Shown: positions 1-64,000 of the stretch, piece by piece
Layout: each line of letters starts with the position of its first letter
How positions within the stretch are numbered: position 1 is the first letter of the stretch
Assembly: GCF_006345805.1 (NCBI RefSeq)
Contig: NC_043009.1
Location: 34,534,001-34,598,000, forward strand
DNA from: Octopus sinensis
Taxonomy: Eukaryota
Length of the DNA stretch: 64,000 bases
Reading direction: 5' to 3'
Translations under genes and position numbers: made by a program
Notes under the pieces: model-generated
What the model was told of the DNA's origin: nothing
Databases searched by the model: none
The model's input: only the letters and a program-made list of their open reading frames with translations

Positions 1-1260
1 TACACACACACACTTACATTCATACACACACACACCTACACAGCCATACCCTCACTCAGACACACACACACAAACACACACAGACACACACCCATACATA
101 CATACATCTACACACACACGCCTACACACATACATACACACATACATAAACACACACACATACACATACACACACATACATACACACACATACACGGACA
201 CACCCATACATACTTACATACATACACCTATACACACACGCCTACACACCTACATACACACACATGCATACACACACACACATGTACGCACATACACACA
301 CATATACGCACATACATATATACCCACACACATGCACACACACACATACGCACATGCATGCATGCATGCACACGCGCACACCTACACGCATACACACACA
401 CACACGCACGTACACATACATACATACACACACACATACATACACCCATACACATACATGCATCCTACACACACATACATACATACTCACACATACATAC
501 ACACACACACACACTCACTCACACACCTGTATGTACGCGCACACACATGCACATACACACACTTCCACACACCCACACGTACATACATACACACTCATTC
601 ACATACACACACACACACACACGGACACACATCTATGCACACACATATATACACACATACTCACATACATTCATCGGACACACTGACACCCAGACATACA
701 CACAGACACACTCACACATCCACACACATACATACTTACGCGCATACTCGCAGGCGCGCGCACACACGCGCGCACACACACGCGCGCACACACGCGCGCA
801 CACACGCGCTTGCGCCGGTTCGCGCACGCATACGCGCTGCATGCACCTCGCTCTTGGACCCGACTAGACCTCCCGCTCGTTCTTGGGACCGTCGCCTGTC
901 GTTGGGTTCTCCCACGCCCGTCTCCGCGGGACCACTCTTCCATCTTCCCCTCAGCTGGAGTCCTTTTTCCTTAACCCCCCCTTTTTTGTTACACACACGC
1001 ACACACATACACACACCCACTCACACACACATTGCTTAAATATATACATTACTCTTACACACATTCAAATTTACTCGCCATTAATACTACCACGACACTG
1101 GACACACACACACACTACTACTCAACACACGCTGGCACGCTACATACGCCCCCACCCCTTCCCCTCCCTCCCTTCCTCCTTCCTTCATTTTCTTACTACT
1201 GTTGCCTACTACTGTTCGCCCTACCTCACACGCCTACACACAGACGCACACACTGACAAT
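1..1260. repeat. Degenerate CA/TACA-rich low-complexity tract with a GC-rich patch (~750-960)
   Basis: Continuous imperfect (CA)n/(TACA)n; ORFs here are His/Thr/Cys/Val artefacts. Confidence 0.9.
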
Positions 1261-2688
1261 CATTAATTGTGTTGATGTGCCATTTTCTATCATTAATAAA
1301 TCTTATCGGCATTTTTGACGACTCGGGTATGCTAGTATTTATATATTATGTAAGGTTGCTAGGAAGCGCTCCTTAGTAACATGTGAATCATGTTAGTAAC
1401 ATGTGAGCCAGTACAATATATATGCTTAGGTTTGGAGAGAGTAGTGATTAAACCGTCATCCACTCCAATCTAACCTCTTGGACCAGGTAGCTTAAAACCC
1501 AGTACTTATTTCTCGAACGACTGCCATTATCTTGCAATTGTAGCTACTGTACTGTTCCTCTCATTTCTATATTCTCAATTCTCTCTTCTTTTACTTGTTC
1601 TCTATAAATTCCCCATTGACTCCTTCCTTCATTTCTTATGTCATTTTGATCTCATTATTACTTTAAAGCCTTCTCTCTCCCCTTTTATACCGCGATGGCG
1701 TTTTATATTCACATATATTGAGTATTTTCAACCTCCCAAATTTATCTCTCCCGATGATTGAATTGTAAAGGAACTGTTTGGAACAGGTTGGGTCTTTTGC
1801 ACTGTTTGGGTGCAACACAATTTCCTACTTTGTTTCCAAAAAACTACCGGTGTCAGGAACAAGAAAGCAACCTTAGAAAATATGACACTTTATTTCGTTA
1901 TTTACATAAAGAAGGCACGTTGGTAAATTGGTAACCACTTGGTGTAGGTACAGCAAGACTGAAGTTAAACATGTGTAAAGATAAACCTCACAACAACTCC
2001 AGTAGCAACAGAGCCGGTCAAATCTCAAACGTCTGGGACAGTAGCATAGGCTGATAACACGTTAAACACGTCTTCTCTCTTCAACGAACGCCACAGAATG
2101 TTAGTTCCCAGTTTTTAGCGCATGTGCTTTAGGGAACTTCCTTAGGCCTTTCCAGAAGGTTCCAGCCCCGCACACGCACACTGAAGAATGACGTCACTAC
2201 AGAATAAATGACCCTATAATTATAACTTAAGTTTGTGTTATTTGATATATGTCCTGGGTATGAAATTAAAACTACATCCGGTAGCGAGGCTTCAGTCCAG
2301 GAGTTCTGGAGTTGCGGTCGGGTCCCATTTATAGGTTAAATGGATTTTGTAAGGGCAGATTGAGCTCTATGGCTGTAGTGAAAGCAATCAAACTAGAAGA
2401 AGGAAAGCTCCAAAATTAATACCCTCTTCCAACATGCTCTAAACCACCACTGAAGAGCACGGCTAATGGCAATAACGCAAGGTGTGCCCAATAAAATAGA
2501 TTCGCACTATCTCATGTTAGTACGCATTCTGCTGCAGGTGAAGATAGCGTGAAACGATGATGTGATATTCATTTGCTAACATTAATTAAGCACGATGCAT
2601 ACACAACGCACACTACTGTACTCACTGATCAGTGAATTTCAGAAACAGGCGGGAAGGATTGCCTAGATTCTCGACTCTTTTATCTGTG

Positions 2689-4203
2689 ACTAGCAGTATC
2701 GCCCGGCGTTGCTCGGGTTTGTAAGGGAAATAACTATATAAGCATTTTTAGAGAGTTACTTCCCTTATAAATTCGGGCTTTCTTAGCCATTTCTGTTTTG
2801 GTGTCTTCAAGCCATGAAGTCGTTGTTCTAAAAGAACGCTGGTCTCCTTGACAACGCTTTACGACGTTGATTTCCTTAGACTCCCTTCCCCACAGCTTCA
2901 CGAGGGAGGGGAGGGGGAGAAGCAAACAGGTGCAGGTGTGACCATGGACGCCAACTCCGCCGCCATCGACACACGATGCATTTTATGCATTAAAATGGAA
3001 TAAAAAATGATGTTGAATTATTTTTAAAATCGTAGACTCATCGTAGACGCGCGCTAATAGTCAGACGGGCTCGATATGAATCACGACTATAGATACCCGA
3101 ATTTGGTTAAACTGCACCGCAAAATGTGGGAGTAGTTAGGAATCTAAATCGAAGGGGACAGACACTCACCAACTACAGTTTTATATATATAGACTAGCAG
3201 TATCGCCCGGCGTTGCTCGGGTTTGTAAGGGAAATAACTATATAAGCATTTTTAGAGAGTTACTTCCCTTATAAATTCGGGCTTTCTTAGCCATTTTGTT
3301 TTGGTGTCTTCAAGCCATGAAGTCGTTATTCTAAAAGAACGCTGGTTTCCTTCACAACGCATTACGACGTTGATTTCTTTACACTCCCTTCCCCACAGCT
3401 TCACGAGGGAGGGAAGGGGGAGAAGCAAACAGGTGCAGCTGTGAGCGTGGACGCCAACTCCGCCGCCATCGACACACGATGCATTTTATGCATTAAAATG
3501 AATAAAAAAATGATGTTAAATTATTTTTAAAATCGTAGACTCATCGTAGACGCGCGCTAATAGTCAGACGGGCTCGATATGAATCACGACTATAAGATAC
3601 TCGAATTTGGTTAAACTGCACCGCAAAATGTGGGAGTAGTTAGGAATCTAAATCGAAGGGGACAGACACTCACACAACTACAGTTTTATATATATAGACT
3701 AGCAGTATCGCCCGGCGTTGCTCGGGTTTGTAAGGGAAATAACTATATAAGCATTTTTAGAGAGTTACTTCCCTTATAAATTCGGGCTTTCTTAGCCATT
3801 TCTGTTTTGGTGTCTTCAAGCCATGAAGTCGTTATTCTAAAAGAACGCTGGTTTCCTTCACAACGCATTACGACGTTGATTTCTTTACACTCCCTTCCCC
3901 ACAGCTTCACGAGGGAGGGAAGGGGGAGAAGCAAACAGGTGCAGCTGTGAGCGTGGACGCCAACTCCGCCGCCATCGACACACGATGCATTTTATGCATT
4001 AAAATGGAATAAAAAATGATGTTAAATTATTTTTAAAATCGTAGACTCATCGTTGACGCGCGCTAATAGTCAGACGGGCTTGATATGAATCACGACTATA
4101 AGATACCCGAATTTGGTTAAACTGCACCGCAAAATGTGGGAGGAGTTAGGAATCTAAATCGAAGGGGACAGACACTCACACAACTAGAGTTTTATATATA
4201 TAG
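2689..4203 (+). mobile_element. Head-to-tail trimer of a ~505-bp non-autonomous Helitron/HINE-like element
   Basis: Near-identical units start ACTAGCAGTATCGCCCGGCGTTGCTCGGG (5' hairpin) at 2689, 3193 and 3698 and end ...ACAGACACTCAC...TTTTATATATATAG; no TSD; dispersed copies elsewhere in window. Confidence 0.75.
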
Positions 4204-4940
4204 ATATAAGAGTATCAACTCTCCGGATATTTACCTACCTATGAAGAACTACTCTGGTCTTTCTTTTAGCTCTTTTATTGCTTAATCATATTTATTTAAT
4301 TATGTATTGCCATCTGAGCAAGGCTACTCAAAGATCCCTTGAAACCTAGATCATTGAACACTCGCTAGGAGATTTACAGCCCTTGAATCCATTTCAATGC
4401 TACTTGCTTCAAGCATTGGATTCCCTGTTCTCCGATAGACACAGAAGCGTCTGTAGCATACGCTTGAGGGGAATTCCTCTCTCTTTGTTATATATACATA
4501 AATATGGACGTAGTAGATAAGAGCTAGCCTTCGGTCAAGCAGCCTAAGGAATAAATCCTTTGTTCTCGCTTCCTTTGGCCCACAAGAAATTAGTCCAAGG
4601 GAGATAACCAATCCCCACTGACCCGCGGACTATTTATTCTTTGGTGACTAAATGACCAAATAACCATAACGGATTCCTGCCTCCCAGAGGAGAAGAGTTA
4701 CATTTGTCTTCGGCTTTAGAGTCTGGCGAGACGTTCATGGGCTAGGACCTTTGTGGATGCAAGACCATTGATCACTCTATGACCGGACATAGACTTAACT
4801 GTGTGTGTGTGTGTATAAGAAATAATGATAAACACAAGTTTACTATAGTTGTTTGGAGCCCTGCTATAAGTGTTCCTAGTGTATTTAGATATTCAACTAC
4901 AGCAAATCACCAGGAAACATTTTATTGCATTAAGTTACAG

Positions 4941-4975
<35 letters not shown>

Positions 4976-5281
4976 CGCGTACAGTTAGATGTACGACTAC
5001 TGCTCTATGATTTAGACCTTCAAGTAGTCAGATGTAAATACACCAACACCGGTTGTCAAGTGGTGATGAAGGACAAATTCGGGTATACACACTCACACAG
5101 GGTTTCCTTTAAACCCTGTTACTTATTCTATCGGTCATTTTTGCCGAACCGCTAAGTCATAGGGACGTAAACACACCCACAGTAGTTGTTAAATGGTGAT
5201 AAGGAACAAATACGGTACACCCACACATGCACACACGCACATGCACGCGCGCACGCGCCGCACACACACACGCGCGCGCAC

Positions 5282-5313
<32 letters not shown>

Positions 5314-5472
5314 CACACACACACACACCACACACACACACACACAGAAGACACTTTCCAAAATGCCAGATGGGACCGAACTCAGAAGCAAACCTCTTAC
5401 CCACGTCAGCACCTATGGATCTCCGAGCCCCCAGAAACAGCTGTTGGATCTATTAATATAAATATCTATATA

Positions 5473-5613
5473 TAAGGTTGTCCCAAAAGTTCGTAGAAAG
5501 TCTTGGAAAATAATGATCTTTATTTTGAGGAATAATTTTTGTTGTTTTTGTTAGTACTTGGCGAGTAAAAATTCAATTTTCGCAAGTGTTTACGAACTTT
5601 TGGGACAACCTAA
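5473..5613. mobile_element. Mariner-derived MITE (~141 bp)
   Basis: TIRs taaggttgtcccaaaagttcgta / tacgaacttttgggacaacctaa, TA on both sides; TIR start resembles the mariner at 42670. Confidence 0.8.
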
Positions 5614-5633
5614 TATTTATACTTAAATCTCTC

Positions 5634-5651
5634 TCTATATATATCTCTCTT

Positions 5652-5730
<79 letters not shown>
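5634..5730. repeat. (TA)n microsatellite
   Basis: Direct reading. Confidence 0.95.
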
Positions 5731-5732
<2 letters not shown>

Positions 5733-5828
5733 CGGGAAGCTTTATGAAAATAGACAAAAGACGAAGGCAGGTGGAATACAAACAAACAATTGTATTAGTA
5801 TGGCGCTCAGGAATATAAATAAAACAAG

Positions 5829-5866
5829 TCTTTTACGTTTCGAGCCTACGCTCTTCAACAGAAAGA
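5829..5866 (-). ncRNA. Minimal type I hammerhead-like motif with CUGUUGA core variant
   Basis: Minus strand: tcttt CTGTTGA A gagc gtag gctc GAAA cg TA aaaga; stems I and II pair; within a ~210-bp module flanked by TA runs. Confidence 0.6.
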
Positions 5867-6680
5867 TACACAGAAAAGAAACACAGAAAGAAACAAGGAG
5901 AGAAAAAAAAATGCGCGCAGAAGCTAGCGAATCAACATATATATATTGCAAATAATAAGATTCGTTGAAATTGGAATGTATGTACCTCCAGCAAACTCAG
6001 AACGTAAACGCCTGTAACAAAATACTATGAAGGAATTTTGTTCGTGCTCTAGAGACTCTGCCATTTCATTTTCTGAGCTCGTTATCAGCAACAAAACCAA
6101 CAACGACAACTAGCGCCAGTAGAATTGACTTTCATTCTTCCCTTTAATTCCTATTCGGAAAATTTGAATCTTATAGCAATGAAATAATTTTATTCGCCAA
6201 GATGCAAAAGGGTAAGGGAAGTAACTCTCGCAGCTAACTCTTTTACATTTAACCATAGTTTTCTCCCTTTGCCACCTGTTTATTCACAGAGCACATTAAC
6301 TTCTTCATATGTACCTATGAGTCATATAGTAATATTGCGAGACAAAGGCCATGTGTTTTCGTTACATACATACCCGTGCACTAACATAAAATAACAAAAA
6401 TATATTTCCTATAGACATACACTCTCATAGACACACACATCTACATACGCACTCTCAAACAACGACCCTCCTCCCCGTATTCACAAATATATTTTCGCCT
6501 ACATCTAACATACTATTAACAACAGCCAATTGTTTGCGTTTGCGATAAAAATGTGTTTCTAATGTTACACTGAGATGGGGAAAGTTGTGCATATCTGAGA
6601 GAGACTATTTATGTGAAACTCACACCAGCATCTCACCGAACGTCCTACTTACACACTTCCTCTTTTGCATATTACCCTCT

Positions 6681-6900
6681 CTCTTTTACTCTTTTATTTG
6701 TTTCAGTCATTTGACTGCGGCCATGCTGGAGCACCGCCTTTAGTCGAGTAAATCGACCCGGGACTTATTCTTTTGTAAGCCTAGTACTTATTCTATCGGT
6801 CTGTTTTGCCGAACCGCTTAGTTACGGGTACGTAAACACACCAGCATCGGTTGTCAAGCGATGTTGCGGGGACAAACACAGACATACAAACATACACACA

Positions 6901-6941
<41 letters not shown>

Positions 6942-7106
6942 ACACACACACAAACATATGTATATACATATACATATATACGACGGGCTTCTTTCAGTTT
7001 CCGTCTACCAAATCTACTCACAAGGCTTTGGTCCCCCCGAGGCTATAGTAGAAGACGCTTGTCCGCACTGAACCCGGAACCATGTGGTAGGTAAGCAAGC
7101 TACTTA
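6681..7106 (-). mobile_element. tRNA-derived SINE, family A (head clipped)
   Basis: Matches intact copies at 28420 and 36442; internal (CA)n; (GAGTAAAA)n-like tail. Confidence 0.9.
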
Positions 7107-7264
7107 AAAAAAAAATATCATTTTACTAATACTGTTAGCATCACCACGGACGCCATCATTTGAAATCAACGAGGAGACAATTTGGATGATCGATTTGTTA
7201 GAAATCACGCCTTGTTATTGAGGAACAGTGAAGAATAAAGTCCGAGATACAGTGATCCGATAAC

Positions 7265-7311
7265 TAATTGTTCATGTGTGTGTGTATGTATGAATATGTA
7301 TGTATGTATGA

Positions 7312-7342
<31 letters not shown>

Positions 7343-7675
7343 TGTATGTATGTATGTATGTATGTATGTATGTATGCATGCATGCATGTATGTATGTATG
7401 TATGTATGTATGTATGTATGTATGTTTGTATGTATGTATGTATGGGCCACAACCCGGCAGAAAATCCTCGGAGTGTCTGTTTCGGCAACCGGCGGCTCCT
7501 CGGTCGTTCTGTCCCTGCGTCTGCGGACAATCTGCGGCAAACAGGATGTCTCTACATGCGGGATTGTTGTGAACCGCTTGTGAAATCCACATATTCCCAC
7601 GAAACTTCTTCCAAGGAAGAAGCCGACTCAACCCGCCCAGGGTGAATGGCGCTACAAGTACAAGTAAGTAAGTAA
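7265..7675 (+). mobile_element. 5'-truncated non-LTR retroelement 3' end (RTE-like) with (GTAA)n tail
   Basis: 11-bp TSD gatccgataac at 7254-7264 and 7676-7686; tail acaagtaagtaagtaa; clade inferred from tail style only. Confidence 0.65.
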
Positions 7676-7994
7676 GATCCGATAACGTAGCCTCTACGCG
7701 TTTTTTTATTTGTTTGAAATACCAGTTAGATCTCCTTGAAATCACACTATACTCTTTAAACGATTGGATTGTCATGGATGAAATGCTTTTTATAATTGGT
7801 TTATGCAATCACTGTTGACCTGATTCTAAGCAACAGTAGCAAGAGCAACAACTGGCAACTCTAAGGCATTATTTAACCATTCAAAATGTGTTCAGGCCTT
7901 ATAATAAGCGCTGTAACGTCATCGAAAAGTGGATATCTACATTTGTTTATATATCATACTTTCGCTAATTGTTCATATGTGTGTGTGTGTATGA

Positions 7995-8025
<31 letters not shown>

Positions 8026-8113
8026 TGTATGTATGTATGTATGTATGTATGTATGTATGTATGTGTACGCGTGCGTGTGTATGTGTGTGTGTATGTGTGT
8101 GTGTTTGTGTGTG

Positions 8114-8310
8114 TGCGCCTGGCTTTGAGGTTAGGGCGTTGCACTTGTGATCATAAGTTTGTGGTTTCAATTCCTAGACCAGGTAACGCGTTGTGCATTA
8201 GACTGGTAAAAATGAAGAATCCTGCGACAGATCGGTGTCCCGTCTAAAGAGAGAATTTGGGAAGCTGGCCTTATGATCCCCATGGTTTGGGAAGGACCTT
8301 TTACCCTTTT
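8114..8310 (+). mobile_element. Degenerate tRNA-derived SINE
   Basis: A/B-box-like head (tggctttgaggttag...ggtttcaattcc) and ccttttacccttt tail. Confidence 0.5.
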
Positions 8311-9474
8311 GTTTTGCTGGAAAAAAATTTCGGATAGAAAGCTGATATTTTAGGAAATGGAGGTGGGGGTGGGGAATTTAGTAAAAAAATTTTTTTGCAT
8401 AATCGTATGAGATACAGAAATTTGCTAAAATTTTCTGAGAATGCCAAAAAACAAAATAAAAGTGTTATGACGGTTTAAATGGTGTCAGTTCTTCAGTAAG
8501 AACTTTGCCAAATGAGAAAATTGTCGAAAAATTTTACTGATACACTTATTTCAAAACCCCACTTTAACATTATTACAATTTAGTGCCCACCCAGAATATT
8601 CTTAAGCATATCTAGACACCAAAATCTGGCGACGGGCCTGCCTGTCCGGTAGAAGTAGAAAAATATCTGCAGAACTGTGGTCCACATAACAGAAGGCAAA
8701 TAATACAGGTCAGTTATTATTGTTTGCAACTGCAAGATAAAGGCCAGTTCTGTGGCTTCTATCACTTGTTTGTCCCAAGATTTTATCTTGATCTTATATC
8801 TAGGAAGATAAGTGACGAAAATATGGGTCACCAGTGTGCCGTCCTACGGGGACTGAGCAAGGGTAGTAGGAGCAGGGAGAGGCTATAGCTTTTCCATTTG
8901 TTATAGAAAGGAAAAGAAATCCAGTTACTATAACACCCGTGCCGTGATGTTTTCTGGGCACCGTCGGTGATGATGTGCAAGCACTGAAGCTGAAGAAATA
9001 TCTGGGCCACCGCGACGGTGATGACAACAACGAAGACAAATGGGAATAAGTTTGACCATTCTTCTTGGGACATGTTTTTTCACAGCTCCTGTGTTTGAGC
9101 TGCAATCTTGGGCCAAGTATACCAACACTCCACAAGCTGGATAACGCAATGCGCAGTAAAGCAACTCTCACCTCCTTTAGAAAGTTAGTGGCAGGGAAAA
9201 TATTAATACATGGAAAGTCAAGTTGTTCACACATTCCAAGTTGAAAGACATCTAAAATATGTGTGAGAACAAAAAACATCCCCCATGGAAAACAATTTGA
9301 TGCGTTGGGTGTAAGATTTGCCACAGAAGCGGAATTCCATCACTCCATTGAAGGATGAGGATTTCATCCTCCTGTCAACTTATATGGGTAAAGATGCGGT
9401 GGAAGTGAAATCTGCAGCCATGCTACTAAAATAAGCTTCTAATGGCTGACAGCAATAATTTTGAACAATTTGTC

Positions 9475-10312
9475 CAGAATGTTTGATCCTTAGCTACCAT
9501 GATTAATCCTTCTGTTTGCTTTTTTGAGAATTCTCTTTCTCAACCATTTCCAAGTGTCTTCGTCTCTTTCTGCTTCTGTATTCTTCAGAAACTGAGTATG
9601 TACATACTTCCTTCACTGCATCCTTTGTATTTTCTTTCCAATTAATCTTTAATTCTAGTGTTCTGCAGTTCACTGTTTCGTCAACTTTCTAACCTGCTCA
9701 TATCATTTCACAATTCTTTAACCTTCTCAGCTATTCTTTTTCTCCACCATGGTTCTTGTTTGTGTCCTTTTGTATAATTTTTTATTCCAAGATGCTTAGC
9801 AGTTACTCATGTGGCTACTTTGAGCAGCTCGTTCAATTTCAGTGATGTCAGCAGTTTGTATATATCCTATGACATTGTTGACTTGACTCGCTTTTTCTTT
9901 CAGTTTTTTTTTCCTATCTACGTTCTCCAAATTTGGTGACCTATCCTTAATTGTCATCTGGTCCACAATCTCTTCTACTATTTTGATTTCTTCTTCAATT
10001 CCTCTGCTTTGCAATCCTCTCTTAATTCCTCTATCTATATTCAAGATCTCAGTGTTTTCAATCATTGTTTTCAACTTCAACCAACGATTCATTTCTTTGC
10101 CTTTTTATCCATTCGATTATCTAATTGTTATTCATTGGGATCACCTCTTTCAAATTCCATTGCAATGGCTCTTTTTATCTCACCTAACTCTACATCTGAA
10201 TGCTATCCATTTATTTTAAATTGTCAAGTCTGGTCGGCAAGTCTTTGTTCAGTAGTTTCAAAGACACTGATTTCTCTCCATTTGGTTATCATTCGCTTTC
10301 TGTATCCTTTTT
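9475..10312 (-). mobile_element. R4/Dong-like non-LTR retrotransposon remnant with large internal deletion
   Basis: Translates to NVDRKKKLKEKASQVNNVIGYIQTADITE...QEPWWRKRI, then TWKWLRKRILKKQTEGLIMVAKDQ; homologous to 62440-64000. Confidence 0.7.
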
Positions 10313-10314
10313 GA

Positions 10315-10315
<1 letters not shown>

Positions 10316-10374
<59 letters not shown>

Positions 10375-10518
10375 CATCATCATCATCATTATTATCATTA
10401 TCATTATTATTTCTCTGAAGTTTGGTGGATGGCAGAATCAATCTGTCGTTATGTCAATACTGGTGATATTTATTTTTTTCCGACATTAGCTTTATCATTC
10501 GTCGTTGCTGGATCGATA

Positions 10519-10574
<56 letters not shown>

Positions 10575-10615
10575 TAATAATAATAATAATAATAATGATG
10601 ATGATAATAATAATA
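10316..10615. repeat. (TTA)n and (AAT)n arrays in inverted orientation around a ~105-bp spacer
   Basis: Direct reading: 10316-10410 and 10518-10615. Confidence 0.95.
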
Positions 10616-10849
10616 AAGAAATTTACCTGCAAAATATTAAGATCACTTTAATCGATTCAATCTTTCCCCCCAAAATATTAGTTCTTGATTTAGTCTTTGA
10701 AACCATTACTATTGCATATTTAATGGCGACCGAACAATACAAACGGTAGCGATCTTTGGCAGCAGATCATAGAAACGATAATGGGTTAGAGAAAATATGG
10801 TGGCGATGGTAGAAACGACAGAACGTTGGAAGTGAAGAACGCTGCTTAT

Positions 10850-11125
10850 GACTGACGGATGGAAACCTGAATCGCTAAATAGAACCCCTCAGCAACAAGC
10901 CAGTCAAACGAACTTGAAGTAGGAAACGATTGATAGAATTCAGTTGAATAGCAAATACAGAATCTGTGGAAAAAAGGACGAATGTTAGCTATCACAAAAA
11001 GAGTAGAAGTGCAGGCATGATCGTGTTGCTAAAATAGTGCAATAGTTTGTGGATTCAAAGTCACAGAAAGTGGAATGAATGCGAGCCAGGGGCTGTGATG
11101 ATGAATGACAGCAGCAGGAAGTAAA
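10850..11125 (+). pseudogene. Degenerate R4/Dong-like C-terminal fragment
   Basis: IDRIQLNSKYRICGKKDE...KCRHDRVAKIV (decayed CCHC region followed by RHD motif). Confidence 0.55.
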
Positions 11126-11579
11126 TCAGATATAAATGTATAGGACGAAAGACAAAACCTAAAGCAAAACAAAACAAAAAAATAATGAAAAAACAAAAAG
11201 ATGTAAGATCATTGACTTTGCAATACCCACCACTTGTTATGCGCTCATAAATTAGTTTGATAGTTGAGCTCCGATTGGCTGTATGCAAATCAGTTCATAA
11301 CTGGGGTTCGGGACTCTCGTGAGAAAATAATTTCGCGGCCGGGATCCACCCACTGGAAACTGAACGCGTCATTCCCAACGTACCAAACTTACAGAGATCG
11401 ATTAGAGAATTAGTTAAGCGGACGTTGACGAGGTCAGTCCTCAACAACAAATGGTGGTTTGCCCTGAAAAGGCCAATCGGAGTAGAAGCTATAAGGTTTA
11501 GTAAGGTATTAGTGACAGAAAGAAATAAAATAGAGGGGAAAATTAGTTAGAAGTTTAGATGGGGTTCTTAGGGAAGACA

Positions 11580-13385
11580 TCGCAACCGATGTGCTCGCGA
11601 CGAGATTGGTCTGGGACCAAAGCGCAAAGATTGCATTTTCAGAGCTAAGGCGTGTGCTCTAAAAAGTGAGGGAACGAAAGCTGCTCAATTGGCCCCAATG
11701 GCAGAGGTGCAACGTGGTTATAGGTGGACCAAAATGGGTGCACGGTACTCGAGTCCAAACAGATGTGTGCAGTATTTAAGCTGCACTTCGCTCAACTCTT
11801 TTAAACGAATGACAGTCCGGAACGCAGGATGGACTTCAGTGCCTACCTTGATAGCGTTCCACGACTCACGGCAAGAAAAGTAGAGCTTTGCGGGATGTGA
11901 TGATGGGCTGCAAGGTATGAATGGTCTACCAGACGAGCTTTGATTTTATATGCCAGATCTGTCTGGCTGCTTTTAGGAAATATTTACTGCAATTGGCAAC
12001 AGAACAAGAAAACTTCTAGTTCTGTGAGTAGAGGAGCGGCGGTGCTGCTAAGAAAAGACCCAAACAAGCGGTATAAAATAGAAAATTTTAGGCTTATAAC
12101 GCAGCTGAACGCAGATTTCAGAATTTTAGCTAAGATGTTAGCGAAGAGGTTGGTGCTTATACTCTTCTCTTTACTCTTTTACTTGTTTCAGTCATTTGAC
12201 TGTGGCCATGCTGGAGCACCGCCTTTAGTCGAGCAATTGTAAGCCTAGTACTTATTCTATCGGTCTCTTTTGCTGAACCGCTAATTTACGGGGAAGGATG
12301 AAAGGCAACGTCGACCTCTGCAGAATTTGAACTGGGAACGTAATGACCGACACATTTTGTCCGACGTGCTAAAGATTCCGCCAGCTCGCTGCCTTATGGT
12401 CAAAGAACTGATTGGTGATGTACAAATACGCGCCATCTCAAGCAGATCTGTCCCTGGCAACCTCTAACCCATGCGATACATCATAGACATGGTGGGTAAA
12501 GAAGCTGGAATGGATGGAGCCCTGATAAATTTGGATCGATCAAAAACCTTCAATACGGTCGGTCCGCAATGCATGGTGGTTGGTTTCGGCCCCGTTTTCC
12601 TTGGCTGGATTACCGCAATGTACAACGAGATCCGTCAAAGGTTTCCCCCTCTCGTCTTTTCTGTATGTGTAGGCTGTAGGACTACCACTACAGAAACTGG
12701 AGCCGTTGAGAAACATCTCGCGCAAACTAGAACGTGGGAGAACTTTGTCGGTATATGCGGACGACATTACAGTCATTGTGTTGAACACTAGACATAAAGG
12801 GCATTTTAGGGCATACACTAGGCATACAAGCCCTGACAGAAGCAAACATTAACCAAGAAAAGTCAGGGGACCCACCACTCAGCACCTGAAGTGGCGGGTC
12901 TATACCTTCCAATAATGTCATGGGACACTGGAAGGAGGAACCGGTTAACTTGTTCGAGGCCTGGTTTAGTCTGGATTTCCGAGTGGAGAAGAACTGGGAC
13001 GAAGTGACGGGTAGGGTAGCCAGTCTCATTCAGGAATGGGCCGAGAGAAAGCTTTCTCTGAAAGGCCGGAGAGAGGTGGCAAATGTATACATCGCCTACG
13101 TTGTATATTACCACTTGACCATCGTTCTTTGCTGCAGTTTACACCTGACAAAACGAGTGCATAGTCTTCCGCTTTTTGTGGAAAGGACGCATTCCTCTGG
13201 TCAGACTCTCCATTTGTTGCCAACACCCGCTGAATGGGCATGCCGTGGCTGCTGATGCGCAGACATGAGCTGACGGTGAGCAGCCGTTGGTGAGACTCGC
13301 TCTGCCGCAGCTCGTCTGTTTGACTGAGCTGCAGCCCTGGATCAAACGTAGACCGAAACGGCGTCTGGCACCTAGAGTATTGTAA
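11580..13385 (+). mobile_element. Decayed L1/Tx1-clade LINE (RT region), interrupted by SINE fragments
   Basis: ENFRLITQLNADFRILAKMLAKRL; GALINLDRSKTF; YADDITVIV; WAERKLSLKGRREVAN; many frameshifts. Confidence 0.8.
12160..12395 (-). mobile_element. Chimeric SINE insertion: family B head joined to family A tail
   Basis: 12160-12293 matches family A 3' part; 12294-12395 matches family B head. Confidence 0.75.
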
Positions 13386-13387
13386 GG

Positions 13388-13505
13388 TTTCATCGTTACG
13401 GGGTCGATGAAATAAGTACCAACTGAGATCTAGGGTTGATCTATTAGACCAGCCCCATCCCCACAAAATTATAGGCCTTATGCCTATAGCAGAAAGGATT
13501 ATCAT
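13388..13505 (+). mobile_element. SINE family B 3' fragment (tail type 2)
   Basis: tttcatc...ggggtcgatgaaataagtacca core plus ccccacaaaatt...ccttatgcc tail. Confidence 0.6.
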
Positions 13506-14537
13506 TATTCAATATGTCCTTGTTTTTTGAAGACTAGGCGTTGTTTGTGGGATATTTTGCTGCTATTTGTATCTCTAGTCGCAATTATCTTATTCCTTCC
13601 TATTTAAGTGTACAATGACAGAAACTATAGTTTTCTGATAAAAAAGAGAGGATGAAGTTCATTTCATGTTTATTCTACAGTCGGTCTTTTAACAGTTTAC
13701 GACGGTTCGTGACGTGGCTAAAGATTTTAAGTAGATCTATATGAAATAGTTTTTCCATCTTTAACTCGTTTGCGCATACACTTAATTTGATTCTCGTATT
13801 CTTTGATATAGATAGCTTTCTTTAAAGAAATTAGCCATCAATTAGATAAAACGTTTTCTAAGATATTCCTTTGAAATTATTTTCTTTAAAACAGACAGAA
13901 AGCTTCTTAGACATTTCTTTGAAGAATTTTCCTATCTTAAGATGTTGGTATTTCAGCAAGAAACAGAATATTCAGTCGAGGATTATGTAATACCATGTAG
14001 CATTAGGAAACATTCACTTCTAACGCTTTTATACAATTAAATTATCTAATCTTGACAACCATGTCACGATTCGTGAATGCAACTGAATGTTCTTCATGTT
14101 CGACGTTTAATTATAGTTCCACAATTTTCAGTTGATTGAATTCTAACTAGTGACAGCCATTTAGTAGTAATAGTGATGATGGTGATGCAGATGTAGTGGT
14201 AAAGGTGTTGATAGAGATTCAACAGCAGTGATGTGTTGGGAATTTAGAGTGATGGTAGTGGTGATAGAGGTGGCGGTAGTGATGCTAGAGGTGGTAGTGG
14301 TGGTGATGATAACTGTGATTTAATAGTTGAGTTGATAATTATAATGTTGATTTAAAAGTTCTTATAACTGGGACTTAAGTACCCCAACTTTGTAGTGTCT
14401 TATAGCCTGAATTATACACCACCTTCTACAGTATCATATATATGCCACTACACTGTTGTATTTTACAGTCGGAATTATACACCTCTCTATAGTGTCTTTT
14501 AGTTGTTTTATAGTTCTGATTTATACACCCTGTAGTG

Positions 14538-14733
14538 CAGTGTTTCTCAGCCGTTTTGTCCCACGTTCCACATTGATTTTCGAATAACTTTGTGCCCCGC
14601 CATAAACGGACAACGTATATAGCCTATATATTCAAAGTTTTAATAGAAAAGATCATTTATTTACTTCTAACTTACTTACACCAAAATATCACAACTCGCC
14701 AATGAGCCGTGCTACTCACCCTGAGAAACACTG
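14538..14733. mobile_element. hAT-type MITE (196 bp)
   Basis: Perfect 13-bp TIR cagtgtttctcag/ctgagaaacactg; 8-bp flanks ctgtagtg/ccgtagtt (6 of 8 match). Confidence 0.8.
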
Positions 14734-14867
14734 CCGTAGTTTCTTACAGTCGCGATTTATAAACACCATCAAACTGTAATACCTTACAGCACACGTACAT
14801 TTTGTGATATATATATATATATGTATATATATATATGCAATATGATATGTGACAATTATTCGGTTGC

Positions 14868-14932
14868 CATAAAAAACTCTGAGTTTCGGATATCGGGGCG
14901 GCAAACTACTCCGGCATCTCGTCAGTTATTAA
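14868..14932 (-). ncRNA. Type I hammerhead motif (weak stem I)
   Basis: Minus strand: aataa CTGACGA gatgccgg...ccgatatc c GAAA ctc a gag TT tttta; next to a TA run. Confidence 0.6.
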
Positions 14933-15017
14933 GATAAACAAAAATGCTATGAAAAAATCTTTTTCATAGCATTCTTGTTTGTCTTAATAACGTTCCTCTG
15001 TTCAAATTAGACTGCAC

Positions 15018-18000
15018 ATGGACACCCTTGACACCATTCTGAGAACTGAGTTCACCAAGAATGACAAAAAGGATAGAGAAAGCCCTCCCCCGGACCCAGC
15101 GATCCCTCAAAAGAACAAAACCAAAGCCATAACAGAGAGGCCTGCAAACGAAGGAAACAACGATACTGGTCCTGTTTCCAACAAGTTAGAAGACGAAAGA
15201 GTTGAGAGGGCCGAAAAAGGCAAAGAAAAACATAAAACCGACAAAACAAAAGCTGTCAGAAACAAAGAAGTGCGTGGAATAAAAGAAAGGGAAAATGAAG
15301 AAACAACAAAAGATGTTGGGACGAAGCAGAAAACCCCCAACAAAAGCCACTGGAGTTAAAAAACAAAAGCAGAAGCTTTTGCAAATTTTACCTGCAAGAG
15401 AACTGCCGGCACGGTAATGATGGTGCAAACTGTCAGTTTGCACATCAGAAGCCTTACCAAAACTGCATGGGCCCAAAACAATACTCCCTTCCACGAAGAG
15501 GATAAAAAGAAATGCACCAAAGAAGAAAAAAATGGCACACTGTTTACTCCCCAAAGACGATATGCAGATATAGTGCGTAACCCAACAAACAGCCGGATGT
15601 GGGTAGCAGCTGAACGACAATCTTTTTTGTGCATGGCACAAAAGATTGTCCGGCAGCTGACCTGGCTACAAACACAAACTTGGAACTACACCCACTACCA
15701 CACAAGGCCACCACCACCAATAAATACCGGATAGCCACCACTAACACCAACGCAGACGTCACAAAAATATTTCTTCTAAATATCGCAGGGCTGTTGCACG
15801 TCAACAGTAAAACAAAAATCTCGTTCTTGAGAGAGCTTGCTGCATGCAATCAAGTTCTATGCATAGCACTTGTGGAAACGCATCTTAGACCGGATATAAG
15901 GGATGCAGAAATACCACAATATGTTGTCATACGCTGGGATAGAAAGGAGAGGAGCCATGGTGGAGTTGATGTGTACATCCGAGAGGACCTCACACCTTAG
16001 GTCCTGTTGTCATATTTAAATTCAGTGTGTGACACTCAAATTGTACACATAAGACAACTTAATGTTGTCATATGTACTACATATTGTCCACTGGATGCTC
16101 CAAATCATGCGGGTAAGTTTGAAGACTGCCTAGCAAAGATAGAAGTTCTCACCAAATTGGAACAATACATCAGTGTATTCCTGGGGGGCCAGACACTCCC
16201 AAGAATGGCATACCACCAGCAAGCACAGGCGGATTCCTTACTCCACCTTATCAATGATTCTTTCATGGAGCAAATTGTGTTGCAATCAACCAGGGCAAAT
16301 AATATACTGGATATCTGCTTCACAAACAATACGGACATTATCCATAATGTTAGAGTGACACTGACGTTGGTTTCGGATCACAAATAAACAGAACTATCTA
16401 TGTATGGACCAAAAACCGCTGCAGACGTACAGCCTATACAAAGCACCCAAAATGTCTCCAAACTGAATTTTCATAAAGCAAACTGGAAGTTGATTGAGAA
16501 AGAGATCCTCAAATAGGATTGGCCTAAATGTCTCAAAGCATCAGACATTGACATGAAACACAAACATTTCATGTTCATAATGCAAGCCATACGTGACAAA
16601 TCTGTCCCAGAGCGCAGGGCCAGCATACACAAAAACAGGATCCCTCTGTAAGGAAGATTCTTATGAGACGACGTATTAGAGATTGCGAACTGCCTGAACA
16701 AGCGCCCCAAAAGTGATGAGAAGTCTTTCCTGGAGAGAACGCTGTTGGAGATTGAGAAAAGTCTGCATCAATCTTACGAAAAGGAGAGAGTAGATAAAGG
16801 AACTTGGGTTATAGAAAGTATCAAGTCGAACGCTAAAGCTTTCTTTAAGTTTGCCAAAGAAACAGCCTCAGTACACCACAAGATAGGGCCCCTCTTCCAA
16901 AAAGATGGCCCCTCACAGGAAATCCAATGAGTATAAGTGAAATACTGAACTAACAGTTCCAAAGTGTATTTACTACATCTCTGGGATATAGGCAAGTGAA
17001 CAAACCAGCGGACCTCTTTGCAAATTTACCTGTAACCAAAGAGGTGATAATTGATTATACCAACATTAAAGATGTAACACTGGCCATAGATGAAATTGAC
17101 ACAAACTCAGCTGTTGGCCCTTCTCAAATCGTGCAAACGAGCCCTTGCAAAACCATTGAAGCTTCTTTTTCAGAATCTTCTTGCAAGTGGTAAGTTCCTA
17201 GACAAACTGAAGGAAGGGATAATATGCCGTATCCATAAAGGAGGAGGCAGAGTAGATGCTAAAAATTATATGCCTATCTCTTTAACCCCACATATCAGCA
17301 AAGTCATGGAATGAATAGCCTGCAAGAAACTAATCGCGTTTCTTGAAGAAAATGACTTGCTGATTGACACCCAGTATGGATTTCGACCAGGTAGAAGTTG
17401 CCTGACACAGCTCTTGCAACATTACGACTGGGTGTTAAAACAGCTGCTAAATGACTCAAGTGTGGATGTAATATATCTCGACTTTGCAAAAGCCTTTGAT
17501 AAAGTCAACTGTGGTATATGTCACAAACTGCGTGATCTCGGCATAGTCGGAAAACTTGGAGACTTTCTAAAAGATAGACGTCAGGCAGGGTGGCCAATGT
17601 AGCTACCTCAACGGAAACATAAATAGCAAGTGGTGTTTCATAGGGCATTGTCTTAAGGGCTACTGCTATTCACAGTGGCCCTCTCAGATATATCTTCAGC
17701 TGCTCAGATAACCATCCTTGCTAGCTATGCAGATGACACAAAAGTCTCTCAGACAATACAAAATCTTGGAAATATTGTGCATCTACAACGGGAGTTGGGT
17801 GCAATATACAACTGGGCTGAGGAAAACAACATGCAGTTTAATGCAGGAAAATTCCAAGCCCTGCACTACGAGCACACAAAGCCGAATTACATGCAGACAG
17901 GAATTACATGCAGACAGGATACACTGGCCTGGGAAGAATTGCAATCCCTGAATAAAAATCAGTGTGTGACTTAGGCATTGACATGAACAATGATTTACCT

Positions 18001-18080
18001 TTCCAGGTGCATATTACCAATTTGATAATAAAATGCAGATGGCTAGCTAGATGGATCCTACGAATTTCTGAAACAAGAGA
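15018..18080 (+). mobile_element. Decayed CR1-like LINE: ORF1 with CCCH-like Cys motif, APE endonuclease and RT; 3' end missing
   Basis: CKFYLQENCRHG..CQFAH; IFLLNIAGL..ALVETHL..DRKERSHGGV; QYGFRPGRSCLTQLL; IYLDFAKAFDKV; YADDTK; stops and frameshifts throughout. Confidence 0.88.
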
Positions 18081-19906
18081 AAGATGTAACTGCAGAATTA
18101 AATCAAAATGCCCGGCCCCTGATTTATGCGGGTTAATTAACATAATCTATAAGTGCTCCGTAACCACAGATAATAATAAGTTCTCTTATGTTGGATGCAC
18201 TGTAAATTTTAAACAGAGATTGAATAATCATCTCTCATCTTTTAAATTACGTCATAAGGCTGATAGCACTACTCTTTCTAGTAAAATTTGGGAACTAAAA
18301 AACAATAATATCAAATATAACCTAAATTGGGAATTAATCAGAAGAGCAAAACCCTATAAAAATAGCAGAGTAGGCTGCCAACTTTGCTCCATGGAAGCAT
18401 TTGAAATACTAATGTATAAAAATAATGGAGAAATTCAATTAAACAGCAGAATTGAACTTGGAAATTCTTGTATACATGCTCGGTTTAAGACTCTTAAATA
18501 TTTTAAATGATATTTTAAATCATATCTCAATTGATAACTGTATACTGGAATCATTTTACATAAAATTCATTTTGACTTACATATCACTCCTACTTAGTAT
18601 ATATTTAACTAGAAAGATAAGTTCTAACTAGCTATGATTATAATTTTTCTCTCTCTGATGGTACTATTTGATACTTATTGACTTAAATTATTTATTTGAT
18701 TTATTTCTATTGGACCATATTATTAATAAATTAATTTTATCTCCATTTCTTAGTCTATTTTTTATCCCATTACAAACTTTAGTTAGTTAATTCTCTTAAT
18801 TTCTTTTAAATTTTTAAAATTAATTTCTGCTAATACCAGACCTATAGTAGTGTATTGTGATGTGATATAATTTATCAAAATAAAATAATATAATATAGTG
18901 TAGTGTATTATAGTTTAGTATAATAATAATATAATTGTTTAATTTCATTTAATATTTTCATTTAATAACATTATGTATGTTTTATAGTTTAGTATAATAA
19001 TAATATAATAGTTTAATTTCATTTAAAAACAACCCCATTTTTCTTTCCTTTCTAATGACCTCTTTGTAACCTGACAATCTATTAATAGTAACATTTATAA
19101 ATAAAGAAATAAATTGTTGACCTCAGTTAGAATTTGTTCCAAACAAACTTAGACTTTTTTGTTAGTATCAAATTGTGCCCATCCCCTTAGCTTCCCCTTT
19201 CCTTTCTCTTTGACAGCTTAAATAGCAGTAACTGATTAAATTCCTACCCCCTTCCTCCTCTTTCTGTGATTCTTGAATATTTCATTAACTACCTGAACCA
19301 CTACAATATAAGGCTGTCATTTTTGCTTCTCATTCGGACTCCCTGATATTTTCGCATGATTGTACCCTAAATCCCTCCACAAAACTGGATTACGAACTAT
19401 AAGGACATACAAAAATTTGTAAGTTCTAGACTTTTTCATCAGATCTCCAAAAAAATCGAACTTATCTGCGATTCTTGTTAATTTCAATAACAATCTGTTC
19501 CTCTACACGACATGACAGTCACTATGTTATTACTCAGACTTTCCTCTACATGATGTGGCAGGTACTTTGCCTCTTACTCGGATTTTCAGAAATTTTGCAT
19601 GACTGTATCCGAAAATTTCTTCATACAACTTGATCAAATATTCAATATGAGCTATATGTAGACATGCATAAATTCTATAGGTTTAAAACCTTTCATCTGA
19701 TCTCCATGAATCGAACTTTCTTCAATGCAGTTAATCCTACAACCTCTTTTATATCTACCCCTTTTGATGTTTGGGAATTCTCTGATATGTTTTCGGCTGA
19801 CGAGTACGAGCCATCTGTATTCACTGCATTTTTTGTAGCTTATTAAAGATGTCCTCGTACGAAACGATCGTACCGAGATTTTAATCCATTCTTGTTGCTT
19901 TTTTCC
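18081..19906 (+). mobile_element. 5'-truncated Penelope-like element (Naiad-type GIY-YIG, long 3' UTR, terminal HHR) ending in (TA)n
   Basis: Open CNCRIKSKCP...IIYKC...YVGCT..FKQRLNNH...CQLC..E...LNSRIE...CIH to stop at 18510; HHR at 19791. Confidence 0.85.
19791..19878 (+). ncRNA. Type I hammerhead ribozyme
   Basis: tttcgg CTGACGA gtacgag...ctcgtac GAAA cgatcg TA ccgaga; palindromic stem III ACGATCGT; predicted cut after A19872. Confidence 0.88.
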
Positions 19907-19938
<32 letters not shown>

Positions 19939-19953
19939 CACATACATATACAT

Positions 19954-20049
<96 letters not shown>

Positions 20050-20050
20050 G

Positions 20051-20595
20051 TTGGGTCATCCCATTAAAAATGCTGTTTTTTATACTTCTTTTATTCTAAA
20101 AAATTAAGATAAAGTTCTTTTTTAATCTAAAATACCCTCTCCTTAATTTTCTACAATGCTATTCCATCTATCTGGTAGATTTGCAAGATCCCTCTTCCAA
20201 AATTCTCTTGTCCGTGACGAAAAATACTCCACCAGTACTGTTCTGACCTCGCCTACAGAATTTATATTTTTTCCGTCCAAATCATTTTGAAGACTGCGGA
20301 ATAAATGGCAATCAGATGGGGCTATGTCCTGCGAATATGCTGGGTGGGGCATCGTTTTCCATTCAAACTGCTCCAACCTTTGGAATATCAACCTCTCGCT
20401 GTATGTGGCCGAACATTATCCTGATGAAAGAAGAACTTTCGTCTTGAAACCAAAGACGGTAGTTTTTCTTCTAGCGCTGGTGTCAACGAATGGTTGAATG
20501 GCCAAATCCATGCCCCTCTGCTGGTTCCTCAACAATTACGATAGGATTTTGTTTCACCGGGGTTTGCAGGACGTCCTCGTCGAGCTCTACATATC
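20051..20595 (-). mobile_element. Mariner remnant (transposase C-terminus and one TIR), internally deleted
   Basis: HQDNVRPH...HPAYSQDIAPSDCHLFRSLQN...W; TIR-like ttgggtcatcccattaaaaatgc beside TA run. Confidence 0.8.
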
Positions 20596-20718
20596 TTTTC
20601 TTTCTCTCTCTTTTTCTCTCTCCCTCTTTTCCTTTCTTTCTCCCTCTTTTTCTCTAATCACGTGAAAGCGTGACGGACGGGCTAAGTAACACAGTGACAA
20701 GTAGAATTATAACTTCAA

Positions 20719-20893
20719 AGCGGCGAATCGGCAGAATCGTTAGCACGCTGGACAAAATGCTTTTGTTTGAATCTGAATTCAAATTCTACCGATGGGAGCT
20801 TTGTCTTTCACCATATCGGGGTCAACAAAATAAGTACCAGTTCATCTCTCCCCGACAATTGCTGACCTTGTGTAAAAATTTGAAAGTATTATT
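20719..20893 (+). mobile_element. Degenerate SINE family B
   Basis: ggcagaatcgttagcacgctggacaaaatgc head and ggggtcaacaaaataagtaccag core. Confidence 0.65.
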
Positions 20894-21068
20894 ACCTTCA
20901 CTGTATTCTGATGACAAAACTGGGAGACATGAAACGTTAACGAAATAATGGCTTGAGTAAAAGCAGACAAAAATTACGAGCAGACCTTAAAATATAGATC
21001 TCAGAGCACGGTCATATCTTTAATACATGTTTTGAAAAGAAAGCTGATTAAACACACACACACACACA

Positions 21069-21110
<42 letters not shown>

Positions 21111-21495
21111 ACACATACACACACATACACACACACATACACACACACACAATCACGTATGTAGAGAAACATACATAGACAAGGCGCGCACACACACATA
21201 TTTCTTTTCCGCGTTTGCAATATATTATTTTATCGCCATTTTCTGTCTACTACTACAAATTCTGGAGTCTCCAGAAATGCTATCACTTTTCATAGATAAG
21301 GAGAAAAAAAATCGCATCACACTTTGGAGAGTTATTATACATTACGAAGAAAACTAACGAAACTATCAACACAAGAGCAATTTAGCAGTTAATAACGTGG
21401 AATGACATACAGTTTGTTCATACCTGCATAAACATATATATTATATGTGTGCGTGTATTTACGTATTTATGTATGTATGTGTTTGAATGTGGTGA

Positions 21496-21632
<137 letters not shown>

Positions 21633-21928
21633 CTTCAATGTTCTTGAAGAAGTGACAGTTTTCAAATATGATAACCATATCTTGAAGAGAATAGCTTCTA
21701 TAAATCTTCAGATTTTCTTTTGAACTCGTATTCCTTTTTGTGACTTTTATTCAAGAAAAGTAGGTGTAAGTGTCTCTATGTGCAAATGTGTGTGTGGTGT
21801 GTGTGTGTGTGTGTGTGTAGGTGAACCGTATCTCTATGCTCTTAATTGCTTGTGTCGTGATACTATCTTTTTGTGTGCGTCCGGAAAGGAACATATAGGA
21901 TGAGTGAGTGAGAGAGAGAGAGAGAGAG

Positions 21929-21977
<49 letters not shown>

Positions 21978-22570
21978 AAAGGGGATTGGAGGAAATTGAA
22001 AGTAGAGATAAATTGTGAAAGAAAGCAACAATGTGTATTTGTATACAAACTTCGACATCACACACACGCACACACTCAAATACATTTTACACGCAGACAG
22101 AGATATGCCCCTCTCTCTCCTTCTTCCACCTCTCTCCCGCTTCTCCCCCTCTCTCTCTCTATATATATAAAGAGAGAGAAAGATAGAAAGCTAGGTCTTT
22201 TTTTCATGCAACCAAATCTACAAAGAAATAGTTGAAGATACACTTGAAGTGTTTGAGGATATTTTTATAACCTTGTATTCATCTATAGGTACACATGTCT
22301 TTAATGGGTATGTATGTATGTATACACACATACACACACACACGCAGGCATGCACACACATATATCCATATTACAAACAGCTGCATGAATACACGTAATT
22401 TCAAGCAATCACATAGACTCACATATAAAGTATAAGGCTTGTATCGTCATGGCTTGAAATCCAGTATAAGAGATAAATATTATTGAACAGCATTTATCTC
22501 TTACCAGATGGAGTACTTATTTTGTTGATCTTACTTTCACGGAACAGTATACTATACACATATATATAAT

Positions 22571-23803
22571 CTACCCTTATTACAACACATAACCCAAGAA
22601 ACTCAGAGGTTTACAATATTACCCAGCAGAACATCCTACAACTAAAATAAGATACAAGAATGGAATAAACATTTGAAATACACAAAATAATAAAAAGTAA
22701 AAGACAATCAAAGTTCCCCCCAAAATTCCTCAAAAATTGTGGCCGCCCCAATTGCGAGACCTGCGTCAACAGTATTGAAGACACAACAAGCAAATTCAAA
22801 TCAGGACAGACTTTTACCGTAAAAAATCACTTTACATGTTCTTCAAGGAATTAAATATAGGCTATCAAATGTCAAGGATGTAATGAAGATTACATAGCCC
22901 AAACAAAGCTTACTCTAAGAAATAGACTGACCATTTACCGACAACAAATACGAGACCTCAGTACTAGATAGATTCCACTGAATGGTCACATAGACATATG
23001 TGCAAAAAACAGTCTCTCAAATTCCTGGTCTTCCCACTCTATCTATGTCCAGCGAATACCGCCGATGAAGCACGGATAAACAAAGAAAATATTTTCATAC
23101 AAAAGTACAAACCAAAACTTTACAAACTTTAACAGAGTACATACACAAATAACTATTCACACACAAAATTCATTCTGCCGTTTATGAGAAAGTTACACAG
23201 CTAACAACCTAAATTTTAGCCATTGGACTACATACAAACGACTTCTGTCCACCCTCCCACCAGACAGATTAAATTTGGAGTGCCTTGATTATAACTAAAC
23301 ATGTTCATTCAACCGTGTCGGCCTTCACTTTAGGTGCTAAATATAATATCATGTGACACTAACACACGGACGTAGCGGGAAACGTACAAAACTTAATCAT
23401 GTATTCATTCTCTACAAACACTTGACAGAAAACATTCAGTGCATTTGATTGTTTGACATGTTCAGTCAACTGTGTCAGCCTTAGCTTACGACGCCAAACA
23501 TTGTCACTTGATACTAACTCACGGACGTAGCGGGAACCAACAAAAATTTCTAAGCCCAGTCATGTGACTATCCTCTACCAATCAAATCCTATTTAAAACA
23601 TATACTAATTTGAGCCATAGACTCCCTATAAAAACAGGGCAAACTTTAAACGCTAATCAGAAGCAAGACAACTGCACATAAGCCACGTCTTTCTATTTGA
23701 ACTTTTTGAAGATCAGTGTAAACTGTGAAACCGGTTAAATATTTGAATGTATTAATAAAAATATTTTAAGTATTCCCAGTACAATTTCAATTTCTATTTT
23801 CCC
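22571..23803 (+). mobile_element. 5'-truncated, decayed Penelope-like element (Neptune-type), TA runs on both sides
   Basis: ITTHNPRN...CGRPNCETC...FTCSSRN*I*AIKCQGCNEDYIAQTKLTLRNR...KENIFIQKYKPKL; ~155-bp tandem duplication in 3' UTR; HHR remnant near the end. Confidence 0.82.
23701..23742 (+). ncRNA. Degenerate minimal hammerhead (C3 mutated)
   Basis: cttt TTGAAGA t cagt gtaa actg t GAAA ccgg TT aaa; palindrome ACCGGT. Confidence 0.5.
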
Positions 23804-24701
23804 TATATAGATATATATACATCGGACCTTATATGATATCTGACTTATTCTTAAACGAAAGGGATGTCGTATTGAGTATTTTAATCTTAGAAACACTAAG
23901 ACAGAAAACAAAGATGGGATGCCTGAAATAACATTTTTTATTGATCTTCTTACAAACGGCAACAAAAATAATATTGATATGAACAAATTAAAAGGTAGAT
24001 TAAAGGGAATAAACAAAAGCTATCTATAATAACCAGCAAAAAGAGAGGACGAGATTAATTTGAAATATTCCTTCTCTCATCCATCTTCTTACACCACCAT
24101 AATGAAAACATCAGAAATGTTACATGTTAGACGTGCAGTATACATAAGGAGATAGTTTAACTGAGTTGGAAGATGGTTACAAGTCACCAGTCTCAAATCA
24201 GAAACTATATATTATTGTAGCAGGGCAACGTCAAAGATTGTTATCGATTTTACACAGACTTATAATTAATGAACGGCGGGTAAAAGAGGAAAGGAGTGTG
24301 TGTGGGAGGAGAGAATAACTTGTTATAACTAATCACATTGAGCAGTAGAATTTCTAGTTTGAACAGATTTATAGATATTTGTTTAGTTTGGGGTTGAAGA
24401 TTTGGTGGTTCAAGAAATAAATTTAAAAAACAGACACTAAAGAGAAAAAGCAGAAAGGAAAGGGGGGAAATTAATAAATTATGATTTCAAGTCATGTTCA
24501 CAATACATCTGCGGAAATTATAACAATGCGAGTATGCAATATATGAATCCAAACGTGCTTGTATGCAAGTATCCCTGTATGCACGAAAGTGTGTATATAT
24601 TTATGCATGCATTATCTATTTATTTATGTATATGTGTGTGTTTATGTATCTAGCAGTTAGCTTACGTAAGTAAGCATGTATGTACGCATGTTTCTTTCTT
24701 T

Positions 24702-24918
<217 letters not shown>

Positions 24919-25006
24919 TGTAAAGTGGGTTCCTCCCACTGGTGTGATGTGTGACTGCCGTTGTACTGTAGTTGCTGCTTTACGCTAGTATCCAGAATAA
25001 TTACTA

Positions 25007-25183
25007 TTTCTTTACTGCCCACAAGGGGCTACACACAGGGGACAAACAAGGACAGACAAAGGGATTAAGTCGATTACATCGACCCCAGCGCGTAACTGGT
25101 ACTTAATTTATCGACCCCGAAAGGATGAAAGGCAAAGTCGACCTTGGCGGAATTTGAACTCCGAACGTAACGGCAGACGAAAT
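25007..25183 (-). mobile_element. 5'-truncated SINE family B (tail type 1)
   Basis: 13-bp TSD agaataattacta at 24994-25006 and 25184-25196; matches the 25504 copy. Confidence 0.88.
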
Positions 25184-25503
25184 AGAATAATTACTAGTCG
25201 TCGGATACCGTTGTATATCTTCGTACCGGAACAGCAATACACAAACTTCTGTCTTACTATCTCTGATAGCTCCACAAGACACCGACTAGAACTGGCAGCT
25301 GGTTTATTTTTAATGGCTGGTCCTACCACTTTTTACCGGGAGGGCTATACCGTTTCACTATAAATCTTCCCTATTAATTATTTTAACGATCAATTCCTTT
25401 TATTCACCCCACCTCCTTTTTTTATATACTCTTTTTTACTCTTTTTACTCTTTTACTCAATATCTTTTCTTCTTTCATATAGCCAATCCATCGGTATTTC
25501 TAA

Positions 25504-25733
25504 GGCGGCGAGCTGGGAGAAACGTTAGCACGCCGGACGAAATGCTTTGCAGTATTTCGCCCGTCGTTACGTTCTGAGTTCAAATTCCGCCGAAGTCGAC
25601 TTTGCCTTTCATCCTTTCGGGGTCGATTAAATCAGTACCAGTTACGCACTGGGTCGATATAAGCGACTTAATCTGTCTGTCTGTCCTTGTTTGTCCTCTC
25701 TGTGTTTAGCCCCTTGTGGGTAGTAAAGAAATA
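25504..25733 (+). mobile_element. Full-length tRNA-derived SINE family B (tail type 1)
   Basis: GGCGGCGAGCTGG head, GAGTTCAAATTCC B box; 10-bp TSD ggtatttcta at 25493-25502 and 25734-25743. Confidence 0.9.
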
Positions 25734-25744
25734 GGTATTTCTAC

Positions 25745-26382
25745 TCTTGTTGGTTCCTTTTCTATGAATCTTTCCTGAAGCTGATTTTTGTGTCTCCTTT
25801 CCATTCTATTTCTGCTTACACCAAACATCATTCTTCATGCGTATATTACCATTTCTCCTTCTTCCCAGTATTGCTTGCCATTTTAATACATTCTTACATA
25901 TACGTTATCACTGATTCTAAAGCATTTCAGCATGTATTTTTTCTTCACTGGTAACAGTTTATCGAATACTGATTTCACCTTACTGGCAAACATTAATTCT
26001 GTTGGTGAACTTCTTCCTGGCGCATTTGGGTTCGAAGTTACTTAAGACTTGTTGGATCGTAGCCTCATCCGTGGCTTCCTTATTAGCTTTCTTTAAAGCT
26101 CTCTTAAAAGTGTCCACGAACCGCTCGGCCCTTCCTGTCGATCTAGGGTGATACAGTGCTATACTTTTATGTTCTAACGTGAACATCTCGCCGGACCTTT
26201 TAAACTCACAGGATACAAACTATGTTCCGTTACCAGAGACAATTATATCCGGTACACCAAATCTTGAGAACAGCTCGTGTAAGAAGTTTATTACCGTATA
26301 TGCGGTTGGTCGTTTACACCTCACGACCTCAGACCATTTTGTGTAGCTGTCCACTACTATTATGTAATAATATCCATTTAGA
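25745..26382 (-). pseudogene. Ty3/Gypsy integrase core remnant
   Basis: YIIVVDSYTKWSEV...LFSRFGVPDIIVSGNGT*F...YHPRSTGRAERFVDTFKRAL. Confidence 0.85.
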
Positions 26383-27434
26383 GATAGCTGAAAGCCTTTA
26401 ATTAAATTGAACGATAGTAGAATCTATTACATACTTTTTGTTTTATTTCCTATTTTTAAATATATCATACTTTTCATCTTGCTAAAATTTTAAAATAGTT
26501 TTCAATTTTTAAAATTAAGTTTATATTTCTTAGTATGTTACTATAATAATTTGATAATATTTCAGCATGTCTCTTGATGTTTAAGGATCACAATATTATA
26601 TATATATATGTGAACTGTAGATCAAACTTGTTTATAATCTATTAAGTGAAAAAAATGTTTGTCTTTACACGATAATAATATCTAAGCTCTATACAAGTGG
26701 TTTTTAATCTGAGTCTTGTAACAAAAACATTTACAAAATAATAGTAAATATTAAAGCTACAATTCAGAATTAGTGAGAGTTTTGAGGGATATAAAGGGTG
26801 GGGGTGGGGGTCAATAAATACAGAAAATGATAAGCGGCGCTAAGATGGTTGAATATGAAAACTAAAGGTATAAGGCGATACTTTTGCATTTTTTTCATTA
26901 ACTTATTTGACCATGCTCTCGTTAAGAGAATAACAAATATAATTAGAGAAATTCCTGCTTTTTCTCAAGGGGTCGAAACATAGCCGTTTCGTTCTCTGTC
27001 TGTCTGCGTCTCTTTCACACACTAAAATACATACACGTATGTGTATTTATTTTATTTTGGAAAAATTAAAAAAAGATACATTAACTGATGCGGTTTTCGA
27101 TGCGCTCTACTTACGAAAGCAACGAGATTGTCACGGTTGCAGTACATATTTCGGTTTACACACATACACACATACAATATATATATATATGTATATATAT
27201 ATATAATACGTACACACACACACACACATATATAATATACATATAAACACACACCACACACATAACGCACTTGAAATGCAAATATTTGAAATGTAGGTGC
27301 TCTAAATGATTTACGGCTCTACTTTGTATTGATACACACAACCACATCCAGTCACCATCACCACCAATGCCGCCGCCGCCGCCACACACATAGCATCATA
27401 AGATGTAGTTAATGAGTTATGAACTTATTCACTA

Positions 27435-27854
27435 TACTCTTTTTTACTCTTTTACTCTTTTACTCGTTTCAGTCATTTGACTGCGGCCATGCTGGAGCAC
27501 CGCCTTTAATCGAGCAACTCGACCCCGGGACTTATTTTTTTGTAAGCCCAGTACTTATTCTATCGGTCTCTTTTGCCGAACTGCTAAGTTGCGGGGCCCT
27601 AAACACACCAGCATCGGTTGTCAAGCAATGTTAGGGGGAGAAACACAGACACACAAACACACACACACGCATATATATATATACATATATACGACGGGCT
27701 TCTTTCAGTTTCCGTCTACCAAATCCACTCACAAGGCTTTGGTCGGCCCGAGGCTATAGTAGAAGACACTTGCCCAAGGTGCCATGCAGTGGGACTGAAC
27801 CCGGAACCATGTGGTTGCTAAACAAGCTACTTACCACACAGCCACTCCTGCGCC
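27435..27854 (-). mobile_element. Full-length SINE family A
   Basis: Head GGCGCAGGAGTGGCTGTGTGG (A box), GGTTCAGTCCC (B box), repeat tail. Confidence 0.92.
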
Positions 27855-27929
27855 TGACATGAAAATGCCTAATTCTGCATTTCGTTGATCCGATTTATTT
27901 TCGAACTTTATAACAACTGATTTAGTAGG

Positions 27930-27998
<69 letters not shown>

Positions 27999-28419
27999 TA
28001 CAAACACACACACACAAACACACACACACATTTGTATGTAGGGAACGTATCAATCTAATTTAGTGACTCAGTAAATCTATATGGATGAACAACGGTCCCA
28101 TAATTCTGCACAGATAAAATGTGGAGGTAAATTTATACGTATGGGGGAAATCCTAAATTTGGATAGAACATTTCGTTCAGGTTTTGTGTTGGCATGAAAT
28201 GCATAAGTTGAAGATAGACAGACAAACAGACAAGCAGATAGATAGTAGAGATAGAGGAGAGAGAGAAAGAAAGAAAGAAAGAGAGAGAGGGAGAGTGTTA
28301 ATGAAATTTACTATCAGATAAATATCACTTAATGACGAAGGGTGCAACCCGCAGTATCCCACATCTCTACTGCATGCTGATGTACTCCTCAGTTGAACAG
28401 TTTGTGTTCTTTTTCTTCA

Positions 28420-28876
28420 GGCGCAGGAGTGGCTGTGTGGTAAGTAGCTTGTTTACCAACCACATGGTTCCAGGTTCAGTCCCACTGCGTGGCATCTTGG
28501 GCAAGTGTCTTCTACTATAGCCTCGGGCCGACCAAAGCCTTGTGAGTGGATTTGGTAGACGGAAACTGAAAGAAGCCTGTCGTATATATGTATATTTATA
28601 TATATGTATGTGTGTGTTTGTGTGTCTGTGTTTGCCTCCCTAGCATTGCTTGACAACCGATGCTGGTGTGTTTATGTCCCCGTTACTTAGCGGTTCGGCA
28701 AAAGAGACCGATAGAATAAGTACTGGGCTTACAAAAGAATAAGTCCCGGGATCGAGTTGCTCGATTAAAAGGCGGTGCTCCAGCATGGCCGCAGTCAAAT
28801 GACTGAAACTTACTACATGTTGGCTACAATCAGATAAAAACCTGACAAGCATATTTAAAAGAGTAAAAAGAGTAAA
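28420..28876 (+). mobile_element. Full-length SINE family A with a ~46-bp insert before the tail
   Basis: Same head and body as other copies; tail aaaagagtaaaaagagtaaa. Confidence 0.92.
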
Positions 28877-29413
28877 CCATCACAAGCGATTCTATTCCCT
28901 TGGATCTTATTGTTTGTCATAAGTCTTTAAAAGTGTCTCCGTAAACTCTCTCTTTAACTGTCTATACACAAGTGTAGTCATAATCTAAATATATGTTGTA
29001 GTGACCCATAAATCTACATTTGTAAGTAGTAAATGTAAACCCATGTAAATCTCGCTCTTAATTCCGCTTACTCTGCTACAGCGATGGCAAACAGATATAC
29101 ATACAGGAAAACATATTTTACTAGAAGTTGAAGCTTTTTGAGTGGCTTTTGATGTGTTGATTATTCAAATTTTGAAGTGGTGAAACGAGAATATTAGAAA
29201 ATACATCGAATTATAATTGGTCATGCGATTTGATGAGTTGTTAAAAAGAAAAAAGAAAAAAAAAACATTCACGCATCTATCTATTTAATTGTCATAAGCA
29301 GAATATATCGTGTTTCATTTTTCACATGCAAAACACATGATATTTTCATGTTTTCAATATCACTTGCGTGAAATACACAAAAGCAAAGAAGGTGGCTACT
29401 GTAAATGCAGTTT

Positions 29414-29834
29414 GCGAAACAGGCAGTATGGAAGACAAGGATGAAAGGGATGATAACAGGCGACTTCATCTCTGGTTCAGGTCTGGTGGAATATTTTAAA
29501 TTCCACCTGAAAAGACATATAGAACTAGAGAGGAGGAGCCTGAGCAAGAAAGTGTTTGATGAAAGGTGGAAAAATGTGGTGAGTAAAAGATCCCTCACAA
29601 ATACGAGATAAGTCGTAAAAAAGAAAAACATAAGGTTAAGTGTCGTGGCGGGGAGCGAGGGGTCCGTAGACCCGCCCCACTACATTTTGTAAAGCTGTCC
29701 TTGTAATTGTTTTATCATACGAACTTTAAATTCATTATGCATTTTTAATCGACCCCAGAAAAGCATTTTATTGTTGTAATCATTCGTGATTGTATTGTAT
29801 GTTCTATGTCGCCCCTAGTGGGTAATAAAGAAAT
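29414..29834 (+). mobile_element. 5'-truncated L1/Tx1-like LINE 3' end
   Basis: 17-bp TSD tactgtaaatgcagttt (29397-29413, 29835-29851); ORF end AKQAVWKTR...FKFHLKRHIELER...FDERW; terminal AATAAA. Confidence 0.8.
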
Positions 29835-30455
29835 TACTGTAAATGCAGTTTTAGTACTGATGAATAAAACTGAATATTGCTTTCAATATGTGAACATCCT
29901 CCAGGCTATGACAAATTATATTAAAATCAAGCTACTTTTTCCTCTTGGTATTTAAAAACATCTCAATAAATTTCAGTGTAAATGTCTTCACTATTTCACC
30001 AATTCTGACCTTTTCTTTAAAATTTCGAAAGGCTGTAAAAGGATATTATACTTCTTCGAGAAATAAAGATCTCAGCATTTGGAACTATTAATGTAGGGTG
30101 CGGTGAGTGTAGTTCTCTAAATTTGAAGCACTAACCATAGAAATCTAAATTTAAATATTGTTTTTATAGCTAGGTAATCTATCAATAACCTTAAAATTAT
30201 TAATATTCTTCATTTCTGGTTCTTCAGATAATTATACTCGTCCACTTATATTGATTGTTCCAGTTATTAAATAAAAACATTAGACTCCACCTCTTGTATC
30301 AAGTTCCCTTTTACTTAAATGCTTTTAATACCTTATCTAAATTTATATAGCGCTCTCTCCCTCTTCCTCCTCTCTTTCTATATTTATATTAAACAATATT
30401 AAACATACATAATACACACGCATGCACACATGTTATATTGACTTCTACATACATT

Positions 30456-30543
<88 letters not shown>

Positions 30544-30852
30544 GTACAAAATGGGACAAGAACGTAAAACACCCAGAGAATTAGGTGATACAAGAAAGGG
30601 ACCACAAAATATCCAGATAGACGATACAAAGAAGACAAGGACGGGTCATTCGGAGTTTTCTTTCCTCAGTCGAGTTCCAGATTATCTCTGCAATTTCGGC
30701 TGGTTATACTCGAGATTGCTCCAATCTGGCCATCCCAAAGGAAAAACTTAGCTAAGAGCATTAGATTCCTTGGAAGAAAGCAGTGAATATATACGAAAAC
30801 AAGGACGGTAAAAACGGAGAAAGTTACACAAATACAAATAACAGGACATAAC

Positions 30853-30853
<1 letters not shown>
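30544..30853 (-). mobile_element. Short microsatellite-embedded repeat carrying a conserved structured motif
   Basis: Homologous to 53770-54085; lies between TA and CA arrays. Confidence 0.65.
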
Positions 30854-30919
<66 letters not shown>

Positions 30920-31721
30920 GCTCTGTTTACACTGCCTCGTTAGGACGTTCTCTCACACAGCGCTCAGCCAGCCAAGGGATTTCAGGACAAGTGTAGTTTA
31001 CGATAACTAACCTATCTATTACGGCAGATTACCAGCATGTACCGGTACCTTCTGTGACTGGCCAGTTCGTGTCAGTCAGACCAATGACAATAAACCTTAC
31101 AGTTACCGTTTATTTTAAACATTTACGGACAGGGTTTCTTGAAAAGCTTCAAGTTGTCACTCTTTTATATGTAGCAGCACTCTCACTGAGTGAACATTAA
31201 TTTCCAGCAACTGTGCTGCTGTGAGAGAATACAGTGTAACCGAAAAGATGGTAAGAATTTTCGAGATTAAAGAATTTGGAGATTAAAGGAAGACATATTA
31301 AGGAGTATTATAGTAGGTAATTCGCAATATTTGGCCACTTTTTGGAAAGAACTAGATAAAATTTTAAACAACCATGACTGCCGAATTGTTGCATACAAAT
31401 TTACTGATCGAAGCACAATGCTTTTGAAAAACAAGATAAACAGAGACTTCGAGGGTCGCTGGGGAAGCTACAGCTCACCCGACCCCTTTAGCTGTGAACC
31501 TCGCGCCTTCTGCACTTCAGATATTTGCTTCGAAAACGTAGGGTAGTCTTATACAGTAAGTATAGCTCAAAACGCACTTTTTAAATGGAAATTCTAGGGG
31601 TCATCCTGTATAGAGTCGTATAATACTCCGGCATATGCGATATATATATACACATGCACACACACGTGTGTGTGTGTGTGTGTGTGTGTGTGCATTATAT
31701 ATATCTTTATGTATCGTTTAT

Positions 31722-32085
31722 CGTTTACTTGTATCAGTCATTAGATGCGACCATGCTGGAGCACCGCCTTGAAGGGTTTAGTCCACTTCAGTACTTATTT
31801 TTTTCCTACGCCTGGTACTTATTCTATTGGCTTCCTTCTGCCAAACCGCTGTGTTACGGAGGATACAAACGAACCAACAACGGTTGTCAAGCAGTAATGG
31901 GGAATAAACAAAAAGACAGACAGATAGATATATAAATATCAGTTTCCGTCTACCCAATCCACTCATGTGGTTTGGTTGTCGGGTTGGGCTGTAGTACAGG
32001 ACGCTTTTCCCACGTGCCAAACGGTAAGACTGATCATAGATCCATGTGGTTGCGAAGGAAACTTCTCACCAAACGGCCATATCTG
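31722..32085 (-). mobile_element. Degenerate SINE family A
   Basis: ccatgctggagcaccgcc and cagtttccgtctacc blocks. Confidence 0.75.
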
Positions 32086-32087
32086 CA

Positions 32088-32545
32088 CCTCTCTCTCACT
32101 CTCCTCTCTCTCTTTCTCTCCTCTCTCTCTTTCTCTCCTCTCTCTTTCACTCCTCTCTCTCTTTCTCTCCTCTCTCTTTCACTCTCTCTCTTTCACTCCT
32201 CTCTCTCACTCTCCCCTCTCTCTTTCTCTCCTCTCTCTTCTTTCTCTCCTCTCTCTCTCTTTCTCTCCTCTCTCTCTCTTTCTCTCCTCTCTCTCCTTTT
32301 CTCCTCTCTCTCTTTCTCTCCTCTCTCTCTCTTTCTCTCCTCTCTCTCTTTCACTCCTCTCTCCTTCTGTCCTCTCTCTCCTCTCTCTCTTTCTGTCCTC
32401 TCTCCTCTCTTTCTTTCCTCTCTCTCCTCTCTTTCATCTCTCTCTTCCTCTCTCTCATCTCTCTCGTCCTCTCCTCTCTCTCTTTCTCACCTATCTCTCG
32501 CATCTCTCTCTCTCTCTCTCATATCTCCCTCCTCTCTCTCTCTCC
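32088..32545. repeat. CT-rich polypyrimidine low-complexity tract
   Basis: Direct reading. Confidence 0.95.
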
Positions 32546-32957
32546 ACATACACGTCTGCTCTCGTGCGCACGCGTATGCATTTTCCTCCTGCTATTTTTT
32601 ATGAACTAATTTGATGAATGTGTGTCGTAAAACAAACCATATTTCCTTCTGGCCGTTAGGCGTCAGTGTTTTGTGATCTCAATTAGTAAATAATGTGTTA
32701 GTTAACTTCTGACTAGATGTTTCCGACAGCTCTTGGAAATTCAGAGTGAAATGAAAAATTGCCATATCCCAGCTGTCTCCCATGTTCTTCAGAGACAGTA
32801 ACATCATCATCATCATCATTGACAACAACTGACAAGAACAGTTCGTTCATTTAATGTTCATTGAAGAAAATAAATTGGCTTTTTTTATGAAACTATTTTC
32901 ATTTAGTGAAAAATAAATCACTCATACATCAACTTCACAAAACAGTGTGTGTGTGTA

Positions 32958-32997
<40 letters not shown>

Positions 32998-33160
32998 TGT
33001 GTGTGTGGCAAGCTTAACCAGTTGCCTTCTTAGACACAATCAGCTGACATTTTGGGTAACTTTACTGGATTTTGCACTGCTGCAAACATTCGGGCTAGAT
33101 AGATGTTTGGTTTGAGGATATCACACTTCCCTCCCAATCTTCATTTAACAAAAAAAAAAA

Positions 33161-33211
<51 letters not shown>

Positions 33212-33257
33212 CACCACCACCACCACCACCACCACCACCACCACCACCACCACCACC

Positions 33258-33304
<47 letters not shown>

Positions 33305-33344
33305 CATCACCACCACCACCACCACCACCACCACCACCACCACC

Positions 33345-33394
<50 letters not shown>

Positions 33395-33416
33395 ACCACC
33401 ACCACCCACCACCACC

Positions 33417-33463
<47 letters not shown>

Positions 33464-33544
33464 CACCATCACCACCACCACCACCACCACCACCATCACC
33501 ACCACACCACCACCACCACCACCACCACCACCACCACCACCACC

Positions 33545-33585
<41 letters not shown>
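33161..33585. repeat. Compound (CTA)n/(CCA)n microsatellite
   Basis: Alternating blocks, direct reading. Confidence 0.95.
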
Positions 33586-34697
33586 AAATGTAAAGCAATA
33601 ATCATAAGAAAATTCCTTCTTCCTGATGGAAAACTAGAAAGAAGAAATAGCCATGTTAGTGGTAATAACAGCAAGAACAAGGATAACGGCAATAAGAACA
33701 AGGATAACCACAGCAACAGAAATCGTTAAAACTGCATAAAAAAAAAGACAGTCATTCAGCTGGATGTTACTGAAACAACCACAGTTTCATCAATAATGAT
33801 AGCATCATCTCACCGCCACCACTCACAAAAACAATAGTAACGATAGCATCAACAACAGCCGCAGCAGCAACAGTAGCAATCCATCGAGTGCGCTTCAAGG
33901 TGGTTATTCAACTTACCAAAAATAGCAGCTAAATGTCACCAAGTCTCAAGAAAGGAAAGAATATTATTGTAGATAATGTTGTTTTAGAAACGTTTAATAA
34001 ACGGGATGGTCATGAATGGAATATAATTTCTCATGCATCTGCACAATCAGAATTAACCTGGGGTTAAGCAACAATAATAACATCAATTTTTCTCTGATTT
34101 TTCAGTTTTTTACGTGAACAAGTTCTTAGAATTAGAATTTTAGCAATGGAAAAAGAAAGAGAAATATACGTAAAAATGTAAAATTGAGACGAAAATTAAA
34201 AGAGAAAAACTACGTGAAATATTTTGAAGTCTGAAAGGAAATAATTTCAAGTTGATATTTTTTAATTTAATTTTTGTAAGGTAGATATATATATATTTCT
34301 TTATCATTTGTCGATGATGATCACGACTTTGAACGGGGTTGTAGATGTGTAATGGACCAAAGAATGGTGATTGTTCCCGCTTATACACCACCACCTGTCT
34401 GCAAATGGAAGCGAGTTGTGAGATTTCAACGTCGCAAGTTGCAACCATCATAGCGAAAGATCCGACTTCCATTTTGTGATTCCAAGAAAAATACGCCAGT
34501 TTCGTCTAAAATCATAATTTGCGAACGACCTAGGTTTAAGTGGGAGACCTTGACTAGCATCATCCATTCTTCATAATCTCGAATTATCTGAATCCAGCAG
34601 CAAGACATAATAAAAACGGAGGAGAAATGAGCAGATGCAGAAGTTGCTAAAGGTTTAGCAGAGTTTGATAAGAAATCGTCTGCGAGACGGGGCACCG

Positions 34698-35032
34698 GAG
34701 ACCCCCTTCGGTCATGAATGACCATGGGATTGCACCTAGAAAGTTACCCTCCTAGACACAAGTCCGGGCGAGGTTGTTTATGGAAGACCAGCAGTCGCCC
34801 ATGCATACCAGCCTCCCCTCTCCACGCCACCAGTGTTATCCAAGGGAAAGACAAAGGTCGATACAGCTTGGCACCAGTGACTTCGCAACTCATTTCTACA
34901 GCTGAGTGAACTGGAGCAACGTGAAATAAAGTGCCTTGCTCAAGAACACAACACGCAGCCCGGTCCGGGATTCGAGCTCACAACCTCACGATCGTAAGCT
35001 CGACGCTCTAACCACTGAGCCATGCGCCTTCA
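34698..35032 (-). mobile_element. tRNA-derived SINE, family C
   Basis: Minus strand head GGCGCATGGCTCAGTGGTTAGAGCG...GCTCGAATCCC, then tgtgttcttgagcaaggcacttt central domain. Confidence 0.85.
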
Positions 35033-36331
35033 CTTATTTATATAAGAGTTGTTGTCTTACCCTTCTATCCATAACCCTCACAAGTTAGTAAGACCATTTT
35101 ACTCTTAATTGGAGATCTAGCAATGGCAGTCGTGTGGGGTCTGTATTCTATACGGATATCCTGACTAGAACTAAGGCTCTATTACTTCCATTTGTCTTAC
35201 TGCACGTTCGGTAAGACAACGTGCAGTAAGACTGAATGTTGTCTTACTGAATGCTTGTATGTCTCCGCTCAGGAATATTTGATAGTCCTGTCCTATATAT
35301 GGCTGTATAGGTGTGCGCATGTGTGTGTACAGTTAATTTTAACAAGTTCCTCCATATGTTCTGACATTCAGTGCTGGATTTTATGTTGGAAAAAGTTTTT
35401 ATCTCTATTAGACGTTATGTGTCAAAACACGGCATTGATTCCATGTGGCGTCAAAATCCTAAGTTGCCAAAAATGATGAATGAATGCGGTAAACCAGCTG
35501 AGTGGGATCAGAAATGACGTAACCTTATTTTCAACAAAAAGGAGCTCCATGGAAAATCTAAAATCTGAACTTTAACCAATATCAGCAATGAACTAAATTG
35601 CTTCTTTATATTTTTTATTTTTGAAAACATCAAAATCCGTACAAATCTAAGTTAACAGTAAGAACTACTGAGGCTGACAGACTTTTTGGCTGCTAGTATA
35701 TTTATAAATAAACTAAGTCTGAATGATAAAACTAAACGTACATAAGACCGGAGACGTCGATAAAACAGTAGATGATTTTTGAAAGACTATTTTAAAATCG
35801 AAGCCAAAATTCTCTTTACGATTAAATTAGGAATTAAATTAAAAAATAGTTAATACAAGTTACTCTAAGGTTTGCTTATTAATACAAAACAAAGCCATCA
35901 AGTTTTCCCTTTTTTAATAATAATATTTATGTTATGAAAATAGAATAATCTCTCAAAGAGGCTAAATATTGTGAAGAAAGTTAAATTCCTTTGCCATATG
36001 AAATTCTTAGCTTTGTTGAAAATCGATTAACAGTTAATAACCGGTTATGAAAACTCCAGATGATTATTACCCAGTTACACATTTCCGGTTAATTTTGAGC
36101 TTTCGTCATCAATCGATTATTTTTGTCTGTAACCAGCGTATGTTGGCTTTGTGTTTATTTAAGTCTTATACTATGCTGTGAGTATTTATTCCCGTCACTA
36201 AGTATCCTACTTTCTGGGGGTATTCTCTAGAGTGTAGATGTATTATCCTTTTATGTTTTCCTATCTAGTAGTGCAATGCATTACACATGGTGTAAGTGCA
36301 TAGTGATCACCTACTAAAAATACACGAACCA

Positions 36332-37520
36332 CACATAAAATGTATTATATGCATGATATATTACCTAAAATGTATCATATGCCTTATATATTACATAAAA
36401 TGTATCATATGCATAATATATTACATAAAATGTATTATATAGGCGCAGGAGTGGCTGTGTGGTAAGTAGCTTGTTTACCAACCACATGGTTCCGGGTTCA
36501 GCCCCACTGCATGACACCTTGGGCAAGTGTTTTCTACTATAGCCTCGGGCCGACCAAAGCCTTGTGAGTGGATTTGGTAGACGGAAACTGAAAGAAGCCC
36601 GTCGTATATATGTATATATGTATGTGTGTGTGTTTGTCCCCCTAGCATTGCTTGACAACCGATGCTGGTGTGTTTATGTCCCCGTCACTTAGCGGTTCGG
36701 CAAAAAGAGACCGATAGAATAAGTACTGGGTTTACAAAGAATAAGTCCCGGGGTCGAGTTGCTCGATTAAAGGCGGTACTCCAGCATGGCCGCAGTCAAA
36801 TGACTGAAGCAGGTAAAAAGTGAGTAAAGAGATATGCATAATATATTACGTAAAATGCATCATATGCATAATATATTACATAAAATGTATTTTATGCATA
36901 ACATATTACGTAAAATGTGTTATATGCATAATATAGTACATAAATGTATCATATGCATAATATATTACATAAAATGTATCATATGCATAATATATTACAT
37001 AAAATGTATTTTATGCATAACATATTACGTAAAATGTGTTATATGCATAATATAGTACATAAATGTATCATATGCATAATATATTACATAAAATGTATCA
37101 TATGCATAATATATTACATAAATTGTATTTTATGCATAACATATTACGTAAAATGTGTTATATGCATAATATAGTACATAAAATGTATCATATGCATAAT
37201 ATATTACATAAATTGTATTTTATGCATAACCTATTACGTAAAATGTGTTATATGCATAATATAGTACATAAAATGTATCATATGCATAATATATTACGTA
37301 AATTGTATTTTATGCATAACATATTACGTAAAATGTGTTATATGCATAATATATTACATAAAATGTATTTTATGCATAATATATTACGTAAATGTTATAT
37401 GCATAATATATTACATAAAATGTATCATATCCATAATATATTACGTAAAACGTAATATATGCATAATAAATTACATAAAAAGTATTATATGCATAATATA
37501 TCACAGAAAATGAATTATAT
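36332..37520. repeat. AT-rich ~29-30-bp minisatellite (ATATGCATAATATATTACATAAAATGTATC) interrupted by a SINE
   Basis: Contiguous tandem units without unique spacers; variant units recur in order. Confidence 0.92.
36442..36831 (+). mobile_element. Full-length SINE family A inside the minisatellite
   Basis: Head, body and tail match other copies. Confidence 0.92.
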
Positions 37521-38213
37521 GAACCAAATAAATGTTGAATAGCAGAGTATATAAAAAATCTCGCGAAGCAACTCCGAATTCGCTACACCTAACGATTAAT
37601 ACAAACGATGCCAAAAATATCCCTTATACAAAGACATTAGAAATAAAACCACACATCAGGAGCATATAAACCCACAAAAAAAGATAATAATGATTAATGA
37701 CATTTTATCACAGCTATGAACAGGAATTGCCCTGCTGAAATAGCAACGGAATAAGTGAAGTAGAGTAGAAGCCACAAGAAGCAGCTGAAGACTCAGAGCA
37801 TCACAGAGAACTAATTTTGCTGAGCTGCCGTACTCACAATTATTTAAGGAGTGTAATAAGATTACTTTTGGATATAACTTTTGCAAGTAGTCCATCGCTC
37901 CCACGGATCTGGTGTAGCTTTTATCGAGCACTGACAATCTCTATGAAAGATAATCCCTCAAGAGGATGACGAAGCTATAAAAGGAAATACTGGACTGAAA
38001 TAAAATGGAATAAAGTAAGAATGCGGTAATAATATGCCGATCAAACAGGCGGCGGCGTCCTCAGTAGGTGGTGTGTTCTTAAAAGATTTGTAATTTAAAA
38101 GGATTTCACCAGACGAAATCATTGCGCGCATCTATACACATATACACATACCTATGTACATACATTCAAACATACCCAGAAATATACACCTCCCTCTCTC
38201 TTATATGTATACA

Positions 38214-38244
<31 letters not shown>

Positions 38245-38508
38245 CACACACACACACATACACACACACACACACAAACATACACACACACACTTGTACA
38301 GACACGCACATATAACATATATTCACACTAAAATCAACGCTGCGACTGTTCCTCCATACACTAAAATTTATACGCACTAATCTATGCACCAGCTATGGTT
38401 AAATATGCGCGAGTTACATATATTTGGAAACACCACAATCTACGATATTAAGCATTGAATATAACAACAGGAACAGCTAAAGTACGAGAACAAAAACCTA
38501 TATATATA

Positions 38509-38671
38509 GGCGTAGGAGTGGCTGTGTGGTAAGTAGCTTGCTTACGATTTACATGCTTCCGGGTTCAGTCCCACTGCGTGGCACCTTGGGCAAGTGTCTT
38601 CTACTATAGCCTCGGGCCGACCAAAGCCTTGTGAGTGGATTTGGTAGACAGAAACTAAAAGAAGCCCGTCG

Positions 38672-38713
<42 letters not shown>

Positions 38714-38966
38714 ATTATATATATATATATATGTATGTAGTATGTATGTATGTGTGTGTATATGTTTGTGTCTGTGTCCCCCAACATCGCTTGACAACCG
38801 ATGCTGGTGTGTTTACGTCCCCGTAACATAGCGGTTCGACAAAAAGAGGCCGATAAAATAAGTACTAGGCTTACAAAAGAATAAAGCCTGGGGTCGATGT
38901 GCTCGACTAAAAGGCGGTGCTCCAGCATGGCCGCAGTCAAATGACTGAAACAAGTAAAAAAAAAAA
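38509..38966 (+). mobile_element. Full-length SINE family A
   Basis: Head, body and tail match; expanded internal (TA)n. Confidence 0.92.
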
Positions 38967-40857
38967 GAAAAATATACATTCGCATAAAAATATTCACTCC
39001 ATGACCCTTCTATCACTCGTGTAGAACAACACACAAATACACACTAACGCACTCACCATATACTGCTTGTCTATTATAAGCACTGTGAGAAAGCAAGAAA
39101 CTAACACACATACTCCAGTTTGGTCGTCCACCTGGACGCTTCAATGACTTCACTCAAACACGCCATGCATCACAATCCCCCATTCATATTCTTAATTTGT
39201 CAACATTTGCCATTCCACTGTCCAAATAGGTTAGACGTTTTCTTCCCCTGTTGATTCTTCCTTCAATTGACTGTCATAAGACCAGTATTGACTGTCATAA
39301 GACCAGTTGACACACAGGTTCTTCTAGGTGCCTGACGCAATGAGCAGCAATTCTCATACTCCAGCACAGACACTTATACACATACACGTTCGTATGCGCA
39401 CCCATTATATACACACATCACACAGCTCCTCTGTTAAAGCACCAAACACACATAAATCCGTAAAAAAAAATAGAGTCAAACAATCCAAAATATATTCAAC
39501 GCTCAAAATAGCTAGAAACACACATATACATATGTTCGTAGATAGGTACATATATGGGTAGATTCTTACACATTCTACATCCAGTTGCTTCTTCTCGAGT
39601 TTCGTGTTTGAAACCCTGCTTTCTTCCACTTCCGGACATTTCTAATATGGCGTACGTGAAAAAATGTATAGATTTTCCTCCCTATTTTTTCTTTCCGATA
39701 TTTTCTATCATCTTATTCTTTATTTTTCTAATCTTTCTTAAAATTAAGGGACACGACCATCACGTTGAAACATTTCCTTTCTATATCTGAGCGTCACATT
39801 AATTTCTAAACTTACATCAAATTTTATCTTTGCCGTTTTTCTAGCGGTGTCATATGAAATTGTCACCCATAATTATGACCCTAGAATCGATCTATTGCAT
39901 TTCAATCTATTTTAGATTTAGGGTTAGTTAGGGTATCTTTTTTTATTCCCAAATGTAAATAAACCCAATGTGTTTCTTAAATGAGGGACATATTTATACG
40001 GCACAGAATGTTTTCACCTCAATAGACGGTCATTGATTGGTTGAAATTGCCGAAATGCAAGAAATTAAAGACCAAATATGTTACAAACTATAGAATTTTC
40101 TCAATAAAGCCAAGAGAAAAAGATGTTTTATAAACACATTCTACCAGTATACGAAGTTAAAAATTTTTTAGTTACCTAGAAATTATGTTAAAAAACTGCC
40201 GTTCAAAACGAAAAGATCTATATTCTTTATTCTTTTATTCTTTTACTTGTTTCAGTCATTTTGACTGTGGCCATGCTGGAGCACCGCATATATTTATATA
40301 TTTATATATATTTATATATATATATATGTACGTACGTGCATATGTGACTAGTTGATCTTTGTCTAAGCTTCTTCAACAGAAGAATATTGAGGGCTGTTTC
40401 ACTATTGCAAATAAACTTTAAAAATATGAGAACAATGACACGCATATACAGACATACGGATAAGCATGAACACACATGTATATGCACACATGCGAGTCAA
40501 CAGTTCCCACATGTATACACACTTAATGCGTTCTAATCGCACGTGGAGTGGAATAACAACAATCGGTTGACAGAATTTTCCAGAATATTCTGCTGGAATA
40601 TCGTGGCATCAGACATTTTTGCTCCTTGCTTTTGCCTTCAGTTTTGTTATGGTTTTTGTTGTTGTTTTTTTTCAAGCTTTACTCGATCCCATCAATAAAT
40701 GTTAATTATTAAGTCGATAATGCAATTAGTACCAAATTAAAAGAAGAACAATTAATTTCTGTGTAGCACAACAAAATATTTTATTACGTTCTTTCTTCTT
40801 TTCCCGTCACCTAAATTTTATGCAATATTTCTTCTTTTATTCTATCGTCGCCGTCGT

Positions 40858-40909
<52 letters not shown>

Positions 40910-41019
40910 CCATCACCATCATCACCATCACCATCATCACCATCACCATCGCCATCATCATCATCATCATCATCATCATCACCCCCATCATCATAATCAT
41001 CATCATCATCATCATCATC
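40858..41019. repeat. (CAT)n/(CAC)n microsatellite
   Basis: Direct reading. Confidence 0.95.
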
Positions 41020-41721
41020 GATATTTCCTCCTCTTCCTTCTCTCCCCCGCCTAATCCATTTCCTTACAGTTTATCAGCATTCTAGCCACCATCACCACCA
41101 CCACCACCACATCCAGCCCGCCATTATCACCACACGCTCATTCTTTCCATGAGCACCATTTTTCAGCCTTTCCCCTTCCTTGACCTCCTTTATCCTCCCA
41201 TTCCTCCCCTATCTACCTTGGCCAATGGAGTTATTCCTAACACAGTGTTCATTTACTAACAATTTTTTTTACAAAGTGACAAACTTAGAATAGTGTGAGA
41301 GAGTTGTACGGCGTGGGAGGAGGGTGATGGTTAAAGTAGTAGGAGGTGAGAGAATTGGAAAGAAAAGGACGTAAGCACTGTGTGGAGGAATGAAGAGAGA
41401 GGTATTGTGCTGGAAGGAATGGTCAGAATAATGGAATAATAAATTTCGCAGTTGAGAGATAAAATGAAAAGTTCGGTAAGCCGTGAGGTCTGCGATGTAA
41501 AAATGGTAAAGAGAATTGAAACAGAAAATGTAGTAATATACGTTGGTGTGGAAAGAAGGGTGAGAAGATGAGATTGGAACAGCTAAGAGATGTAATGTCT
41601 ATAAGAACTAAAAATTCTAAAGAAAGCCATATCTAAACAAATACATATAACTACATCAACGTACATGTACACATACATACACAGTTACACACACGCACAC
41701 ACACACGCAAACACACACACA

Positions 41722-41763
<42 letters not shown>

Positions 41764-42669
41764 TACACACACGCAAACACACACACACGCATACACAGAG
41801 GCGCATGTAAAAACGCTCATATTTGTTTTACTCTTTACTGATACATTTAATCACTACCCTCTTTAGATTCTATTGCGCTGTTGTCGTAGGTAATAATTTT
41901 ATAATTCGTATTTATTTTCTCATTTTTTTCTAAGCGTAAACGCCATTGGTTATTTTTGAAAATATTAACTTTTTGTCTGAATAGGGCTCCGGCTTGCAAC
42001 CAAAACCAATCACGAGGTTATTGGCTTTTCCCTGTACCCTCAAACATCTTCTCCCTTTTATTAACCCCTCCACTGAGTCTTAAGATCCGTTTCAAAGAAA
42101 ATTAATTGCATAGAATCTATAAGATATCAATCAGTTACAATTAATACTAACAGAAGGAAGAAAAACAGAACACAGAGCATAACATAACATGGTACAATGC
42201 ACTTTTTATTTTAGCCTTGTTCAACCCAGTTGCCGGAGCTTTCTACCATTTACAAAACATATTCCATTATAGATACTCCAGGATTTTAAACAAGAATAAC
42301 AAAATTATCTTAGACCACTACAGTTAAATCGCACTAACTCTAGTGCCTTCTAACCTAAAATTTCAGCTCCACTAAATACGCTAATGTATAGACGAATACC
42401 AATTATAACCAAAGTAAGAATTGTAGCATTTTGTAGTCTAAAACATAGCTAAGTCCTATATTGGCAATAAGTGATTTTATAGTTTATGCTAGAAAGCAAT
42501 TTTATCCCTTCTATTTGTTAAGTGAAATTTTCTGAAGAAACATATCAAAAGGAAACAAAACCTCGAAGTCCTCGTTCCACTATAAACCCAGAACTTTACT
42601 AACAAAAATGTTTTACTTTTTATTCTAGTTCTACCTGCCACACCTCATTAGATACTGGAGATCTAATTA

Positions 42670-43947
42670 TTAGGTTGTTCCGAAAATAATGGCCGCTCTA
42701 AGTGTGTTTTGAAACGCAATTTTATCATCGTATTTTAATAATTGATGTATGTATGTTTAATAAATGATGCATGCTCTTAAAAAATGTTCTACTTATTTCA
42801 GACAGAAAACATTCTTGAAGCATAGGCACCCTTAATTATGAACATGACAAAAAAAAGACCTTCGCTTACTTTTCTTGCATGAGTTCAAGCTTGGACACAA
42901 TACCTCCCAAACTGCTGCCAATATCAACAGAGCATGGGGAGAGGGATCCACAAGTGATGGCACAGTACGAAGTTGGTTTCAGAAATTCCGTAGTGGTGAT
43001 GAGAGCCTTGAAGATGAAGAAGGTAGAGGACGGTCATGCAGTCTTGATAATGAACAGTTGAAAGCAATTGTTGAAGAAAACCCAGGTCAAAGTGTCAGAG
43101 AAATATCTCAGGCACTTGGTGTGGGTATTGCGATGGTCTCGCGCAAACTTCAGAAAATTGGTAAGGTGAAAAAGCTCGATAAATGGGTACCAAATGAGCT
43201 CAATGAAAATCAAAAAGTTCAGTGTTTTGAAGTGTGCTCGATGCTCTTTCTGTGAAACACCAATGATCCTTTTCTTTGACCGAATGGTCACTTGTGACGA
43301 AAAGTGGATCCTTTATTATAACCGTAAACGATCAGGTCAATTGCTTGATCGTGATGGGTCCCTCAAGCATTTCCCAAAGCCAAAGTTGCATTAGCAAAAG
43401 ATTATGGTGACTGTCTGGTGGTTTTCAATTGGTGTTGTCCATTGCAGCTTTCTTGAAGCCAATCAGAGCTTTACAGCAGAGGTTTATTGCAATCAACTCA
43501 CTGAAACGCATGCTCACTTGCAAAAAATGAGACCTGCATTGGGGAATCGGCATGGCCCAATTCTGCTCCATGATAATGCAAAGCCACATGTTGCAAGGAT
43601 GATACGGCAGAAACTCACAGACTTGGGATAGGAGACTTTAGCACATCCCCCACATTCTCCTGATCTTTCACCCACTGACTACCATTTTTTAAAGCATTTA
43701 AACACGTTTCTTAGTGATAAAATTTTCAGGTCCAAACCAGAGGCGGAATCAGCTTTCAAAGATTTATTAGCATCAAAGCCAACAAGTTTTTTTTATCAAC
43801 AAGGCAAAAAAAAAATCTCATTGATTGATGGCAAGATGCATAGATGTTCACGGCTCACACTTTGACTAATCAAAAAATTTCTATTGTTAATTTTTCCAGA
43901 ATACGATTATGTATCTGAAATCGGCCATTATTTTCGGAACAACCTAA
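42670..43947 (+). mobile_element. Full-length mariner transposon (~1.28 kb) with disrupted D,D34D-type transposase
   Basis: Perfect 26-bp TIRs ttaggttgttccgaaaataatggccg, TA TSD; WVPNEL, TCDEKW, HDNA and HSPDLSPTDY motifs; stops and frameshifts. Confidence 0.95.
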
Positions 43948-44439
43948 TAATTCTTGCATTATAGTTGCCTCATCAGCATTCTTCTTCGCCTTCATCTTAA
44001 TTTGATTTTCTTTCTTCTATTTCCGCTACTTTACTTGCTACCCCGAATACATCTGACCTTGTATATTGGTGACTTTAGTGTCAAAATATTTTCTTGACAA
44101 TGAAAATCTAAAAATTTACGTGTTTTGCAAATTACGTTCTACTTTGGAGTACAAGAATATTTAATAAACTTTTGATCTCAACACAAGTCGAAAGGTGGGT
44201 TCTTAATTTTAGTGTCTACAGATTTGGTTTAGTGGATTGTTTAGGATATACTTGACTCTAGTCCGCCTTAATAAAGTGAACCCGGAACCATGTGGTTGGG
44301 AAGCAAACTTATTAGAACACAGCCACGCCTGTGCCTATATACTTACATACATTTATATATATAGTCATACAGATATATACATATATTTAGACACACAAAC
44401 ATGTATATTCACATAGATACACACATACACACAAATATG

Positions 44440-44477
<38 letters not shown>

Positions 44478-44480
<3 letters not shown>

Positions 44481-44537
44481 TATAGTGGTAAGTATCTGCC
44501 TGTCATAAGGAGACCAAAGTTTGATTCTCGTTGGGGA
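44478..44537 (+). pseudogene. Degenerate tRNA-Asp(GTC)-derived sequence
   Basis: tggtatagtggtaagtatc..gcctGTCa..ggagacc...gtttgattctc..gggga resembles eukaryotic tRNA-Asp; acceptor stem lost. Confidence 0.6.
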
Positions 44538-44540
44538 AGT

Positions 44541-44585
<45 letters not shown>

Positions 44586-45049
44586 TCTATCTTTCCTTTT
44601 TTCTCTAATATCTAATTTGCTCGTTGTCTAGCTGTCTAAAATATTTCTGATTAATAACTAAATATAAACACTTCATCTAAATGTAAAATTTATATCATTT
44701 AATTCTTTGCTTGAAGAATTTCTAATAGGTCAAAGGTACTTCTATTTCTCTATGGCAGAAACGAAAAAAAAACAAAACAAACAAACGAAGAAAACAACAG
44801 CAAAAAAACCAGAAAACATAACTGTTAAGCAAGACCCGTGGTTTGTCGTCATTATGTAACTCCGAGGGACCCCACTATGTATATATTAACATATTGATTA
44901 TAATGGCGATTCTTTTGAAAACATTCGCATCATATATACAGCTATAGATATGTTTACACGCACACTCACACGCACCCACGCACGCACAAGCACACACACA
45001 CACACACACACACAGATACACACACACACACACACACACTCACATATAT

Positions 45050-45125
<76 letters not shown>

Positions 45126-47174
45126 TATATATATATAAAGAGAGAGAGAGAGAGAGAGAGAGGAGAAGGCATCACGTTATCAGCCTTTGAGCACAATGAA
45201 TCGGCAGTAAAGGACCACAGAGTTTTGATCTCTGGAGTCGTGATGGAATCATAGGAACACCATCAAGAGAGACACGGCACTCACTACATAGGGGACTAAC
45301 TTTTTGCTAGATTAGCACCAGTGAACACTAACCAGACACTTAATCCAGGCCGTATGGAAAAGATTTTTATAATAATATTTTATATATAGAGATAAGTGTA
45401 TGGACATACATAGGAAGAGCAAGCGTTGAGTTGCTGGTGCTAGTTTAGATTACCGCACGCTGAGTTTTACACCGAAAACTTCCAGCTAACACGGCAATAT
45501 ATGGAGCTGAATGTTTAATGAGTAGAATGTAATACATTTAAACAGGCTTTCATGAATTCTTGGAATTCTCTAATAACCAGTCAGAGTGCGTCTGTTGTGG
45601 AGGATCTGTTATGTTGGAAATAATATGAAAGAAAATGTTTATAGCGTCTTTATGGCGGTCGAGGAGCTTTATGTAAATTAATCAATTTTATCAATAAAAA
45701 TTCATTTACTTTTTAGAGAATTTGAGAAATATAATCAACATTGCAGAAATTAATAGTTCAGTATCTGATCTGTATATCTATATCATTTTAAATTGTGCAT
45801 GGTAGAAAAAAATGATTCTATTTCCATTTTCTATTTAATTTTATAGATTTCATTAAAATTTTTATCTTTGATAACCAAATTACACGAATGCGCACACACA
45901 CGCACAAACACACAGATACACGCACATACACGCACATACTCGAGGCTATAAATTATAGAACTCAATATACAAATGCAGACTGATTTTATACATTATACAT
46001 TATAACTGAAAGTCTCCTAATTCTCAATATACTGAGTTTCACGTTTCGGTTCTTCTAGCTGTTTCCCCTTGAATTATCAGCTGTTTGAATATATTTTTTG
46101 AAATATTATACAAACGTTGTCAATGAAACACGTTTTTTAAAAGAAACCAAGCAAGTGGTATATGTAAATGCAGTTGTATCAAGTTCACGTATTTCATTCC
46201 ATTTATGGCTCTCGTGGGAATACTTCAAAAGTGTTTAAGCTTAAACAAGAGTGGTCACTCTAAGAACTGTCCTTATGAAATTGCGCTGATTACGAAATAT
46301 TTTAACAATGGCAACAACACATATACAGATATACATCCACGCATAGTTCCACTCATTTATATACCTACATACATGAATACATATATACAAATTTCAGTGT
46401 AATCACATAAGTTCAAATTTCTTGGATCAAACTCCTACAGAGGAATCACAATACCTTCCTTTCTCGTCAGTTGATGGATTTACAAACACGGATTTCCACA
46501 GAAACTAGAAAATTATCTCTGGATGCTTTACAAAACACAAACCAGCCGCTCGAAATATTATTATTGCAACTAAGAGTTGTTGTTGCTGACGATGACTTTC
46601 GTGAGTTAATCATTTCTATGATCTCTTTACTGCCTCAAATATAACGCGGTAACAACGTGCTAGGATCAGCATTTCATTTAGATACAGAGGAAGTCTTGGA
46701 ACGTTAATAGATTTAGAGATGCTACTTGTTCAAGCTAAACATAAAGGATTAATAAGGAAATCTGAAGAATCCTGAAAATGAAACATTGCAATCGAACACA
46801 AAGAGAAATTACCTATAACAGGCAATTTCTACACGCTAGGAGACAGTGAAAACGACCGAAAACCACAAAATTCAAGCAATTTCAAAGGGAATGAAAATAT
46901 AAAAACTTTTACCTTGTTTTTACAGTTATACCTATAGGTTTCGGTATTTTTTTTAGTAAATAAAGTAATTTACTAGGCGAATTTTCATCTGTAACCGAGC
47001 CATCCAAGACTAACCTATAATTATGAGACCAATAGCACGTGTTTCATCCTTATATATTATCATTTTTTCAAAACCCACCACACAAGCGCAGTTTCAGTCG
47101 GTAGAAAATGAAAAATGCCGAAACGAACTTTGGAAAGCTAATATCGATACTTATATATATATATAAATATATAT

Positions 47175-47851
47175 ATGTAGTTATACAATTAAGGGCTCCT
47201 AAATAAAGATGCCGAGTGCTGGGAACACAAAAAGGGGATGAGTTTATCGAGAGTGAAAATCAAAAACGTTTACCGATAACTTTAACAACTCAACTACATG
47301 AATAATATTTTTCTATATGAATAATATTTTTGTCTTATGACTTATTCGTCTTTTGTGCTGGGCACCTGGTAGTAAATAATATTACTACCCTTCTTGTTTA
47401 TATTCGCATATCACATGATGGATTTATTCGTAAAATTCTTCCCGGCATGCCCGTGTAAATTTTGCGTCTGCGCAGAGATTTGAAAAGTTAAGATCTGCTA
47501 GTAGTCGGGTTCAACACATAGTCCCACATCGCTGCAGACCTCGATTAAATTTAGGCGACTCGCTGATGAAGCTGGCCTTAGCAAACATATTCTGTGTTTT
47601 GCTAGAAAGAAGCAGAAACCGCGGTACGAGTTGTTAAAGTTATCGGTAAACGTTTTTGATTTTCACTCTCGATAAACTCATCCCCTTTTTGTGTTCCCAG
47701 CACTCGGCATCTTTATTTAGGAGCCCTTAATTGTATAACTACATGAATAATATTTTTCTATATGAATAATATTTTTGTCTTATGACTTATTCGTCTTTTG
47801 TGCTGGGCACCTGGTAGTAAATAATGTTACTACCCTTCTTGTTTATATTCG
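47175..47851 (+). mobile_element. Non-coding HHR-bearing retrozyme/pLTR-like insertion in (TA)n
   Basis: 47175-47291 is the reverse complement of 47628-47744; 47292-47406 directly repeats 47737-47851 (445-bp period); HHR lies between. Confidence 0.85.
47555..47634 (+). ncRNA. Type I hammerhead ribozyme
   Basis: gcgactcg CTGATGA a gct...agc a GAAA ccgcgg TA cgagttgt; palindrome ACCGCGGT; predicted cut after A47626. Confidence 0.88.
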
Positions 47852-47907
<56 letters not shown>

Positions 47908-47909
<2 letters not shown>

Positions 47910-48844
47910 CATTAAGGACTGAACACGAAAAGTGGACAGTCAACATGCTAGATATAGACGTCAAATCGCCATTCACCACAAAAGATTATGTTCTCAGATC
48001 AAACTCAACACAAAACCATAGCAATAAACAAGTGAAAAATATACGAAATACAATAATTACCCATGTACTAAATTAGTTTCAGCTGTTATTTTCCGCAAGG
48101 AAAACTGCAGCCATCATCAGCATGGTCCGTTATAAATGTAATTTGCTGGACTAGATGCAAACACGATACCGAAATATCGCGTGCATGGAGTTCAGCCTAT
48201 TACATTTGAATATATCTCTCAAATGCCTTTACTTTGGCGCGTTGGAACCCGAGAAAACTAGACTGCAGCTAATAATTAGCAGCAGTTAATTTATCGGTTA
48301 GAGAACATATTTATTTATATAAAATTAATTAAGGGTAGAAATTGATATTTATCAATTAAGACCAGTGGTCTAGCATATTAAAAAAGAATCCGAAGATTAA
48401 AATATTTATATTAATTAATGAATTAATTTTATATAAATAAATATGTTCTCTAACCGATAAATTAACTGCTGCTAATTATTAGCAGCAGGTAATTATTGGG
48501 TAATTATTGTAATTATTGTATTTCGTATATTTTTCACTTGTTTATTGCTATGGTTTTGTGAAACTAATTTAGTACATGGGTACAGCTGAAACTAATTTAG
48601 TACATGGGTAATTATTGTATTTCGTATATTTTTCACTTGTTTATTGCTATGGTTTTGTGTTGAGTTTGATCTGAGAACATAATCTTTTGTGGTGAATGGC
48701 GATTTGACGTCTATATCTAGCATGTTGACTGTCCACTTTTCGTGTTCAGTCCTTAATTGGTATATATAATATTTTAATCTTCGGATTCTTTTTTAATATG
48801 CTAGACCACTGGTCTTAATTGATAAATATCAATTTCTACCCTTA

Positions 48845-48853
<9 letters not shown>
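47908..48853 (-). mobile_element. HHR-bearing non-coding insertion with multiple inverted copies, in (TA)n
   Basis: 47908-48085 inverted at ~48582-48760; 48271-48408 inverted in two pieces at 48421-48480 and 48768-48853. Confidence 0.82.
48061..48125 (-). ncRNA. Type I hammerhead ribozyme
   Basis: Minus strand: ccatg CTGATGA t ggctg...cagct GAAA ctaatttag TA catgg. Confidence 0.85.
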
Positions 48854-48918
<65 letters not shown>

Positions 48919-48921
<3 letters not shown>

Positions 48922-51302
48922 ATCAAAATAAAACATGATGCGAAGGATTCAGCGGTACATATGTTTCGGGCCTTTATTAGACAGATTTATAACAATGCAT
49001 AATGTATGTCTGTGGCCTTCTTCAGCCGCGCACAACAGCTTCCACAAGGACATGTGTTACATCAAAAATTCTTGGTGGGGATGCAAATCCTCTCATTCGC
49101 GTACGACATAATGCGCAGCAGCATAGAATTGAAGCGTCCATCTCTTTCTTCTCTCAATGTAGAATGAGGAAAATTTGGATGTTGAAGTAATGTAAATAAA
49201 TAAATACATATATAGACGTGAAGATGGAGGGGCGAGAATTCAGGACGAGGGATAAAAAATGTATAAAAAGTGTAAGTATAGAAAAATATAAAAATGTAGA
49301 GCATAAAGATATAAAGAGATATAAGGAGATGTAAAGGGGGTATAAAGAATATAAAGAAATATAAAGAAATATAAATAAATGTAAAGGCATAAGGTTGTAA
49401 AGTAAAAATAGAAATAGAAATAAAAGTAAAAGTAAAAAGTAAAAAAATAAAGATAGGAATAAACATGATAAAAATGTAAAAAAATATAAAAAAATATAAA
49501 AAAATATAAAGATAAGGGATGTATAGAGGTTACGGACCAAACATGGTGGTCAGGAGATTGATAAAATTTAGTTGTAGAAGCTTTGGGTGTCAATAAATCA
49601 ACAGTTTCGTCTGGGGACCTAATGTGTTGTAAATCGGAGCTGTTGAGCGTTTAATCTGGTTCTTTGAATTAATTGGTCATCTAGTACATACATACCATCA
49701 TGGATACACACACCCATATACACGCGTACATATACGCCTCCAAGCCTATAAGCATACACACGCACTCGCGTGTAAACATGGACATAAACACACACACACC
49801 CACACGCACGCGCGTACATATACATACATACAACAGAATATCCGCATGTATACACGGACACTATACGTGTACACACCCATATGTACATACGTGCGCCCAT
49901 CCCTACATACACATACGCATATGCCCACGCTTCCAGGTTTAGATATAAGATATTAAAGGATGTATATAAGAACGTATGTAAAGAATCACGCACTCACGTC
50001 TACACGTGCACGCACACACGGCTGTGTGTCCATATGTGCGTGCACATATACACTTACATACACACACAGAGACATACGCGCATATGGGTATAGCTATAAG
50101 ATATTAAAAGATGTATACAAATAGGTGTAAACATATGAATATAAGAAAACATGTAAAAAAGAAATACGGGGTATGTACATCCAGACGTAGATGTTTACTC
50201 GTACATATGTACATATATGTATACGTATACATACGTACACGGACGCTCGTATAATCATAAAGTGGATCCATAGGTAAGTAAATAAGGGATAAGCAAAAGA
50301 AAATAGACATATATAGAGATGTAAAGCGATAAGTTAGGGGTAAGAATGAGGGTAAGGGTAAAAATTAGAAATAAAAGTAAGAAATACAGTATAAAATAAG
50401 AAATACAATGTAATAGTTAGAAATGAAATATAAAAATTATAAAAATTATAAGAGTTAAGGTAAGGGATGAAAATAAAAATGAGAATAAATGGAAGTAGAA
50501 TAAAAGTAAAAATAAAAGTAAAAATAAAAATAAAATAAAATAAGATAAAAATATAATTTGGTAAAGTTTAACATGAGAAGAAGGTGGTTGAAAGTTAGAG
50601 GTGTGTGTTAAAGGTGCCCACGTAGGGGCGGGCGGGGGGAACTGAAAATTGGAAGGGTGGGAAGTGGAGTTTGGCGGTGTGCGTTCAACATCCTAGTTAG
50701 AAATGTGAAAGGGTATAGATATAGGGAAATAAAGAGACTATATAGGAAGGATATGGGTGTAGGAGAAGAAATATGTAGGGAAAAGAAGTCATATATGGGA
50801 GACAAAATCTGTATATATAGGAGGAAAATGCAGGGAAACATATATGCACATACACACACCCACACACACACACACACACGCACACACACACATATATATA
50901 TATATATATACATATACGTACACATATGTGCACATACATATATATACGCACACATATACGCATATACACGCACTTATAGGAAAGCGGGATGTGCTGGAGC
51001 CGACAGGTTGCACCGGGTGGGAGGAAATGCATGGGGGAGTTGGGTAAACCTAAGCTTTGTAGTATTTGAAAGTATTAATAAGTTTGTGTATACAGGATGG
51101 TTTGAACTCTGACCTTTTGTTAATAAGATTGTGTTTGTCTTTGAATTTCAAGATGTTCAGGAGTTCTACACAACATAGTTGGCATCCTGCTCTATTATTT
51201 AAATAAGGTGCAGCTGATCCGATGATGGACCACCTGAGTTTGAAGCCTATGCATTTGTCTTTTAATTCCCAAATTCTTTTAGAAAGGGAGGTGCTGTTAG
51301 CC
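48919..51302 (-). mobile_element. 5'-truncated Penelope-like element (Naiad-type GIY-YIG C-terminus, ~2.1-kb low-complexity 3' UTR, terminal HHR), (TA)n both sides
   Basis: 51301-51050 translates ANSTSLSKRIWELKDK...CQLCCVE...LINKRSEFKPSCIH...KYYKA*, homologous to 18081-18510; not in ORF track. Confidence 0.85.
48952..49029 (-). ncRNA. Type I hammerhead ribozyme
   Basis: Minus strand: gcgg CTGAAGA a ggcc...ggcc c GAAA catatg TA ccgc; palindrome ACATATGT. Confidence 0.82.
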
Positions 51303-51303
51303 T

Positions 51304-51370
<67 letters not shown>

Positions 51371-51974
51371 GGGTAATATAAATTTTTACAAATTTCACTA
51401 CCAGTGGCCTAGCATGTATAAAATGTCAATAGACGACATATTATTCAATATAAAATTTTGTGGTTTTCGGTCGTTTTGACTGTCTCCTAGCGTGTAGAAA
51501 TCGCCTGTTATAATTAATTTCTCTTTGTGTTTAAATGCATTAATCAAATTAATATTCAATTTTTCCCCCTTATTATTTTAAATTAAAATTTAAATAGTTA
51601 TGTTCTCTAACTGGCAAAATTTACTGCAGAGAATTATTTCCGGTAGATTGGCGCGCCTAAACGACATTTTTGAAAAAGTAACCCCAATTGTATACATGTT
51701 CAATCTCATGCGGACGTCTCGTGTATAGTTCTGTAAATTATACTTGCTAAGACTATCACACTGACGAGTTGCGGATAATTACGTAAATGATTACGTAAGC
51801 ATTAACAACGAAACCTGGTTTGTGATTAATCTATATTTTGTATCTTTTCCTTTGTCGTGCTCGTTTACGTTCTGGTGTTAGCTAAATTTCCTTGAGAACA
51901 TTCCTTTCTTAATGGTAAGACCATAGTGGATCTTCTTCTAACATAATGGATGTCCACTTACAGGTCATTCCTTG

Positions 51975-51975
<1 letters not shown>
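51371..51975 (+). mobile_element. HHR-bearing non-coding insertion in (TA)n, related to 47908-48853
   Basis: Shared blocks accagtgg(c/t)ctagcat and tatgttctctaac...actgc...aattatt; HHR at 51755. Confidence 0.72.
51755..51826 (+). ncRNA. Type I hammerhead ribozyme
   Basis: atcaca CTGACGA gttg...caac GAAA cctgg TT tgtgat; stem II extended by a ttacgtaa hairpin. Confidence 0.82.
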
Positions 51976-52026
<51 letters not shown>

Positions 52027-52096
52027 GGTCCCGGTTGAGTCGGGGTTAACCACAGTAAATAAGGTACTCAATACATAACAGAGTAAATTAATTTAT

Positions 52097-52209
52097 TATA
52101 TAGAAGGAGCTTCTACAGGACTAGAACTGTTTCATTCAAAAGAAATCATCAGGAAGCTCCTGATGATTTCTTTTGAATGAAACAGTTCTAGTCCTGTAGA
52201 AGCTCCTTC

Positions 52210-52215
<6 letters not shown>
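52097..52215. ncRNA. Palindrome made of two back-to-back type I hammerheads
   Basis: Minus strand 52158-52108: agcttc CTGATGA tttc tttt gaat GAAA cag ttctagtc ctg TA gaagct; same motif on plus strand at 52155-52204. Confidence 0.8.
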
Positions 52216-52261
<46 letters not shown>

Positions 52262-53181
52262 ATACGTACAAGCATTTACTTTGGAATGTCAGAATTTCCT
52301 TCTATAGTGGAAGGCTTAACTAACAAATAAAATGAAAATTGTTACTTGCTCATATCAACTATTCTTTTCTTCTGACAACATTAAATTATTGAAATACACA
52401 TTTCCATCGCCCCCTAATGTTGCTGGTGTCTTTGATAGTGCTAATGTCGTTGTTGTTGCCGTTGTTACCTTTTTAGCATTTCGATTATTTTTTTATTTCA
52501 GGTTATTTTCGTTTGTGCTGACATCTTTTTTTGTTTCTGAATATTTCCATCAAACAAATGTTAGAAATAGCTATTGAAATATTTAGGGACATTTTGACGT
52601 CTTAACGGACTTTCATTTTGCAATCTTAAAAAAAAACTCTCAAAATCACAAAAATATTGCATGACGAATCTCCAGATTACTTGAATAACTAATTCAATGT
52701 TGTTCCGTCCGCAGTTCAGTATCGTTTCGTTCTTAGCATTTCTCTCGGTTTTACGTTCCTTCATCTCATTGTATCCTTCTCATATACTATTCATAAGTTT
52801 TAGTTCCTGTTTGTCATGCAATGCGTTGTCCTTTCCAAATTTAGAATTCCACTTAGCAGCGACAGAGCATTAAGTCATAAAAATATGGCAAATTATTATT
52901 TTATGGAATTGCTGAATAAATTCAAGATAATTCTTGATGAGAATAGCCAACTCGTCTCCATTTAGTTTGAATCCTCCTCGTTCCCCTCCTCCCCCTCCTC
53001 TTAACGTCTCCTATTCTCTAATTACGTTTTATCATTCTGTGTCGTTAAATACTTCATAAAAACGACACACTATGGCAACACACGCTGAAAATTATCCTTT
53101 AATATCATTAATGAGCGACAACTGAAGAGAAAGCTAAGTTGACAGAGCCGAAAATCAGCCGATAGGTAGTGCATTTTGTGG

Positions 53182-53215
<34 letters not shown>

Positions 53216-53300
53216 ATATATAAAACTGAGAATGTGTATCTGTCTGTATGCCTGTCTGTGTGAATCCTTAAAACTCAAAAACTTTATATATATATATATG

Positions 53301-53538
53301 TACAAGATAAGAAAATGGAGAAATACATCTAAATCAAATATCAATTACCAGATAATACTCAATCACATACTTTATTAACCACCACATAAGAGACTGTAGG
53401 GTTAAACATAAAAAAGCAGCTGCTTTTTTATGTTTAACCCTACAGTCTCTTATGTGGTGGTTAATAAAGTATGTGATTGAGTATTATCTGGTAATTGATA
53501 TTTGATTTAGATGTATTTCTCCATTTTCTTATCTTGTA
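53301..53538. repeat. Spacer-less 238-bp palindrome at the start of a ~410-bp module in (TA)n
   Basis: Arms symmetric about GCAG|CTGC (53419/53420). Confidence 0.92.
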
Positions 53539-53709
53539 TTAGTAATTTGTGGTAAATCATTTTACCTTTGCCCATATAATACCGTAAATGAATTGATTGC
53601 ATCGCAATCCTTAACATTTATGTATTAACTTTGTTGGGTACTTCACTAGCAGTATATTGGATATATGTTATCCCATGGAGGGTTGCATTTACAACCCCTG
53701 TCTCAATTT

Positions 53710-53766
<57 letters not shown>

Positions 53767-53769
53767 TAA

Positions 53770-54365
53770 TATGAAACAAAAATGCAATACAGGACATAAA
53801 ACATTCGGACAGACAGACGACACAAAGGCGGCCAGGAGAAATAACATTAGAAGGATAGGCAAAAAAAGACGGATCACTCGTGGTCTTCTTTCCTCAGTCA
53901 AGTTACCAGAAGTCCTTACTGCCTCGGGTAGTTACACTTGAGACAGTTCGATCTGGTTGCCCCCAAAAAGTCAAGTTAAGAGCATTAGATCTTTTTGTAA
54001 GAAAGCTGGCGAATGTGTACAGCAACAAAGACAAAAACGGAGAACATTGTACATAATTACAAATACAAACAACGAAAATATAACAACAGGTATCTTTCGA
54101 CTGAGAACGAATCAAATTGAGCTGGCGTGAATGAAGTGAAAGCCTAAAGGCAGGAGCTCGGGAGATGGGCGTAAGAGGTGTTGATGGTCGGCAGTCAGGC
54201 CAAGAAAGAGAGATCACTACTTGTCGGACACAGGCCACGTGGAAGGAAGAGAGAGGGGTAGGGGGCAGCAGGATTGAAGGATTAGAAAAAAATCAGAGAC
54301 AAAAGGAAAGGTACAGTGGAGATAAACGAGGGGGAAAAGTGGGAGCCAAAGAGAGTGCCAAGAAT

Positions 54366-54396
<31 letters not shown>

Positions 54397-54554
54397 AGAG
54401 AGAGAGAGAGACAGAGAGAGAGACAGAGAGAGGGAGAACAAGAAAAAGGTAAGAGAAAGAAAGTATGAGGGAAACTAAAAGATAGAGTTAAAGAGTTGTA
54501 CAATTTTAGATACATACCTACTATAAGGTGAGAGGTAGTGGATACGTACGCTGC

Positions 54555-54586
<32 letters not shown>

Positions 54587-54760
54587 ACATAAATGGAAAA
54601 ACATATAAATGGAACAAAAAACGCAATAGAGGATAATAAAACATTCAGACAGACAGATGACAAGCGAGGACAGGAGAAACAACAATTAGAAAGACAGGCA
54701 AAAACACGCGGGGCATGGTTTGGACGGATTGACGTGGAGCTGTCGAGACAACACCTGTAC
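53770..54760 (-). mobile_element. Non-coding element with diverged terminal direct repeats and structured motif, in (TA)n
   Basis: 53770-53871 resembles 54607-54712; 53865-54015 homologous to 30635-30790. Confidence 0.62.
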
Positions 54761-54775
54761 ATATATATGATTGTA

Positions 54776-54825
<50 letters not shown>

Positions 54826-54830
54826 TATAT

Positions 54831-55484
54831 ACTAGCAGTATCGCACGGCGTTGCTCGGGTTTGTAAGGGAAATAACTATATAAGCATTTTTAGAGAGTTA
54901 TAGCAAAAAAATTAGCAAAAGGATGCATTAAAAATGGAATAAATAATGATGGTAATTTTTTTTTAATCGTTGACTCATCGTAGACATTTTTAGAGAGTTA
55001 CTTCCCTTATATAATAGCGAAAAAATGCATTAAAATGGAAAAAATGATGGTAAATTTTTTTTTAAATCGTAGACTCATCGTAGACGCTTTCTTAGCCATT
55101 TCTGTTTTGGTGTCTTCAAGCCATGAAGTCGTTGTTCTAAAAGAACGCTGGTCTCCTTGACAATGCTTTACGACGTTGATTTCCTTACACTCCCTTCCCC
55201 ACAGCTTCACGAGGGAGGGAAGAAGGGGAGAAGCAACACAGGTGCAGGTGTGACCATGGACGCCAACTCCGCCGCCATCGACACACGAAAAAATATGCAT
55301 TAAAATGGAATAAAAAATGATGTTAAATTATTTTAAAAATCGTAGACTCATCGTAGACGCGCGCTAATACCCGACGGGCTCGATATGAATCACGACTATA
55401 AGATACCCGAATTGGGTTAAACTGCACCGCCAAATGGGAGTAGTTAGGAATCTAAATCGAAGGGGACAGACACTCACACAACTA

Positions 55485-55495
<11 letters not shown>
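54831..55495 (+). mobile_element. Helitron/HINE-like element, internally rearranged copy
   Basis: Same termini and body as the 2689 unit, with duplicated gactcatcgtagac blocks. Confidence 0.78.
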
Positions 55496-55541
<46 letters not shown>

Positions 55542-55613
55542 AGTATAATATATTCTTTCTTTTTTCATTGTATATATATATATTATAAATATGTATAATA
55601 AATATATATATAT

Positions 55614-55910
55614 ACTAGCAGTATCGCCCGGCGTTGCTCGGATTTGTAAGGGAAATAACTATATAAGCAGTTTTAGAGAGTTATAGCCAAAAAATAGCAA
55701 AAATATGCATTAAAAATGGAAAAAAAATTATGGTAAATTTTTAAAAAAATCATTGACTCATCGTAGACGCGCGCTAATACCCAGAAGGGCTCAATATGAA
55801 TCACGACTATAAGATACCCGGTTTTGGTTAAACTGCACCGCAAAATGTGGGAGTAGTTAGGAATCTAAATCGTAGGAGACAGACACACAACTTCACTTTT
55901 ATATATAAAG
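55614..55910 (+). mobile_element. Helitron/HINE-like element, short variant lacking the central segment
   Basis: Same 5' and 3' ends as the 2689 unit. Confidence 0.78.
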
Positions 55911-55932
55911 ATATATCGTATATATATTATAA

Positions 55933-56026
<94 letters not shown>

Positions 56027-56096
56027 TGTTGAAATTCACAGAAAAACAAGAGACGAAGACAGTTGTATTAGTTTAACGATCGGGAAGGTGGGAAAG

Positions 56097-56134
56097 TCTT
56101 TTACGTTTCGAGCCTACGCTCTTCAACAGCAATG
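56097..56134 (-). ncRNA. Second copy of the CUGUUGA minimal hammerhead-like motif (stem I degraded)
   Basis: CTGTTGA A gagc gtag gctc GAAA cg TA aaaga, identical to the 5829-5861 core. Confidence 0.5.
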
Positions 56135-57077
56135 AACACGAAGAAATAACAGAGAGAGAGAGAGAATAAAAAAGCTTTTGAAGCTAGCAGTCAATCATGG
56201 CGGCTGGCTCCACAGAGATAGTAAGACACACGCACACACACGCATTCATACATTCGACCTTAAGGTGTGGTAGCAGACATTCGACTAAGATGCCACACAA
56301 TTGGATCGTACACATAATAGCATAGCTACATAGTTATTGGCGTAGCTGTGCCAACATCTATAGAGGGTAACTTGATGGATTGCTGCTTCCTACAGTCTGA
56401 ATGTGGTAATAATGACAATTTATCCCCACCAGTCTTGGAGACCTGGTGGTCAATTATTTATCAAACTTTGATAATAACCATATCATCTCTGTGCTTGAGG
56501 TATGACCATTTCCATCATGTCTGTTCGAATAAAGCCATATGGATATATTTTTTGAAGAAGAGTAATGTTAGTGAAACAGATGCCAATAATATCTGAAACG
56601 AAGATAACATGGCTGCTTGATACTTGACTCATCAATCAATTTAGGTTATTGGTAAAACATAAATTTTAATGGAAAACTGACAGAAAAGGATTTCAAGGCA
56701 GTAAAAGTAAAGAAAAAAAGAAGTGATCTGTTACTTTGTTGTAAGCAGAAGGGGTCGATATCTAGGATTTAGATCAGAGTTATCTTTATCGGAGAGTGAA
56801 GATCACAGTATACCATTTATCTATATTCTTGGTCTAAATAAATATTTTCGTACTTCTTGTAGCGAACGATGTTATTAAATGTCTTCTACAGGTGACCAGA
56901 TAGCTTTTGTTTCGCCAGAAATTGCGCATCTAGAACTACATTGTGATTTCAGTGCTATAAATTAGGAGATTCGGCTGTAAACTCTCGTAGCTAAAGCAAC
57001 CACATAGAGGCTCCCTAGTCAGATAAAGTTTGGTTACTCGCTGTATATATTCTCCCTGGTCCTGATGATAGTTATAT

Positions 57078-57486
57078 TCTTTTCTACTCTAGGCACAAGA
57101 CCCAAAATTTTGGGGGAGGGAACCGGTCAATTAGATCGACCCCAGTACGCAACTGGTACTTAATATATCAACCTCGAAAGGATGAAAGGCAAAGTCAACC
57201 TCGGCTGAATTTGAAATCAGAACGTAAAGGCAGACGAAATACCTATTTCTTTACTACCCACAAGGGGCTAAACACAGAGAGGACAAACAAGGACAGACAA
57301 ACGGATTTAGCCGATTATATCGACCCCAGTGCGTAACTGGTACTTATTTAATCGACCCCAAAAGGATGAAAGGCAAAGTCGACCTCGGCGGAATTTGAAC
57401 TCAAAATGCAAAGGCAGACGAAATACCGCTAAACGTTTTGCCCGGCATGCTAATGTTACTTCCGGCGAGCTGGAGCTCGCTGGTTT
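57078..57486 (-). mobile_element. Composite SINE family B (body+tail 1 nested in head+body+tail 2)
   Basis: 15-bp TSD tgatgatagttatat (57063-57077, 57487-57501); duplicated body; junction at ggtatttcg. Confidence 0.85.
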
Positions 57487-57741
57487 TGATGATAGTTATA
57501 TCGAGGGAGTAAAACTTATATTCCAGAGACAGTGCTGCGTCATCTAAAATGTGGGTATTCTACCAAAATAGGCTCCTACAGGATTTCTACCAAATATAAT
57601 TCCCACTCTTTCAATGTCTGTAAAGAAGAAGAAAAGACTCCACGCTATTTCTTTTGAGAGTCAGACTGGTTGGATGAAAAGTGTGTGTGGGTTAATGTTA
57701 ATATATTTATACCGGAGTTCTAGTCTTAATATTTACAACAG

Positions 57742-57955
57742 AGCGGGAAGAATCGTTAGCACGCCAGGCAAAATGCTTCGCGGCATTTCGCACGTCTTTA
57801 CGTTCTGAGTTCAAATTCTGCTGAGGTCGACTTTACCTTTCATCCATTCAGGAATCGATAAAATAAGGACCAGTCGAGTACTAGGGGGAAGATTTAATCG
57901 ACTAACTTTCTTTCCCGAACTTGCTGACCTTGTGCCAAATTTTGAGACCAATATA
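57742..57955 (+). mobile_element. SINE family B (tail type 2)
   Basis: Head, B box and core match the 25504 copy. Confidence 0.8.
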
Positions 57956-58667
57956 TTTACAACAGAGTGGTTTCTGCTAATAACATTCAAGGTGCTGATG
58001 TTAACACCCAGGTGCCGGATTAACTCTACCACCAAATAATAGATTAAATGTTACTAGACGAGCTACTGCACGATTTCTGACTATCCTCATGGCTTTGGTG
58101 CCGTGCAGCGAGTACGAACACGGACTTACGTAACTGCAAAGCGAATTTCTTTCACCACGGGGCTGTGTTTGCATCTGAAATGGATGGAAGTGAATATACC
58201 GACAATAAGTTTAGCTTGAGAAAAAAAACGAAGTGTCAAGTGTCCGAATATAGGTTTCAATAATTACATGTTTTCTGCAAAAATTTCCAGCTGATTTCGT
58301 GTATTTGCACAGCGTTAATTGGTGAAAAACCAGTGCAGCTTGTTCGATGTGCTCTTAACATGATTAGCATCGCTGTTTAAACATTAATGCATGCAATTAA
58401 AACTTGTTTATTTCCCTGTGATTGACTGAGTGTGACGAGCAATAGCATTTTGCTTATAAAAAATAGTCCTGTTGGCTTTATGGAAATATTGAATGCAACA
58501 CCTTCTTTAGAACAACACCTTTTATTTTCTATGATGTAAGTCGATTGTATGTTGCAATCCAATAATCCAGCGGGTTTGTAGGGACTTTGTTGAGAACATT
58601 CTCGGCATTGTAATTTGAGCAGCGAGTATAGAATGTTCGCATCCGATCCGTCCAGCGAAAGAAAATA

Positions 58668-58691
58668 GATCTATATATCTGTCTATCTATC

Positions 58692-58761
<70 letters not shown>

Positions 58762-58916
58762 CATTCATCCATCCATCCATCCATCTATCTATCTATCTAT
58801 ACTATCTATCTATCTACTATCTACTCTATCTATCTATCTATCTATCTATCATCCATCCATCCATCCATCCATCCATCCATCCATCCCTATACTATCTCTA
58901 TCTATCTATCTATCTA

Positions 58917-58948
<32 letters not shown>

Positions 58949-59006
58949 ATCTATCTATCTCTCTCCTCTCTCTCCTCCTCTCTCTCTCTCTCTATATATA
59001 TATATA
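58668..59006. repeat. Compound (TATC)n/(CATC)n/(CT)n microsatellite
   Basis: Direct reading. Confidence 0.95.
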
Positions 59007-59103
59007 CATACAGAAGAGTGCTGCGAGCAAGTGCGACAATTAATCAAATTTTGTGCTCAGTAATTGTCCCACGCTCCAGTGTGTATGCTTGTGTATCTGT
59101 ATG

Positions 59104-59151
<48 letters not shown>

Positions 59152-59691
59152 GTGTGTGTGTGAGTGTGTGTGTGTGTACATAAGCATACAACCCTAGCTG
59201 ATTTATGGTCTAAGCTGACCTACTGCAATCAGTTTGGTCAGTGGACTTCCCTCTTTTCTCTTTTTATCGTTTTATAAGCTTTCTGTTTTCCTTTAATCTC
59301 CCTCTACTCTCTCTTTTTTCTCTCTTTATCTTTGGTTATACATGGTTTTGAGGGAGATGTGGCGTTGTTTGGAGTTCTTTGATATAATACCTTGTCTGAC
59401 CTCCATTGTGAAATTCAAGGTTACGTTTTGATTTAAAATTCCTCTGAGGTCGACTGTGTCTTTCATTCTGTCGGAGTAGATAAAATAAGTATCAGTCAAA
59501 CACTGGACTCAAAGTAATCGACTGTTCCCCGCTCCCGAAATTGCGGGCCTCATGCCAAAATTTGAAACCATTATTATTTCTGTGTGAATCTGTGTGAACC
59601 TCCTCACACCAGCGATTGGTGCATAAAAGCATCAGGGATCGTAGCAGACGAGAATCTTTCATGGGCGCCGAAACTCTCGTAATCGGATGCC

Positions 59692-59735
59692 TTCCACTGA
59701 TGATTTTCAGTAGAATGAAATCACGTGATATGGGG
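59692..59735 (+). ncRNA. Type I hammerhead at the apex of a long hairpin (59599-59816)
   Basis: ttcca CTGATGA ttttc agta gaat GAAA tcacgtga TA tgggg; 10-bp palindrome ATCACGTGAT. Confidence 0.78.
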
Positions 59736-59876
59736 ATTCCAGCATTCATGACAGACGATTCTCGTCTGCTAAGACCTATGTGTGTGCTTTTACACACCAG
59801 TTGCTTATATGAGAGGCTCTCTCAAGGTTGGTAATGCAGTATTCGGAGTTCTAAAAAGATATCCGTATTGAGTTGC

Positions 59877-59920
<44 letters not shown>

Positions 59921-60235
59921 ATCTATATATATACATGCAACTCATATATCTTATATATATATATATATAGATATATATATATATATATTATTATATATTA
60001 TATAATATATATATATCACACATATATATATACATATATATATATGCATGTATGCATATGTATGTGTATATATATGCATAGGGCAAGGGAATAAAATTAT
60101 GTCATGAACTTCATTAGCTTACAGTTATTTCGGCTTTAAGATGCAATGCTGTCTTAGTCAAGTACTTGTGTATCACTCTATAACTTCATCGATGCTTCAA
60201 AAATGAAGTACAGTGTTATTTGGGATAGTATTTAC

Positions 60236-60280
<45 letters not shown>

Positions 60281-60427
60281 ACACACACACACACACACAT
60301 ACACACACACACACGCACACACACACGCACACACACACACATACATATACAGAATGCATTACCCCGACAAAACATAAACATATGTAAGGAATGATTAGGT
60401 AGATGATAGGGTAGATTAGATAGGTTT

Positions 60428-60458
<31 letters not shown>

Positions 60459-60899
60459 ATATATCATATATATATATATATATAATATGTAAAGATTGGT
60501 ATATGAAAAACTCCTATGTAAAGAGTGAAAAAGAAGCAAATATACCTGGGAATGGAGTTAGATAGAAAGACGACAGAATTGAAAGCAATGAAAGGAAGAG
60601 AAAAACAATACCTTTATCGGGTTCATAAAATATTTTCTACAACGTAGACAAATTAACAATTAACCATTAACAGGCCAAAGAAAGAATAGACTGGAAAGAC
60701 ATGTTACGGATAAAATTGTGTGCACGCTTTTGTGCGTGCATATATATGTGCGCACGCGTGTGAGTGCGTTTACATGTAGAAAGTGAGCCGATATATGGAT
60801 ATGTATCATTCTACTTATAAATACATATAAACACACAGGCATGTTTACTTATATGCATGCACAGAAACATCTATATATATGTATGTAAATACATACATA

Positions 60900-60929
<30 letters not shown>

Positions 60930-60942
<13 letters not shown>

Positions 60943-61436
60943 GTAGTTGTGTGAGTGTCTGTCCCCTTCGATTTAGATTCCTAACTACTCCCACATTTTG
61001 CGGTGCAGTTTAATCAAATTCGGGTATCTTATAGTCGTAATTCATATCGAGCCCGTCTGAGTATTAGCGCGCGTCTACGATGAGTCTACGATTTTAAAAT
61101 AATTTAACATCATTTTTAATTCCATTTTAATGCATAATTTTTCGTGTGTCGATGGCGCGGAGTTGGCGTCCTTGGTCACACCTGCACCTGTTTGCTTCTC
61201 CCTTCTTCCCTCCCTCGTGAAGCTGTGGGGAAGGAAGTGTAAGGAAATCAACGTCGTAAAGCGTGTGTCAAGGAGACCAGCGTTCTTTTAGAACAACGAC
61301 TTCATGGCTTGAAGACACCAAAACAGAAATGGCTAAGAAAGCCCGAATTGGCATCTATAAGGGAAGTAACTCTCTAAAAATGCTTATATAGTTATTTCCC
61401 TTACAAACCCGAGCAACGCCGAGCGATACTGCTAGT
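60930..61436 (-). mobile_element. Helitron/HINE-like element, full copy
   Basis: Reverse complement of the 2689 unit; TA runs on both sides. Confidence 0.8.
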
Positions 61437-61635
61437 ATATATATATATATTTAAGTAGGTGAATGAATTATCCTATGTTTATCGTCAGCATGGAACATCT
61501 TCGTTCGACTCCATTCTTTCATTTATTCATATATATATATATTATATATATATACACATAGAGACAGATATCTAGCAATTAACATCTATATACACATGCA
61601 CAGACCCAGACCTCCACCATATATATTCTTTGATT

Positions 61636-61800
61636 ATTTTACTCTTTTACTTGTTTCAGTCATTTGAGCGCGGCCATGCTGGAGCACCGTCTTCAAGAGT
61701 TTTTAGTCGAAGAAATCGATCCCATGACTTATTGTTTGTAAGTCTAGCACTTATTCTATCGGTCTCTTTTGCCGAAAAGCTGATTTACAGAGACGTAACC
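61636..61800 (-). mobile_element. SINE family A 3' fragment
   Basis: Tail and ggccatgctggagcaccg block. Confidence 0.75.
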
Positions 61801-61907
61801 AGGTGTTGTGCTGGTTAATTAAAGAGGCGAAGCTCTTGCAACATGAATAACTAGCCTTCAGCGTTTTCTTATTCTTATTAGAAGCAATCACTGTGCCGGA
61901 AATAACC

Positions 61908-62280
61908 AAAAGAATTGTAACTATAAAGATAAAAATTGCTGTTCGTTAGGAGGACATTGTCCCCAGAAAGGAATTGTTTATTGAGCTAAGGTACAAATAG
62001 ATGGCGCACAAGAATACAAGATATATACTGGAGCTTCGGAAAATTCCTATAAGACTAGATTATATTTCCACCGAAATTCACTTCGATACCCCGAAAATAG
62101 GACAGCAACGTTTCTCGATAAACATGTCTGACAATTGAAAGAAAACGATACCCGTCCTTTCAAAATCAGCTGGACAATCTTGGAGGAAGCAGCATTTAGA
62201 CGCCCAATGAGGTGAGGTGCAATTTGTGCCTGACTGAAAAGCTCTTCATTCTGTTCCAGGATAAATACGCACTGAACCAG
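61908..62280 (+). pseudogene. Decayed Naiad-type GIY-YIG endonuclease fragment (Penelope-like)
   Basis: NCNYKDKNCCSLGGHC..KGIVY*A...IYTGASENSYKTRL..H...ISWTIL...RCNLCLTEKLFIL. Confidence 0.75.
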
Positions 62281-62439
62281 ATATTATTATTGATATTTTT
62301 AAATGCTATAGATAGAAAGATTGTGATAATGATAATCACTGTGATTATGGAGACGACACAATGCAAGCACGTTAGCTATATATATGTGTATGTACACACA
62401 TGTGCACGTGTATATACAAATATAGAGAGGAAGAGAGAT

Positions 62440-64000
62440 GGGATCTCAATGACAAATCTCGTGGAAACCCCACGAACAACTCATGAAATCATGATGCCAC
62501 ACTGCAAGGAAAGAATTAACGGCGAGAATGAAGCTATAACAGATCATGGTGAAGGTTTCCTGCCCGGCACGTCCGAAACCGCCCGCATCAAGGGCAGTGA
62601 TCTTGCCTCGGACGGTCGTTATGTCACAACACACCACATACACGATGTGCACAAAACGAGACATAAATGGACAAAGGAAGAGTACGATATACTTACTGAA
62701 TGTAATGAAAGAGCAAAGCTGGAAATAAGTCGCGGAGTAGACTGACGTACCTTGAAATTTTGGATGGAAAAGGACATGTGTCCAATGTCAGAAAATAAAG
62801 TAAAATGAGAGTGGTTAGGAGAAAGGATTACTTAACCGGAGTAGAAAATTTCGGATTAGTGAGTCTGAGAGACTCTGAGAATGGGCTACAGAGGATGGTC
62901 CGAGTTGAAACAGCGATGTAAGATGTGAAAGCAGAGAGAAGAGTAGACAGGAGGAACAGGGAAATGGTGATGGGGATGTTAAGGATGGGGAACCGGAGCG
63001 TTATACAGCGAACCCTGATACTGTGGTGGGTAGACATTCAGGGGAAATGAACCAACTAGATAATGAAGTGTTTGAAATTCAAAGACGACTCACCGACTTG
63101 ATGAATGCTCCAGAAGAAAAAGTTCCCATGAATACGAGAAAGGTAGATAGGAGTATGATGAATAGAATAACACGAAAGATAAATACTGTCATACCAGACA
63201 TCCAGACGGAGGACATAACAAAACAAGGAATCTTCTCCGAGCTATTGTGCTACTTGTTGAGGAAAAATTACCACTTAAGAGAACAAAAGAAAAATGGTGG
63301 AGCAAAAGAACCATGATGGTAACGACGCATTGAAAGGGACATAATGCAGGCAAGGCAAGATCTAGGAAAAATTGAGAAATGGTTAAGAGGAAACTGGAAA
63401 AAATGGGAAAAAGAACAACCAAGATAAATTAAAGAAGAAATATAAAATACGGAAGAACGGGTTTTATGCAGTAATAGATCAATTAAATAAGAGGATCATG
63501 GCAAAAACCAGAAGATCAGAAGATTTGTGAACAGAAATAAGCAGTTCGAGAAGAACAGATTATTCAAAAATAACCCGAAGCAATTCTTCCGAACGTTAGA
63601 AGGAGACAATGGGGAAGATGTTGTTCCTGATGCAAATCAAGCCAAGGAGCTCTGGAGCGGATTATGGGGAAACGATGTGGTGCATAAAATGGATGGAATG
63701 TGGATAGGAACTATCAAGACAGAGTTACAAGGAGGAAAGAAGCAAAGGAGAATTGTCATAAGCACGGGGGATGTGGAAGAACAAGTGAGTAAAGTGCCTA
63801 ACTGAAAATCTCCCGGACCAGATGAGATTCATAGCTTCTGACTGAAAAATGCAACGTGATACTTGAAAGAATAGCACCTCAATTGAATGAGTGTGTCCAG
63901 AAAGGTACATCCCCGTGTGGATGGTGACTAGGAGGACAACACTTATAATGAAAGATAGAAGAAAGGGGAACATTGTGGGAAACTACCGTCCCATAGCATG
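62440..64000 (+). mobile_element. Decayed R4/Dong-like non-LTR retrotransposon, running off the window
   Basis: KWTKEE...; EP*W*RRI; NRLFKNNPKQFFRTL; WSGLW; N*KSPGPDEIH; WMVTRRTTLIMKD...NYRPIA. Confidence 0.82.

Follow-up and report, generated by a model that had tools for sequence, protein, structure and literature searches.

The window analysed here, a stretch of 64,000 nucleotides of Octopus sinensis DNA, carries on its minus strand two copies of a structured RNA motif that an earlier note had placed in an unknown class. Judging from its letters and pairings, the motif is a hammerhead fold, in which an NUH cleavage site is followed by GAAA and then by CUGANGA and every hammerhead core element is present. 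We consider, with a probability of roughly 80%, that it represents an opened-core hammerhead whose intact copies likely cleave themselves after the NUH triplet in the way described below. A wider proposal is in our view also probable, if somewhat less so. This would be a natural and active hammerhead with a covalently discontinuous core and a four-way junction, an overlooked ribozyme of Naiad Penelope-like elements in five phyla, with the CSG form in nematodes; non-circular forms would be common in animals, where they would set the 5′ ends of copied RNA.

Strand order of the opened core

Read 5′ to 3′, the motif begins with the first strand of helix P0, the P1 hairpin, the stem II strand starting at G10.1 and a strand of helix X. 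There follow a stem III strand, the NUH triplet and a stem I strand, a 4-nt linker, the other stem II strand with GAAA and the other stem III strand, then the second X strand; the 3′ end carries the remaining stem I strand with CUGANGA and the second P0 strand. Core numbering is after PMC10085705. The blocks run S-G-C, in agreement with the non-circular strand order described in the earlier note and different from the circular block order of hammerhead types I, II and III. The same note had seen no stem II. The stem does exist, its 5′ (G10.1) strand being located upstream of the cut site, and the backbone is therefore open between A9 and G10.1. Block C is not contiguous as it is in type SGC; stem II covaries with the upstream strand.

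Stem II occurs as GGCUGG/CCAGCC, GGCCGG/CCGGCC, GGCCU/AGGCC, GGACA/UGUCC, GGGCA/UGCCC and GCCCAA/UUGGGC, and every variant ends in the pair adjoining GAAA. GAAA itself is placed between stems II and III, together with the A15.1-U16.1 and G10.1-C11.1 pairs. Sequence comparison and covariation show stems I, II, III and X, the core letters, the free N7 and the G10.1-C11.1 register beside GAAA. Helix X connects the far ends of stems II and I. In the families parsed, P0 begins 0-2 bases past A9, P1 ends at G10.1 and the 5′ strands of P0 and P1 are contiguous, from which we infer a stacked four-way junction. P0 would stack on P1 and stem II on the A9.G12 pair, the resulting four-way junction replacing the missing A9-G10.1 bond, and helix X would tie stems I and II together.

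A kink-turn separates two helices by a bulge of three bases and, next to it, tandem G.A and A.G pairs. Octopus families have such a bulge where stem III meets X, accompanied by GA steps that face each other; the four G/A positions of this sequence pattern are conserved in 10 of 12 clusters, with 189-201 of 206 copies retaining them. In these families the kink-turn would bend X back from stem III. By eye, the pattern is absent from the coral, acanthocephalan and clam shrimp forms.

Copy 1 belongs to subfamily A and occupies 30655..30781 (all features of the two copies lie on the minus strand), with its core letters intact. Its P0 5′ strand (30774..30781) pairs with 30655-30662, directly 3′ of A9. 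The P1 hairpin (30735..30773), between the P0 5′ strand and G10.1, corresponds to the first stem and the first shared segment of the earlier description. The stem II 5′ strand (30730..30735, from G10.1) pairs with 30698-30703, and the 5′ strand of helix X (30724..30729) with 30677-30682. Block S (30708..30719) comprises a stem III strand, an AUC triplet and a stem I strand, and the cut is predicted, by analogy with known hammerheads, to fall between 30714 and 30713. Block G (30690..30703) comprises the stem II 3′ strand, GAAA and a stem III strand. The predicted kink-turn between stem III and helix X is formed by a three-base bulge and GA at 30683..30689, facing the GA of 30720-30721, while 30663..30675 carries a stem I strand and CUGAGGA, i.e. 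block C without its stem II strand. One A.G mismatch is found in stem II and an extra base in P1. The AUC triplet is used by several subfamilies; it is described as rare in natural hammerheads in the available part of PMC1636495.

Copy 2, from subfamily B (53883..54006), has a GUC triplet with a predicted cut between 53942 and 53941, and it is probably dead because its GAAA has become GAGG. The two copies, which share 70% identity over 149 nt (E 3e-9), are both decayed and for this reason miss the strict opened-core descriptor presented below. The four stem pairs previously listed are present in these two intervals, and the three shared segments were likewise found in both copies. These segments had been called invariant, which is true of the two window copies but not of the subfamilies, between which they vary. 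In CUGAGGA the fifth letter is free, all four bases being found there in 206 copies.

A scan of the window against Rfam returned 127 matches at E<=5, none overlapping either copy; they are driven by microsatellites only. The suggestion that neighbouring families carry hammerheads was not confirmed, since a descriptor covering forms other than the minimal and dimeric ones gave a single weak type I candidate among the 37 CUGANGA sites of the window (48060-48130, at 48120, minus strand, with a long stem II loop). The window also contains an AT-rich minisatellite of 30-nt period at 36333-37521, with about 23 copies in its main array, and a near-perfect long inverted repeat at 52100-52210 with CUGAUGA on both arms and TA microsatellites on either side.

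Conservation and covariation in the window family

At least 1,933 copies, falling into several subfamilies, make up the window family, and their stems I-III show compensatory changes. In the host genome the core pattern gave 1,933 matches versus 3 for the reversed control, and the tail 20-mer of the repeat 1,782 versus 0 for its control. Each window copy had more than 1,300 first-look candidates, 40 being scored per search. The 206 full-length copies cluster into several subfamilies, and both GAAA and complete stems are seen in the majority patterns of subfamily A (37 copies) and subfamily B (34 copies). Each core position holds the hammerhead letter in 179-206 of the 206 copies and the core is intact in 143, in a set biased by the retrieval of some loci with a pattern that needs the core. 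N7 is G in 91 copies, U in 63, A in 33 and C in 17, with a gap in 2, and H17 is C in 191, U in 8, A in 5 and G in 2. One lone and very divergent member (L141:2598-2764, minus strand) differs entirely in stems II and III and carries GUA at its predicted cleavage site.

Covariation was examined on 26 copies selected from the 206, namely the closest ones to every subfamily majority together with three outliers and both window copies. In this alignment 89.1% of 956 cells pair (94.6% in stem II, 85% in P0) and 17 of 37 pairs change on both sides, namely 5/5 in stem II, 4/5 in III, 3/6 in I, 2/5 in X, 2/8 in P0 and 1/8 in P1. None of 500 shuffles reached 17 of 37 and a slid structure paired at most 48% of the cells versus 89%, controls which do not remove kinship and concern a structure derived from the same 26 sequences. 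The earlier note was right to describe a covarying, pseudoknotted structure, and probably also in suggesting a self-cleaving ribozyme. P0 covaries weakly within the window family, and it is imperfect in subfamily A and in Naiad_Obim. Since members of one subfamily resemble each other by descent, it is the comparisons between subfamilies and between families that carry the real signal.

Unrelated families, Naiads and known hammerheads

Applied to 254 loci (764,701 bases), the strict descriptor found 78 opened-core matches and 1 SGC-like match, with 0 on shuffled sequence. It revealed two further families, L198/L061 and L011/L114, each having a P0, a P1 and stems of its own. Their examples at L198:2330-2520 and L011:770-935, both on the plus strand, are unrelated in sequence to the window family. 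A Naiad-type family is another opened-core family, bringing the host genome to four in all; the motif taken from published octopus Naiad consensuses gave 364 matches there versus 0 for the control. The three families besides that of the window have the same stems, P0 and P1 included, and blastn between the four at E<=0.05 detected no similarity.

In its available part, PMC8557442 reports no canonical hammerhead for Naiads, which prefer (TA)n and form tandem and inverted copies, and it flags 'HHR_half_core' in eight Naiad cases with core halves 35-50 nt apart. By eye, we recognized the opened-core layout in the 3′ UTRs of 10 of the 54 Naiad consensuses of its supplement: Bfor, Chem-3, Movir-2, Amil, Aacu, Anas, Plae, EuTe, Obim and Ovul, several being named from their order in the consensus file. 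Their hosts are a ctenophore, five cnidarians, an acanthocephalan, a clam shrimp and two octopuses (five phyla). They amount to about seven independent cases, as the coral trio and the octopus pair each form a near-identical set. The reading was based on CUGANGA matches in the consensus file, those split by line breaks being missed, and on three parts in full. Stem I is weak in Bfor, and in Plae the motif is situated shortly downstream of the apparent ORF stop. Six nematode consensuses display, by eye, the type-CSG form with block C intact; according to the available text of PMC10085705, hammerheads of this type were previously represented by only two metagenomic sequences. In the file as available, 38 of the 54 consensuses, all bivalve ones included, were assigned by eye to neither form.

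The CUGANGA matches of the spider, ostracod, Octopus minor and hemichordate Naiads parse as neither opened-core nor CSG. In the spider and ostracod elements they are located in GC-rich structured 3′ UTRs and may be further arrangements. Clytia Naiad 3′ UTRs contain two conserved GC-rich stretches unrelated to the hammerhead, which may be other structured RNAs.

Type-SGC hammerheads (HRIMA-1 and variants), as far as PMC10085705 was available, likewise exhibit the S-G-C order and all core letters. Their stem I-stem II linker is typically 3 nt, compared with 4 nt here, and their 'I' helix, which links stems I and II at their other ends, resembles helix X. In type SGC block C is contiguous, whereas here the G10.1 strand and the X strand lie 5′ of block S, and P0 and P1 are inserted at A9/G10.1. 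An SGC ring that is closed and then reopened between A9 and G10.1 gives the opened-core motif. Type CSG is the same strand ring opened elsewhere, with block C intact, and is not the form of the window. SGC, CSG and opened-core forms may then represent three openings of one ring of strands. In the same portion of that source, HRIMA motifs are almost only metatranscriptomic, none but one GCS candidate coming from genomes of known organisms; the opened-core form, unlike them, is found in animal genomes in thousands of copies.

PMC10085705 assumes block C to be uninterruptible by more than one or two bases. From the available part of PMC3705267, a viroid hammerhead tolerates a single additional base at the A9/G10.1 step, and a C or G inserted there is strongly harmful; variation at this step, the extra A10 of the CChMVd plus-strand hammerhead, is a one-base bulge. 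In the PK hammerhead a pseudoknot replaces stem II, and A9, G10.1 and C11.1 are in one short stem-loop (PMC11300833, available part). Neither form, as described there, opens the backbone or inserts helices at A9/G10.1, and the PK hammerhead is not a precedent because it keeps the A9-G10.1 stem. The literature searched, which covered sources outside subscription journals, held no description of opened block C or permuted hammerheads in Naiads. The opened-core form would therefore be a new hammerhead variant, on the published portions available, and related variants could sit in the supplements of PMC10085705.

Repeat units, insertion ends and probable cleavage

Full units are about 750 nt long, non-coding and bounded by microsatellites. 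The full unit with copy 2 extends over 53743..54558 (minus strand), with microsatellites at both ends and 79% identity over 824 columns to the unit at locus L057. The 3′ tail of a preceding unit (54600..54716, minus strand) forms with it a partial tandem, pseudo-LTR-like. Copy 1 lies in a 5′-truncated unit at 30540..30860 (minus strand, ends approximate), between TG/TA microsatellites. A dinucleotide repeat precedes 19 of 31 unit starts and another unit's tail precedes 13, and inverted, 5′-truncated unit pairs are found at L004, L014, L024, L123 and L125.

The family thus exhibits the traits of a Naiad-dependent repeat: (TA)n-type targets, partial tandem and inverted copies, and 5′ truncation, which it has in common with Naiads as described in the available part of PMC8557442. 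Unlike Naiads, it is devoid of ORFs, including the single ORF with N-terminal GIY-YIG endonuclease and RT of autonomous Naiads, and its sequence aligns with neither Naiad_Obim nor Naiad_Ovul. By tblastn with a putative ORF tail, no Naiad ORF was detected beside window-family copies or in the window, matches being confined to Naiad-type loci; extending eight such loci upstream yielded nothing beyond broken ORF remnants in two. No blastn match was observed between the window family and the Naiad-type 3′ end, for the one Naiad family of the genome compared. Animal non-LTR retrozymes are also short, non-coding, tandem hammerhead units thought to depend on Penelope-like elements (PMC7229834; 10.64898/2026.07.22.740005, available parts). 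They carry type I hammerheads, whereas the window family carries the opened-core form in units of about 750 nt with a microsatellite, mostly dispersed and 5′-truncated. Retrozymes accumulate as circular RNA; window-family RNA reads, compared with partial units, contained no circular joint. The latter source, a preprint, mentions Naiads only as a clade in the portion available.

The 5′ ends of copies bear on cleavage. The count covered the first 100 tail matches, which are all situated on contig C1. Seventeen lie at +1..+15 from the predicted cut versus 2 at -14..0; 19 lie at +16..+84 and 3 at -44..0. For the +1..+15 bin, about 3 are expected from neighbouring bins (Poisson P 4e-8, uncorrected, truncations near the cut having been noticed before the count). 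The peak, 14 ends at +4..+8, is on a TATA (+6) that may sharpen it by microhomology with the (TA)n target; near another TATA, at -79, only 3 ends are found. A small cluster occurs at +47..+57. Twelve apparent ends near -126, probably an alignment artefact of a subfamily indel, were kept in n=100 and not interpreted. Because many insertions start just past the predicted cut site, the motif likely cuts, and a share of templates would begin at the cut.

The other 5′ ends give some ground to a different explanation, as 64 of the 100 copies start at or upstream of the predicted cut, i.e. read through it. The fold would derive from a hammerhead, with no or negligible cutting since its core opened, and be kept for recognition by the Naiad RT or by a host kink-turn-binding protein, or for shielding the RNA; RT recognition had been raised in the earlier note and stays a minor rival. 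The kink-turn is indeed conserved, an opened block C is without tested precedent, and structure alone may stall copying, as the +47..+57 cluster could reflect. Three RNA runs of a single study, each read to about 6% and from a library that looks unstranded, covered both strands with no start or end pile-up at the cut. However, the 5′ ends drop sharply at the predicted cut. Although stem sequences have nothing in common between families and across five phyla, the catalytic letters, the H17 rule and a free N7 persist. We regard this explanation as unlikely.

Alternatively, the motif could cut, but not as a cis four-way junction, P0 and P1 being a switch or a spacer and the active form arising between tandem units or after refolding. 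Dimeric minimal hammerheads occur in Penelope-like elements, and units form partial tandems here (the 13 of 31 unit starts with a tail upstream). P0 is imperfect in some families. Moreover, nested minimum-energy folding, unremarkable for four of five copies (z -0.1 to -1.0) and uninformative, predicted for one copy of subfamily A a competing helix in which CUGAGGA is buried. Against this, P0 at A9 and P1 at G10.1 with 0-2 spare bases in unrelated families is what a fixed junction predicts, and such a mode of action seems to us quite improbable.

Another ribozyme class (hairpin loop A, twister, HDV-like) or an inherited repeat with chance pairings is hardly credible: the 3′ part of subfamily B does present AGAA opposite N-GUC, the consensus of hairpin-ribozyme loop A, and copies within a subfamily share descent, but subfamily A does not sustain the loop-A pairing, which the other families lack, no Rfam match falls on the motif, the descriptor gave 79 matches versus 0 in shuffles and the same layout recurs across phyla. 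After comparison by eye with known consensuses, we dropped the readings as hairpin loop A, twister, pistol, hatchet or HDV-like RNAs, whose pairings fail across subfamilies. Variation of N7 and of the P1 loop likewise led us to drop a pairing between this loop and CUGANG.

We thus favor the opened-core hammerhead; type-SGC and type-CSG hammerheads, for comparison, cleave in vitro (PMC10085705, available part). The repeat would be a non-autonomous unit mobilised by a Naiad Penelope-like reverse transcriptase. Cleavage would split tandem transcripts into units, and copying, primed at the (TA)n target, would run back to the RNA 5′ end. Copies of cut RNA would be short and start just after the cut; uncut, re-ligated, tandem or circular RNA would give rise to longer, partial-tandem copies.

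If true, this would overturn the working rule that the CUGANGA block is uninterruptible and provide a natural site for inserting whole helices in the hammerhead core, useful for switch design. The opened-core families also suggest that descriptor-based ribozyme censuses miss whole families. Non-circular RNA permutations, until now a matter of rare metatranscriptome contigs, would become a feature of animal genomes. The absence of hammerheads reported for Naiads would be resolved, at least for part of the clade, and a testable link would be established between cleavage and the copying of Penelope-like elements.

Follow-up and report, generated by a model that had tools for sequence, protein, structure and literature searches.

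The described systems that come closest to the insertion reported here are the animal non-LTR retrozymes (Cervera and de la Pena, 2020, PMC7229834; Li, Clavereau and Pollet, 2026, 10.64898/2026.07.22.740005), the Hydra-clade Penelope-like elements (Craig et al., 2021, PMC8557442) and Poseidon PAc of the green anole, studied in vitro by Frangieh et al. (2024, PMC11167929). For the retrozymes, a life cycle has been proposed in which a Penelope-like reverse transcriptase copies a circle in rolling fashion (PMC7229834; 10.64898/2026.07.22.740005), the circular template being, in the discussion of PMC7229834, a proposal rather than something shown at the insertion step. PMC8557442 lists as an open question how the tandem and inverted insertions of Penelope-like elements, with a tail on one side, come about. 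PAc in vitro cuts and extends both DNA strands, starting at two internal RNA sites, and its insertion is unaffected in hammerhead mutants (PMC11167929). The literature already covers retrozymes, their circles and the Penelope-like link, as well as inverted arms, a tail on one side only and a pair of internal start sites.

Here we describe one insertion in the window, by which we mean the whole 64,000-nt stretch of DNA that was analyzed, together with the family to which it belongs in the host genome. We put a probability of roughly 0.6 on the following reading: the focal copy is an insertion of a non-coding 445-nt hammerhead repeat family, with a (TA)n target, two outward arms, fixed starts and one haplotype, and is likely a retrozyme copied by a Hydra-clade Penelope-like protein from circular monomer RNA, primed once per DNA end.

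Results

The focal copy and its family

The focal copy is flanked by (TA)n on both sides (Table 1), and its layout is as an earlier note, made from the sequence of this DNA, had described it, with an inverted arm, a 445-nt period and a hammerhead: the arm at 47175-47291 matches the reverse complement of 47628-47744 without a difference (117 nt, 100%), and a direct repeat links 47292-47410 with 47737-47855 (119 nt, 98%, 445 spacing). We numbered the unit c1-c445, with c1 at 47627. The predicted cut after A47626 and the inner end of the inverted arm at 47628 both lie where they had been placed, and un-inverting the arm does give 1.5 tandem units (c2-c110 + c111-c445 + c1-c229). A private variant of the inverted arm, at c51, is present in the forward arm too.

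Table 1. Parts of the focal copy and its target, in positions of the window.
Feature	Position	Strand	Basis
Left (TA)n target tract	47152..47174	.	sequence
Inverted "A arm", from its outer (3') end at c118 to its inner (5') end at c2	47175..47291	-	
Forward "B arm", c111 through a full 445-nt lap to c225-c229 (outer 3' end, into TA)	47292..47855	+	
Type I hammerhead motif; cores 47563-47569 and 47615-47619; predicted cut after 47626	47554..47635	+	
Helix predicted to pair c65-c77 with c174-c184, around start site A (c111 = 47737)	47691..47810	+	prediction
Hairpin c187-c208, directly upstream of start site B	47813..47834	+	
Stretch of 111-119 nt from start site A to start site B	47738..47855	+	
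Right (TA)n target tract	47856..47907	.	sequence

The unit represents a young, dispersed, non-coding family with hundreds of units in the 2.7-Gb host genome. A 16-nt core had 219 exact matches there and its reversed control 0, a contrast well outside what chance would give; a second subfamily pattern had 63, three arm-end patterns had 81, 86 and 71, and for the 445-nt family itself at least 177 matches came from the 40 candidates that were scored out of 962. Our census was built from 203 non-redundant loci, with 9 of the 71 places from one arm-end pattern (71 matches) left out of the locus set, and 201 of them were parsed by jumping alignment on both strands; L239 and L244 were without a usable match, and dropping L289 as a duplicate of L254 gave 200 insertions. 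These comprise 325 arms, with 125 insertions two-armed, their 3' ends outward, and 75 one-armed. The insertions are spread over many contigs as independently inserted copies, and their outer ends enter TATA/ATAT in 319 of 325 arms (97 of 102 for arms not found via an end pattern). Any target-site duplication would be hidden within the (TA)n. At least two laps are present in 47 of the 325 arms, the longest having 15.6 in a locus set biased to long copies, which bears out the earlier note as to copies of more than unit length.

Its view of the unit as retrozyme-like and non-coding held up as well, with no ORF (the longest stop-free frame has 67 codons), a hammerhead per unit and dispersed tandem copies. 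The arrays are pure unit arrays with no LTR-type organization, the 2-kb bin around the focal copy has 34% GC, and the insertion signature that PMC8557442 gives for Penelope-like elements is present: partial tandems, an adjoining inverted 5'-truncated copy, a tail at one end and a microsatellite target. On sequence grounds the 445-nt family is a new member of the animal non-LTR retrozymes that has a Penelope-type insertion signature. A hidden longer element was sought through common flanking sequence and rejected, the matches being other repeats across TA tracts.

Related non-coding hammerhead families were seen at L340:8170-8725, L395:6630-7457, L208:3830-4374, L206:3120-3760, L174, L102 and L034; they are 70-80% alike, about 490 nt long (the period in L395 is 492) and have their B end at +227 to +235, and the one in L340 has the inverted-plus-forward layout of the focal copy. 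A hairpin similar to c187-c208 is retained in such families (L340, L395). The window itself holds further elements. Directly beside the focal copy, at 47908-48867, is an element with nested inverted arms between TA tracts, which has a relative in L398, a hammerhead-like motif at 48120 (-) and an end about 150 nt past its cut. Another hammerhead-like motif, with a GTT triplet, lies at 51761-51830 (+), and a short palindromic insert at 52080-52210 carries CTGATGA..GAAAC on the minus strand. An ORF fragment at 42848-43255 (+) presumably resembles the N-terminus of a mariner/SETMAR-type transposase, and fragments at 15614-16387 (+) and 11904-13255 (+) are, we take it, like the endonuclease and reverse transcriptase regions of non-LTR retrotransposons.

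The hammerhead motif

By direct reading, the 5' strand of stem I ends at 47562 and is followed by CTGATGA (47563-47569), a long stem II that has an A.A pair at its base (10.1-11.1 position) and is otherwise paired, GAAAC (47615-47619), a palindromic loop CGCG, GTA (47624-47626) and the 3' strand of stem I (47627-47635; 9 bp, G-U included). The motif thus has the CUGANGA and GAAA cores, the NUH triplet and the open stem I of type I. An extension of stem I is predicted over c1-c20 / c360-c381, as a 19-bp helix. Rfam detected no hammerhead at the gathering score in the whole window, nor did 47450-47750 give one at E<=10. Shuffled sequences fold about as stably as the motif does at minimum energy (z -0.79; whole unit -1.49), so the ribozyme call is founded on core motifs and covariation and not on folding energy.

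Full hammerhead motifs number 289, in 129 insertions. Core pair 3-8 is CG in 125 of 146 insertions, UG in 12, UA in 9 and CA in 0; the third pair of stem II is UA in 112, CG in 23 and CA in 9; and position 17 is A in 91, U in 32 and C in 26 of 149 insertions, and never G. Loop 3 differs among subfamilies, yet remains palindromic or nearly so. As aligned, the change from C3-G8 to U3-A8 is a compensatory one in the predicted ribozyme core, with the proviso that the covarying changes probably have a single origin each and are hence few and not independent events. A U3.G8 hammerhead core is expected to cut poorly, and the U3.G8 subfamily of 12 insertions has spread in spite of its weakened core. 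Taken together, the conserved core and the C3-G8 / U3-A8 covariation are an indirect sign that self-cleavage may occur. Judged by PMC4209133 and established hammerhead chemistry, the predicted ribozyme of the 445-nt unit appears to be designed for dimer action in tandem RNA and for staying quiet as a monomer.

Within arrays the sequence across the cut is unbroken in 300 passes, its variation being mainly subfamily haplotype and scattered errors, a pattern more in keeping with a template closed into a circle by ligation, or with a multimer left uncut, than with imprecise jumps. Sloppy template jumping at the cut was accordingly rejected, there being no systematic indels across these passes. Contigs from four runs (of a type that was guessed and is possibly DNA) cover 24-28 of 30 bins, and one of them spans the 445-nt joint, although contigs cannot reveal circles; among the listed holders of the unit there were no RNA records.

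Two fixed start sites

Outer ends of arms fall at three positions of the unit, c111 (90 arms), c222 (103) and c230 (66). We classed ends at c103-c150 as A, a class including about 11 ends parsed at c127-c146 that may represent over-extension of the alignment into TA, and ends at c210-c236 as B. The 125 two-armed insertions then comprise 101 A+B pairs, two B+B, one A+A and 21 with one end elsewhere, mostly at c84-c90. The partner of an arm found by pattern is unselected: 70 of 72 A-anchored arms were matched by a B arm, and 70 of 85 B-anchored arms by an A arm (13 other, 2 B). That A and B ends lie on opposite arms suggests that the two ends of the cut DNA use separate RNA sites for priming, and the inversion through priming from both DNA ends that had been put forward for the focal copy is supported by these 101 of 125. 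Both sites bear 4-5 nt of TA-like sequence. TA microhomology alone was rejected as what chooses the start, in that the TA-like words at c124, c133, c143, c198 and c406 are seldom or never ends.

Of the 115 inner junctions, 76 overlap by 0-3 nt, 7 overlap by 4-6 nt and 32 contain inserted bases. Could the inverted arm have formed by fold-back self-priming of the cDNA, with no second priming on RNA? Such a process has been proposed for the palindromic junctions and head-to-head repeats of rotifer Penelope elements (PMC3846280), it would also yield identical haplotypes in both arms, and some junctions here are nearly mirror images (e.g., L155, L132). It is nevertheless contradicted by 19 of the 101 pairs, which are non-nested, each arm having at least 30 nt absent from the other, and it is rejected for those 19. 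Moreover, the longer arm can be either one (A in 31, B in 60), inner ends outside the cut window are no closer than chance (14 vs. 13.1), and the different fixed sites at the two outer ends would be left unexplained. We consider fold-back very improbable as the general source of the inverted arm.

One haplotype per insertion

Substitutions separate the units of one arm by 0.28%, those of an insertion's two arms also by 0.28%, and those of different insertions by 3.3%. At common polymorphic sites, 43 of 52 arm pairs are identical, as against 301 of 2630 cross-insertion pairs (11%). In ten insertions, the focal copy (c51) among them, a variant occurs in both arms and in no other sampled insertion, and in five a private variant is present in every pass of both arms (7/7 in L064; 5/5 in L049, L054 and L231; 3/3 in L037). 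This common haplotype, private variants included, favors a monomer circle as the putative template. Mosaic rare variants, present in at least two passes and not in all, number 12 in eight insertions, four of them in L060, and point to DNA-level duplication, mixed templates or assembly error, unlike what a pure monomer circle would give. As a separate observation, the four private variants of L060 occur in two adjacent laps of one arm only, suggestive of a later DNA-level duplication of one unit.

What if the arrays had arisen with no circle, their templates being long linear transcripts that read through homogeneous source arrays, and the hammerhead were incidental? Large clades have one haplotype in common, so that the concordance of arms could stem from a homogeneous source array, and it is only the private variants, which are few, that discriminate. 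That most arms cross the cut, that several insertions have one haplotype and that mosaic variants occur are all compatible with read-through, and RNA that has not been processed is the main substrate of PAc in vitro (PMC11167929). However, the private variants fixed in all passes of both arms in five insertions would need some step that amplifies a single unit, conservation of the catalytic core is accompanied by a compensatory change, and arrays do gain unit-specific changes, as the 129 single-pass variants attest, while family-wide variants seldom segregate inside them. We therefore regard copying from linear read-through transcripts as unlikely, with perhaps a quarter of the weight of belief.

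Inner breakpoints and the predicted cut

Did the inverted arm of the focal copy stop where a ribozyme had cut its template? The earlier note took this breakpoint to be a genomic footprint of ribozyme cutting. Across the family, inner ends are scattered over the entire unit with no enrichment at the cut (c-3..c+5; 5 observed vs. 5.8 expected); six arms end in c444-c3 after base-level refinement, and 173 of the 211 first-pass arms reaching c45 read through the cut (69/86 A, 104/125 B), so that the footprint claim is not sustained. Comparing breakpoints across copies did, on the other hand, reveal an excess beyond the cut: the 45 nt from c444 have 55 stops as against 31.9 expected, and the region before the cut 13 as against 27.7 (p 2e-6, uncorrected, for the second-best region of 445 positions scanned). 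The stop rate ratio after the cut, adjusted for arm length, base composition and predicted pairing, is 2.10 (1.55-2.85) in tests limited to insertions found by end pattern (290 of 325 arms; 267 stops modelled) and to arms of at least 30 nt. This step is present in one-armed and two-armed insertions alike, its peak is at c6-c15 (20 vs. 6.7) and not at c1, and 10 of 101 pairs have the stops of both their arms within c-3..c45, as against 3.5 by permutation. The strongest stop step, c181-c186, is at the 3' edge of another predicted helix (c65-c77 / c174-c184), distant from any ribozyme.

These stops raise the possibility that the template was a linear RNA with a hammerhead-made 5' end, to which the inverted arm ran, an explanation we take seriously while giving it somewhat less than an even chance. 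The focal copy fits classical twin priming from such an RNA, its A arm running from c118 to c2 and its B arm stopping at c111, and both the step past the cut and the joint stops of paired arms speak for it. Yet the cut itself has no excess and most arms cross it on the first pass, and a single linear RNA starting at the cut would require an uncut second hammerhead within the focal copy. Since stem I is predicted over c1-c20 and a stronger step lies at the edge of another helix, stalling accounts for the pile-up as well as run-off from a trimmed cleaved end does. Because the excess is only two-fold, whether the breakpoint of the focal copy matches the predicted cut by chance or as a real stop is about an even question, and so is its place among the arms that stop just after the cut. 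Classical twin priming in which the forward arm halts at the second primer was rejected except for a minority, 12 of 101 pairs (5.9 expected).

Coding Penelope-like elements and the enzyme donor

A coding Penelope-like element with the same terminal repeat would have made the unit an ordinary pseudo-LTR, as the earlier note recognized. We assembled 82 coding-element loci, made up of 50 GIY-YIG loci and 32 found with the window's own GIY-YIG fragment, from 5,029 and 19,731 first-look candidates respectively, and the 445-nt repeat occurs in 0 of the 50 and 0 of the 32. Conversely, in the 201 family loci no coding sequence is joined to an arm, and an ORF with reverse transcriptase plus GIY-YIG is neither within the family nor joined to it: a Neptune-type protein match occurs in 5 of the 201 loci, none within 400 nt, and a match to ORFs of the Hydra loci in 31, six of them within 300 nt and all six across TA tracts. 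The unit might still be a solo or tandem pseudo-LTR of a coding element yet unfound, given that only 82 loci were examined out of so many candidates and that frog retrozymes resemble the pLTRs of known elements (10.64898/2026.07.22.740005). With 0 of 201 loci joined to coding sequence, pure arrays of up to 15.6 units and so short a longest stop-free frame, we judge this quite unlikely, although less so than fold-back.

The 32-locus group has long ORFs with DKT, CxCX5C, CxxC and CxH motifs (e.g., the 845-aa ORF of L393), the motifs by which the Hydra clade is defined in section 11 of PMC8557442; no RWK motif of the Hydra kind turned up in L393, and Pfam did not recognize its Hydra-like ORF at E<=0.01. 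The hammerheads of these coding elements are of the same style, with long stem II and palindromic loop 3. The elements of each group meet (TA)n at a shorter or a longer distance from the cut (+34-43 / +148-157 in one group and +37-42 / +109-111 in the other), and a short and a long end are paired in 6/6 and 4/4 resolvable inverted pairs, the non-focal pairs L385, L325, L326 and L405 having one end unresolved and L181 (ends +119 / +97, doubtful motif) being uncounted. Alignments of the unit or its tail with the Hydra elements examined were mostly within shuffles in 14 comparisons (best 8/200). A Hydra-clade Penelope-like element is the likely donor of the enzyme, and intact Neptune-type elements are present in the host genome too.

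The window contains, at 18079-19908 (+), a 3' fragment of a Hydra-like element, with a GIY-YIG end to 18510, a 1.3-kb 3' UTR and a hammerhead at 19797, which ends in (TA)n 34 nt past the cut and has near-identical copies elsewhere in the host genome with ORFs of 700-1100 aa. Another young Hydra-like family, with 1,488 candidates and with ends either at +37-42 or at +109-111, is represented by a 3' fragment at 48920-51304 (-), which has a 2-kb 3' UTR and a hammerhead at 49025 that has an A.C mismatch at the base of stem II. L321-L335 and L340 have young Neptune-type elements with intact ORFs of 775-883 aa, and a descriptor search found no hammerhead beside most of them.

Discussion

How might an insertion such as the focal copy arise? 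We propose that tandem copies would first be transcribed. The hammerheads would then cut, probably as dimers via the palindromic loop 3, and the monomers would be circularized, steps suggested by the core covariation and by the described retrozymes. The Penelope-like protein would cut both strands of (TA)n, and one 3' end would prime reverse transcription at A and the other at B; we observed the fixed pairing of A with B, and the enzymology is conjectural. Each polymerase would go round the template, covering anything from a fraction of a lap to 15.6 laps, the lengths and the common haplotypes being observed and the circle presumed, and the two cDNA ends would join through the 0-3 nt of microhomology or few inserted bases seen at the junctions. 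A minority of arms would end just past the cut, having met the long stem I helix or having run out at the 5' end of a linear RNA that had been cleaved.

A more specific version is that of double rolling-circle reverse transcription, in which a Hydra-clade Penelope protein, acting as a dimer, brings the two ends of a single cut (TA)n to different fixed sites on a single RNA circle made by the ribozyme. Both polymerases would then lap this circle by strand displacement, and the two products would be joined afterwards. We hold this tentatively, at slightly under even odds. If true, it would explain the tandem repeats, inverted arm and one-sided tail of Penelope-like elements, and it would amount to sequence-level evidence for animal retrozyme transposition via circles.

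A single breakpoint in a focal copy is weak evidence, and the valuable part of this study is the family-wide pattern, because it turns the proposed circle-and-twin-priming cycle into specific predictions for the bench. A young family with hundreds of readable insertions allows these to be sharp: a different start for each DNA end, one RNA per insertion and multiple laps. With a 445-nt RNA and intact candidate ORFs from one genome, these predictions could be put to a published in vitro assay. Neither the strict A+B pairing rule nor the shared private variants were found in the main texts searched, few of them from subscription journals.

In twin priming of L1, an inverted 5' segment is joined at a junction of short microhomology. 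The 445-nt family likewise has an inverted segment and short microhomology at the junction, but here both priming sites are fixed, and the arms overlap and can run many laps. PAc is alike in that both strands are cut and extended, two internal starts delimit the tail, the target is AT-rich and a dimer is predicted (PMC11167929). It differs in that no start-site difference between strands was seen in that study, whereas the two ends almost always use different sites here, and in that its starts are without target homology, whereas sites A and B have their 4-5 TA-like nucleotides (PMC11167929).

Like the animal non-LTR retrozymes, the family is a low-GC tandem repeat that does not code for protein, with a single type I hammerhead in each unit and with dispersed arrays. 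Circles and cleavage have been shown for those retrozymes (PMC7229834; 10.64898/2026.07.22.740005) and are predicted for the 445-nt family. Its 445-nt unit has an unusually long stem II with the basal A.A pair, and its insertions are two-armed, inverted (TA)n insertions with fixed starts; the main text of PMC7229834 is without the word "inverted", and such insertions were not seen in the sections covered of the preprint (10.64898/2026.07.22.740005).

The Hydra-clade elements have a (TA)n target, a type I hammerhead with a palindromic loop 3, an inverted 5'-truncated arm and a tail on just one of the insertion's two ends (PMC8557442), as does the 445-nt family, in which the equivalent of the tail is the A-B segment at 47738..47855. 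In contrast to those elements, the family is without an ORF and without detectable similarity to the two Hydra groups examined, and its tail is 111-119 nt long, as against the 30-40 bp given for the Hydra clade in PMC8557442 and about 74 and about 115-120 nt in the coding elements of the host genome. Those same Hydra-clade coding elements nevertheless follow the A+B rule as the 445-nt family does, in 10 of 10 resolvable pairs.

Follow-up and report, generated by a model that had tools for sequence, protein, structure and literature searches.

Metazoan non-LTR retrozymes are repeats with a monomer of 150-450 bp, one type I hammerhead, a GC content below 50% and many copies (Cervera and de la Pena 2020, PMC7229834). 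A palindromic helix III and dimeric action are usual among metazoan type I hammerheads (PMC4209133), and an axolotl retrozyme carries a U-U pair at the base of helix II (PMC7229834). Traits of Penelope-like elements (PLEs) are truncation at the 5' end, partial tandems, an inverted and 5'-truncated copy alongside, a tail of 30-40 bp at one end and microsatellite targets (10.1101/2021.04.23.441226). In vitro, the tail corresponds to the spacing of two internal reverse-transcription start sites, and the PLE enzyme cuts AT-rich DNA on both strands (PMC11167929). Retrozymes have been proposed to be non-autonomous PLE derivatives on the grounds of co-occurrence and pLTR homology (bioRxiv 10.64898/2026.07.22.740005). 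That preprint draws mostly on vertebrates and on homology, whereas the evidence given here is insertion anatomy in an invertebrate genome. Arguments over which enzyme mobilises animal retrozymes still draw on co-occurrence and homology; to these the family described below adds tails and 5' inversions of PLE type on monomers of retrozyme type.

The window, i.e. the whole stretch that was analysed, comprises 64,000 nucleotides of Octopus sinensis (contig NC_043009.1, positions 34,534,001 to 34,598,000). An initial annotation, made from the letters alone, had described a rod-like hairpin at 59599-59816, capped by a hammerhead motif. The locus is very probably a decayed copy of a 342-nt hammerhead repeat with part of that repeat duplicated beside it in inverted orientation, an arrangement likely produced by insertion into a TA-rich site by PLE enzymes. 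The coordinates of most features are specified in Table 1.

Table 1. Features of the hairpin locus and of the rest of the window (positions in the window)
Feature	Positions	Strand	Remarks
Broken reading frames	11900-13300 and 15600-17970		
GIY-YIG-type endonuclease fragment, PLE	17956-18510	+	Pfam-confirmed
Open frame, 135 aa	42848-43255	+	
GIY-YIG-type endonuclease fragment, PLE	51050-51385	-	GIY-YIG-like; Pfam confirms only 17956-18510
Unrelated very high-copy repeat	59420-59578	+	abuts left arm; summed depth greatly exceeds the hammerhead family's
Inverted partial monomer copy (left arm)	59599-59684	-	consensus ~341 to 94; 78% identical over 88 columns
Direct 5'-truncated monomer copy	59685-59881	+	consensus ~296 to 156; 85% identical; ends in (TA)n
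Right arm, within direct copy	59729-59816		covers same consensus segment as left arm
Arm pair 1	59599-59631 with 59785-59816		
Arm pair 2	59642-59656 with 59757-59771		15 bp, perfect
Arm pair 3	59659-59663 with 59747-59751		
Arm pair 4	59685-59690 with 59742-59747		
Type I hammerhead motif	59692-59735	+	from sequence, descriptor scan, consensus alignment and pairing probabilities
Hammerhead stem I	59692-59696 with 59731-59735		
Hammerhead core CUGAUGA	59697-59703		
Hammerhead stem II, weak	59704-59716		U-U at base
Hammerhead GAAA	59717-59720		
10-nt palindrome, stem III	59720-59729		
AUA triplet	59728-59730		predicted cleavage after A59730
(TA)n-rich microsatellite	59877-60032	.	3' end of direct copy; putative insertion target

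The hairpin and its hammerhead motif

All four nested arm pairs were confirmed by reading the sequence. The hairpin folds to -90.1 kcal/mol on the plus strand (z -7.0) and to -95.8 kcal/mol on the minus strand (z -9.6), with none of 200 shuffles as stable on either strand; relative to shuffles, the minus strand is the more stable of the two. The long-range pairing asserted in the initial annotation is thus real, as is borne out by the fold comparison that it had proposed, against shuffled controls and on both strands. The arms differ at 9 positions that are G-U compatible on the plus strand, at 9 that are G-U compatible on the minus strand, by 4 transversions and in 8 gap columns, i.e. the differences are neutral and without strand bias. 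The remark that several of them are G-U compatible on the plus strand is accurate for those 9, and uninformative because as many are G-U compatible on the minus strand.

Every part of the reported hammerhead was located in the sequence, including the palindromic stem III and the AUA site, and the motif has the type I features (CUGANGA, GAAA, NUH and three stems, open at stem I). The full hammerhead descriptor matched twice in the window (59692-59735, and 52152-52114 on the minus strand), versus a mean of 0.01 matches per window in 100 shuffles, and the motif is not a chance match. With Rfam, no hammerhead was found at gathering score in the whole window, nor at E<=10 in 59300-59950; the sole low-E matches were AT-repeat artefacts.

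Three pairs of stems I and II that are Watson-Crick in the family consensus are now G-U in the window copy (59693, 59707 and 59735). The predicted probability of stem I is ~0.8 in the consensus region versus 0.00-0.02 in the window copy, whether the inverted arm is included or not. That of stem II is 0.00 in the window copy and below 0.01 even in the consensus, so that thermodynamic folding is an imperfect guide to hammerhead activity. Forcing the hammerhead stems in the window copy has a predicted cost of 16 kcal/mol. These monomer predictions, taken as indicative, suggest that the ribozyme fold is no longer formed by the window copy. In a dimer, the palindrome could pair between the two molecules as stem III (predicted duplex energy -12.9 kcal/mol); it is a trait of the 342-nt family generally and not peculiar to the window copy.

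The 342-nt repeat family

The genome that was searched measures 2.72 Gb and is rich in microsatellites. A search with 59560-59860 yielded 428 first-look candidates, of which 40 were scored: good matches started at ~59685, and the left arm was matched only in reverse, inside those same matches. A search with one monomer yielded 2415 first-look candidates (40 scored). Of 60 loci fetched, 6 were duplicates; the consensus was built from the remaining 54 distinct loci, which are top-scoring matches and not a random sample. Extension of the loci revealed a tandem-type, circularly permuted monomer, and iterative consensus building converged at 342 nt with 42% GC. The monomer is non-coding, with stops in all six frames of the consensus dimer. 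Contiguous family runs reach 817 nt (~2.4 units); among the 54 loci no long arrays of the monomer and no clear case of two consecutive intact cores were seen, and the window copy is shorter than one unit.

Family segments are 72-91% identical to the consensus, and the family is an old, dispersed and decaying repeat. Column conservation is 67% at CpG, 86% at other columns and 94% at the 11 hammerhead core columns (411/438 in the core versus 3620/4217 at other non-CpG columns). The excess in the core could reflect some selection, and is fitted equally well by several constrained master copies or by search bias. The core is retained in 28 of 56 matches (one match at locus L049 was possibly counted twice). 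Exact genome matches number 0 for the 39-nt majority motif and 8 for a 23-nt window motif, which suggests, as far as motif counts can, that there is no large young subfamily of that type. An exact 34-nt motif had no match in a viral contig set, a weak test. A short contig from one run, guessed to be RNA, matches 59713-59758 with 4 differences; assembled contigs of this kind show no level, strand or ends.

Folded as a circle, the consensus reaches -119.6 kcal/mol (z -8.0, 100 shuffles), and its hammerhead caps a long stem I of the family's own, built from upstream monomer sequence that is missing in the window copy. For the ancestral monomer, a stable RNA with most of its length paired is predicted. 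RNAalifold, applied to 40 copies, gave no consensus structure. For pair counts on the named structure in 40 copies, 82.3% were paired versus 81.9% after shuffling, and 23-50 of 500 shuffles reached the observed values, so the family carries no covariation signal; a missing excess of pairs is as expected for copies that decay after insertion. The only suggestive site is a change from U-A to G-C in stem II, in 4 copies. The compensatory changes that the initial annotation had proposed to seek among homologues therefore do not exceed the control in the family's stem, as far as tested in these 40 copies.

At position 10.1-11.1 the main subfamily has U-U, and a minority has G-C or G-U. The minority with G at hammerhead 10.1 comprises loci L007, L026, L028, L035, L036, L040, L053 and L054; some of its members also show the change from U-A to G-C in stem II. 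This minority is closer to the canonical ribozyme and is possibly the older master type.

In longer copies (several of L033-L060, and L006, L017, L025 and L030) the 5' ends are concentrated at consensus 307-342, a short way upstream of a second hammerhead cleavage site, and the second search selects for such ends. The cluster may mark a reverse-transcription stop.

In its sequence traits, the family agrees with the metazoan non-LTR retrozymes: it is non-coding, has one type I hammerhead and 42% GC, and gave 2415 candidates. The stably self-paired monomer predicted for those retrozymes is likewise shared, as is the U-U mismatch at the base of helix II of the axolotl HHR_Amex2 (PMC7229834 for both). 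It differs from them in that its copies are old, dispersed and truncated partial tandems of at most ~2.4 units, known from sequence alone, and in that 5' inversions are common; the word 'inverted' is absent from the main text of PMC7229834. No published description of the family was found in the largely open-access octopus and cephalopod literature on hammerheads, retrozymes and Penelope, at the level of titles and abstracts; supplementary family lists might include it.

Two joined pieces and the anatomy of insertion

The alignment to the monomer indicates that the 220-nt rod consists of two monomer pieces, one direct and one inverted, which meet head to head, and the hammerhead lies in the hairpin loop because of where the window copy was truncated. 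The two arms are 72% alike and carry 11 and 17 private differences from the consensus; at 11 sites changed in the right arm, the left arm kept the consensus base. Both arms have the same base at the two positions where both differ from the consensus, as expected from one template. The divergence between them is close to the sum of their divergences from the consensus, and both are therefore about as old as the family. The junction region gave 27 matches, all scored, and the single one that spans the junction is the window's own. A contig of sequencing run X2, possibly from the source sample, extends across the junction with a perfect match to 59551-59714.

A directly adjacent head-to-head inversion, the PLE trait of an adjacent inverted 5'-truncated copy, was found at 14 of the 54 loci (13 of 53 if the window locus is left out), with a different junction at each, and at 3 of 7 further loci found by pattern, two of these with a gap of 26-30 nt. 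In 13 of these 14 loci taken together (L011 has fewer than 30 paired columns and was omitted), arm differences compatible with G-U number 111 in sense and 118 in antisense. The possibility that junctions lie at the hammerhead cleavage site was rejected: they are scattered across loci, though the inverted piece in the window starts nearby.

Among the 54 loci, the direct piece has its 3' end at consensus 150-171 in 22, at 185-209 in 18, at 172-184 in none and elsewhere in 14; BLAST end points are imprecise in AT-rich flanks. There are thus two clusters ~40 nt apart with none between, as for the optional PLE tail of 30-40 bp, and many of these ends run into microsatellites. The window copy ends at about consensus 156, in (TA)n, and the outer ends of inverted pieces often lie within the same two clusters. 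Like PLEs and pLTRs, the family has 5' truncation, partial tandems, adjacent inverted 5'-truncated copies, a tail of 30-40 bp, AT-rich or microsatellite targets and a hammerhead with a palindromic helix III (10.1101/2021.04.23.441226, PMC11167929, PMC4209133). It differs from PLEs in the monomer: no RT or GIY-YIG ORF was seen in it or attached to it at the 54 loci. Fragments of GIY-YIG type occur near 3 of the 54 loci, without an evident pLTR position. For an autonomous PLE that shares the monomer, 20 loci of one GIY-YIG family were compared and none matched the consensus (27814 GIY-YIG candidates in the genome). Since no partner PLE was found, it is the insertion anatomy that argues for the PLE link.

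Taken together with the retrozyme traits, this anatomy suggests a non-LTR retrozyme family inserted in PLE fashion, of which the window locus is likely a dead copy; the locus itself is probably inert. The sequence of events would be as follows: master copies would have been transcribed as multimers, which the hammerhead would cut, probably as dimers via the palindromic stem III, and the cleaved RNA may have been circularised. The PLE reverse transcriptase/GIY-YIG endonuclease would then have nicked (TA)n DNA, reverse transcription would have started at one of two sites ~40 nt apart, and an inverted truncated copy would have been added at the 5' end. The insert would afterwards have decayed without function. 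As evidence for mobilisation of retrozymes by PLEs, the locus is modestly useful.

A more ambitious reading is tentative, and we consider it slightly less probable than its opposite: the 342-nt family would be a true circular-RNA retrozyme that carries the PLE 5' inversion and the tail with two start sites, and the inversion in the window would be an arrested step toward a self-propagating palindrome with two hammerheads, like that at 52022-52216 (described below). If true, this would be direct genomic evidence for reverse transcription of retrozyme RNA by PLE enzymes, and the 342-nt monomer would be a ready minimal substrate for locating PLE recognition and initiation sites.

A small fold-back is present at the insertion end: a 13-bp inverted repeat of the window copy's own 3' end, private substitutions included, surrounds (TA)n at 59869-59944.

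Among the alternatives, the best to survive accepts the same dead family copy and separates the inversion from integration, by a DNA-level template switch or by a second neighbouring insertion. It is an unlikely one. The TA-rich flanks do fold back at this locus, and the arms are no more than 72% alike; against this, the 14 inverted loci are inverted on the 5' side and head to head, with outer ends often in the two clusters, the age of both arms is about that of the family, and the two derived bases common to both arms speak against insertions that were independent.

Less probable still is a viroid- or retrozyme-like RNA under selection, with an architecture of its own, which would cleave and circularise. 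The strong plus-strand fold, the intact core letters and palindrome, and the G-U compatibility of all three hammerhead stem changes would suit such an RNA, and the hairpin has a superficial likeness to viroids and viroid-like circular rod RNAs in its long imperfect stem and hammerhead. Unlike viroids, the hairpin is genomic, and its arms are a neutrally decaying duplication. With its single hammerhead it would give no unit-length product, its junction is unique to the locus, and the folding results for the minus strand and for stems I and II run the other way. A rod that is maintained and propagated as an RNA unit was rejected on the lack of G-U strand bias and the unpropagated junction. Of the rod RNA proposed in the initial annotation, the kinship with retrozymes stands; the rod as the RNA's own architecture does not, its left arm being an inverted duplicate of the monomer.

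The annotation's own alternative takes the arms for DNA-transposon terminal inverted repeats and the hammerhead core for a chance match. Widened to MITEs, it has long inverted arms around a short spacer in its favour and is highly improbable, indeed largely refuted: 40 of the 54 loci have no adjacent inverted arm, copies share no fixed terminal repeats, junctions differ, the arms are internal monomer sequence, the motif is not due to chance, and its core is kept in half of the matches.

In animal genomes rich in PLEs, long hairpins around hammerheads can be by-products of insertion; G-U strand bias and junction uniqueness are cheap tests for such hairpins.

Other elements in the window

No coding ORF adjoins the hairpin, as the initial annotation had stated; the nearest GIY-YIG-like fragments are the two listed in Table 1. 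Young GIY-YIG elements with long open frames are abundant in the genome. The family of the fragment at 17956-18510 is young, with frames of up to 1124 aa elsewhere in the genome and long Asn-rich linkers; the hammerhead core pattern was absent at 19 of its 20 loci, and the single match looks like chance.

The high-copy repeat next to the left arm, which we take to be SINE-like, has matches near many loci of the 342-nt family, at varying distances. The open frame at 42848-43255 resembles a mariner transposase in its N-terminal helix-turn-helix region, and the broken frames resemble pieces of the endonuclease and reverse transcriptase of LINEs.

More striking than the hairpin is the element at 52022-52216: a different, young hammerhead family, present as a near-perfect head-to-head palindrome of ~190 bp with (TA)n flanks. 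Type I hammerhead cores lie on both strands, with a full stem I only in the minus-strand core, and stem II is U-U-based, as in the 342-nt family. A genome search gave 405 candidates; an inverted partner was present in 39 of the 40 scored and mostly 100% identical, in a search whose query held part of the junction and so favours such copies. The same asymmetric junction with a 5-nt loop recurs in all 20 fetched loci, which suggests that the palindrome moves as a unit. The tail of ~70 nt seen at these loci is left-sided in 6 of them and right-sided in the other 14.
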